NCBI GenBank assembly: GCA_951406725.2
Contig: OX597822.1
Span: 10,292,001 to 10,356,000 of the forward strand
Direction: 5' to 3'
Origin: Octopus vulgaris
Taxonomy: Eukaryota
DNA length: 64,000 nucleotides
Positions 1-64,000 of this stretch are shown here, one piece after another. The number at the start of each line of letters is the position of its first letter. The first letter of the stretch is position 1. Both the position numbers and the translations under genes were made by a program. Below the pieces are notes generated by a model, which saw nothing but the letters and a program-made list of their open reading frames with translations, made no database searches and was not told where the DNA came from.

Positions 1-238
1 ATAGTCTTAACGGTAAAAATTTCAATTCCTTAGATGACGTAAAAAGATACCTTGATGAATTATTTGCCATGAAACCACCTCAATTCTGGGAAGAGGGTAT
101 TTTCAAGTTAAAGGAAAGATAGAGACGCATTGTCAACAAAATGGTTCATATTTGGTTGATTAAAAATGTAATGGCAAGTATTTATTGACCTTGCTCTTTC
201 CTTTAAAAATCGGCACGAACTTTCCGGACAACCCAATA
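1..238 (+). mobile_element. Mariner transposon right end: decayed transposase C-terminus, TIR and TA
   Basis: Translates SLNGKNFNSLDDVKRYLDELFAMKPPQFWEEGIFKLKER*RRIV..NGSYLVD* (mariner C-terminus with stop and frameshift), then TIR-like AAAAATCGGCACGAACTTTCCGGACAACCCAA followed by TA. Confidence 0.88.
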
Positions 239-451
239 TATATACATACATACATTCACTCATTGAGATGCATCGTCTATAGGCAATATACGTTTTTAGT
301 GAACGCCATGGCGTGAACAAATATAAGCAAATGGCTGATTGACCTGACCATGCGTTGGTTCTTGTTGGACTCTGAACGAACACCAAAAAGAATAGAAAAA
401 AGCTGCAAATACAATAACATTCAACTAATGTAAATAAAAATAATAGTAAAC

Positions 452-845
452 AGGAGGAGTGGCTGCGTGGTAAGTAGCTTGCTTACCAACCACATGGTTC
501 CGAGTTCAGTCCCACTGCGTGGCATCTTGGGCAAGTGTCTTCTACTATAGCTTCGGGCCAACCAAATCCTTGTGAGTGGATTTGGTAGACGCAAACTGAA
601 AGAAGCCCGTCGTATATATGTACGTATATATATATGTGTGTGTCTGTGTTTGTCCCCCAAGCATTGCTTGACAACCGATGCTGGTATGTTTAAGTCCCCG
701 TCACTTAGCGGTTCGGCAAAAGAGACCGATAGAATAAGTACTGGGCTTACAAAGAATAAGTCCTGGGGTCGATTTGCTCGACTAAAGGCGGTGCTCCAGC
801 ATGGCCGCAGTCAAATGACTGAAACAAGTAAAAGAGAAAAGAGTA
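452..845 (+). mobile_element. tRNA-derived SINE family A, near full length
   Basis: A-box TGGCTGCGTGG, B-box GAGTTCAGTCCC, CTTGGGCAAGTG segment reminiscent of CORE-type SINEs, internal (TA/TG)n; closely matches the copy at 55457-55870. Confidence 0.85.
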
Positions 846-952
846 AACAAAAGGACTTTAAGGGTTATTGACTTTGAATTTTATTTATAGAAACACTTAA
901 TGACTATATATGTATACACACATACATTTATACACATCTATGAACATATATA

Positions 953-990
<38 letters not shown>

Positions 991-996
<6 letters not shown>

Positions 997-1225
997 TGGT
1001 GCATAATTATTGCGCTTTATTTTTTTTATTTCTTCAATAAAAAGCAATAACAATATTGATCATGAACATCTTTATATGACGGTCTGACCGTCTGCCAAGC
1101 AAATGGGAAGCAGTAATTGAAGTAGATGGTGAATATGCTCCGGAATAATCATCTAAAGATGATTTTGTTACATGTTGTTATTATATATTGTTGAAAAAAG
1201 CCGCAATAATTATGCACCAATCCAA
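991..1225 (+). mobile_element. Internally deleted mariner (MITE-like) inserted in (TA)n
   Basis: TIRs TAGGGTTGGTGCATAATTATTGCG / CGCAATAATTATGCACCAATCCAA; internal relic RLPSKWEAVIEVDGEYAPE* resembles a mariner transposase end; TA repeats on both sides. Confidence 0.85.
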
Positions 1226-2503
1226 TATATATATATATATATATGCATTGGTGTATATCTAGACATAAATAGTTACACACAAATGTATATTATGGATGTA
1301 ATACGGTATTACGAAATGGAAAATGTTATTCTTTATGACCCTGCTCATTTTGTCTTCTGTGTAGCTAACATGATTGCGTCAAATGCTGTTAGTACGATGG
1401 TAACGTTTTCAAGAAAGAGGAGGTGGAGGAAGAGGTGAAGAAGGAGATTATTTCAATGATGTTAGTGTATTTTTTCAGTCCATTTGCTTTTGTGCCAGTT
1501 TTTCTTTATAATTACTCTTTGCTTTTCAATATCTAAATAAATTTCTCTTGTTTGCCTGCTTTGAATTTCGGTTGCTAATATTTTCATTAATTCTTCTTAC
1601 ATCCATTTTTCAATGAGTTGATTTCACAATTGATCTGTACTTTTAAATATTCCTTGTCTCCCTAACACAATCGTAGGCGCACCGTGACATTTACGGCGTG
1701 AATTAGGCGTTTTAGGCCTTGTGAGTGTATTCCTCTCCAATCAGGTCTGATTACAGAATGAGAAAATTAAAACAATAAACAAGAAACAGGCGGAAAGAAA
1801 GTGGCAGTAAAATCGATTCCAGGCGAAGGGATGACAAAGCTGCTTTCAGAAGGTTTCCAAATCAAAGTAATGAGAGAAAACAAAATTGTAACAGTCTACC
1901 TAAAACTCAAACGACCGCACCAACGGTTCGCCTATATCTGATATAATATTGTCATATTTTCACTGATATTTCTGTTTCGTTAATATTTTTACATCAGTCA
2001 GAATCGTTAGCGTGCCGTGCAAATCGCTCTGCAGCATTGTGTCCTTCTTTGCGTTCTGAGTTCAAAATCTGCCGGCATCGATTTTGCCTTTCATCCTTTC
2101 GGAGTTGATAAATTAAGTACCAGTGAAAAACTGGGGTCAATGTAATCGACTTAATACCTCCTGCAAAATTGCTGGCCTTATACCAACATTTGAAATCGAT
2201 TTTATTTCAGTCACTCTATCGTAACTATACTCATAATTACATGTTTAATTGTTTGATCATAGTACATGTTTCAGATATGGAATTTGCCTATGCCGAGAGC
2301 ACAACCTCGAAGAGTTTAGCCGAACAAATCGACAGAAAACATATTTTTAGTGTTATTCTTACTCTGTCTATAAGTCTCTTTGTAACCGAACCACTGACTC
2401 GCAGAAAGGTAGAGAAACCGACGTAAGTTGCCAAGTAGTATGAGCACGCACTCACAAAGATGCACGCACTCACATAAACATACATGCACGAATACATACA
2501 TCT

Positions 2504-2592
<89 letters not shown>

Positions 2593-3137
2593 TATATGTA
2601 AATTCAACAAGGTTTCATGCCGTTTCCGTCTCCCAAATTATTTCACATGATATCGATTGGTCCAAGGTTAGAGCAGAAGTCATTTTCCCGAAGGGCCAGG
2701 CATTGGATTTAAACCTGAAAACGCGTATTTGTAAAGCAAACTAGTAGCCAATACAGGCACGCCTGTTAATATTCTTTTCTCTCTCTTGCTCTGTTTTTTA
2801 TTTACTGTTGTGTATGTGTGTTATTTAAAAAACACATGTTTTTATGCCTTATATTTTAAGTTTCATGCGCTGTAGGCATGTCAGACAGTATTCTCTAACA
2901 CGTCTGGTTTCCTAGTGCCTGATGATTGTGGTAGGACACCAGTCGTGTTAAAAAGTACTGTCCTGTATGCTCTCAGCACATGAAACAAATAATAGCACAC
3001 AAAATCATAAACTGTGTTTATTAAATAATATCTCTCACTAGAGTACTTTTTGTAGCACACTATATGTGTGTGTGCTTGTATGTGTGTGTGTGAGTGTGTG
3101 TATGTATGTTTCCATTTATCTATCTATGGAGCCAAGT

Positions 3138-3355
3138 TGGCGAGTTGGCAGAAACGTTAGCACGCCGGGCGGAATGCGTAGCCGCATTTCGTCTGCCGTT
3201 ACGTTGTGAGTTCACATTCCGCCGAGGATGACTTTGCCTTTCATCCTTTCGGGGTCGATAAATTAAGTACCAGTTACGCACTGGAGTCTATGTAATTGGC
3301 TTAATCCCTTTGTCTGTCCCCTCTATGTTTAGCCCCCTATGGGCAATAAAGAAAT
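3138..3355 (+). mobile_element. tRNA-derived SINE family B; neighbouring copies at about 2000-2190, 3399-3585 (+) and 3620-4220 (-)
   Basis: GGCGAGTTGGCAGAAACGTTAGCACGCCGGGC head, B-box-like GAGTTCA.ATTCC, central GACTTTGCCTTTCATCCTTTCGGGGTCGATAAATTAAGTACCAG (resembles the MetaSINE central domain from recollection, unchecked). Confidence 0.85.
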
Positions 3356-4558
3356 ATATCTATGGAGCCAATATTTAAAACCAATATTATTATCGTTAAG
3401 GCGGCGAGGTGGCGGATCGTTATCACGCCCGACAAACTGCTTAGCGGTATTTCGTCAATATTCTGAGTTCATCATTGCCTTTCCTCCTTCGGTGTCGATA
3501 AAATAAATACTAGTTAAACACTAGGGTCGATATAATCGACTTAACCCTTTACTAAAATTGCTGACCTTGTGTCAAAATTTGAAATTGATATTTTAATTAC
3601 CATCACAGCAATAACAGAATTGATTTCAGATTTTCTCACAAGGACAGCAATTTTGAGGAACAGGTTAAGTCGATTACATCGTCCCCAGTATTCTACTGAA
3701 ACTTATTTTATCGACACTGAAAGTCGACTTTGATGGAATTTGTGCTCACAACTTGAAGACGGAAGGAATACTGCTAAGTAGAAAGGATAGTGTTCTAGTA
3801 GTGGTGGTTTCTAACTTGAGCACAGGACCAATAGTTTTGGGGTAGGATGTAGTACTTGATATCATCGATCTCTGGACTTGGCTTGTACTCTGTTTTAGCG
3901 ACCTCAGAGGGATGAAAGGCGAAGTTAATTGCATTTGGATCTCAACTTAGAACGTAGAGATACGCAATATATTTTGTACGACGCAAAACATTTTGTACGA
4001 CGCACTTAATGGTTCTGTACAGAACGTCAGCTTTAATTTCTATTAAAAAACTTTGTGGGTGGGAAATATTTAATTCCATCGACCCCAGGGCTTGACTGAT
4101 TTTCATTTCATTTATTGCGAAATGATGAAAGGCGAAGTAGACATGTGATTGAAAATGGAATGCCAGAAGAAACGTCGCTGAACATTTTGCCCGGTCTGCT
4201 AACGATTCCGCCAGCTTTATCACCTTTCTGTTTTAAATTATAAGGAAACTAGCTAGAGAGGAAGCATGGAAAATCCATGTTGTATGTGAATATCTACTTG
4301 CCCTTCTGCCGCTGTATGTATGTGTTTATTCTCACAATACTGAAAAGAATTTAAAATTAAATTTTAAGAAAGAACAAAATGAATAATCAGTGTCCCAGCA
4401 GGGCCAGAGATTTTGATCTGAAGCACGTAAAAGATGTTTAACAACTACAACTATTTTCTAAATCAGGTCATTTTCCATTAATTTAAACATCTATCGATGT
4501 ATCTTTTGATGCATAAACTTATAAAACTTCATGAAATTTCATTGTTAAATATTTTGAG

Positions 4559-4597
<39 letters not shown>

Positions 4598-4848
4598 ATG
4601 GATGGAGGAATATACACACGATTACACACGTACATGCACACACACATGCATACATATATACATACCTACCTACCCACCCACCTACCTACCTACCTACTTA
4701 CCAACCTACCTACCTACCTACCTACCTACATACATACATACATGCATGCATATATACACACATACGGGTGAGTAGACAAACGAAAGAAGGACACTCAACG
4801 CATTTATTAGGAGTGACATGTATAGGTCAAAACAGTTTAATTCAGATT

Positions 4849-4895
4849 CCTTGGTACTCCGAGTTTCAAAACGTGGTGCTAATCCTCAGCCATGG
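4849..4895 (-). ncRNA. Minimal type-I hammerhead ribozyme-like motif (canonical CUGAGGA core)
   Basis: CCAUGG-CUGAGGA-uuagcaccacguuuu-GAA-ACUCGGAGU-A-CCAAGG: stem I with one mismatch, near-palindromic stem III, GUA triplet, weak stem II. Confidence 0.62.
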
Positions 4896-5012
4896 AAAAT
4901 TCCAATGGATAAGGATTAGCATCATGTTTTGAAGCTCGGATTGAAACACGCTTTGAAACTCGGAGTAGCAAGGAATAACTGTTCTGATCCATATATGTGT
5001 GTGTTTGTGTGA

Positions 5013-5084
<72 letters not shown>

Positions 5085-5637
5085 CCATTCGAATTATTAC
5101 CTCTCTTGGCCTAACACATGGTGAAAATCGACAGACTACAGCAATAAAGAAAATGATATAATAATATGTATATTATATTAGTTAAACAACACATGGTAAA
5201 TAAGAAAAAAATGATATAAACATAAATATTGCAAAACATTAATTCGGGTCAATTAAGAATATCAGCACATTTCTTTTTCTGTACAATTGTTGGGTGAAAA
5301 ACGGAAGAAGGAACTATCCAGTATGTTGCTAGCTTTATTTGTGACTACTTTATTATAAGCTAATCTGTAGCACTGATTGAGGAAGGACGACAGGCGTTCT
5401 CAGAATAGCTCAAACAAGCCAGGAAATGGACTACCAGATGCTTCCCTTTGTATCTGTATATCAGTAGCATGTAAAGAATGCGTTTACATTCATATTTAAC
5501 TCACGATGAGGTTTCATGATATTGAAATTTATATTAATAAAATTAACATAATTATGATACTTATGTAATGACATAATAATGATAATAACAACAACAATAA
5601 CAACAACAACAATAATAATAATTATTATAATAATAAC

Positions 5638-5704
<67 letters not shown>

Positions 5705-5706
<2 letters not shown>

Positions 5707-6180
5707 TGTTTTGTCTTTGTATAAAAGATGGGCTACAGAAAATATCCTGCTCAATACCTCAGATTTGCTTGTCAGTTGTCTGACCTTAACCAGTTGAGCA
5801 CGTCCCTTAGTGGCTGACGATATGTGCATCTCTGATCAATAGCAGAAGTAGTGGGGGAGCAGCATAGCCGTGTGTTGAAAGGAATTCTTTGGGGTTTGGA
5901 TAATTCACCTTTGGAAACATGGGTGGTTCGTTCAACATCCTTAAACAATCCTAATCCAGGGACCTTTTGAGCGGGATGGGTTATTCGACCTGAAGAAAAC
6001 TCCGATCCCCACCTGCAAGGTCATGCGCTGTTTGATCTTGATATGAGATCACCATGTCGCACACATATGGCTGTGATGCATGTGCCTGGTGTACCCTTAT
6101 CAGACGGGTGGTCATGATGGGTATATTGGGCTTCGTATATTTTACCCCAGTGTCACTTTGATGTCATGTACTGTTCTCTC
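5705..6180 (+). mobile_element. ~480 bp (AAT)n-embedded interspersed repeat, copy 1
   Basis: Nearly colinear with 8865-9379 and 9412-9897; all three end ..CTC directly before (AAT)n. Confidence 0.85.
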
Positions 6181-6227
<47 letters not shown>

Positions 6228-6244
6228 TAATAATAATAATAACA

Positions 6245-6460
6245 ATCCTTTCTACTATAGGCACAAGGCCTGAAATTTTTTGGGAAAGGACAAGTTGATT
6301 ACATCGACCCCGGTGTTTCACTGGTCGTTAATTTATCGACCCCGAAAGTAGAAAAAGGCAAAGTCGACATCGGTGGAATTTGAACTCAGAACAGCATCAG
6401 ATGGCATACTGCTAAGCATTTCGCCCGGCGTGCTAACCACTGTGCCAGCTCACAACCTTA
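6245..6460 (-). mobile_element. SINE family B
   Basis: TTTATCGACCCCGAAAG...AAAGTCGAC..CGGTGGAATTTGAACTCAGAAC...TTCGCCCGGCGTGCTAAC. Confidence 0.8.
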
Positions 6461-6520
6461 CTACCACCACCAACAACAATAACAACAACATCAACAATAA
6501 TATTAATAATAATAATAATA

Positions 6521-8688
6521 TCCTGCCTGGATGACAAATGGACAAACGCTGCTATGCCTCAAGGATCCTTTGAAAGGGAACTTAGCATCAGAATTTCGTT
6601 CTATAACCTGTTTACCACTTTATGTGGAAGCTTATGACCGGTGTATTGGTCGGAGGGTTAAAGAATCATCTGGAAAGTAACAATCTACTTCCAGAAGAAC
6701 AGAAAGGATGCAGGAAAATAAGTAGGGCAACAAAAGATCACTTATTAGTTGATAAAATAATCACTAGAAATTGTAGACAAAGATTTGACGGGACTGAATG
6801 AAGCAGGGCTAGATTACAAAAACTCATACGACATGGGATCACACAGTTAGATAAGTAAAACAATGAGTATGTTCGGAATAGCAAAAAGCATGGAGAAAAT
6901 GCTGTATGAAAGTGTGAAACATTGGAATATGGAATTGATCGGAGGAAAGCAAAATCTCGTGAAAGTGGAGAGTCAGACGTGGAATATTCCAAGGTAATAG
7001 CTTATCTCCGCTACTATTTGTATTATTGGTGACACTCTATGATACTATGATATTAAAAAAGTTTAAAATGCTTACGATTTTTGAAAAGGAATAAGTCAGA
7101 TAAATCATCTCCTTTTCGTGAATGCGAAAAATGTGAAACAGCTTGAAAAATTTGAAAAATGTGAAAAATGTGAAACAGCTTGAAAAATGTGAAACAGCTT
7201 GAAAGTCTTGTACATACTTCCAGTATTTTCTCAATAGACGTAGGTATGGAATTTGGAATAGAAAAGTGCGCTATATTGAAAAGGAAACGAGAAAGATTTG
7301 AAGAAACCCAGGGAACTGAAATGCCAAATAGGCAAATAATGAGAGCGATGGAGAAAGGACAATGGTATAAGTAAGTACTTAGGAACACTGGAAGCAGAGG
7401 AAATAAGAAAAGAAAGAATGGAACAAATGACCAGTAGGGAGTAGACAAGGAGAGTAAAAAAGTTATTGCAGACAATGTTGAATTCAAAAGATCTTATTAA
7501 AGCAATGAATTGAAAAGCAGTGCCCGTAATCAGATATGGAGTTAAAATTATGGACTGGACCAAAAACGATATAAAGAAATTTGATAGAAAAACAAGGAAG
7601 TTGCTGACGATGTATGAAGCCCATCATCCGAAAGCTGGTATCAACCACTTGTACTTGAGGAGAGATCAGGGTGGTTTCTGATAGCAGCAGCATAATGTGT
7701 ACAGAGGGAAAGAAAAAGCTTAGTAGAGTATTTACAGAGCAGCACACAAAAAACTACTAAAGAGAGTAAAGAAAAGGTGATGAAGGGCATAATAGGAGAA
7801 ACGGACAAGAATGAAATAGAAAGAGAGCACGTCAGACAAATTGAAGAAAAACCTATGCATAGCCAATTTTGGAGAGCCACTGAGGGCCTATGTGGAAAAA
7901 TTCTGGGCTTGGTTAAAAAAACGGGCAGTTAAAAATAAAAAAGGGCCTAATTGTAGCAGCCTAAGATCAAGCAATAAAAAACAAAATTTAGAAAAAATAT
8001 ATCTGGAGAGAATGTTTCAGAAAAATGTAGAGCCTGTGGAACTTGGAATGAGACTGTGGCACACATTGTGGATGAATGCCCCAAGCTGTCACAGGAGGAA
8101 TATAAGAAATGGAGGCACGACCAGGTTGTAAAAGTGTTAAACTGGAAATTATGCCACAAATAGGGATTTAAAACTGGAAACACAGTATAATTACCGAGTC
8201 AGAAGAGTACTGGAGTAGGAAAAATGCAAGGTTTTGTGGGACTTTCCTCTTCATCCGAACAAGAAAATAATAAACCGGACATAACAATTATAGATAAGGA
8301 AAAGCGAAGTCACTTAGCGATTGACCCATCATGCCCGTTTGATTCGAGGATCGTAAAAAAAAGGAGACGAAAAAAACAAAAAATATGTAATCTCTTAAAA
8401 TTTGAAATGGGGAGAATTTGGACCATGAGAACAGTAAAGGTCGGGCCTATAATTGGTGCACGAGGAACAGTAAGCAAAGATATAGACAAATGGCTGAAAT
8501 AGACTGGAATAGAATGTCCTGTTGAGCTCCTTCAAAAAGTTTGTCTCTTAGGGATTGCAAGGATTATCAGGAGGGCTCTAAGCACTCCAAGGACAATTGA
8601 AAACTTGTGGACACCTAATGTTACAAGTAGTAATCTGCTACCCACATTAATTCTACCAGGAATAAGACCAAACCTGAGCCAACACAAA
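6521..8688 (+). mobile_element. 5'-truncated, decayed R4/Dong-clade non-LTR retrotransposon (RT, CCHC and restriction-like endonuclease) in (AAT)n
   Basis: Frameshifted relics [101 protein letters not shown]; (AAT)n on both sides. Confidence 0.9.
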
Positions 8689-8735
8689 ATAATGATAATA
8701 ATAACAGCAACCACAATAGTAATAATAATAATAAT

Positions 8736-8788
<53 letters not shown>

Positions 8789-8864
8789 TGATAATAATAA
8801 TAATAATAATGCTGCTCTCTCATTCAATGATAATAATAATGATAATGATAATAATAATAATAAT

Positions 8865-9379
8865 ACCAGGCAATGACTCTCATGGCTTCTAATCTCAATG
8901 GATTGGAAATGTTATAACGTATATATTTTTCTTGGTGTAAAAGATAGACTACAACAAATATTCTGCTCAAAACCACAAATTTGCTTGTCAGTTGCTTGAC
9001 AGTTGAGCATGTCCTTTTGTGGCTGACGATTTGTGCATTTCTGATTAAGGACAGGAGTATTGGAGGAATATCATAGTCATGTGTTGAGAGGAATTATTTG
9101 GGTTTTGAATAATTCACCCCTGGAAAATGATTGTTTCATTCATTTACCTTAAACAAACCTTGTGGGATTTTTTGAACGTGATGGATTACTCGGTATGAAG
9201 AAAATTCTAACTGCGGGCCAGTTGCAAGCTCATGCACTGTTTGATATGAGTTCACCATGTCACACGCAAGTTTGTGATGCATGTGGCTTGGTGTAACATT
9301 ATCAGATGGGTAGTCATGATGGTTATATTGGGCTTCGTATATCTGTGTCAGTATGAGAGAGTGCACTGCCCTCTCACTC
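8865..9379 (+). mobile_element. (AAT)n-embedded repeat, copy 2 (diverged, longer 5' end)
   Basis: AAATATTCTGCTCAA..CCACA.ATTTGCTTGTCAGTTG...TATCAGATGGGTAGTCATGATGG...CTCTCACTC-AAT. Confidence 0.8.
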
Positions 9380-9411
<32 letters not shown>

Positions 9412-9414
<3 letters not shown>

Positions 9415-9897
9415 ATTGTTTTGTCTTGGTATAAAAGATGGGCTACAGCAAATATTCTGCTCAATACCACAGATTTGCTTGTCAGTTGTTTGACCTTAAC
9501 CAGTTGAGCATGTCCTTTATTGGCTGACGATATGTGCATCTCTGATCACGAGCAGAAGTAGTGGGGGAGCATCATAGCCATGTGTTGAGAGGGATTCTTT
9601 GGGGTTTGAATAATTCATCTCTGGAAACATGGGTGGTTCTTTCAACATCCTTAAACAACCCTTATTTAGGGACCTTTTGAGCGGAATGGGTTACTTGACC
9701 AGAAGAAAATTCTAACTAGGCCCCACCTGCAAGGTCATGTGCTGTTTATCTTGATATGAGATCACCATGTCATGCACATATGGTTGTGATGCATGTGCCT
9801 AGTGTACCCTTATCAGACGGGTAGTCATGATGGGTATATTGGGCTTCGTATATTTTACCCCAGTGTCACTTTGATGGCATGCACTGCTCTCTCACTC
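9412..9897 (+). mobile_element. (AAT)n-embedded repeat, copy 3
   Basis: High similarity to copy 1; separated from copy 2 only by an (AAT)n run. Confidence 0.85.
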
Positions 9898-9939
<42 letters not shown>

Positions 9940-9999
9940 TAGCAACAACAATAAAGGTGAATAACAGTAACAAGGAATTAATAATTAACGACGATGACG

Positions 10000-10548
10000 A
10001 TAATGATGTTTATTATTCTCTTCTGTTCACATGAGAAAGAAAGCCAACAGTATTGCAGAGTTTGTGTTTGTTTTGTTTGAGGAGTTTTTATATTTATTTT
10101 TTATTTCTTTGTCTTTTTTTTTAGCTTGTCTGTATTTTCTCGTGTGTATTTTTTAATATATTTTCCATATAATCGTACTGTTTTTCGTTTTCTTTTTCTT
10201 TCATTTTATTATTTTTTGTTGTGTGTTTAATATTCAGAATAATTAGCAGACACAGTATTATTATGATAACTACAGATTTTAAAGTTAATAATAACATAAA
10301 TTTTATTTTTTTGGAAATTTTTTCGAATTCAAAAATTCATTTTTTTTTTGTGATTAAAATTTATTTATTTTTTATTAATGAATTCATTATACTTTATTTC
10401 ATCTCAATTTTATTTTAATGCATTAAATCCTTATTTCTGGTACTTTCTCTTCATTCTCTCCATTTCTAATCGTTATATGCATGGATGCATGTATACATAT
10501 GTATATATATGTATGCATGCATATTATGTGCGTGTGTGTGCATGTATG

Positions 10549-10581
<33 letters not shown>

Positions 10582-10640
10582 ATGCATATATATGTATATA
10601 TTATATATGCACAGATATATAGATACATACAGACATATTT

Positions 10641-10672
<32 letters not shown>

Positions 10673-10757
10673 AAATATATATATATATATGCATATATAT
10701 TTATTTGTGTGCTTGTGAGCATGAATGTAGTTTGTGTTTACTACATACAAGCAATAT

Positions 10758-10788
<31 letters not shown>

Positions 10789-10827
10789 CATATATATAGA
10801 TATATACATACATATATACATGCATGT

Positions 10828-10858
<31 letters not shown>

Positions 10859-11099
10859 AATGGATGTATATGTATATTCGTACATATCAACATGCTTTTA
10901 TATAAATACTTATATATACATATACATATACACATATATATTTTTATATGAATGCGTATGTATGCTTCTATAAATTTACATATCGATATATGTATGATAA
11001 ATGTATATATGTATGTCTATACACAAACATACACATACATGTGTATATGTGTGTATGTACATATACAATGGTATATATACACATATAAATATACATATT

Positions 11100-11170
<71 letters not shown>

Positions 11171-11597
11171 ATATTATGCACACACGCACATATATATGCA
11201 TTATCCCTTTCTTAGTAACTCAGTCATCAGTCTCTCTGTTTCTCTTTCTCTCTCTCTCCCTATCTCTTCCCTCTCTCCCTAATATACTCCGTTTCTTTCT
11301 ACAAATCCTTCCTTCCCCCATCCCCCTTCTCTGCCCCGTTTTAATATATTTTACTCATTCTTTCTTTCCTGTGAATCATTATTCAATTCTTTAGTCACAT
11401 TTTTTAATTATTGTTTCATATTTTCGTATTTTCGTATTTTTAGTCCAATTGTAATTGTCTGTTTCTTTTTTCTTTCTTTTTTATATTTCAGTCATTCTTT
11501 CATAATATTAATTTTTTCTGTATTTTTTATTCGTTTATGTTTTTTTGTTTATTTCTCTTTCACTCTTTTTCTCCTTTCATTCTGATATATGTGTACA

Positions 11598-11629
<32 letters not shown>

Positions 11630-11929
11630 TGTGTGTCTGTGTGTGTGAAGTCTTTTGTTTTGTATATTTAAAATTTTTTTTGCATTATGTTTCCTTTTTT
11701 CTTCTTTCTTCATTCTTCCTCTTCTCTTCCATGAAGAAAAAAATAATAAAATAAAAAGAGAGAAAAATCTAAGAGATATGATTCATTGATTTCTGTGGTT
11801 TATCGATGGCACGTATGACAGCCATCTAACCACAATCATCACCATAACCATCACCATCACCAACACCACCACCACCAGCGCCAGTATCACCATCACTGCC
11901 ACTATCAGCCGAACGAAATCTCCGCTCTT
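10000..11929 (-). other. Pitx: Probable Pitx 3' UTR (end not defined)
   Basis: Follows the TGA; A-rich on the mRNA strand with several AATAAA hexamers (plus-strand TTTATT near 11526, 11548, 10364, 10094). The true poly(A) site cannot be fixed. Confidence 0.45.
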
Positions 11930-12454
11930 TCAGACAGTGCTACCGTTGCCAACAGTTGCGTACTGACAGGCCGATAGGGTGGGTTGTCTAGTTGGCACAG
12001 TCGGGTAACCGAAAGGACTGTGCTGTTTGGCTTTTAACCTGAGAGAAGCAATGCTTGTTGAACACTGGTCTCTGTTGTAGATGTAAGGTGGTGCTGGAGG
12101 TGCGTAGGGGCAGGCTGTATTCGGCGAGGTTACGTTACCCATTGAAGCAACATTTGGCACTCCGCCTCCCACCATACTGCTGCTGATGCTACTGGCGGGC
12201 GATGAGAAACACATCGGTTGAGTCGTCACTACGGAAGGGAGATGGTTGACAGAGTTCAGTCCCCATGAGAAGCCCTTCGGTCCAAGCGGACTCGGTACTT
12301 TGGTAGCCCAGTTGTTGTAGGAATATCCTGTGTAAAGACTGTCGTCGAATGGTGGCTGCATCAAACCACTAAATTGCGGTCCGAAACCATTCTTAAAGGT
12401 TTCCATGTTCCGTTCACGTTTCCGCCATTTTGCGCGTCGATTCTTGAACCACAC
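11930..12454 (-). CDS. Pitx: Pitx (pituitary homeobox) terminal coding exon: homeodomain helix 3 plus C-terminal OAR domain
   Basis: Translates [16 protein letters not shown] (K50 paired-class helix 3), then Pitx-type [37 protein letters not shown] and OAR motif [12 protein letters not shown], ending LSACQY..TV-TGA. The ORF track's start M is really Val (GTG) just after a splice acceptor. Confidence 0.97.
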
Positions 12455-12475
12455 CTAAAGGAAGAGAAAAATAAA
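12455..12475 (-). other. Pitx: 3' splice acceptor of the last Pitx intron (phase 0)
   Basis: Minus strand reads ...ttttctcttcctttag|GTG TGG TTC AAG: polypyrimidine tract plus AG immediately before VWFKNRR, the conserved PRD-class homeobox intron position (codons 46/47). Confidence 0.92.
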
Positions 12476-12639
12476 AATTGCTGTTATTATTATCATTATT
12501 ATTATTAACATCATCATCATCATCATCAACTGGTGCGAAACAACATAATCTAAATATGAGGTAAATATGTGCAAAGTTTACATGTCGCACATAATTCTAC
12601 TAACGTGAATACTATTTAAAATACTATGAAGGATATATA

Positions 12640-12828
12640 TATATTTCTTTACTACCCACAAGGGGCTAAACACAGAGGGGACAAACAAGGATAGACAAAC
12701 GGATTAAGTCGATTACATCGACCCGAGTGCGTAACTGGTACGGAATTTGAACTCAGAACGTAACGGCAGACGAAATACGGCTACGCATTTCGCCCGGCGT
12801 GCTAACGTTTCTGCCGGCTCGCCGCCTT
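12640..12828 (-). mobile_element. SINE family B with internal deletion, about 190 bp upstream of the Pitx acceptor
   Basis: TTTCTTTACTACCCACAAGGGGCTAAACAC...GAATTTGAACTCAGAACGTAACGGCAGACGAAATACGGCTACGC...CTCGCCGCC; the central CATCCTTTCGGGG block is missing. Confidence 0.82.
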
Positions 12829-12947
<119 letters not shown>

Positions 12948-13682
12948 TGGCAAAATGACCATTCCTAAATACAACAATATCTGTTTCAACACACGACTTC
13001 ACATAAAAAATCTTGCACAACAAATATTTAAACGTATATATATATATATATATAGATAGATAGATAGATAGATATAAATATTATATAGATATTATATAGA
13101 TATTTACACACACACATATCCACACATTATGACTGTATATGTGTATTCGTAAAGACTCTGTCATTATGGAAATGTCGTGTTCCTGATAATCCTGTCACAA
13201 GTAAAATTCTGTGCCACGAAATAGAATTCCCATCATTATCATGTTCACTGATTTAGATGAAACTAAGAAGTTAATAGAAAACAGGTTTTACGTTACGGCA
13301 AACTGATTTTTCAGGAACGGAATGTTTCCATAAGAGGCGTAATAACTTTATATTCCGTTTTCGTTTCTCCTTGAGTTCTACGTCTCTGTTTTTCTGTTGT
13401 AAAAAAATTGGTTTTTCCTTCTTCGTTTCTCGTTGAGTTCTACGTCTAGTTGTGGTGTCCTGTACTCACGTATATATATTTATATATGCATGTATATATA
13501 CATGTAGATGTAGGTACGTACATATATGTTTGTATGTATGTATGCATATATTTTATCTATTACACTATTGTTTGACAGCGCCTTCGCATCGGGTTCGTTT
13601 CGATTCGTTCGCTTCGTTCCGTTCTTCATTCTCCCAGTACTGTTTTATATGTATATATATATATATATATTATATATATATA

Positions 13683-13801
13683 TTAATTTAGAGATAGTTA
13701 GGCCCCTATCTCTCACCATATAAAAAAGAATATTTATTTTATTTAAAATAAAAATTATTTTTTATATGGTGAGACGTAGGGGCCTACTATATCTAAATTA
13801 A
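13683..13801. repeat. ~118 bp imperfect palindrome
   Basis: AATTTAGAGATAGTTAGGCCCCTATCTCTCACCATATAAAAAA ... TTTTTTATATGGTGAGACGTAGGGGCCTACTATATCTAAATT. Confidence 0.9.
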
Positions 13802-13873
13802 AATGTATTTCTCCATTGAGAATAACTTAAACCTCTGTTATGCCGGAATTTTTATTCCCTAACAAATAAAATT

Positions 13874-13960
<87 letters not shown>

Positions 13961-14589
13961 CGGAGATGTACTTGCATAGCAAGTTACCTGATCTGAGATC
14001 CTGGGCTGAAAAAACACAATTGCTGCATGCAAGGTTTTTATAAGTCATTTAAAACCACACAAAATCCGTTAGATTCACTTCAACACTAATGTCTAAATAT
14101 TTTCGTTCCTTTGAAACCGCGACTATTTCAGTGACAAAATTCTTTACTGCATCCCATATATGTATGTAAGTGTGTATGTATGTATGTATGTATGTATGTA
14201 TGTATGTATGTATGTATGTATGTATGCATGCATGTATGTATGTATGTATGTATGTGTATATACACACACACACATATATATATATATACACATATATGTA
14301 CATATACATACCTACATACATACGTACATACATATATACACACATACACACGAACACGCATACACACCCATATTATTTACTATGCAGTATATAAACTTCG
14401 GTCCAGTGGCTGGATTTATGGATGCGTACTTCTGCTTTTTCAGACAAAAGACCATTTTGCTGTGACTACATTGCACCCTTGTAAAATTCAGGGTAACAAG
14501 CTGCCCCCGAAGCAATTTCAATCAACCACTTAACTCCACTCTTTACTGAGTTCTTCTCTGGAATTATTAGTCACGTTGCCCAACAACCG

Positions 14590-14830
<241 letters not shown>

Positions 14831-14843
14831 CCTGTCTGTCTAC

Positions 14844-14887
<44 letters not shown>

Positions 14888-14969
14888 GTGTATATGTGTG
14901 TGTCTTTGTGTGTGTGTTTTTATATATATATATATGTGTGTGCGTGTCTCTGCGTATGTGTGAGTGCTC

Positions 14970-15380
14970 TTTCGTTCTTATTCTTGGCCGTCATTGAACT
15001 ACGGCCATGTTGGGGCACAACATTGAAGGTTTTAGTCGGACAATTCTACGCCAGTAATTATTTTTTTTGAAATCCGGTAATTATTATGTCAGCAATATGA
15101 TGACCCACAAAGTTACAGGAACGTAAACAAACCTAGATCGGTTGTGTTGCGTTGTGAGAGCTGACACAAAACGCACGTGTGCACAAAGATGCACACGCAC
15201 ATATACACACACATATAAATATATGAGACGAGATTCCACATAGATTCCGTCTACCAAGTTCATACACAAGCCATTGCTCGTCCCGGGACTATAGTATAAA
15301 CACTTGGCAAATGTGTCACGCAGCGGAATTGAGCCGTAGCTCAGGCGGTTGAGAAGCGAATTTGTTTACCACACGGCCAA
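14970..15380 (-). mobile_element. SINE family A, diverged
   Basis: Reverse-complement similarity to family A (CCGTCTACCAA.TTCA, ACACTTGGCAAA, TTACCACACGGCCA). Confidence 0.65.
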
Positions 15381-16265
15381 AGTATATAAAAACACACACG
15401 CATACATTCGGACATACATAGCTACATACATACATATATACATACATACATACATACATACATGCATACATACATACATACATACATACATACATACATA
15501 CATACATACATACATACATACATACAAACATATAAGAGCACGTCTAGATATGCAACTAGAGAACACATACATAAAACAAAACCTACAAATCTGCACATAC
15601 ATACACAAATACATACATACATACATATATACATATATACATACATGCATGCATTCATACATACATACATACATACATACATACATACATACATACATAC
15701 ATACATACATACATACGTACATACATACAAATAAAAATACTCTGATGTTGAAATTCCAATGAAGGAGCCTTGGATCTAGGTTAGAAACCGGCTCTTTCTC
15801 TATTGGTAAGAAATCTTGAAATAAAACTGAATAATGACATGAGTATGCACAAAAAAATGTATAACATAAAGGAAACGAGGATGGAATACTCATAACTGAA
15901 ATAGCGCTGTTTAAATAATATTATTTTCTGGTTAGGCACAACGCCCTAAGTTTTTAGGGGAACAGATCCAGTTGATTAGATTGACCCCAGTACGCAACTG
16001 GTACTTAGTTTATCGACCCCGAAAGTAGGAAACATCTACACAATACACCACAATTTCATAGATTAAAAATAAAGAGAGATATTATAGAACGCATAAATTT
16101 AAGAGGATTCAGAATAATTAAAATGTAAACAAGAGAATGTGTTTGCAATTTCATTCAAACTTAAATATCGAACTTAGAACGACGGTGGTTAAAGTCGAAG
16201 AAAAATAGATATACCCTAACGGTAACAATAACGAGAGTAACAACAGCTAAAAGAAAGGAAACATT

Positions 16266-16302
<37 letters not shown>

Positions 16303-16776
16303 CGGTACATTTAGCACCGTGCCTCCCAGAACACAAGGGAGATTTCAGGCGGATTAACCAGGTCGATGTTTATAGCGGAAACCGTTCTTTGAATATTTAT
16401 TATAAATGTCACACTGGTGTCTCCATTTTAGATCTTTTGTTTGTCAATTTAGCGAACATCGGTGGACCTGAAGGTCTCGAGTCAAACCAATTGAGCGCTA
16501 GGTTAAGCCTTCTGCCGATTAGAAATACAGAAGGGGTGTTGTATACGCATGTGTACATGTACATGTATGTATATATTCATATATGCATTGGCGTTTATAT
16601 GTACCCACACGGATATGTATATGTGTGTGTATATATATATATATATATATGAATAACTGCATAACAGCATCTATGTCGACACATATATGAATATTTATCT
16701 ATCCACACGAAGTTCATGTATCTACGAGTGTGAAGATATAACTTCTTAAATACATGAAGGTACGCACACACACACA

Positions 16777-16827
<51 letters not shown>

Positions 16828-17665
16828 ACACACATATATATATATATATACATAAAGAGAGAGAGAGACAAAGAGATAGATATGTGTGTGTATATATATA
16901 TATATATATGTTGCTTTTTGTGCCTTCATAAATATGCATACGAACTGTGTATGTGTATGTGCCACGTGGTGTGCTGGTGGGGGTGGGATGGCGTAATTTG
17001 GCAAAGTGTAGATGTAATTTCAATATCATAGATGAATTAACGGTGTACAATAGCTTATCAAGGAAGAGCGCATATCGACATACAGGTAGACTCCATTTGG
17101 GCATTATCTAAAAGAGATGGAGTGTAAGAGCGTGTTTATGGGTTTTTGTGTGTGTGTGAGTTTTGTGCGTGTGTCAAATATCTATATCAACATATATGTA
17201 TGTGTAAATATGTATATATGTATATATATATCTATAGATATATAGACTGATACATAGAGATATATACATGTATGTATGTACATATATATATATATATAAT
17301 AATAATAAATATAAATATTAATAATAAATATAAATATAAAGACAAAACCACTATTATGCAAAGAAAGACTTAATCCAATACATAAAAAATTTTATATAAT
17401 TATTGTCTCTAATTAATATTATTATATATATATATATATACAAATAGAAATACAAAATGGCTGACGGTTAGTAAGGAGAGACACAAGTAAGTGAGAAGAA
17501 AACAAAGGACCACTGATGCGGTCACAGGAGTGTGACGAAAGAACTTTGGCCGAAATAAGATTAAGATTAATGTAAAAAATAAATATCACTGAAGCAAAAT
17601 AACACCAAATATATAGTGCGTGTGTTTTTATTGGCTAAACTGGCAATATGACCATTCCGAAATAT

Positions 17666-17780
<115 letters not shown>

Positions 17781-17789
17781 GTATGTATG

Positions 17790-17823
<34 letters not shown>

Positions 17824-18294
17824 GTTGCACTTGGTTCTTCAAGCAGTAGGAAGAACTGTTAGCAGTGGTTGATATTGATTCTGAACTTACTGAAGTGCCT
17901 AGAGTTTCATAGCAAGGCACTTCAGTATTTCGATAAATGCATCAGAACAGAAATATAATTTCTGTCTCACTCCACTGTTAATGCCCCCTAACAAATAATT
18001 ATACACACACACACACACCAATGTACAACAGTGATCAGATGGACCAAATTTATGTGGGTATTTGTGATTCGATTGCTCCATGATCCTTACATCCATTTTT
18101 TCCACTTTTGATTCCATCCCGAAAACATTATTTTATCCGAAACATCAATACTTTACGTTCTTATGATCATCAGAGACATACTTGTAACCGAGACAGTTTG
18201 GTATGTTGTTGTTGTTAACATTTTCTCAGGAGAAGGTATTTCCTCTCTCTCTCTCTCTGCACACACGTACTATACATTTCATTTATACGACACA

Positions 18295-18460
18295 TATATA
18301 CGACGAGCTCCTTTCAGTTTCCGTCTACCAAATCCACTCACAAGGTTTTGGTCACGAGGTTCTAGTAGAAGACACTTAGCCAAGTTTCCACGCAGTGGGA
18401 CTGAACCCGAACCCACGTGGTTGCGAATCAAGCTTCTTACCACACAGCCACGCCTGTGCC
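18295..18460 (-). mobile_element. SINE family A, 5' half
   Basis: CTTTCAGTTTCCGTCTACCAAATCCACTCACAAGG...CCACGCAGTGGGACTGAACCCG...CTTACCACACAGCCAC. Confidence 0.8.
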
Positions 18461-18466
18461 TCTGTG

Positions 18467-18561
<95 letters not shown>

Positions 18562-19179
18562 TCATAAAATGGCGTATGTGTATACACGTATATATCCAAA
18601 TACATACATCTATTTTTTATATACAGTTTTGAGTGTGCATGTATGCGCATAATTATTACTGTGCACATGCCCCTATGCAACTAGCAATACACGACACATC
18701 GGAACTGTTTACTTGCTTATCTGTAAGAGATTTAATATGAATATATAACGCCATTATGTGTGCTGCTCCACGCGTGTCAAAGGTTGCATAATTAATGCAC
18801 TTTTGCACGTGCATGCGTAGGTCGTATGTGGACCTGAACCGTAATACTGATTGGTGGAACTTAATATTTATTTATTATTGATATCATTTTCTGTACATTG
18901 TATCATTGTTTTATTTTCAGGTTTTATGACTAATTGGATGTCTAAGACAGGTGGTTTATTTGTAAGCCTCTGGTCTATCAACCTAGGGGACGTAACTAGA
19001 TATGTGCAAAGCTCCACCAATTCAACCAGCCTATCGCCATTTTCACCACGACCACCAGTACGACGATGACGACGACGACTTCGACCAGCACCGCCGCCGC
19101 CATCACCTCCGCCACCATCAACAACAACGAAAAGAAATAGAATATGGACAAAAAATAAGAAAAGATGATAAAGAAGAAC

Positions 19180-19410
19180 TAGAAGTCGAAGAAGAAGAAG
19201 AAGAAGAAGAAGAATGAAGAAGAAGAAGAAGAAGAAGAATGAAGAAGAAGAAGAAGAAGAAGAATGAAGAAGAAGAAGAAGAAGAAGAAGACGAAGAAAA
19301 AGAAAGAAGGAAGAAGAAGAATTAGAAGAAGAAGAAAGAAGAAGAAGAAGAAGAAGAAGAAGAAGAAGAAGAAGAAGAAGAAGATGATGATGATGATGAT
19401 GATGATGATT

Positions 19411-19442
<32 letters not shown>

Positions 19443-19663
19443 AATGAAAGAGAAAAATATGAAGAAGAAAAAGATGTCGAAAAAGAAAAAGCAGTTGATC
19501 TTGTTGGTGATGATAATCATGTCGAAGGGGAAGAAGAGGAGGGTGATGACGATAACGATGATGATGATGATGTCAATAGCAACGAACGCGTGGAGGTAGA
19601 AGATGAGGAAGGGCAGGAGGAGGAAAAGAGGATCGTGATGCAGCTTCAGCACGATCACAACTC

Positions 19664-19712
<49 letters not shown>

Positions 19713-19875
19713 AGTATTAATAATTATACTAAATGTTTCTAAAAGTCAGTTAATAATCGTTCGTTACAGATTAAAGAAGAAGAAGAAGAAGAAGACGAAG
19801 AAGAAGACGAAGAAGAAGAAGAAGAAGAAGAAGAAGAAGAAGAAGGAGGAGGAGAAGAAGAAGAAGAAGAAGAAG

Positions 19876-19907
<32 letters not shown>

Positions 19908-20020
19908 CATCAACAAGAACAATCAGTCTAAAGGAAATCAAAAATAGCAAAAGCATCAACAACAACAAAACAACTAGAAACAAGAACAACAACAACGACA
20001 ACAACAACAGTAACAATAAT
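19180..20020. repeat. Compound (GAA)n/(GAT)n/(CAA)n trinucleotide array
   Basis: Direct reading. Confidence 0.95.
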
Positions 20021-20448
20021 CTTGATAATAATTGGTAAATATTTCCTCGAGTTTTCACTGTGCAAGTTCTCATAGTGATTGTGACTGCGGTGAGATTAAG
20101 ATCAAAGGACGCTGGTTACCTTTGTTTAAACATGACCAGAACGGAGTTGAACAGAAACTGAAAAACGATGAAATTTCTCTTCAACCTAATGGGAAATAAA
20201 AGATTTTAATATTGTCAAAACCAGGAAGGATTAATTTATGTTTCACTGTTACATAGAACTCTCGTGGGGTTCCATTTATTTATACTCATTACTCCTTATT
20301 TTATTGATTCTTAACACGATTTCTTTCCTTCTTTCTCTCACTTTAACATTTTGCCTTCTCTCTCCTTACCACGTTTTATTTTAGATATCTATCAGTCAGT
20401 AAGATTGTCTGACAATTTCCATCTCCTCTGTCTATCTGTCAAGCTATC

Positions 20449-20480
<32 letters not shown>

Positions 20481-21194
20481 TATATATATTATGAAACAAA
20501 AGTATATCAATACCATCCGTCTATCTTTCTTATATATATGTATATATATATTTTTTTCGGTTACTTGTTTTGGTCATTTGATTGCGGTCACGCTGGAGCA
20601 CCGCCTTTAAGCCCAGCAAATTATTATTTATAAACCTAGTACTTATTTTCTCGAGCTCTTTTGCCGAACCACTAAGTTACGGGGACGTAAAAACAAGAGC
20701 AGAGGTTCTCAAGCAAGTGATGATGGCAAACAAACACAGACATGCACACACGTGTATGTGTGTATATATATATATATGTATATACACACGTACATATATC
20801 TGACCGCTCTGTAGAACGAAATATCTAATCGTTTTTAGCCTTGTTCCTCAGCGTTTCTAAACTAGATATAACAAAATAACATTGAAGTATTGAGATCGAT
20901 ATACTCGACTCTTCCCATGACTCCCACATTCGTGTAGCAGTTTGTCTATATTATAAAACGCAATGAGAAATCATTATAAATCATATGGTGTCACTGAGAG
21001 CAATAACTGGTTGATATTAACAGAATTTAGGTACTAGTAACCCCTGGAAGTTCTACGCAAGTTTTCATTTCAGGTCATTCTAAAAGTACAAATATACTTC
21101 TCTATCGAACGGCTTTTGTCCAGAACGATCTGCTCTTTCAATCCTCACAGCAACCAGAACCCTGATAACACCCATAAACTATATTTGACACATG

Positions 21195-21250
<56 letters not shown>

Positions 21251-21276
21251 CATACACACACATACATATATACATA

Positions 21277-21325
<49 letters not shown>

Positions 21326-21368
21326 GGGGGAGAGTTCACGAAAAAAAAAACAAATAACGAATACAGGT

Positions 21369-21411
<43 letters not shown>

Positions 21412-21461
21412 GAAAGAATGGAGTCGAACAATAAACATAGGATAATTCATTCACCTACTTA

Positions 21462-21531
<70 letters not shown>

Positions 21532-21703
21532 TAGATAGATAGATAGATATAGATATACATACATACGTACATATACATACATACATACTTACATATATAT
21601 CTGAGCGTTTTTTGAAATGACATATCTAACTATATATATATATATATATATAAGTATATAGGTACTTATCTGTATATATATATATATATATATATATAGA
21701 TAC

Positions 21704-21754
<51 letters not shown>

Positions 21755-23048
21755 CGTATATATATATAAATGTGTGTGTGTGCGCGCGTGTGTATGTATA
21801 TACACACACACTCACACACACATATTGGCCTCCTGCTCGTGTCCAGCTCCTAACCCTCGTCTACATAACAATGTGTTGCACGTGAGTCTGTGTGTGCGAT
21901 CGCATCAGTACCGTCGGTAAATACGTGGGCATCTTCTCCGTTATCTTTCCTAGTTCGCCTCAAAGACAATTTTGGCGGAAATTTTATTTTTGTTCTTTTC
22001 TCTATTTTGTTAAATTATATTTGAAGGCTTTTCTAGGAGAAAAGTTCATCGCTAATCCGGCTACCGCCTCTCCCGCTAACACCACAACAGCTTACCATCT
22101 CCGAGGCTCTTCCATACCATTGCTATAACACAGTTTCCTCTTTTACAATAACAAGATGAAACAAAAACTATAAAAAACATAGGGCAAAAAAACATTAAAA
22201 AATAACGAACTAAGCAACAAACGACAACCAGATCCTTTTAAAATGTATACACTCTTACCACACACACACACATACACACACATACACACGCAGACACACA
22301 TACACACACACAGTATCTCTCTCTCTCTCTCTCTCTCTCTCTCACGCACACGGAAAGAAAAGTGGGGAAATCCCATCTCCCCCCCTACAATCCTTCCTTA
22401 GGATTTACATACGCGGTCGTACATCAGGCAAACAAAAAATGGAGACCAACAACAACAGCAACAGTATCCACGGCAACAACAACAACTATTGCAATATAAA
22501 AAGGAAAACAAACGAGAAACGTCCATGGGGTATTGTGTTTCGTCAGTTCTGTTAGTAGTAGTCTTAAGAGATTAAAGCAAAGAAATATTAAATGAAGCCT
22601 GACAACATTTGAGAAGAGCGTGATTTTGACAAAACCGACATTTTGAAAAAAAAAAAAAAAAAGAAGCGGATAAATGGAATAAGAAAAAAATAGAAAAAAT
22701 AAAAGTCAATGAGGGAAATTAAATAAACAAAAGCAAAGAGTAACGACCAAATAATAGAAATGATTCGTTTTCGTCAAACAACTTCATCAAACAGCTATTA
22801 AAACAGCAGATCAAAGAGTCCGACAGTTTTCATGAATTTACAGGCGCGCAGACTTTTTATTGTGTATACGTGTATGTATGTATGTATGTATGTATGTATG
22901 TATGTATGTATGTATGTATGTATGTATGTTTTTATACATAAATGCATACGTACACACGCACACATACAAATTTATATACATTAATATACTCGATTATATG
23001 TAATTTATGAAGGTATAAATTTAAGTAAATATATCGAAGAATAATGCG

Positions 23049-23292
<244 letters not shown>

Positions 23293-23469
23293 TGCGATAT
23301 AAATGCATTCATACGACAAGGGAGGCGGTGGTGTAGAAAGATTCTGAGAACGAAAGATGAGACAGAAATATTGTATTCCTTAAGCTTTTGAAGCTAACAG
23401 AGCTGATGTTTTTGCCATCTGTCTTCCAATCTTTGACAGTTTTGTCGATTATTATTGCTGCTGTTGCCG

Positions 23470-23500
<31 letters not shown>

Positions 23501-24118
23501 AACAAATACAACAACTACTACTACTAATTTTTGTAGGTTGTATTTTCTTTTTGTCAAATGCTACTCGAACAGGATTTGAACCTGAATCAATCAATATCTT
23601 ACCGTGATATATAAAACACGAAAAAGACAATGTCAAATCCGCTCCTCCATTTCCTGTGATCTCGATAAAGCATTCCATTGATTTTAGGAAAGACAATAGA
23701 TCAATCTGAATGAAACTGAAAATCGGGACTGACGGCTTCCATATTAGAGCTATTGTCTCTGGTATCTTTAAACTACTATACAATACAGGGACTGCTACCT
23801 GTTCGCTAAAATTGCTAGAAATAGCAGCCTAGTCTTTTAAATAAATCCCTTATTGTCTTAAAGAAAGTACACGCAGAATAATATTATCCTATCTGAAAAA
23901 CAACTAAAGTGTTATTTTGATCCGAGGTGTATTTGAGGAGATCTGACTTACGATTAAGAAACTACAATAACAAAGACGCCGGAGAGATATCAACCAGCAA
24001 GACTTTGTGGAATCCAATCCTTACACTTCAAAACCTGGTTTCTAGTCAGTTCTTCCTCACAAAATAAGATCTAGTACGAATGTCTGCAATTTACTCCGAA
24101 AGGATATAAAGTTGTCAA

Positions 24119-24218
<100 letters not shown>

Positions 24219-24641
24219 TGTGCATATAAGAGGGATAACCTGTAAGTGGACATCCATTATGCTACAAGAAGATCCGCTATAGCCTTACCACTAAGAAAGA
24301 AATGTTCTCAAGAAAATTTATCAAATGCCAGGACGTAAGCGAGCAAGACAAACAAAAAGATACAAAATATAGATTAATCACAAACAAGATTTCGTTGTTA
24401 TCGCTTACGTAATCATTTACATAATTATCCGCAACTCATCAGTGTTATCGTCTTTGCAACTATATAAATATATATATAGATGTTTTGACTCTTATTTCTA
24501 GCAAAGCTCGAGCCAATTTGCATCCTTAGTCACTTTAGAAATGATTGTACTTGCGCTTTTGGTTGTAAATTGCGAATAGCTACTTTAATAACGATATATA
24601 TACATACATACAGACATACATATACATATACATACACACAC

Positions 24642-24692
<51 letters not shown>

Positions 24693-24697
<5 letters not shown>

Positions 24698-25198
24698 ATT
24701 CCCTAAATGAGATATAGACAGTGACTGCTCCATAATATAAGGGATATTAGCCAACTGAATATGGCTAGGGACAGGGCAGGGTGGTGGGGGTGTCACTGTT
24801 GCATTTAGCCCCAGGCGAACATCAACGTCACCAGATAGGCCGACGCCATCACGTGCAAGAGTCACTGTCTATATCTCATTTAGAGAATTATTATTGCTGT
24901 CGAACAGATTTTCGAAATCAGTAAATGTATTTACTTGAAAATCTTTATATATATCTTGCACGGTTGGTCGTTCATCGAGAAGCGATGCCTACCACACGTT
25001 GATAATAGGCAATACACCTTGAAACCTAGGTCCGTGTGTGGTATCCGCTTCATGGTGAATGATCTCCCTTTGCAAGATAGAGGACGCCGTGATGGCGTCG
25101 GCCTATCTGGTGACGTTGATGTTCGCCTGGGGCTAAATGCAACAGTGACACCCCCACCACCCTGCCCTGTCCCTAGCCATATTCAGTTGGCTAATATC

Positions 25199-25204
<6 letters not shown>
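24693..25204. repeat. Interleaved inverted-repeat element in (TA)n; related partial copy at 41148-41248
   Basis: About 24693-24726 is inverted to about 24859-24893; about 24736-24853 is a near-perfect inverse of about 25088-25204. Confidence 0.9.
24991..25042 (+). ncRNA. Minimal type-I hammerhead ribozyme-like motif (U3-A8 core)
   Basis: CACACG-UUGAUAA-U AGG caauaca CCU U-GAA-ACCUAGGU-C-CGUGUG: 6-bp stem I, 3-bp stem II, palindromic stem III, GUC triplet. Confidence 0.7.
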
Positions 25205-25254
<50 letters not shown>

Positions 25255-25453
25255 GATCGTTAGCTCCTACACGCATTTTTTTCTCTCTTTGTTTCTCTCC
25301 TTGTTTCCTTTCTGTGTATCTTTCTGTTGAAGAGCGTAGGCTCGAAACGTAAAAGGCTTGTTTTATTTCTATTCCTGAGCGCCATACTAATACAATTGTT
25401 TGTTTGTATTCCACCTGCCTTCGTCTTTTGTTTATTTTCGTAAACCTTCCCGT

Positions 25454-25550
<97 letters not shown>

Positions 25551-26122
25551 ACTTACATACACATATGAGTTTGCTTGATTGCAAAAATATATGTAGATGT
25601 GCGTATATATGTATATTAATATACACACATGTATACATTAAGAGATACATATGAGTGTGTTTACCTGTGTGAGTGTATGCGGGTGTATGAGTGTTTTAGG
25701 TTGAGAGTGTGTGTGTGTATGTGATGGTGTGTCTGTGCGCGTGTGTATGTATACGTATGTACCAGCGTTTATGTGTGGGTACATATTTTTGCGCGATAGT
25801 GTATGTTTAAAAAATGTGTGTGTGTATGTGTGTGTGTGTATGTGGGTGTGTGTGCAATAAGTAGAAAGCAAAACCCGAAAATGACATTTGAAAAGGAGAT
25901 AAACGAAAAATAATTCTAATTGTTTCTCGAGCATGATGTGAAGTAACAGAAATTTTGGTATGTATACATAGATACATACATAAAACACACACACACACAC
26001 ACGTAAATATATAGATATATACATACAACCATGCACACAACACACCGTGTATATAATATATGTATATACCAATCTATCTTGCTAATTATCTATGCCTCAC
26101 TCCTATATTGTCACATTTCATG

Positions 26123-26174
<52 letters not shown>

Positions 26175-26260
26175 AATACATATACATCTATATATATATA
26201 ATGTATGTATGTATGCCTGAGGAACAGAGCTTCAGACATGTATATATATGTGTGTGTGTG

Positions 26261-26314
<54 letters not shown>

Positions 26315-26493
26315 GTGTATATATGTATATGCTATATTATTGCTATTCCTTTTCCTAGGACGGTGAGTCCAGATTCGAGAGAGATTTATCGGCTGTTTCT
26401 TATCGATCAAACGACAACGTAGAGGCTCCTTTCTTGAGTAGGATATAATGTAAGTGTTATTATCTAGTCTGTGAAGGTGATTCCTCCAGTGAT

Positions 26494-26771
26494 TAGCGTT
26501 TTTCAACCGGCGTTCTCCGGAACCCTAGGGTTCCGTACAAGGTTCCAAGGGTTTCCCCGAGAAGGAGTGAGATAAACTGATGCTAATTTCATGATCGTGA
26601 TATTACTATACATGCACAATGTACTATTTATTGGTTACTGTAATATTGTAATATAGATATCATCCTATCTAACCTATTATGTTATCAAAACAATATAACA
26701 ACCATATATCTATATATATATATATGATATTTACCACATGAACTACAATGAAAAATATGTGAGAAGGATAT

Positions 26772-26842
<71 letters not shown>

Positions 26843-26910
26843 GCAGAGGTTCCTTGAGACATGTAACTAATTTTAAGGGTCACGCAAGGGTGAAAAGGCT
26901 GAGAAGCATT
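26494..26910. mobile_element. hAT-type non-autonomous DNA transposon (decayed)
   Basis: Left end TAGCGTTTTTCAACC...GGAACCCTAGGGTTCC; right end AAAAGGCTGAGAAGCATT, degenerate versions of CAG.GTTT.TCAACC TIRs. A lone similar right end lies near 50870-50905. Confidence 0.6.
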
Positions 26911-27422
26911 TAACCGTTAAGGTGTTGCATTCACGATCGCAATGGGGTATGGTATTGCTCTGCGATTACTCCGACATCTGTTGAATGACACATCGTGCAC
27001 ATATATAGGCAATGCCACTTTGAGGAGGAGAATGACTTAATGTGCCGCACATGCATTTGATCACTATAAACAAATCATCTGTAGAGGTCGTTCAGCCATA
27101 ATTTGCAGAACACTCATCAATTTCTTACGAAACGAGAGTTCATTGCTTGACCTACGCTGTCTCATCATTAGCAAGAAGAATGCTGTTGAGTATTACTAGG
27201 TTTGTCGAATGAATGGGTAGCGAAGTGACTAGTGACTCTGACTCCATGATAAACTTGTTTATAGAGGCCCTGAGTTCGGAAGCTGGCGGTGATGGTCGTT
27301 GGTTGGTTTAGTTTAATAGTTGTTGAGGTTGCTGCTATATTTTTACTCATAGGTCAACTCTGATCGAATGGATAACTGTAACAATACTCTGAACATGTGT
27401 ATCTGGACATGTGTATATCTAT

Positions 27423-27519
<97 letters not shown>

Positions 27520-28787
27520 GGTCTTCCTGTCTGCCTGTCTGTATGTCTGTGTGTACGTGTGTCTGGCGATCTACTTGTCGATCTCTCTGTCTCTCTATCT
27601 ATCAATGCATCTATGTATCTATCTGTCAGTCTGTCTGTCTGTCAGCCTTCCTAGCTGTCTATCTGTCTGTCCGTCTCTCTGTCTACAACGACTGATAGTC
27701 TGGATTTATTTTACCCCCTGCTAAATTTTGTAAGGTATAAGGTATCTAATTATATTATCCAATGTCACTTTGCTATTTTAAGTTAACAAGGATGGAGTTT
27801 TAGAGGGATTCGACTGCTCTTTCTAACAGCTCAATCAAGTGGATTCGTAACTGGTTCATTGAATGTATGTGTAAAATTTGTGTATATGAAAGCGTGTAAG
27901 AGTGATTATATGCATGTTTGCATATGAATATGTTGGTATCTGTATATATGTATGTGTGTGTGTATGTGTGCGTGATTGTGTTTATGTGTCTGTGTATGTG
28001 TGTGTATTTATATATATATGTCTGCGTTTGTATGTATGAGTAAAGGCCATGTATACGATGCTTCATGTATGCGTGTTAGTTTGGACATGTGCGTATGTAT
28101 TCGTATGCGTATATATGCGTGTGTGTACGTATATATGTGCATGAGCATGTGTTTGTCAGCATGAGCGTATGCGTGTGTTTGTATGTATGTATGTATGTAT
28201 GTATGTATGTATGTATGTATGTATGTATGTATGTGCGTGTTTGCAGAGGCGCATACTTGTGTATATGTTTGCATGTATGCATATGCGCGTCTGTGTATGT
28301 GTGTGTGCGTGTGTGTGTATGTGTGTGTGCGCGTGCGTGTCTAGTGATAACTTGTGGTTGTTGTGGATTCAGTGAGGCGAAGTTAACATTAAAGCACCAT
28401 TAGTCAGTAAATACTGAATACTAATCAACGAAAAGTCATAATTAGTGACTGATGAAGCGTGTAAGTGAGACAGATAGAAAGGGTGATAGAATGATGAAGA
28501 AAGGCCAAGAGAAAAGGGTGAGCAAGGGACTAGATGAGCAAAGGAGAAAGAGAGAGAGAGAGAGAGTGGGAATGAACGATAAAGAAATACAATAGAGAGC
28601 TCTGTGCGGGGGTGGGGTGGGTTTTGGTGGTGGAGGAGGCTTAATTTCTGAAACTACAAGCAGATAATTAACACTGACAGAGTTGATAAGATGCTTTCTG
28701 ACGGGATTAGATGAAGAGGATGGTGGTGGTTGTGGTGGGGGTGTGGAGTGAGGGGAGGGTGGGTGGGTGGGACGTCAAAGGGGAATG

Positions 28788-28820
<33 letters not shown>

Positions 28821-29001
28821 TAATAATGATAATAATAGTAATGATGATGATGATAATGATAATCACAACAACAATTATATGAATATGGTAATGCACAAAA
28901 ACATAATGATTAGAATGATGTCGACGACAATGATGACGACGATGATGACCGGCGACGAGGACGGTGATGATGACACGATGGTGGTGTTGATGTTGATGAT
29001 G

Positions 29002-29033
<32 letters not shown>

Positions 29034-29173
29034 GATGATGATGATAAAGATGAATACCATGACAATTATGATTTAACTCCCGTGCTGCTTTGCACTGATC
29101 GTCAGGCTTACTGTCTTCAGTCAATATTATAACATTCCCCTACGACACACAGACACATATACACACGGATATA

Positions 29174-29224
<51 letters not shown>

Positions 29225-29867
29225 TCAAACATACTTACACATACGTACAACTCCATGCACATAAACGTATTCGCATATACAGGTACACAAACACTTTTGC
29301 AGATATCAACAATGTGCAGGCACTGATTTCTATTAAGTTTAGCAATGTTATCAAAGATTTTTCTCTAATCAATAATGAATCTAAGAAAATTCTAACACTA
29401 AGAGAATTTGGTCTCAAGAGAATCTGGTCCTTACGAGATGGTCGTCGCTAAGAGATTTTGCTTTCTAAAGGTTGGGCTGCGAAAATTTGCTTTGAGTTTC
29501 CAAGAACGTCTTTTCTGAGGTTACCGCCTTGTTTTCAATCATTAATACACTTTAGGGTGAGAACTCTAATCCATTGGGCTCAAAAGACCCCACCGAAGAC
29601 GTTATCATTATGCCTTTGTTATTGTCGCTGTTGTTGTTGCTTATAAAGTTCATCCTTCATTTAGCGGGCAATATATTTCACAGCTTTTTCAACTATGACT
29701 ACTGCGTTTCCACTTTGTTTTATTCATCATGGGCTACGTTGTTCAATGTCTCTTCCTTAATTTGTGAGAGTTGATGGGCATTCGATAGTTATATTTGGTA
29801 TATCCAGGTACCACGTAAAAGCTTTCTGGTTAGTTTTTCCTTACGGAAACACTATAGCCACGACAAG

Positions 29868-30335
29868 TGGCAAGCTGGCAGAAACGTTAGCACGCCGGGC
29901 AAAATGCGTAGCCGTATTTCGTCTGCCGCTACGTTCTGAGTTCAAATTCCGCCGAGGTCGACTTTGCCTTTCATCCTTTCGGGGTCTATAAATTAAGTAT
30001 CAGTTACGTACTGGTGTCGATGTAATCGACTTAATCCCTTTGTCTGTTCTTGTTTGTCCCTTCTGTGTCCCCTTGTGGGCAATAAAGAAATAGGAAACAC
30101 TATAGCCACAGTTACGGACATGAAATTAACATTCACTGAGAAGCGAGCAAAATACGGCAACAGGTTTAAAATAATGGGGGAGGGGGCTAATCGATTACAT
30201 CGACCCCAGCACTTGACTGATACCTATTTTATCGGTTCTGCCACGACGGCATTTGAACTTAGAACATGAAGACAGAGAAAATGCAGCTAATCATTTTGTC
30301 CGGCATGTTAACGATTATCTCGGCTCGCAACCTTA
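29868..30335. mobile_element. Two SINE family B copies (29868-30092 +, about 30170-30335 -); others near 15930, 34150-34350, 45455-45620, 46110-46325, 56850-57050
   Basis: Full head, body and tail in the first copy; diverged reverse copy next to it. Confidence 0.8.
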
Positions 30336-30651
30336 AATGACAAGACTAATAATGCCTGAAGTTACTGATCCTAACCAGAATATTTAGACCGCTTTGGTTT
30401 ACGTATTCATCTGTAATTAAAGTACGAACAGTTGGAAGAAGAGACATCCGGGGTTCTCGGTTGTTGCCTCTTGCTTAAAGACATCTGGAAGGCACACCAA
30501 TGCCTGTTGATCACATTCACTCCAGTACTTCAATAATGTCAACACCACAATGACACAACGGAATTCATTTTTATTTGTGGCTTGTTTATGTAGATTGTGT
30601 GTCCGTTTTAACGTTGTCCTTAGTTATAAGTATTGATTCATTATCAATCTT

Positions 30652-31033
30652 ATGGAAGCACTCCGTCGGTTACGACGACGAGGGTTCCGGTTGATCCGAT
30701 CAACAGAACAGCCTACTCGTGAAATTAACGTTTAAGTGGCTGAGAACTCCACAGACACGTGTACCCTTAACGTAGTTCTCGGGGATATTCAGCGTGACAC
30801 AGAGAGTGACAAGGCCGGCCCTTTGAAATACAGGTACAACAGAAACAGGAAGTAAGAGTGAGAGAAAGTTGAGGCGAAAGAGTACAGCAGGGATCACCAC
30901 CATCTCTGCCGGAGCCGCGTGGACCTTTAGTGGTTTTCGCTCAATAAATACTCACAACGCCCGGTCTGGGAATCGAAACCGCGATCCTACGACCGTGAGT
31001 CTGCTGCCCTAACCACTGGGCCATTGCGCCTCC
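30652..31033 (-). mobile_element. tRNA-derived SINE family C, full length
   Basis: Minus strand starts GGAGGCGCAATGGCCCAGTGGTTAGGGCAGCAGACTCACGGTCGTAGGATCGCGGTTTCGATTCCCAGACC (A-box and B-box tRNA-like head) followed by a ~310 bp body; second copy at 48716-49062. Confidence 0.85.
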
Positions 31034-32524
31034 TCATTATCAATCATTAACGTTGTGTAATGTGATGAAATGCATTGCCAGTTCTCCTTGATGTAAATGC
31101 TTATTGACCTCGATGGGTCTTGAACTCAAAACGTAACTTAATTATTCTACCAAATTTGCAAGACGAATAATGGAAAAGAAACGGTTTAAACAGGAAGAGA
31201 ATTTATTTCAGGCCCAGTATTCCAGTACCTTCTCAATATGTTTTCACCTATGCTTTTTGAATAACGGAAAGTTAAATGTTGACATATATGAATTAACAAT
31301 TGTTTTTAACGAGTCAAAAGTTGGCCGCATGAACTTCTTGCGTAACTGATATGGCTGATGCCCAACTTGAACATCATTTCTAAGATAGTCACCTGCAAGT
31401 AAAAACTGTGCAATAGTAAGAATTGCGATAATTATGGTGTGTGATCCGTATGTCTAAAATAGGATCAAATGCTCTATATTTCACATAATTACAAATTCAA
31501 CAGGCTGATATACCTTTTGTATCTGGAGCGTCATTTTGAAAGCAAAACTTTTTGAACATTATGATTTCTAGCAAACTCTTTAAATATTTATCACTTTTTT
31601 AGAAAGCCATCTTTATAGTTTATTTCATTACCGATTTTATAAGTTTAGTTATGTCGCTTAATTAGCTACTGGTCATCGTAATCTATGGCCAAATTTTCTC
31701 TGACGTGCTATATCATTAAATTTTCAACACTATTAACTGATATATTTCTATTTTGATCATCAACATTTTTTTTCAATGAGGCTCGAGATCGCTTGATACG
31801 GAAACACTTTCGTACAATTCTAGAACTCTCGGATCATACACACACACACACAGAACCATGCACACACATACACACACACACATACACACACACACACACA
31901 CATACACTCACTATCACTAATACAAGCAATGACACACACTTGCATACGCATACATATATGTTTAAAGATATATAAATAAGTGTGTGCGTTTCACTACAAA
32001 CAAAACACGAAGCGCATTGTAACAAACCAAAACAAACATAATATGTTGCAAAAATAAATAATAATGTCTTAGAAACAAGGGTTGCAAGAAGACGCTTATA
32101 CCCATGGTTCATTTTGTTGGGGCATAAAAGCGCTCTGCACATCCGTCTGAACAGCTTCATTTTCTAATCAAACGTGTGTAGAAACATTCTTGAAGAGATT
32201 TGAAGCATTCTTTACCATTATTGGATTAATCCGAATTAATTAATTTACAAATATAAAAATAATAATTACTATTGTACCCGTTTTGGCTTTGATATTAAGA
32301 TTGAAAAAATTAACATTGTTTATAAAAAAATGTGGATGTACCCGTAAGAAGATATGGTTGGATTATACTAATGCAATAATGAATGTAATATATGTAAAAT
32401 TCAACAATTACCAGATGATAATGATGCGCAGAATCACTTGTAATAATGTCTAATAAAATCTGTTGATTCCATCTATTCATATTTCAATATTTCAAGGCTA
32501 TCAACTATATAAATCTCTGTATGT

Positions 32525-32742
32525 ATATCTATCTATCTATCTATCTATCCGCTCAGTCGAAGTCGACTCTCGGTTACTCGTTGGATCAGTGTCCTCCAGT
32601 CAGTTCTATCCTGGGCCGCTTCTTTCAGATTGGCTATATCCATTCCTGTATCACTCTTGATGTTGTCAAGCCAACGGGTTCTTGGTCGGCCTCTCCCTCT
32701 CTTGCCCCTGACCATGATGTCCTTCTCCAGGGATTTTTCCGC

Positions 32743-32743
<1 letters not shown>
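32525..32743 (-). mobile_element. RTE-clade LINE 3' end with (GATA)n tail
   Basis: SLEKDIMVRGKRGRGRPRTRWLDNIK...AAQDRTDWRTLIQRVTESRLRLSG*, a typical RTE/BovB-like ORF terminus, running straight into (GATA)n. Confidence 0.88.
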
Positions 32744-32782
<39 letters not shown>

Positions 32783-32785
<3 letters not shown>

Positions 32786-32934
32786 TTTATTTTAAGCAGC
32801 AGAGAATTCAAAAAATTCAACAAAATTCAACAAAATTCAACAAAATTCTGCTGCTTAAAATAAAGCATATTACTCTACCACTGGTACTTGAGTACTCTTT
32901 TTTCCACCTTGTTTCACATTTATGTGTTTACTCC

Positions 32935-32938
<4 letters not shown>
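32783..32938 (+). repeat. Short hairpin-headed repeat in (TA)n; second copy at about 38335-38485
   Basis: Both copies carry a fold-back (AAGCAGC...CTGCTGCTT) then ACTCTACC.CTGGTA.TTGAGTAC...TTCCACCTTGTTTCACATTT..ACTCCGGTATA. Confidence 0.8.
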
Positions 32939-32971
<33 letters not shown>

Positions 32972-33028
32972 CGTTTTTGGATTTGATTTGCAAGATTCTT
33001 TATGTGCGTTAGTGTGTTGAAGCATATT

Positions 33029-33296
33029 CTGTTGTGTCTGGGTAGACTATTCTCTTTTGGTGCCTTATAATTTAACACACTCACGTATAAATTTTTCGCA
33101 TATTGTTTTATAATTTTTCTAAAAATTTCGTTACGTCTTGCAACCTTTTCAATAATTTCGACTCGAAACTTTTGAAAAGGCTGCAAGTCGCACGAAAATT
33201 ATATAAAAATAATGAAAAGAAATAAGTGAAAATTTTACTGGTGAGCGTGTTAAATTATAAGGCACCGCAAGAGAATACTCTACCCAGACACAACAG
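33029..33296. repeat. Imperfect fold-back repeat with ~125 bp arms; related sequence at about 12950-13035
   Basis: CTGTTGTGTCTGGGTAGA...GGTGCCTTATAATTTAACAC...CTTGCAACCTTTTCAA versus TTGAAAAGGCTGCAAG...GTGTTAAATTATAAGGCACC...TCTACCCAGACACAACAG. Confidence 0.85.
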
Positions 33297-33984
33297 TATA
33301 TATATATATGTATAAATGTTTATATATATATATATATATGTATATCTATATGCATGTATATGTATGTATATATGTATGTATATATGTATATATATATATG
33401 TATATATATGAATATGTGTATATGTATATGTATATATAGATATATAGATATATATTTGTATATATGTATATATATATATATACATCTATATGTATATATA
33501 TTCATATATATGTATATATATATGTATATACATATGTATATATGTGTATAATATATATGAGTATGTATATATGTGTATATATATATGTTTATATATATGA
33601 GTGTATGTATATGTATATATAAATGTGTATATGTATATGTATGTGTATATATATGTGCATAAATATATGTACATATATATGTAAATATATATACACACAC
33701 TCATATATATGTACATATATACACACATATATATGCACATATATATATACACATACATATATACATATATATGCATACACATACATATGTGTATATACAT
33801 ATATATATGTATATATATTTATGTATATACATATATATATATATATACATATATGTATATATATATACATATACATGTATATATATATATATATAAATAT
33901 TTATACCCACACACAAACATATATATATATATGCGTGTGTGTGTATTATGTTATATATACACAAGCTCACACGCTCATACGCAT

Positions 33985-34054
<70 letters not shown>

Positions 34055-34512
34055 TGTATGTATGTATGTGTGTGTGTATATACACTGAGAGAAGGGGAGA
34101 GACATAAAGAGAGAGATATATAAATATGAAATGGTAGATAGTAAAGGATACGAAAGGCGACATTCATGTTCCTTTCGCCGGACAAAATGCCTCGCATTAT
34201 TTCATCCATCCTTACGTTCTGAGTTCAAATACTGCCAGGAGCGCCCTTGAGTTTTATATTTTCGAGGTCGATGAAATAAGTACCAGTTACGCACATGGGG
34301 ATTGTGATGTAATCGACCGACCCCTCCCCGAAAATTACAGGCCTTGTAACTATAATGCACATACATAAACGCACGTATATATATATATATTCATACATAT
34401 ACAGTTACATATTTATATCCATATATATATACGTATATACGCAAATATATATACATATATATGTGTGTGTGTGTGATTGTGTGTGCATATATATATATAT
34501 ATATATTGTGCA

Positions 34513-34550
<38 letters not shown>

Positions 34551-34712
34551 CACACAAACAAGTATTTGTATGCAAATATATGTAGATAAATAGACAGACA
34601 GACGTGAATATATTTAAAAAAATAAATGTATGTATATATATATATATATATATATACACATTTAATATATAAATCCAATTATTTAGTATGTGTATCTCTG
34701 TACCTGTATATA

Positions 34713-34810
<98 letters not shown>

Positions 34811-34863
34811 TTTTAATATATAAATTCAATTCTACAATACGTGTATCCCTGTACCTGTATATA

Positions 34864-34924
<61 letters not shown>

Positions 34925-35360
34925 ATATATATATCCACGTTTTAAAACTAATAAAATACACTGATTAAGAGAGAGTAGACAACACAGAGACACTGGTTTA
35001 GATACACACAGACAGAAGTTAAAGGTAAAATAAAAAATAAAAAAAAACATGAATTAAATGTGAAAAAAAAAAAAGGTACAAGATTAAATTCAAACAAAAA
35101 GAGAAGCAGAATGTGCAGCAGAGAAACAGAGGAAGAGAAGCGGATAGAAGCGCTAGATTTTGGAAAGTATAGTGGTGCCACATAAGCAGGTGCATACGTT
35201 GAATATAGCAGTTGTCTGAGAAATGTCTGAGACAGTGCAGTTGTCAACGGTCTCCATTAATCCGACGTTTACTTACGACTATGTCTAGATTGCTTGTCAA
35301 ACCAGTGTTTACGTAAATCCCTGCACATGGCGTCCACCTATACACATGTTTGTGTACGTA

Positions 35361-35431
<71 letters not shown>

Positions 35432-36711
35432 GTGTGTGTGTGTGTGTATATGTATATGTGTATATACAGATATATTTATGTATACAAATCAGTGTGTGTG
35501 TGCGTTTGTGAAAACTGCCTGTTTATTGACAGATAAGTAGCTCTATGCACATACTAGTGCATCTATGTATGTGTATGTATGCATGTTTGTATGTATGTCC
35601 ATATATACATACCTATATATGTATATCAATTTATTTATACATAAATATAAATGTACGTATATGCATACTCTCAAATACACACATTGTGTGAATGTTTCTT
35701 TGCAAGTATATACATGCATATATATATATATATATATATATATACGTATATATATATGTATATATATATATATTTATATATATATATATATATATAAATG
35801 TAAATCAAAATATATGAGTTAAAGAAAAAAGATTTAGATATATGTGTATGTGTGGGTGGGTGTGTGTGTGCGTGCGTATGTGTGTGTTTGCGCAAACAGA
35901 CACCATGCATGTATTTATGTATTTACGTTTGGTTGTGGGTGTATGAATATATGTATACACATACATATATATATATATATACTTATAGATATATGTATGT
36001 AAGTGTATGAATCTGCATATTGCATGATCGTACGTATGTATATATTTATGTTGAAACTTACATGTACACGCGTATAAACTGACAACTGACTCCCACATAC
36101 TTAAAATGACTCATAGACATACGGACTCGATGCTGCAGCAGAATCGTGGCAGCGATGGTTAAAAAATAAAACTAATTTGAAAGTTCTATAAAAGAACACA
36201 GAATTCTATAAATTAACTGAAAACACGTTTATTGCTCGAGCAAAATTGTCAGGGCTTTGGACAAATGTGTTAATTACATTAGGTAATATTCTGAGTACAA
36301 ATCCAGCTTCAAACAATATCTCCTTTCGTCTTTCTGGGTGTTTAGCAAAATAAAATTAGGAAAAGTTCACGTCCTAGGATTAATTTTATATTTCTTTAGA
36401 GCGTCCTTGATGTCCATAGGTTTAAAATTAGTAGATGAAGGTGCCAGATGATACTGGAACACCGAATATAAATTTATATTGAGGGAATTATTACCGTTAC
36501 CATGTTGATGTCGATTTAACACACATGCAGTGTTGTAGTAGTTGCATAATTAAATATTTAAATGTCTATTTCATTTCATTTTCTACTTACATTTCTAGGT
36601 TAAATTCTCAGCAGACTTCACAGTGATTATAATATATATATAATATATATATATATATGCATGTATGTATGTATATATGCATGTATGTATGTATGCATGT
36701 ATGTATGTATG

Positions 36712-36761
<50 letters not shown>

Positions 36762-36965
36762 CATACATGCATGCATACACACATACACTCATATATGTAT
36801 ACAGGAACAAGCGTGGTAGTTGCTGACATATTTGCTTTCCTACCACATGGTTCTGGGTTCAGTCCCACTGCGTGGCACCTAGAACATTTGTCTATTACTC
36901 GGGTCCACAAAAAACTGCTAAGTCAATCGGGTATACAGTACCTGAAACAATCCTCCATACACACA

Positions 36966-36997
<32 letters not shown>

Positions 36998-37000
36998 AAT

Positions 37001-37031
<31 letters not shown>

Positions 37032-37303
37032 CATATATATATAAGTGTGTGTGTGTCTATGTATGTATGCATGTCTGCATGTATGTAAGTAATATTTTGG
37101 ACTAATGAGTATATGGCAATTAATGTGTTGATGTGTTGACTAAAGAACTGAGACAAAATTTAGGCTACCTGGTGTCGTACAAAATGATGACTAGTTACTA
37201 AATTCATACTCTGTTTACTTAATCACTTATTATTGTTATCATCATCATCATCATCATCATCATCCTCATCATCATCATCATTTTAATTTTTTTAAAATTG
37301 TCA

Positions 37304-37364
<61 letters not shown>

Positions 37365-37392
37365 CATCATCATCATCATCATTATTATTATT

Positions 37393-37425
<33 letters not shown>

Positions 37426-37800
37426 TCCGTAGAGCGCATACTTCTTATTCCTTAAGAAGTATATTGTTATGTTTGTATAATAAAAATATGAGTCCAATTT
37501 ATGATACGCCTTTTATTTTTTTTTAACTGTAAATAAATCGGCTTGAATGAATATTATATATACATAATTAGCAAATATTTTATACAATATATGAATGTAG
37601 TTTTATATTATGTATTCATCATAGGTATAAAATTGTCTTATGAAGTGCAGCCATGCACACACACACACACGCGTGTTGATCCACAAAATCGAAACCACGG
37701 CCTCCTCATCGTGAGCCTAACGCCATGAAAAGTAGAGGACAACGATATTACAAATAAGCACACACACGCGCGTGAACACATATTTGTACGTAGATGCATA

Positions 37801-37833
<33 letters not shown>

Positions 37834-37851
37834 GCGCGCACGCACACGCAC

Positions 37852-37883
<32 letters not shown>

Positions 37884-38033
37884 GAATTTATAGCAAAATA
37901 ATATGTGTAGGTATGTATGTATGTATGCGTGTATGCTCGTACATGTATGTGTATATATATATATGTGTGTATATGTATTTAAATATAGACACACATATGT
38001 ATACAGAGAATGAGAGAGAATGTACACATTAAG

Positions 38034-38083
<50 letters not shown>

Positions 38084-38087
38084 TATA

Positions 38088-38132
<45 letters not shown>

Positions 38133-38265
38133 ATATATCCTGATGATTTCTTTTGAATGAAACACTTCTAGTCCTGTAGAAGCTCCTTCTATAAAATAAA
38201 TTAATTTACTCTACTATGTATTGAGTACGTTATTTACTGTGGTTAACCCCGACTCAACCCGGAAC

Positions 38266-38324
<59 letters not shown>

Positions 38325-38495
38325 GTACATTATGGAAAAGCAGCGGAAATATAACAAAAGCTGAAACTCTGAGTAACAGCTTTGTTATATTCCTGCTGCT
38401 TTTACATAAAGTATAATACTCTACCTCTGGTATTTGAGTACCCCTTTTTTCCACCTTGTTTCACATTTATGTGCTTACTCCGGTATATATGTATA

Positions 38496-38543
<48 letters not shown>

Positions 38544-38654
38544 CATATTTAAGTAGGTGAATGAATTATCCTATGTTTATCATCAGCACGGAAAATTCGT
38601 TTAACCGAAACCTGGAATTTTGTTAACATCTTCGTTCGACTCCATTCTTTCATT

Positions 38655-38734
<80 letters not shown>

Positions 38735-38756
38735 TGTATACATTTTGTGTGTGTGT

Positions 38757-38815
<59 letters not shown>

Positions 38816-39408
38816 CACGAACACGATAGCTTGGTGTGTGCATGATTTTCAATGTAGAAAACTCTGAAAGCATCTGTGAAACTATTTGAGAAAATATAAC
38901 TAGATCTTGCATTCAGTTCTTACGACATACGAAACATGTAGAAAGGAAATAAAGATACATCCTGATTATAGGATAACCCAATAATAACAACAGCAATCCA
39001 ATCTACCTCACAACTCACAAACATGATAACAACAATAACAACACTAACAACATTACTCTCTATTTCTTCATTTTCATTTGTTTAGTGAAAATTTTAATTA
39101 AATTGCAGAAGTGCAGTATTCTAAGTATTTACAACAACTCTGAAATATTTCACTAGTTGTATCATCATTGATTAGTGTGTGTGTGTGTGTGTGCATGCGT
39201 ATATGTGTACGTGTGTATGTCTCTCTGTGTGTGCGTCACATCTTCAACAAGAACCTCCACTATTCAATCATTTAAGTAAGAACACGTTTGGGAATTGTAG
39301 AGCTTATATTGTGTATCTGTGTGTGCAGCATTTTAATTAATATTTGGCACAGGAATAGAAAACACATCTGTTATTCCCTTCATTAGATACGTACGTGTGT
39401 ATATAAGC

Positions 39409-39440
<32 letters not shown>

Positions 39441-39974
39441 GCACATATGTGTATGTGTGTGCTTATATCCTAATATATGTATACGTTCAGGTATACCATT
39501 TTCCTCATTGTATGTATGTCTTTATAGGTATGCATGGCAATACACACACACACACACACACACAAACTCACACATGCACGCGCGGGCGCACACACACATC
39601 CACACACACCCACACATATATATAAATCTTCTTTTCTTCCTTTCCTCTTTCAATTGTCTGAGTTATTTGTTGCAGCCATGTTTTTATTCGAAGAAATCGA
39701 CCCCAGGACTCATTCTTTGTAAGGCTTAGTGCTTAGTCTATCGGCTTCTTTTGGCGAACGACTAAGTTACGAGGATGAAAACACACTAACATCGGATGTC
39801 AAGTGATGATGAGCCCGAGGACATAGGATAAGACAGTTGCTCAATGTGCCACGCAAGGGGAGTGAACCCGAAATCAAATGGCTGGGAAGCAAGCTTCTTA
39901 AATATATATAAATATTTTACATAAACATATGTATACACACACACAGACATACACACACACACATATATACTATG

Positions 39975-40084
<110 letters not shown>

Positions 40085-40124
40085 TTTACGTATCACTCTC
40101 GCTATTTATTTATTTATCTATCTA

Positions 40125-40162
<38 letters not shown>

Positions 40163-40320
40163 CAAAATGGGACAAGAACGCAAAACATCCAGATAGACGA
40201 TACAAAAGCACGGACGGGTCATTCGAAGCATTTAATCTTCAGTCAAGAACCGGATCATCCCCTCAATTTCGGCTATATATATGTGTGTATTTATGTATCT
40301 ATGTATATATGTGTATATAC

Positions 40321-40393
<73 letters not shown>

Positions 40394-40425
40394 TATATAT
40401 GCATATATATGCATATATATATATG

Positions 40426-40525
<100 letters not shown>

Positions 40526-40689
40526 TATATATATATATGTATATATATACACGTATATATATGTATACATATATGTGTGTGTATGTATATGAATATATGT
40601 ATATACACGCATATACACGCATATATACAAGAATATATATATATATATTAGATATATGTATACATTTATTATATACTTTCTTTTTCTTT

Positions 40690-40907
40690 TTTATTTGTTA
40701 GAGTTATTCGACTGTGGCCATGCTAGAGCACCGTCTTCAGGAGAACAAATTGAGTCCACGAGTTATTCTTTGTAAGCCTAGTACTTATTTTATCGGTCAC
40801 TTTTGCCGAATCGCTAAGTTACACGGACGTAAACACACCAACTTCAATTGTCAAATGATGGTGGGGATGACAGAAACACAGACACACGAACATATATACA
40901 TACGTAT

Positions 40908-40943
<36 letters not shown>

Positions 40944-41105
40944 GACAGGCTTCCTTCGGTTTCCTTCCACCAAATCCACTTACAAGATTTCGGTCGGCTC
41001 GAGATTATGTTAGAAGACACTTGCCCTAAGGCACTACGCAGTGGTCCTGAGCCCAGAACCATGAGGTTGCGATGCAAGCTCCTTATCACACAATCATACC
41101 TGCGC
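40690..41105 (-). mobile_element. SINE family A; further partial copies near 2595-2765, 20555-20760, 36800-36910, 39650-39900 and 52230-52500
   Basis: Shared motifs AAGCCTAGTACTTATT, TTTTGCCGAA.CGCTAAGTTAC, AGAAGACACTTGCCC.AGG. Confidence 0.75.
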
Positions 41106-41325
41106 TTATATACATATATGTATATATATATATATATTTATATAACATAAGGGACTAAAGCCATCTGAATATGGCTAGGGACAGGGCAGGGTGGTGGGGG
41201 TATCGAGCAGTTACTGTCTATATCCTTTTAAGAATTATTATTGCTATATTTATATATATATATATATATTATATATAATATAACATAATTATCATATATA
41301 TATACATTCACATACACACACACAC

Positions 41326-41364
<39 letters not shown>

Positions 41365-43049
41365 GAAAGTGCTAATTATAAACAAGAAACTACTCTTAAA
41401 TAAATGACTCGAAACAAGTTTAGACACCGAGATTAAATAGTATATATAAATAATTATTTAGACCTGAAATGATTCATGACAAATGGCCATCTTGTTTCGC
41501 TCAGGTTACCTTTCAAACGAATAAAAATTTGAGAAATGTGATTATCTTAAATTATTGCTACTTCAGCAGACGCTTCTCAGAAGCAATATGTGTAAATTAT
41601 TTTTAAAGTATGGGTTTTTAATGCTTAAAACATTTGAATTGTTTGGAAATAGAAGCAGATATATTTATTTTGAAAGATGTCGGAAAATAGAGATAGAGAG
41701 AGTGTAGTGAAATAAATAAAAAAGGAAGAATAAAAGATCAAGAGGCTCACAGATATATGTACTTATGTAAATAAGATATTATATATCTGTATGCATATAC
41801 GTGACCCTGTTTGTGTGTATATGTATGTGTGTGCCTGTGTGTGTGTGTGTGTGCCCGCATATGTGTGTAAGCGTGTGTCTACGTATTCCTTCTCGTTTGT
41901 TTACTGATATCCTTAATCTCATTAGTTCATCTAATACTTTCTTAAACCTTAGCTTATTGCTTCCTTATTATTATACTTAATGCTATCAATATTAATATCA
42001 TTGTTAATTCTTTTATATTTCTTTTCAACATTGTTTTTACAGCATCGTAAGACTGTATATAATAGTACAATCATTGCTATAGGCTTACATTCTTTCTTCC
42101 TTCCTATTTCTCCATATCTTTTCCTTCTCTTCACTTTCTCACTCGCATTCACTTACTTTGTTTCTTGTATTCTTTCGCCTTAAAACTCCGTCTTCTATTA
42201 CGCAAATACAAGCATACGAAGATATTTTCACACATACACATACATGCATATTTTGGCTGTGTACCATTGATCATTATATTACACTATTTTCTATCTCACT
42301 ACTGTCTCTATATCTATATTCTACTCCACCTTTTCACACATAATTCCTTCCTTTTAATATAATTCCGTTTTATTTATAAACAAAAAGCGTCTTCTTTTCT
42401 AATGATTTACCTGATGCTACTTCCAAGAAGCATCCTAGAACCTGTCTATAAATTCTGTCAACCATCTCATCTGTTCGTTCGTTTGTAAAGCCCACCTGAC
42501 AAAACAAAATGACTATTCGTCACGGATTATTTCAAATTTGACCTTTGCGTCACGATGAAATAGGATCGAACCATAGACGTCACGACTTCAGACGAAACTT
42601 CTTAACAACTGGCTCATACCTGCATTTTTACACACAGACACATATACAAAAGTGGGCATACACAAACAGCTAGGCTTACAGTGCAACAAAAACACGTACA
42701 CATATACGTACGCACACATCAATGCATATAAACAACTGCATGAGTTTATGTATGAGTATGCTTGTATGTATGTGATTAAGTAGTTTTATTTCTAGATTTC
42801 TAGCTGATGGAGAAAGAACTGGTTTCTAACCTCGATCCAGGCTCCTCCATTGGAATTTTAAACATCAACAATGTATTTGTGCATATTTGAGTGTATGTGT
42901 GAAATATTTGGAGTCAGTACAGTCGCAGTTCTGGATCCTTTGTTTATATGTGTATACTCATATATATAATTACATGTCTATAAATACGCATATGTACATA
43001 AATGCTAAACTTTTGGAGTGTCTTATAGATTTTGACAGTTCCCTTGATG

Positions 43050-44060
43050 AATTCTATCTGGAATATAATTAGCTTCTTCCATTCCGGTTTCGAGAACCCT
43101 AATTAGTTAAGACTGAGGTAGTTTGTTACAGATCCTAATGCATCAACACTTACGGGTATAAATCTGAAATTGCAAACCGTGTAGAGTAAATTTCTCAACA
43201 GTTCAACATAGGTGTTTTCTTTTTCACAAATTTTTAGCTTCATGTTAACATCCGGTACACAACTGATTTCCAATATTGTTTACAGGTACTTTTTCCTGAC
43301 ACATATCACTATATCTTGTCTGTTATATTTTCATTCTATTGAGATTTCCATAGAGACCCACAAGTACTCTTTCATATTATGAGTGACTAAGGCATCAGCC
43401 AACTGTGGGTTCTTATCTCTTTGGCCTCTGGATTATCCTTCCGACGGATCTCATCGCACAGCTTTGCCTACATCATGTTTCATCACTACATACTAACGCG
43501 GTAACATTTTAGGACAACTGCTTATGATGTCTTCATCGGTGATTATATTTCGGTGATTTACCTGCATTTCTGTTCCTTTTGTGCGCCAGGAATTTGGTAG
43601 CTACTTCCTGTTCCTTGATTGCAAATTCATACCCTTCATAGTCCGGTTGTTGATCCACAATAGACTGCTTCGATTATCAATGTTGCTCTCATCCTCTGGC
43701 TTTCTACTTACATATTCGTGCATGGTCATCCACTGATATACACTCATACACTCATTCCTTCATCATATATGTTGCAGTAGGATCGTAAACTTTCTCTGAG
43801 CGTATGTTCAAAATTACCAGACAACGAATGATTCTTGACGAGCTGCTTTCTAATTCTCACGAAATTACACACTGCGTGTATTCAGAATTTAGACAAGGGG
43901 TACACCTCGATATTTGGTTGTTAAAACATGAAGCTGAAGAGATATGATTTGATATCCAAAAGCAGTCTGGGTAGATTTTAGCCTCTGTCTTTCGTTCTAA
44001 GTGGAGGCGGTCTAAGTCACTGTTGATGTGAACATTATTCATGCTCGTCAGTATCTTCGG
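43050..44060 (-). mobile_element. Decayed R4/Dong-like LINE 3' region
   Basis: Minus-strand relics HINSDLDRLHLERK, EGYEFAIKEQEVATK, IISSCPKM, KYNRQDIVI..LEISCVPDVNMKLK..KENTY, PVSVDALGSV. Confidence 0.75.
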
Positions 44061-44524
44061 GGTTTTCGCATTAATGGCTCGGCTCTCATCACAAACGTCC
44101 AGTCAACTAGCCCAGATGCTGTTGTAAATACTGGTACCGCAGACACATCGTGGGACACTTTTTTTTTAATGCTGAGAATTCCGAGGTCCATATTTGTCTT
44201 GTCTGGCTGTTATATTCTTTAGTGACGCGTTTCTTGTTACATGTATGTATGTATGTATGTATGTATGTATGTATGTATGTATGTATGTATGTATGTATGT
44301 ATGTATGTATGTATGTATGTACGTGTGTGTGTACGTGTGTGTGTACGTGTGTGTGTATGTGTGTGTGAGTGTTTATGAGTATATGCATGTGTATATGTAT
44401 GTATGCGTATGTATACATGAGTAAACCCAGGGAACTGAGAGAATCGTTAGAGCGACAAGTTGAAAGCTTTGCAGTATTCTTTCCGGTTCACTTTGCTCCG
44501 AGTTCAAATCCCACCCAAAGTACA

Positions 44525-44560
<36 letters not shown>

Positions 44561-44704
44561 TATAGATGTAGTTTGCAGTTCAAGTGGTTGCATGTGTGTT
44601 TGCCCATATGTATGTGTACATGTGTGTGTGTATATGTGTATATACGTCTACACCTACAAATGCGTATATATGGGTATAGTGTGTAAGTTTGCGATACTGT
44701 AGTG

Positions 44705-44736
<32 letters not shown>

Positions 44737-45249
44737 TGTATGTATGTATGCATGCATGTATCCTTATATGTCTTTGCATGCGTGTATAAGATTGAATATT
44801 GTATTTGTATATTATGCGTATATGTGTGGCTGTCAATGTGTCGAGGTGTATTTACCTTAAGGAGCTGTGTAAAATTGTGAACCTTGTGATTTCTCTGTAT
44901 AGGGATCCCTTTGATGTAGGGCTTAGAACGATAATACTTGATACCCGAATGTGTATGTGAGTGCGAATGAATTTTTTGAATTCTTGCTACAAGGAAGGAG
45001 TCGGTTCTAACAAAGAAACTAAACTCCATTTCTGGGTTTCGCTTAACAAAGGCCAATACGCGTTACATGTTACATCTCCTCCATATTTCTATTATCGCGC
45101 TTGTAGATTGTATTAGTAAAGTATGTGTTTGCTGTTTGTTTTCTTTGTCTGAAAATCCTGGTTTATCAAGGCTGTCACATAAACATTTACTAACAAACTA
45201 AATGCAACAATATATATTGGCATGTAACCTTAAATTTATAATCTGGTTA

Positions 45250-45440
45250 TCGAAACCGTTGGTTTTGAAGTAGTCCATAAATATTCTCCACCTCGATGGT
45301 TTTGGAAGAGGTGTTCACATATCTAGAGCACATGACCTCTATGACTTTACACATCTTTCCTTTTCTCTCAAGCCATCTTAAGTTTGCATCTGGCAGACGT
45401 TGTTGATGTGCATGCCCTTCTAATATTCTCTTTGTATACA
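45250..45440 (-). mobile_element. Fragment of an R4-like restriction-like endonuclease domain
   Basis: LPD..RWLERKGKMCKVIEVMCSRYVN..K..EVENIYGLL parallels the RLE motif in the 43 kb relic. Confidence 0.5.
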
Positions 45441-45627
45441 TTATTTTTAATGGTTAGTGGTGTTTCGCCCGTCGCTACGTTCTGAGTTCAACTTCCTCCG
45501 AAGCCGACTTTGCCTTTCAGCATTTCGGGGTCGATAAAAAAAGTATCAGCTGAACGCTGCAGTCAATGTAATTGATTCGTCCTCACTCCCAAAATTGCTG
45601 TCCGTGTTCCAAATTTTGAAGCCATCG

Positions 45628-45661
<34 letters not shown>

Positions 45662-45706
45662 TATTATTATTATTATTATTATCGTTGGCACATAGAATGT
45701 CGTCAG

Positions 45707-45771
45707 GTACATACATACATACATACATACATACATACATACATACATACATACATACATAACATACTAAC

Positions 45772-45820
<49 letters not shown>

Positions 45821-45833
45821 CATACATACTAAC

Positions 45834-45878
<45 letters not shown>

Positions 45879-45891
45879 CATACATACTAAC

Positions 45892-45932
<41 letters not shown>

Positions 45933-45945
45933 CATACATACTAAC

Positions 45946-45986
<41 letters not shown>

Positions 45987-45999
45987 CATACATACTAAC

Positions 46000-46030
<31 letters not shown>

Positions 46031-46347
46031 CATACATACATACATACATACATACATACATACATACATACATACATACATACATACATACATACATACA
46101 TACATACATAATCCTTTCTACAATAGGTACAAGGCCTGGATTTTGGGGTGGAGATAAGTCGATTACATTGACCCTAATGTTTCACTGGTCGTTAATTTAT
46201 CGACCCCGAAACAACGAAAGGCCAAGACGACCTCGGTGGAATTTGAACTCAGAGTGTAAAGACAGACGAATTACAGCTAAGCATTTCTCCCTGAGTACTA
46301 ACGATTCTGCTACCTCGCTGCTTTACATACATAAATACATACATACA

Positions 46348-46379
<32 letters not shown>

Positions 46380-46392
46380 CATACATACTAAC

Positions 46393-46433
<41 letters not shown>

Positions 46434-46543
46434 CATACATACATACATATACATACATACATACATACATACATACATACATACATACATACATACATAC
46501 ATACATACACATACATACATACATATACATATACATACATACA

Positions 46544-46575
<32 letters not shown>

Positions 46576-46588
46576 CATACATACTAAC

Positions 46589-46625
<37 letters not shown>

Positions 46626-46647
46626 CATACATACATACATACATACA

Positions 46648-46679
<32 letters not shown>

Positions 46680-46692
46680 CATACATACTAAC

Positions 46693-46729
<37 letters not shown>

Positions 46730-46742
46730 CATACATACTAAC

Positions 46743-46775
<33 letters not shown>

Positions 46776-46820
46776 CATACATACTAACTTACATACATAC
46801 ATACATACATACATACGTAC
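45707..46820. repeat. (CATA)n field with a higher-order unit, interrupted by a SINE B at 46110-46325
   Basis: Recurring CATATACATACATACTAACTTA(CATA)n units on both sides of the SINE. Confidence 0.92.
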
Positions 46821-47168
46821 AAACATTCATACATTCATATATATAATATACAGACACATATATATATATTTTATTATGTACATGATTTGTACGTATATAT
46901 GTGCGTGTGTGTGTATGTGTGTGTTTGTGTGTATGTGTGCGTATGTGCGTGTGTAAGTATACACATATAAAAATGTAAGTCTATATATATATGCATATAT
47001 ATATATATATATGCATACATACACATACATATATATTTGTAGTATATGTATGTGTTTGCTATGGGAAAACTAGTTATGTATATTTTGCAAATTCTTGGGA
47101 AGGTGTGTGTTTGTTGAGGCTGAACAGGTAAGCTTTGAATGGGAGGAGAAAGTTTAAACAGAGCAGCG

Positions 47169-47502
47169 GCACACACACTCGCACGCACTCATACACACAC
47201 ACGCACATAATGAATTACATACTCACACATGTCTCCTCAAACCAGCATCTACACTGACACACATATATAGAGTCTAAAAAGCGAGTACCCTTAAATGTAT
47301 GCACATACGCATTCATAGGTATACAGCGAACATACATACATAAATACACATCATATACAAATATGTACATATGTGTGTGCTTAATGTATATATATGTGTA
47401 TATACATGTACACATATATGTGTGTGTGTATGTAGGGATAACAAATGCATATACCTGGTTAAGCGTATCGATATATACACACACACACATATATATATAT
47501 AC

Positions 47503-47543
<41 letters not shown>

Positions 47544-47618
47544 TGCATATATATACATATATATAGAGAGATATACCCACATATACATACAAACAGCTAT
47601 ACGCACATACACAACACA

Positions 47619-47672
<54 letters not shown>

Positions 47673-47682
47673 ATATATATAC

Positions 47683-47733
<51 letters not shown>

Positions 47734-47758
47734 TATATATATACATATATATATATAT

Positions 47759-47802
<44 letters not shown>

Positions 47803-47878
47803 TACATATCCATAAGTATCCTTTGTCACTCACTGATATGTATATGAGTTTCTATGTGTGTTTCCGCGTATGTGTGTG

Positions 47879-47910
<32 letters not shown>

Positions 47911-48110
47911 AGCAGTCTTGTGGTATTTCTGCTATCTGTTATGTTTACTTAATACACACCCATTGACTGAACCGTTGCACACGCACACACACTCGCACGC
48001 ACTCATACACACACACGCACATAATGAATTATATACTCACATATGTCTCCTCAAACCAGCATCTACACTGACACACATATATAGAGTCTAAAAAGCGAGT
48101 ACCCTTAAAT
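47169..48110 (+). repeat. ~128 bp direct duplication (47169-47296 and 47983-48110)
   Basis: GCACACACACTCGCACGCACTCATAC...GTCTCCTCAAACCAGCATCTACACTGACAC...GCGAGTACCCTTAAAT present twice with about 2 differences. Confidence 0.9.
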
Positions 48111-48187
48111 AGCACAGACACAGTTTGCGGGTATACATGGTGGACAAAAATTAATTAAGGCCTATCGTATGTATTGTGTCGTATACA

Positions 48188-48224
<37 letters not shown>

Positions 48225-48249
48225 CAGAAAGAGAGATAGAGTGTGTATT

Positions 48250-48284
<35 letters not shown>

Positions 48285-48486
48285 GTGTGTGTGTGTTTGT
48301 CTGTCCAACACCACCGCTTGAGAACCGGTGTTGCAGCGTTTATGCCCACATAAATAGCGGTTCGTCAAAAAATACCGATAGAATAGGTATCAGGCTTTAG
48401 GGAAGTTAATAAGTTTTGGGGTCGATTCGTGAGACTGAAATTCATGGCCGCACTGTGAGGAATGAAACAAATAAAAGGTAGAAGAC

Positions 48487-48526
<40 letters not shown>

Positions 48527-48527
48527 A

Positions 48528-48660
48528 TGGGTATTATTGTAAACAACGATCTACGTTGGTTAAACCACATCTCTAAGATTGTCAAGAAGGCTGGGGTGGG
48601 ACTAGCATCACTCAGTAAGACCTTTGTCAGCCGCTCTCCAGCTATTTATTTAAAGTTGTA
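48528..48660 (+). mobile_element. CR1/L2-group LINE RT C-terminal fragment
   Basis: GIIVNNDLRWLNHISKIVKKAGVGLASLSKTFVSRSPAIYLKL matches the LGVI.D.DL.W..HI..IVKKA..L..L.R.F pattern. Confidence 0.7.
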
Positions 48661-48715
48661 GTGCACCTCAGCACCGTATACAACTTCCTTCATTATATCA
48701 TATATACATACATAT

Positions 48716-49062
48716 GTAGGATCGCGGTTTCGATTCCCAAACCGGGCGTTGTGAGTGTTTATTGAGCGAAAACACCTAAAGCTCCACGAGGCTCCGGCAG
48801 GGATGGTGGTGATCCCTGCTGTACTCTTTCACCACAACTTTCTCTCACTCTTACTTCCTGTTTCTGTTGTATCTGTAAATCTATCAGCACCGTTTGTTAA
48901 GCAGTGGTTGTGGACAGACACAGATACAAATAGAGTATCTCCCCGAGAACTACGTTAAGGGTACACATTTCTGTGGAGTGCTCAGCCACTTACACGTTAA
49001 TTTCACGAGCAAGCATTTCCGTTGATCGGATCAACCGGAACCCTCATCGTCGTAACCGACGG
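48716..49062 (+). mobile_element. SINE family C, 5'-clipped and internally disrupted
   Basis: GTAGGATCGCGGTTTCGATTCCC...CTACGTTAAGGGTACAC...GGAACCCTCATCGTCGTAACCGACGG matches the reverse complement of 30652-31033. Confidence 0.8.
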
Positions 49063-49115
49063 CAAGTCCTAAAGAAGGGAAGACGAGGGAAGAAAATCGC
49101 CAATGATTCACATGT

Positions 49116-49445
<330 letters not shown>

Positions 49446-49955
49446 GTAGTGCACCTCAGCACCGTATACAACTTCCTTCATTATATCATATATACATACA
49501 TATATATTGACCTTTTATCTTTTACTCGTTTCAGTTATTAAACTGAGACCATGTGGAAGACAGGTGTATAAACAACAAACAGGTGTGTTAGTTTAACGCT
49601 CGGGAAGTCCAGGTTCAGTCCCACTGCGTGGCACCTTGGGCAATTGTGACTTCTACTATAGCCTTGGGTGGACCAAAGGCTTGTGAGTGGAATTGGTAGA
49701 CGGAAACGAAAAGAAGCCTGTCACATGTGCGTGTGTGTATGTGTGTGTGTATGTTTGTGTGTTTAGAGTAAATCCAAGAAAGAACAAACACATAAAACAA
49801 CGACGCGAGGGCGTGGTAGATGTAATGTAATAGCAGACGCCCAGGGAAGGAAAGAAAGATGGTTTAACGTTTACAGTAGAGGTTCATCTTTGGAAACAGA
49901 GGCAAGTCCTAAAGAAGGGAAGACGAGGGAAGAAAATCGCCAATGATTCACATGT

Positions 49956-50001
<46 letters not shown>

Positions 50002-51908
50002 GGAATTTACAAAAAGACAAAAGACGAAGACAGGTGTATAAACAACAAACAGGTGTGTTAGTTTAACGCTCGGGAAGTCCAGGTTCAGTCCCACTGCGTG
50101 GCACCTTGGGCAACTGTGCTTCTACTATAGCCTTGGGTGGACCAAAGGCTTGTGAGTGGAATTGGTAGACGGAAACGAAAAGAAGCCTGTCACGTGTGCG
50201 TGTGTGTATGTGTGTGTGTTTGTGTGTTTGTGTTTGTCCCCTCAACATGTGACAACCGATGTGGTGTTTTATGTAATCTAGTGGTTCGACAAAAGAAACC
50301 GATAGAATGCACTAGGCTTACAAAGAATGTTTGTCCCTAAAGGTGATCCAGCACGGCCGCAGTCAAATGACAACCGATGCACACTGGTGTTGTTTATGCT
50401 AACCAACCCCCGGTTCACCTAGCGGTTCGACAAAGCCCCGGGCCGACCAACCGATAGAATAACGGACACTGAAAGAAGCTTACAAAGAATAATGTGTGTG
50501 TGTGTGTTTGGGTCGTGTTTGTCCCCCTAGCATTGCTTGAAAGGCTTGTGTGTTTACGTCCATCACACGGCCAAACAGTCGATAGAATGACTGAAACAAA
50601 GAATAAGTCCCGGGTCGAAGACTAAAGGCGGTGCTCAAAGAGCATCGAATATGAAACAATAGAGTAGATATATATATATATATATATATCTTATATTATA
50701 TATATATATATATATACGACAGTCCCTTTCACTTGCCCAAGATACCAAACAGTGGTACTGAACTGAGAACCATGTGATATGGAAGAAAGTTTTTTACGAA
50801 ACATCCACACACACACACACATGCATGTATGTATATATATATATATGGATGCGATCCGCGTACCAACGGGGCGGGGGTAGCCGAAAAAGTTTGGAAACCA
50901 CCGTAGGAGATCATCACCACTGCTATCACTACGACCATACAAATACCACAGTAACCATCAGCTAAGCAACAGATTGTCATTCAACCGTCCTTTTTACTCA
51001 GACATCGGTCATTTAGCCGTCCGACTAACCAACCGTTGAGCTATCAAGCTAATCAACTAACTAACCAGCCAGCCAGCCTGCTAACCATTCTACCACCCAT
51101 CCTTTTACTATTAACCCGCCTACAATCAAGTGAGGCCAACTATACAATAACCAGCCACCCAACCAGCCAGTCAGCCAGACAGCCAGCCAGCCAGACAGAC
51201 AGACAGACAGACAGGCAGCCAGGCAGCCAGATTAACCATCCACCGACCCACCTACCCACCAGCCAGGCCAACTAGCCAATATGTTTATACATTGGTGTAA
51301 TGATGCATCACAAAAGGCGGTCACTGAAAAATTGCTTCTTGTCAAATATATCGCCTCTCATTAGCTTCATTGGGCATATAATGGTGGTAGTGGGAGAGGT
51401 GGTAGTGGTGGTGGTGGTAGTGGTGGTGGTGGTAGTGGTGGTTTTGGTGATGATGACGATTGTGATTTAGAAATAGGAGTAGTAGTAGTGGTGGAAGAAA
51501 TGGTGGTAGTCGTGGCAATGGTTTTGGTGGTCTAAGATACAGGTGGCAGTGACGGTTGTGATGGTGGTGTAGGTGGTAATGGTGATGGTGATGGCGGTGG
51601 TGGTGGTGGTGCTGGTTGCAGTGTTGTAGTTGTTGTTGTTGGTGGTGGTGGTAGTAGTTAGCGGAGGTGGTCAAAGTGGAGATGCTGGTTGTCGATTTCT
51701 TGTTGTTGTTGATGCTGTTATTGGTGGTGGTGGTGGTGGTGGTGGTGGTGGTAACGGGGACGGAGGTGATAGTGGTGAGGGGCTCGGTGGGGGTGGCGAT
51801 TGTGGAATAGTCTATGATGATAAGCAATGAAATATTGGCGAAGATTGCTAAACTCCCTAGTGTCTGCTTCAAATGTCCTCATCTAGTTGGCAAGATGACA
51901 CACTGGTC

Positions 51909-51939
<31 letters not shown>

Positions 51940-52647
51940 CTCTCCCTGGTGTCAACATTACCTCATTACATCTTTTAATTTTCTGATACCCTTGGTGACC
52001 TCACACATTGAAAGACCCAGAGAAGAACAGAAGTTTTAAATAAATTACCATTCTTTTGAGCAAATAGGCATATATTACGTAAAGTACACACATACACACA
52101 CATACACACACAAACACACACACACACAATATACGTGTTAGAGATTACACCTTTACGTAGTTTATTCAGTTATTGCGTATCGAATAGGGCATTGAATAGC
52201 AACTCTCTTCCAGAGTTCTCGATCGGCTGCTTTGTTTATTATTATGCCGAACCGTTAAGTTATGTGGACGTAAATACACCAACACCAGTTGTCAAGCAGC
52301 GTTGGGCAAAACCATAGACACAAAGGCACATGCACACATATCTATACAACGAGCTCCTTTTGGCTTCAATCTCCGTTCACAAGTCTTTGGTCGGCGCGTG
52401 GCTATAGTAGAAGACACTTGCCCAAGGTGTCACGAAGTGGGACTGAACCCGGAAACATGCAATTGGGATGTAAACTTCTTATCACTCAGCGGCGCCTTTA
52501 GGTCCTGCTGAAAGGTTCGATGTCACGTGACTCATTATCCGTCCTGTCATTTAGTTTCTCCTCTTAATATCAATCAGAATGATAATTTTCTGTAGCGATG
52601 ATCTCACTGCCTCAAGATGTGGCTAACCAGTCGCATTATTTGTATCA

Positions 52648-52708
52648 CTAGCTGACCCCGTGCCGTCAAAAATGACGGCTAATTGTAGCATTTTATATAT
52701 GAATAAGA
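52648..52708 (-). mobile_element. Miniature Helitron-like element (61 bp) or Helitron 3' terminus
   Basis: Minus strand A|TCTTATTCATATATAAAA...GCCGTCA-TTTT-TGACGGC-ACGGGGTCAG-CTAG|T: 5' TC, subterminal 7-bp hairpin, 3' CTAG, inserted between A and T. Confidence 0.65.
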
Positions 52709-52842
52709 TACAAAATAATCACTGATACAAACATTCACATAATTCCCTTGTACACGCACACACATACACATATACTCACAAAGAGTTGAAACGCTGTTTG
52801 ATTTTTCTTTTCAGAATTGAATATTCCCCATCCTACTTACAT

Positions 52843-52895
<53 letters not shown>

Positions 52896-54254
52896 TCATA
52901 TGATTCCTTTTTACCACAGAGTTGAAACTTTGATTTTTCTTTTCACCGAAGTACTTCCATCATCCCACAACCAAATTTGCCATTACCCCTTCCTTCCTTA
53001 TTCATCTATCACTCCGTCCTTTCTTATTCATATGATGTGACGGATAAATACACAAGAGTATTGTTATAGTAAAATGATTACCATGTCTTGAGCTCTTCAA
53101 GACGATGCTCTTTTCAAGAGTTCATCTTTTCTAAAATAATCTTAATATGAAACTCTCAGGAATTTCCACAAAGCGCCCGACGCTTCACTTGCTTCTGGTA
53201 TCATTGGTAACGCGATGATGCAGATTGTTGTTGAAGCAAAATGGCTAACGTTTTCATCATGTAATGGAGCGGTGTTCTTCATTGAGCATTGGCGCTAGGC
53301 CTTTAGCTTTATTGGACAATATTGTAGAAACAGCAATCAACTGGGTCGTTATGGCTTGTGCACATTTGCACTACAGTTACAGACTGAGAACCGCGGGCAT
53401 CAAGCTGCACCTGCACAGCAACACCAACTTAACCATTTTACATTTTGGAGAGATAGCGGAGAATCCACCCATGTATATCTTACGGTCATTAACTTCAACG
53501 AAATTAAACGTACTCGTGCTGAAGGACCTACATATGCCATGGGTCATCCTCTTGCCCCTCCTCCTGCTCCCCTTCCTGCTCTTCCTCCTGCTCCTCCTAC
53601 TTATCTTCCTAGAGCAGAAGAATGTCGCGAAGAATACCAAATTAATTCATGTGTTGGTTTTTTACGTCTATGATTCCTACGGCTGCTGAAAAATTTACGA
53701 GATGTGTTTATTTCAACAATGTTGGATGAGAAGTTATTTGTCATCGAACACAAAACATTGAGCATTAAAAAAAAAATCTCACTAAAATTAAAACAATGAC
53801 ATTCTCTGAAGCTGTCAATGTCACGAAATTCTTTCTGAGGAATTTCTACAAAATTTTAATGACAAAATCTGTAAATGTGTATTTTGATACGATAGGTACT
53901 TCCAAGGCTGTGGGAGATTTTGTGAAGTTTGTTTATTGTACTTTTGCTTTCAGTGTTTTTGTAGTGTTGTTGTTTTGGTTTTTAATTATTTTCTTACTTT
54001 GCTTCCTTATCTCGCCTCTAATCACGCATTCCGTTGTTATTGTTTGCTGGGAATATGTTTGGGTTAGGAGCGGATATCATATTTTCCCTTTAAATTTAAA
54101 CATCGTGCATCACTTTGTACACACACGGGTGCTCGTACCGTTATACATATGTATATTTAGTTACGCATATACAAACTTGTAAGTTTATATGTGTGTGTGT
54201 GTATACAAACATATATATATATATATATACATACATATACATATATATGTAATA

Positions 54255-54291
<37 letters not shown>

Positions 54292-54336
54292 AAACAAGTC
54301 AGGATAGAAAATACTAAAATAATTCTATAAAGAACA

Positions 54337-54378
54337 TTTCAGTACCGGTTTCAGTCATTGAGACCTTTTCAACTGTAA
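54337..54378 (-). ncRNA. Minimal type-I hammerhead ribozyme-like motif (U3-A8 core)
   Basis: UUACAG-UUGAAAA-GGUC ucaau GACU-GAA-ACCGGU-A-CUGAAA: stems I and II pair, palindromic stem III, GUA triplet. Confidence 0.62.
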
Positions 54379-55146
54379 CAATTAAATGATTAAATTTAGA
54401 AAAATTAAAAGAAAAGTTCTTTTTAAAAGAATATTTGTATAGTGTTCAAACATAAGTGGCATTTCCCTTGTTTGTGCGTTTCTCTGTCTCTCTTGTTTAC
54501 TCATGTGGGTTCGAAGTCGTTGTGAATTCTTGGTAGGGAGCTCATATATACACACGCGCACACATAGATATATGTATGTATATGTACGATTAAATATTGT
54601 GCAACTGAATTGTCTTTCAAACATCGGTTTTATAAGCATAAGCATTCCTTTGTCAGTATTGATAATAAGTACGCTACAACTTCGTCGAAATTGATATGGT
54701 CCTTATGTGGAACATATTCTCATGAATTCAAAAAAGCACAACCATACAGGAACTGTTGCTTCAAATAAAAAAATGCAGTATGGGTATTGTTTGGAAACAA
54801 TTACGAAATATGTTTCAAAGAACAAAAGAAGTTACAAGTTAGAATCTTATGAATGTGGATATTCATATCATTTATGCAAGTACTAAACTCATATATTTAC
54901 TCGACTTATGAATTTATTTGGAGAAAAAACAATGTTGCTCCGAAATGTTTCTCCACAATTATTTTTCTTAATAGAATTGCTTAAGCAACAACGAAATTTC
55001 AAAAGAAGACAGTTTTAATAGTGAATTCCCTTATATGCGATATAGAAACAAAATACGGTAAGAGTTGAGAGAAAAAGACTAAATTCGCCACGGAAAATGC
55101 GAGTTTGCCATTTTTACACTATCCTCGCATTCACAATTTAGAAATG

Positions 55147-55216
<70 letters not shown>

Positions 55217-55396
55217 TAATAATAAACAAAAAAAATGTAAGCGTTTTCTTAATAGCTTTCGTGTAAAATATTTCAAAATATGCGCAAACAAGATAATTCT
55301 AGCAGCTGAAAGAGCGTGAATGTGAAACTCAGAATATTGGCAATTACGAAACTTTCAATTATAATGAATTAAAGAATATACGCCATTTACGTACTG

Positions 55397-55456
<60 letters not shown>

Positions 55457-55459
<3 letters not shown>

Positions 55460-55870
55460 CATAGGAGTGGCTGCGTGGTAAGTAGCTTGCTTACGAACTA
55501 CATGGTTCCGGGTACAGCCCTACTGCGTGGCACCTTGGGCAAGTGTCTTCTACTATAGCCTCGGGCCGACCAAAGCCTTGTGGGTAGATTTGGTAAACGG
55601 AAACTGAAAGAAGCCCGTCGTATGTATGTATCTATATATATATATCTGTGTGTGTGTATATGTTTGTGTGTCTGTGTTTGTCCCCCCAACATCGCTTGAC
55701 AACCGATGGTGGTGGGTTTACGTCCCCGTAACTTAGCGGTTCGGCAAAAGAGACCGATGGAATAAGTACTAGGCATCCAAAGAATAAGTCCTGGGGTCGG
55801 TCTGTTTGACTAAAGGTGGTGCTTCAGCATGGCCACAGTCAAATGACTGAAACGAAAGAGTAAAAGAGTA
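55457..55870 (+). mobile_element. SINE family A, near full length
   Basis: Colinear and highly similar to 452-845 from GGAGTGGCTGCGTGGTAAG to CAAATGACTGAAAC..AAAAGAG. Confidence 0.85.
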
Positions 55871-56168
55871 TATATATTGCTTATAATACACCATACGGAT
55901 TCATGACACACCAGACACCTAGAATATAACAAACAACGTATGATCAACACAACGTGTGCTTTAGTCCAGCCCCTTGGCGCTAAATATTCGCTGGGGTAGA
56001 TTTCTCTGTGTGCACAAGCTGAATATTTTACTGAATATTTAATCGAATATAGATGGTAACACACAGGTTAATCCAGCCGTACCTTGGGCATATCATTTCA
56101 GTACCCGCTTCTCTCTAGATACTTATTGTTATTATGCCCTGCGTGTGCGTGCGTGCGCGCGCGCGCGC

Positions 56169-56225
<57 letters not shown>

Positions 56226-56493
56226 ACTATTTGTCAGACGTTTGTGGATGGAGTTCAGCAAGGTCATAAGCGCTTGCACGAGTGAGTGAACGAACGAAAG
56301 TAAAAGTAACTCAGCACGTTTGCATCTGTTATTGAGTAAAACATTCGCTAATTCAAGCTCGAAAGAGGCAGGTTTGTTAGAATCCTGCGAATCTTTAGAT
56401 CGCTTGAAACCGAATGAAACTGTTTTAAATAATAATACATGTAACTCTTACGACATGCACAGAATGATTTTTCTTACGTTTGTCCACTCACTC

Positions 56494-56558
<65 letters not shown>

Positions 56559-57219
56559 CATGTATACATACATGCATACATATGCACTTATACGTACGTA
56601 GAAGCATGCATACATCTAAACATGCATATAGACATAAACACACGCACATGCACGCACACACATATTATTGAATTATTGAATTATTATCTTAATTTAAAGA
56701 GTCGATGCATGTATTTCAACAAGTATGCAAGTGTATATATGCGTGCTTAAATCTGTACAGGTTTGTATGTTCGGGCTTAATGAAGTTGAAGATGGTGTTG
56801 CTGCTGCAGCTACTGATGATGATGATGATGATGATGCTGATAGTAATAATTTTTTCTGCTATAGGCGCAAGGGGAAGCGGGCAAGTTGATTTCATCGAGC
56901 CCAGTATTCAACTGGGACTTATTCTGTCGAACAAGAAAGGATGAATGGCAAGGGTCGACCTCGGTGGAATTTGAACACAGAGCATAAATGCGGACAGAAT
57001 GCCGCTAAGCGTTTTGCCCTGTCTGCTAACGATTATGGCAGCTTGCTGCTGTGACAATAATAATAATAATAATAATGGTCATGATGGCGTTAGTAATGGC
57101 CGAAATGTCGGATGCTGTGTTGAAATATGTGAAGTGTATATATGTGTGTGTGTGTGTGTATGATTGACTACATTTATGTATTTAGGCATATGTATGTGAA
57201 AAGTAGCATGTATGTTTGT

Positions 57220-57300
<81 letters not shown>

Positions 57301-57877
57301 GTGTAGTGAAGTGGCGTGGTATGGGGAAATGGCAGAGGTAGTAGATTCTACTAACTTGTCAAGTCATAAGAAGAAATAATTGAATAATTTAACAGAGGAA
57401 TGCTTCGAAAAATGATGCCATTCATAAACAGAGTTGCTGAAGATGTCAAGTTTTAATGAGAAGCTTAGTGGAGTATTTTTCTTCTCTAATATGAAGGCGG
57501 GATTTCAGGCGAGTACACAATTACCATACAGGAATTTATTATTTAGATTATTATCATTTCTCGAATGATATTTGTTTGACTAAAAGCAATCGAAGAATTT
57601 TTTGTTTCTGTTTAGTTCATATATATATATACACACACGCACACAAACGTTGTATATTTGTTTATTTATGTATTTTCTTTGCTTTTTTGTATTTTATTTT
57701 TGATGTAATTTTCTCGTGTTGTCTGTGCTTTTATTTGCGTTGTGGTTTGTAATTTTTTTAATCAGTTTTTTTGGTTATTTGTGTTATTGTTGTTTTAGTG
57801 ATTGGTGTTGTTGTTTTTGGACGTAGTGGAGAGATTGTGTCCATGATTTTTTTCTTTATGTCTTTTTTTATTTATAC

Positions 57878-57943
<66 letters not shown>

Positions 57944-58058
57944 TTTTCTTTTTCATAAATCGCCTATTTAGAATTTTCTTCGTTGCAAATAATTCATTTC
58001 GAAACTTTCTGGAATGCGGAAAAAATGCAATAATGATAATAATAATAATAACAACAAC

Positions 58059-58141
<83 letters not shown>

Positions 58142-58599
58142 TGATGATCATGATGATGATGATGATAATAGTTTTGAGTTTTTAGCTCATTAGTATTTAA
58201 TTTTGTTTCTTTTTTCTTTTAAATTGTAAATGTGCATTTAGGTATATTTTTATTTGTTCCTTCCTTTCGAAATTTCGTTTTGTATCTTAGTTTGCTTATT
58301 ATAATTTCTATGATTACCACGAACACCACCTCCACCGCCACCAATGGCAACAGCAACAACAACAACACTACCACCACCAGCATCATCACCACCATTACTA
58401 TCATCATCATCATCATCACTATCGATGCCATTAAATCTTCATCACCAGCATCAAAACCTCGGCTACCATTACTTTCATTTTCATTATTGTCGTCAGTCTC
58501 GTCATTAGCATCAATGAAGCCGGTAGGTCGCTGGCCAACAAGCCACGTGGGGTTTACGTGTATCCTGCGTTCAAATATCGCTGCTCTACCATGACCCTC

Positions 58600-60895
58600 T
58601 TCGGGAATGTTGTAGATGGCAGAATTGGTAGACCAGCAGTCAATATGGCTTGCAGTATTTCGTTGCTTAAATTAAGCGAGAAATTAAGTACCAGTTGCGT
58701 ACTGGGGTCGATCTAATTGACTGGCGCCCTCCTCAAAAATGTTGGGCCTTGTACCTAGATTAGAAAAGAGTATTTCGTTGCTTAAAATTTCTGTTCCGAG
58801 TTCAATTCCCACTAAGGTTAATTTTCCATGTTATCCTTCCTGGGTCGATAAAATAAAGTACTAGTCAAGTACTATGGTTTCTATATACAACCCTTTCCTT
58901 TCACCAAATGATAAATTCGCAAGAGCGATGGATAAATTTCTCAAATATTTAGTTAAGCTCTTATGATTTATATCCGTTTCGTCTTCTATCATTTCCAAGT
59001 TGATACAGAATGTACGAGCGAGTGAGCAGATTCTAGTCGAATACTGATGTCGTTTATACCGCTTTTGGTCCGAATATTACATTATATTGTTTTGTATTAC
59101 ATTACACCACAATATAATCGACTTTTCGTCTGCTCTTCTCAAAATTTATGATCTTATCACAGTTTTATAAACCATTATTACATTTTATTATTACATAGAA
59201 CTGCGAAGACCACGAGCTGGCAGAATCATTAGCACGCCCCCCACCAAACATTCTTAGCAGTATTTTACCTGTCTTGATGTTCTGATTTCAAATTTCGCCG
59301 AGGCAGACTTTGTTGTTAAGGATGATATATTAGCAACCCTAATTGAGCAATAGGGTCGATGTAATCGACATGCCCCCTACCCCCAAAATATCATCCCTTG
59401 TGCCTGTTTTAGACAAAGTTATCACTTAAAACCGTTAAGCAGCAGGCTGGAGGAATCTAAGGGCGCCAGACAAAATGCTTAACAACATTTCACCCGTCTT
59501 TACGTTCGGAACTCGAATTTCGCCGTGGTCGAATTTGCCTTTGATAAAATAAGTACGCCGGAGTAGATATAATCGACTATACTTGTCCTCACAAATATCA
59601 GGCCTTGTGCCCATAGAAGAAAGAATAATCTTTTCTACTCTAGGTACAAGGCCCGAAATTTTGGGGTAGGGGTGCCAGTCTATTAGATCGACACCAGTAC
59701 GCAATTTATCAACCTCGAAAGGATGAAAGGCAAAGTCGACCTCGGCGGAATTTGAACTCAGAACGTAAAGACAGATGAAATACCTTTTTCTTTACTACCC
59801 ACAAGGGGCTAAACACAGAGGACAAACAAGGACAGAGAAACGGATTAAGTCGATTATATCGACCCCACTGCATAACTGGTATTTGTTTAATCGACCCCGA
59901 AAGGATGAAGGGCAAAGTCAACCTCGGCGGAATTTGAACTCAGAACTTAGCAGCAGACGAAATACCTATTTCTTTACTACCCACAAGGGGCTAAACACAG
60001 AGGGGACAAACAAGGACAGACACACAGATTAAGTTGATTACATGGACTCCAGTGCGTAACTGGTACTTAATTTATCGACCCCGAAAGGATGAAAGGCAAA
60101 GTCGACCTCGGCAGAATTTGAATTCAGAACGTAACAGCGGACGAAATACGGCTACGCATTTCGCCCGGCGTGCTAACGTTTCTGCCAGCTCGCCGCCTTA
60201 GTAGAAGGAATAAAAGCATAGAACTGAAAGGTTCCCTGGTGTCGGGGGAATGCTAGGTACCATTTCTCCCGGCTTGTTACATGCGGTATTCAAATCCCCT
60301 TGGGACAACATTACATTTAATATTACATTTCATCCTTTCGGGGCTTATAATCAAATAGCAGATGAGCACTGGGATCGATATAATCGACTAGCCATTCTAC
60401 TCTTTAGAAACAAACCTCAAGCCCTATATTCGAAAGAGTTGCATGGAACGGCAAATGCTTTACGCTATTTAGTCCGTTTTTTTTTTTACGGTGTGATTTC
60501 AAATCCTGCCAAAGTCAACTTTATCCATTATCGCTACCCTTGGATGAGTTACCTGCTCTTGAATGTGGCTCAGTATTCCATAGATGTACCCGTGGTAAAA
60601 TTCTCAGATAGAATCAGAGTGTACCTTTCACACGCTATCACAAATGCTATCAACCGATGGGTTATAGGTTCACAAAGTGAGAGTCAACATGGAGCTCTAG
60701 GAAATGACATTGGCCTAAGATGCGATGCAGTGAAATCGAAACAGCACCTATGTTTGTATGTATTTGTGTGTTTGGTATCTACCTAGCTACCTAGCTATGT
60801 CTCTGACTATCGGTCTGCCTGTCTGTCTGCGAATCTATCTATCTACATAAACATATAAATGTGTATGTATATATGTATATATATGTATGTATGTC

Positions 60896-60958
<63 letters not shown>

Positions 60959-61337
60959 CCGCACACACACACACACGCACTCACTCACACACACACACAC
61001 ACATATATATGACGTTTCTTTGTAAGTAACGCGAAACTACATTTCTTATTCATGTACTCTTGGTTACGAGGAAGGAAAATGTTCTAGTTTAGTGTCTTCT
61101 GGGTTTTTTTTCTCTTTGTCTGTGACAAAGAAGTTGTTTTTAATATTTTTTTTTCTTTTTCCACGGACGTTTCGCATTAGGTGACCTTAGGTTTCGTATG
61201 TAACCTCGGAGCTCACTAAATGGAACGCTAAAAGTAAAAGTGAACTTCATCCCAAACCGCGCATGGCTTTGAATACATTATTATATTGACCGATGTATAC
61301 ATATACACACATGCATACATGCACAGTCCATATACTT

Positions 61338-61376
<39 letters not shown>

Positions 61377-63150
61377 GCGTCGCTTTTAATGTTGCTGTTG
61401 TTTTTGTTAATATGGTAGCTATTAAACGTGAGGTGATTGATGTTATATTAATGCTGCTACTAACGATAAAACTTATCATGATCGTCTGTATTAGTGGAAG
61501 TTTTATGGTTACTAAGTTAATACGAAGCGTTGTTACAGGCGAGAGGATAACTATTTTTCCTTGCTCACCCGATTTTATATCAACGCAAACACAAATTTAA
61601 TCTCCTATCTGTAATTTACCCCTCACATGATGTCCCTACGCCGAGCTGGTAGAATCGTTAACGAACCGGGCGAAATGCATAGCGGTATTTCGTCCGTGTG
61701 AACGTTCTGAGTTCAAATTCCGCCGAGGTGGACTTTGCATTTTATCCTTTCGGGGTCGATACATTAAGTACCAGCGAAACACTGGGGTCGATGCAAAATT
61801 TCCGGCCTTGTGCTTTTAGTAGAAAAGATCATCATCATCATCATCATCGTCGTCGTCGTCATCATCATCGTCATCATCATCATTATTAGCAGCAGCAGCA
61901 GCATCACCTTCATCATCATCTTCATCATTATGTTTTATCATTATCACCTTCATGAGCATCATCATTATCATTATTATTAGTATTAATGTCATCAATAAGG
62001 CGGCGCGCTGGCAGAATCGTTAGCACGCGGGACGGAATGCTTAGCGGTATTTGGTCTGTCTTTACGTTCCGAGTTCAAATTCCGCTGAGGTCGACTTTAC
62101 CTTTCATCCTTTCAGGGTCGATAAATTAAGTACCAGTTACGCACTGGGGTCGATATAATCGACTTAATCCGTTTGTTTGTCCTTGTTTGTCCTCTTTGTG
62201 TTTAGCCCCTTGTGGGTAGTAAAGAAATAGGTATTTCGCCCGTTGCTATGTTCAGAATCAAAAATTCTGCCGAGGTCGACTTTGCCTTTCATCCTTTCAG
62301 GATCGATAAATTAAGTACTAGTTGCGTACTGAGGTCGATCTTATCGACTGGCCGCCCCCCTCACCAAAAATTTCGGTCCTCGTGCTTACAGTAGAAAAGA
62401 ATATTATCAATAAGGCGGCGAGCGGGCAGATTCGGTGGTACGATCTGAATTCAGATTCCGCCGAAGTCGACTTTATCTTTCATCCTTTCGTTGGTCGATA
62501 AAATAAGTAGCCGTTGAATAGTGGGATCGATGTAATCGACCTAACTTCTCACCCGAAATCGCTGTCCTTGTGCCAAAAATTAAAAGTGGTATCGTCATCG
62601 TCGTAGTCATCATGATCTGTCTCCTCCCATTTCTCTTCCTCCTTATCAACACCATTGTTATAGGATCGATAGAAACGTTAGAGCATCGGTCAAAATCCTT
62701 GGTGATGTTTGTTCTAGATTTTACGTTCTGAGTTCAAATTCCGCCGAGGTCGACTTTGCCTTTCATCCTTTCGGTGTCGATAAATTAAGTACCAGTTGCG
62801 TACTGTGGTCGATCTAACCGACTGGACACCCCCCAAAAAAATTTCGGGGCTTGTGCCTAGAGTAGAAAAGGATATTTGTCCTAGATGTTTATATTCTGAG
62901 TTCAAATCCTCCTTTGACCATCTCAATCTTTAAAATAAACTCCCAGTCAAGCACTGGAGCGAATTATCTAGTTACCTTCTCGATTCTAGCACTTCAGGAT
63001 TTCAAACTTAAGTCAGTAAAATACTCTTCTTTTATTTCTTGGTTCTTTTTATCCTGCTAATATACTGGAAATAAGAGGTTTAGACGCAGAACATTAAGAG
63101 AAGGAAGTATACCGCAAGGCATTTTTTCCGACGCTCTAACGGTTCGACCA
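58600..63150. mobile_element. Dense cluster of SINE family B copies in both orientations, including dimeric and trimeric forms
   Basis: GCCGAGGTCGACTTTGCCTTTCATCC / TCGATAAATTAAGTACCAG motifs recur roughly a dozen times, e.g. 59440-59625 (+), 59628-60200 (-), 61640-61830 (+), 61997-62400 (+), 62410-62585 (+), 62670-62875 (+). Confidence 0.85.
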
Positions 63151-63739
63151 AACCTGAAGTTGATTCTATATATTGTTTAGGCCCAGGTATATATTGTTTA
63201 TACATTTTATATATCGTTGAGGCCCAGGTAATCCCAGAAACAAAAAACTACTAACAAAGACATACTTGTGATCAAGCCTGGCATCTTTTGAAATTTTTTC
63301 GGACAAGTATTCAGGACTTTATTAGCCGATATTTGTTTCATTTTTGACATAGTATGGTGTGGCTAAGAGAGGATTTGGCTTCTGTTTCTAACAGCTGTGT
63401 TGCCTTATCCATAGATACACATCCATTGGTTCCTAAATACTGTTGTAGTTACTGTACAGAACCTCTAAGTAGCCTTGACTCCGATCGACCAACATAAAAT
63501 GAGCAACCAATCCACATATTTAGAGCACTAGGGTAGCTATTATCCACTGGCACGTCAACCAAGTATCCCAAGGCAATATTGATCCAGCAGACACAACATG
63601 AAAATGATTGCCCCACATCTTTGGTTCCCCAAAGTAGACATGATCCAATAAAATATCAAAAACGTAACCACCCAATGTATTGCTGTTTCCTAAACTGAAA
63701 TAGCTAGTTGTTGGGACATCACTCAGGATGCTTTTGAAG

Positions 63740-64000
63740 TCAGCAGTCACTACAAGCTTCTAAGCTCTGTCATATGTAGCAGGGTCGCGATCTAGTTAGA
63801 CCAGGATGTTCTCTTCCTGCCTCTCGATGTGCTTCGAGGGATGGTTTTTGGCAGGGAGTTGTGGCGGGATACACGACGTACCAGGCAAACGTTTGTCTTT
63901 TGACCTGTGCAAGAAGTGTTCCAGGTTACCAGCGTAGTAGCAGACTTACTGCCTAACAAAGCTGTCCACCTTATGTTCCCTATACTGCAGGGGTTCTCAA
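63740..64000 (-). mobile_element. Decayed RTE-like LINE C-terminal fragment
   Basis: Minus-strand relics QYREHK..FVRQ, KRQTFAWY, SRHNSLPKTI, RGRKRTSW with frameshifts. Confidence 0.6.

Follow-up and report, generated by a model that had tools for sequence, protein, structure and literature searches.

An inverted-repeat element in Octopus vulgaris contains a short stretch that can be drawn as a hammerhead ribozyme, which raises the question of whether this motif is a genuine ribozyme and, if so, what kind of element carries it. The window analyzed here is the whole stretch of 64,000 nucleotides in which the element lies. Our answer is that the motif quite probably forms part of a multicopy, protein-free unit of 355 bp, a non-LTR retrozyme, whose RNA is predicted to cleave itself mainly as a dimer and which would be inserted into (TA)n tracts by enzymes of Penelope-like elements (PLEs). 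The coordinates of the features are presented in Table 1.

Table 1. Features of the hammerhead-bearing insertion and related features of the window. A dot marks a feature without strand assignment.
Feature	Position	Strand	Description
Type I hammerhead motif	24993..25038	+	Stem I, core, stem II, GAAA, palindromic helix III, GUC
Stem I	24993-24998/25033-25038	+	6 Watson-Crick pairs
Catalytic core, positions 3-9	24999..25005	+	U3 U4 G5 A6 U7 A8 A9; U3-A8 replaces C3-G8
Stem II	25006..25020	+	Base U25006.U25020, 3 Watson-Crick pairs, 7-nt loop
Stem II Watson-Crick strands	25007-25009/25017-25019	+	
GAAA	25021-25024	+	
Helix III	25024..25031	+	8-nt palindrome; monomer form, 2 bp and tetraloop
C17 of GUC triplet	25032	+	Predicted cleavage point directly 3' of C17
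Extended stem I rod	24952..25079	+	Rod of 41 pairs below the junction; internal loop (3 nt by 1 nt) adjoining the 6-bp stem
Main copy, nearly one 355-nt unit	24860..25206	+	Segment A, middle, hammerhead rod, segment B, then (TA)n
Inverted 5'-truncated second arm	24735..24853	-	Identical to final 119 nt of main copy
Tail of inverted arm, 43 nt	24692..24734	-	Remainder of 11-nt link and second copy of segment A
Filler at inversion junction, 6 nt	24854..24859	.	
(TA)n target, left side	24646..24691	.	
(TA)n target, right side	25207..25250	.	
Second insertion, shorter, diverged	41141..41245	.	Same family, outward arms in TA-rich repeats, hammerhead gone
Last coding exon of Pitx	11933..12454	-	Residues 1-147 outside window

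All the hammerhead elements that the first-pass annotation had claimed for 24991..25042 were located on the + strand at the positions given, namely the CACACG/CGUGUG stem I, the UUGAUAA core with its U3-A8 pair, the AGG/CCU stem II with U.U at its base, and the perfect 8-nt palindrome followed by the GUC triplet. The motif also has a 3-by-1 internal loop and a loop 2 of 7 nt. The motif follows the type I consensus (Y3 U4 G5 A6 N7 R8 A9, G12 A13 A14 A15.1, U16.1 H17, with a 3-8 pair). Positions 10.1-11.1 are U.U, so the standard pair is absent there; this is a known tolerated mismatch, and U3-A8 is a natural active covariant (PMC3088659). Both strands of the window were scanned with a type I descriptor that demanded a Watson-Crick 3-8 pair, and the motif with its core at 24999 was the single match. 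When the window was shuffled 200 times with dinucleotides preserved in 1-kb blocks, a comparison whose figures are somewhat flattering because the descriptor was composed after the motif was known, loose matches averaged 0.165 per window, matches with a stem I of at least 6 bp and a stem II of at least 3 bp averaged 0.005, and none (n = 200) also had a palindrome of at least 8 nt. The earlier judgment that so many constraints are unlikely to coincide by chance agrees with these figures, 0.005 matches being expected per window against one observed. The descriptor detected no second hammerhead on the minus strand in the 64 kb, and a relaxed core pattern gave two minus-strand matches. Comparison with the Rfam hammerhead models, which the first-pass annotation had proposed, yielded no hammerhead in the whole window at the gathering score and none in 24500-25400 or 24950-25085 even at E <= 10; the matches obtained were low scoring and lay nearly all on (TA)n tracts.

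The 52-nt stretch by itself folds unremarkably (z = -1.54), and its minimum-energy fold is not a hammerhead. Stem I can indeed be extended past a bulge, as had been proposed, and it continues as a rod (about 40 bp) to about 24952/25079; owing to this rod, the segment 24960-25090 folds beyond chance (z = -4.99, equalled in stability by 0 of 200 shuffles). In the monomer, three helices around the core are possible, with pair probabilities of 0.83-0.98 for the 6 bp of stem I and of about 0 for stem III (2 bp) and for the 3 bp and U.U of stem II, neither of which is favoured. As a monomer, the hammerhead is 6.2 kcal/mol less stable than the minimum-energy fold, which pairs 25006-25009 with 25025-25028 instead. 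In a dimer, the helix III palindrome would form an 8-bp self-duplex of -11.4 kcal/mol. For the full rod, the dimeric hammerhead is the cofold minimum (-119.6 kcal/mol, versus -116.6 for two monomer minima), whereas in a 60-nt construct the cofold minimum (-37.4) lies 2.6 kcal below it (-34.8); it is important to mention that energy models leave out tertiary contacts. The full-rod energies thus favour the dimeric over the monomeric hammerhead, in line with the tandem-dimer format suggested earlier, and the folding models predict that the hammerhead cuts its own RNA mainly when two copies pair. The locus holds a single hammerhead unit, and this lone monomer at 24860-25206 probably cleaves poorly.

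The anatomy of the element was then compared with its earlier description as two inverted arms of about 117 bp within 24693-25204. The inversion stands, and the length has to be corrected to 119 bp: the arms 24735-24853 and 25088-25206 are 100% complementary. Since the left arm has 43 additional nt, the arms are asymmetric rather than symmetric terminal repeats; they face outward, with their 5' ends linked by 6 nt and their 3' ends offset by 43 nt. The copy of segment A in the tail has one mismatch in 35 nt to 24860-24894. Segment B precedes the link and segment A, which in turn continues to B, so that the unit closes on itself after 355 nt. Its GC content is 0.445, and its longest ATG ORF comprises 75 codons. 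Folded as a circle, the hammerhead strand reaches z = -5.39, a stability that none of 100 shuffles attained, and the opposite strand reaches -2.5.

A second insertion of the same family was found elsewhere in the window. At 41141-41245, with ends that merge into TA and can be placed only to within a few bases, the identity is 86-90%, the truncation points differ from those of the main insertion, the arms differ in length and content, and the 3' ends are offset by about 44 nt, nearly the same as in the main insertion (43 nt). The inversion junctions of the two insertions (24860 and 41205-41209) are both no more than 4 nt away from where segment A starts, a position that may correspond to a preferred 5' end of the RNA or to a stop of reverse transcription. 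Additionally, the junction filler 24854-24859 and its neighbours match the outer helix of the rod (24955-24963 and 25072-25078) over 7-9 nt, a match that might reflect a template jump over the hairpin base but may also be due to chance.

The analysis was extended to public sequencing runs, of which 20 of the 24 listed (10 studies, 4 coded organisms) hold the stretch or part of it. All of these data are contigs, which cannot show RNA ends, and none is recorded as RNA. Contigs from four runs representing three coded organisms were aligned to 24820-25203 at 80% likeness, giving 873 matching contigs in X1, 615 in X2, 190 in X8 and 51 in X11 (the RNA status of X11 is a guess). The head-to-tail joint from 25203 to 24860, with 11 letters between, was observed in X2 (4 contigs), X8 (1) and X11 (2), and these letters are those of the link in the left arm of the window. 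One X11 joint starts from 25202; the two have 45 and 39 letters on the shorter side, the longer reaching only a few letters beyond the tails seen in the window, and tail-bearing ends could explain such short-sided joints. In the four runs no array of complete units was seen, and no contig spans two hammerheads or the whole stretch. The inversion junction 24854-24859 is bridged by no listed contig, a gap that proves nothing. No match to exact short patterns was obtained in metagenome, prokaryote genome or viral contigs.

Summed contig depth is not copy number and is used here for shares and shape only. By share, both arms of the window carry G25147, where nearly all the depth of the family has A (925,480 of 925,517 in X1), indicating that the arms were copied from one source. 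By shape, X1 depth is roughly a hundredfold greater at the unit ends than at 24963-24975, which is consistent with numerous truncated remnants of the kind seen at 41 kb and also with sister families of less than 80% likeness in the middle. A separate rise of 2- to 7-fold was observed at about 25105-25106, and one contig in each of X2, X8 and X11 has unrelated sequence leading into segment B; this 3' module may be common to another family, possibly an autonomous partner.

The differences between the contigs and the window were read by hand against the table of pairs (40 of the 45 rows listed, 25 of them in the rod; equal depth, 812.8, in X11 was taken as one contig). Among these rows, pairing was retained in six of the seven two-sided pair changes (24952/25079, 24956/25075, 24969/25061, 24986/25043, core pair 3-8 and 25027/25028) and lost in one (24974/25056). 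The core pair changes from U-A to C-G, and 25027 and 25028 change together with the palindrome kept, in 22 and 19 contigs of X1, 7 and 6 of X2, 1 and 1 of X8, and 1 and 1 of X11. One-sided changes at paired sites keep the pair in three of seven cases and break it in four among the rows listed, and indels near these sites may shift the register. A change at 25052, present in all the covering depth of X1, X2 and X8, mends a mismatch of the window copy; two further rod changes fall at unpaired sites, and a 1-nt deletion in the stem II loop, at 25013, recurs in each of the four runs. The 40 of 45 rows contain no change at G5, A6, A9, G12-A15.1, U16.1, C17, stem II or the 6-bp stem I, and two loose contig ends in X11 have a change in the 3' strand of stem I, the pairing partner not being visible. 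A sister family with C3, C4 (U4C) and G8 (24999, 25000 and 25004) makes up most of the core depth in X1 (50,240 of 56,832) and X11 (812.8 of 926) and little of it in X2 and X8; in X11 it is represented by a single contig of 285 nt, aligned with 34 substitutions and 9 gaps. Although U4C reduces activity in vitro, it is able to sustain a viroid in vivo (PMC3088659); this form speaks against a uniformly active family. The first-pass annotation had made its claim depend on conservation of core bases among copies: most of the core is kept, U3-A8 alternates with C3-G8, and the palindrome is retained. The covariation analysis that it proposed likewise favours the hammerhead, with the U4C sister family as the exception. 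On the evidence of these sequences, the reading of the motif as a type I hammerhead under structural constraint is supported.

The unit was compared with known retrozymes, taking as the criterion a unit of about 170-400 bp with GC < 50%, no ORF and one type I hammerhead. Metazoan non-LTR retrozymes have 170-400 nt, less than 50% GC and a self-paired RNA, with units of 350-390 bp in mussel, 330 or 350 bp in axolotl and 220-245 bp in coral (PMC7229834). The octopus unit resembles them in being multicopy, in these properties (355 nt, GC 0.445, one type I hammerhead, highly self-paired predicted RNA) and in its head-to-tail junction. It differs in its U3-A8 core and in its copies, which are dispersed, inverted and truncated in (TA)n, whereas the metazoan retrozymes form arrays with target-site duplications; moreover, circular RNAs are described for the latter, whereas the octopus unit is known from contigs. 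A close parallel by description is the axolotl HHR_Amex2, which likewise has a 2-bp helix III with a tetraloop, U.U at the base of helix II and a unit of about 350 bp, and which cleaves weakly as a monomer (22% in 1 h) and better as a dimer; U3-A8 is not reported for it (PMC7229834). The main text of that study mentions neither octopus nor cephalopods. As a ribozyme the octopus motif is ordinary: retrozymes are a known class, and U3-A8, the U.U base of stem II and the palindromic helix III are all published variants.

The insertions point to PLEs. An inverted 5'-truncated copy, a tail and a (TA)n target are PLE hallmarks (PMC8557442; PMC8969392), and because they recur at 41141-41245, so that both insertions in the window bear this footprint with the tail at one end, we infer a PLE-type insertion. 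As in PLE insertions, there is 5' truncation with an adjacent inverted truncated copy; the octopus insertion differs in having no coding capacity and in its tail of 43-44 nt, against the 30-40 bp quoted for PLEs (PMC8557442). PLEs make up 6.83% of the O. vulgaris genome, with 31 recently active families (PMC13282606), Penelope is among the expanded repeats of coleoids (PMC8967140), and PLEs have been named as likely mobilizers of retrozymes (PMC7761336). PLE hammerheads with U3-A8 and a palindromic helix III cleave weakly and as dimers, and about 1,300 hits with U3-A8 covariation are reported in Schistosoma (PMC4209133). The octopus motif shares with them the U3-A8 covariation, the palindrome (15.2-16.2 and loop 3), the predicted action as a dimer and the occurrence as solo copies. 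The PLE minimal motifs, in contrast, combine a short helix I with a larger helix II and have G10.1-C11.1 and an additional base following A9 (PMC4209133), whereas the octopus motif has a 6-bp helix I within a long rod, U10.1.U11.1 and no adjoining RT ORF. No ORF with RT and GIY-YIG domains adjoins the repeat at 24860-25206, and among the 150 longest of 225 filtered ORFs of the window no RT or GIY-YIG Pfam match was found, the OAR domain of Pitx alone being above the cut-off.

This proximity to PLEs allows the unit to be read instead as the tandem terminal region (pseudo-LTR) of an autonomous PLE, the locus then being a heavily 5'-truncated PLE insertion. The insertion anatomy is entirely PLE-like, PLE termini, including those of truncated PLEs, show U3-A8 cores with a small palindromic helix III (PMC4209133), retrozymes in Xenopus are homologous to pseudo-LTRs (10.64898/2026.07.22.740005), and the depth step at about 25106 with foreign sequence in three of the four runs indicates a 3' module common to other families. 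We nevertheless regard this reading as unlikely, since segment A, the middle, the hammerhead, segment B and the link close into a 355-nt loop that leaves no space for an ORF, and since the helices (I, 6 bp; II, 4 positions; III, 2 bp and tetraloop) follow the canonical retrozyme plan, unlike the PLE minimal hammerheads, which lack helix III and whose helix II has 7-8 bp. A MITE or foldback DNA element, with the 119-bp arms as terminal inverted repeats and the hammerhead-like sequence as a passenger, would account for perfect inverted arms between TA repeats, but it is very improbable: the arms are asymmetric, one having the 43-nt tail, those of the second insertion differ in length and content at the same end offset, the inversion points differ between the two window copies, and contigs contain the direct head-to-tail joint. 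This candidate was rejected on these grounds.

Slightly less credible still is a locally co-opted ribozyme or hairpin with a regulatory role in Pitx. Pitx of Argonauta hians shares 99% identity with the ORF at 12454-11933 (minus strand), and no other protein listed exceeds 77%, which assigns the window to an octopod. As the exon begins after an AG acceptor and Pitx residues 1-147 are not in the window, the element must be upstream of the last Pitx exon, in what is likely a long final intron, and a transcript of either strand would carry the 119-bp perfect duplex; these two points speak for such a role. However, the hammerhead is antisense to Pitx, as the first-pass annotation had stated, so it cannot cut the Pitx pre-mRNA in cis, a candidate function that was rejected for this reason; moreover, the identical arms point to a young insertion, and the locus is one of very many copies. 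The antisense position looks incidental. A chance motif or a fold-back assembly artefact, to which the missing Rfam match and the non-hammerhead minimum-energy fold might point, is the least credible reading, the former discarded largely because of the compensatory changes in related contigs besides the 0.005 matches expected per window, and the latter because a fold-back could not create the link letters of the left arm, which are missing from the main copy and present in independent contigs.

Some further features of the window may be recorded. No upstream Pitx coding exon was seen in 12455-64000 (> 51 kb), which implies a very long last intron or an assembly break. A transcript of 24735-25206 from either strand, including the Pitx pre-mRNA, would form the perfect 119-bp duplex and is a possible substrate of A-to-I editing, a type of RNA editing that occurs in cephalopods. 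A short ORF at 8191-8499 (+), which has no Pfam match, resembles the restriction-like endonuclease end of a non-LTR retrotransposon; near it, at 5548-6239 and 8722-9954, lies a repeat of about 500-700 bp with several diverged copies. Two SINE-sized repeat families have many copies in the window, one for example at 455-845, 18281-18511, 40670-41144 and 55407-55874, and the other at 3139-3356, 29869-30094, 59624-60200 and 61639-62876.

Returning to the retrozyme reading, the inverted arms are best explained by the insertion event. Together they require a template running from one segment A to the next, i.e. more than one unit with the hammerhead intact, and we read them, from their sequence, as two primings on one RNA, akin to the twin priming of L1. 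The following course, in which multimer cleavage, circle ligation and retrotransposition in trans are carried over to the octopus unit from the published retrozyme model (PMC7229834; PMC7761336), can be proposed. Tandem source copies would be transcribed as multimers. Base pairing of two hammerheads at the 8-nt palindrome would give a stable helix III and lead to cleavage after C17, so that 355-nt monomers would be set free, which a host ligase may circularize. A PLE reverse transcriptase with its GIY-YIG endonuclease would nick a (TA)n tract, and priming at two AT-rich points separated by about 44 nt, with more than one unit as template, would leave the main copy and the inverted truncated arm with its tail.

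In the literature searched, which was mostly open literature and did not extend to Repbase or Dfam, no cephalopod retrozyme or hammerhead is described. A 2017 study by Lunse on PLE-associated hammerheads and the supplement to PMC7229834 may, however, already include octopus motifs. In the accessible text and supplement of the 2026 octopus repeat annotation (PMC13282606), the abundant repeat is not mentioned as ribozyme-bearing. A wider reading, which we hold tentatively and with slightly less than even confidence, is that this is the first described cephalopod retrozyme, that a PLE primes twice about 44 nt apart on an RNA of more than one unit, through an uncleaved hammerhead, and that the core forms U3-A8, C3-G8 and C3-C4-G8 (U4C) make up a natural experiment in which the palindromic helix III is kept.

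The octopus unit adds a further member to a class of mobile RNAs that is already known, and no new mechanism is involved. The anatomy of its insertions bears on the question of which element mobilizes animal retrozymes. According to a 2020 review, animal retrozymes carry no motif that reveals their mobilizing partner (PMC7761336). A preprint derives the retrozymes of vertebrates from PLE termini (one of nine predicted dimers cleaved in vitro) and builds its case for PLEs on distribution and homology, its scope being limited to vertebrates (10.64898/2026.07.22.740005). The PLE-footprint reading of the octopus locus rests on two insertions; these pair PLE-type ends with a retrozyme-type unit and so provide a lead on the mobilizer question. 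In addition, a high-copy natural U4C hammerhead is a notable candidate for assay. If the reading is true, the octopus insertions would be direct structural evidence for the mobilization of animal retrozymes by PLEs, which has so far been deduced from co-occurrence and homology.
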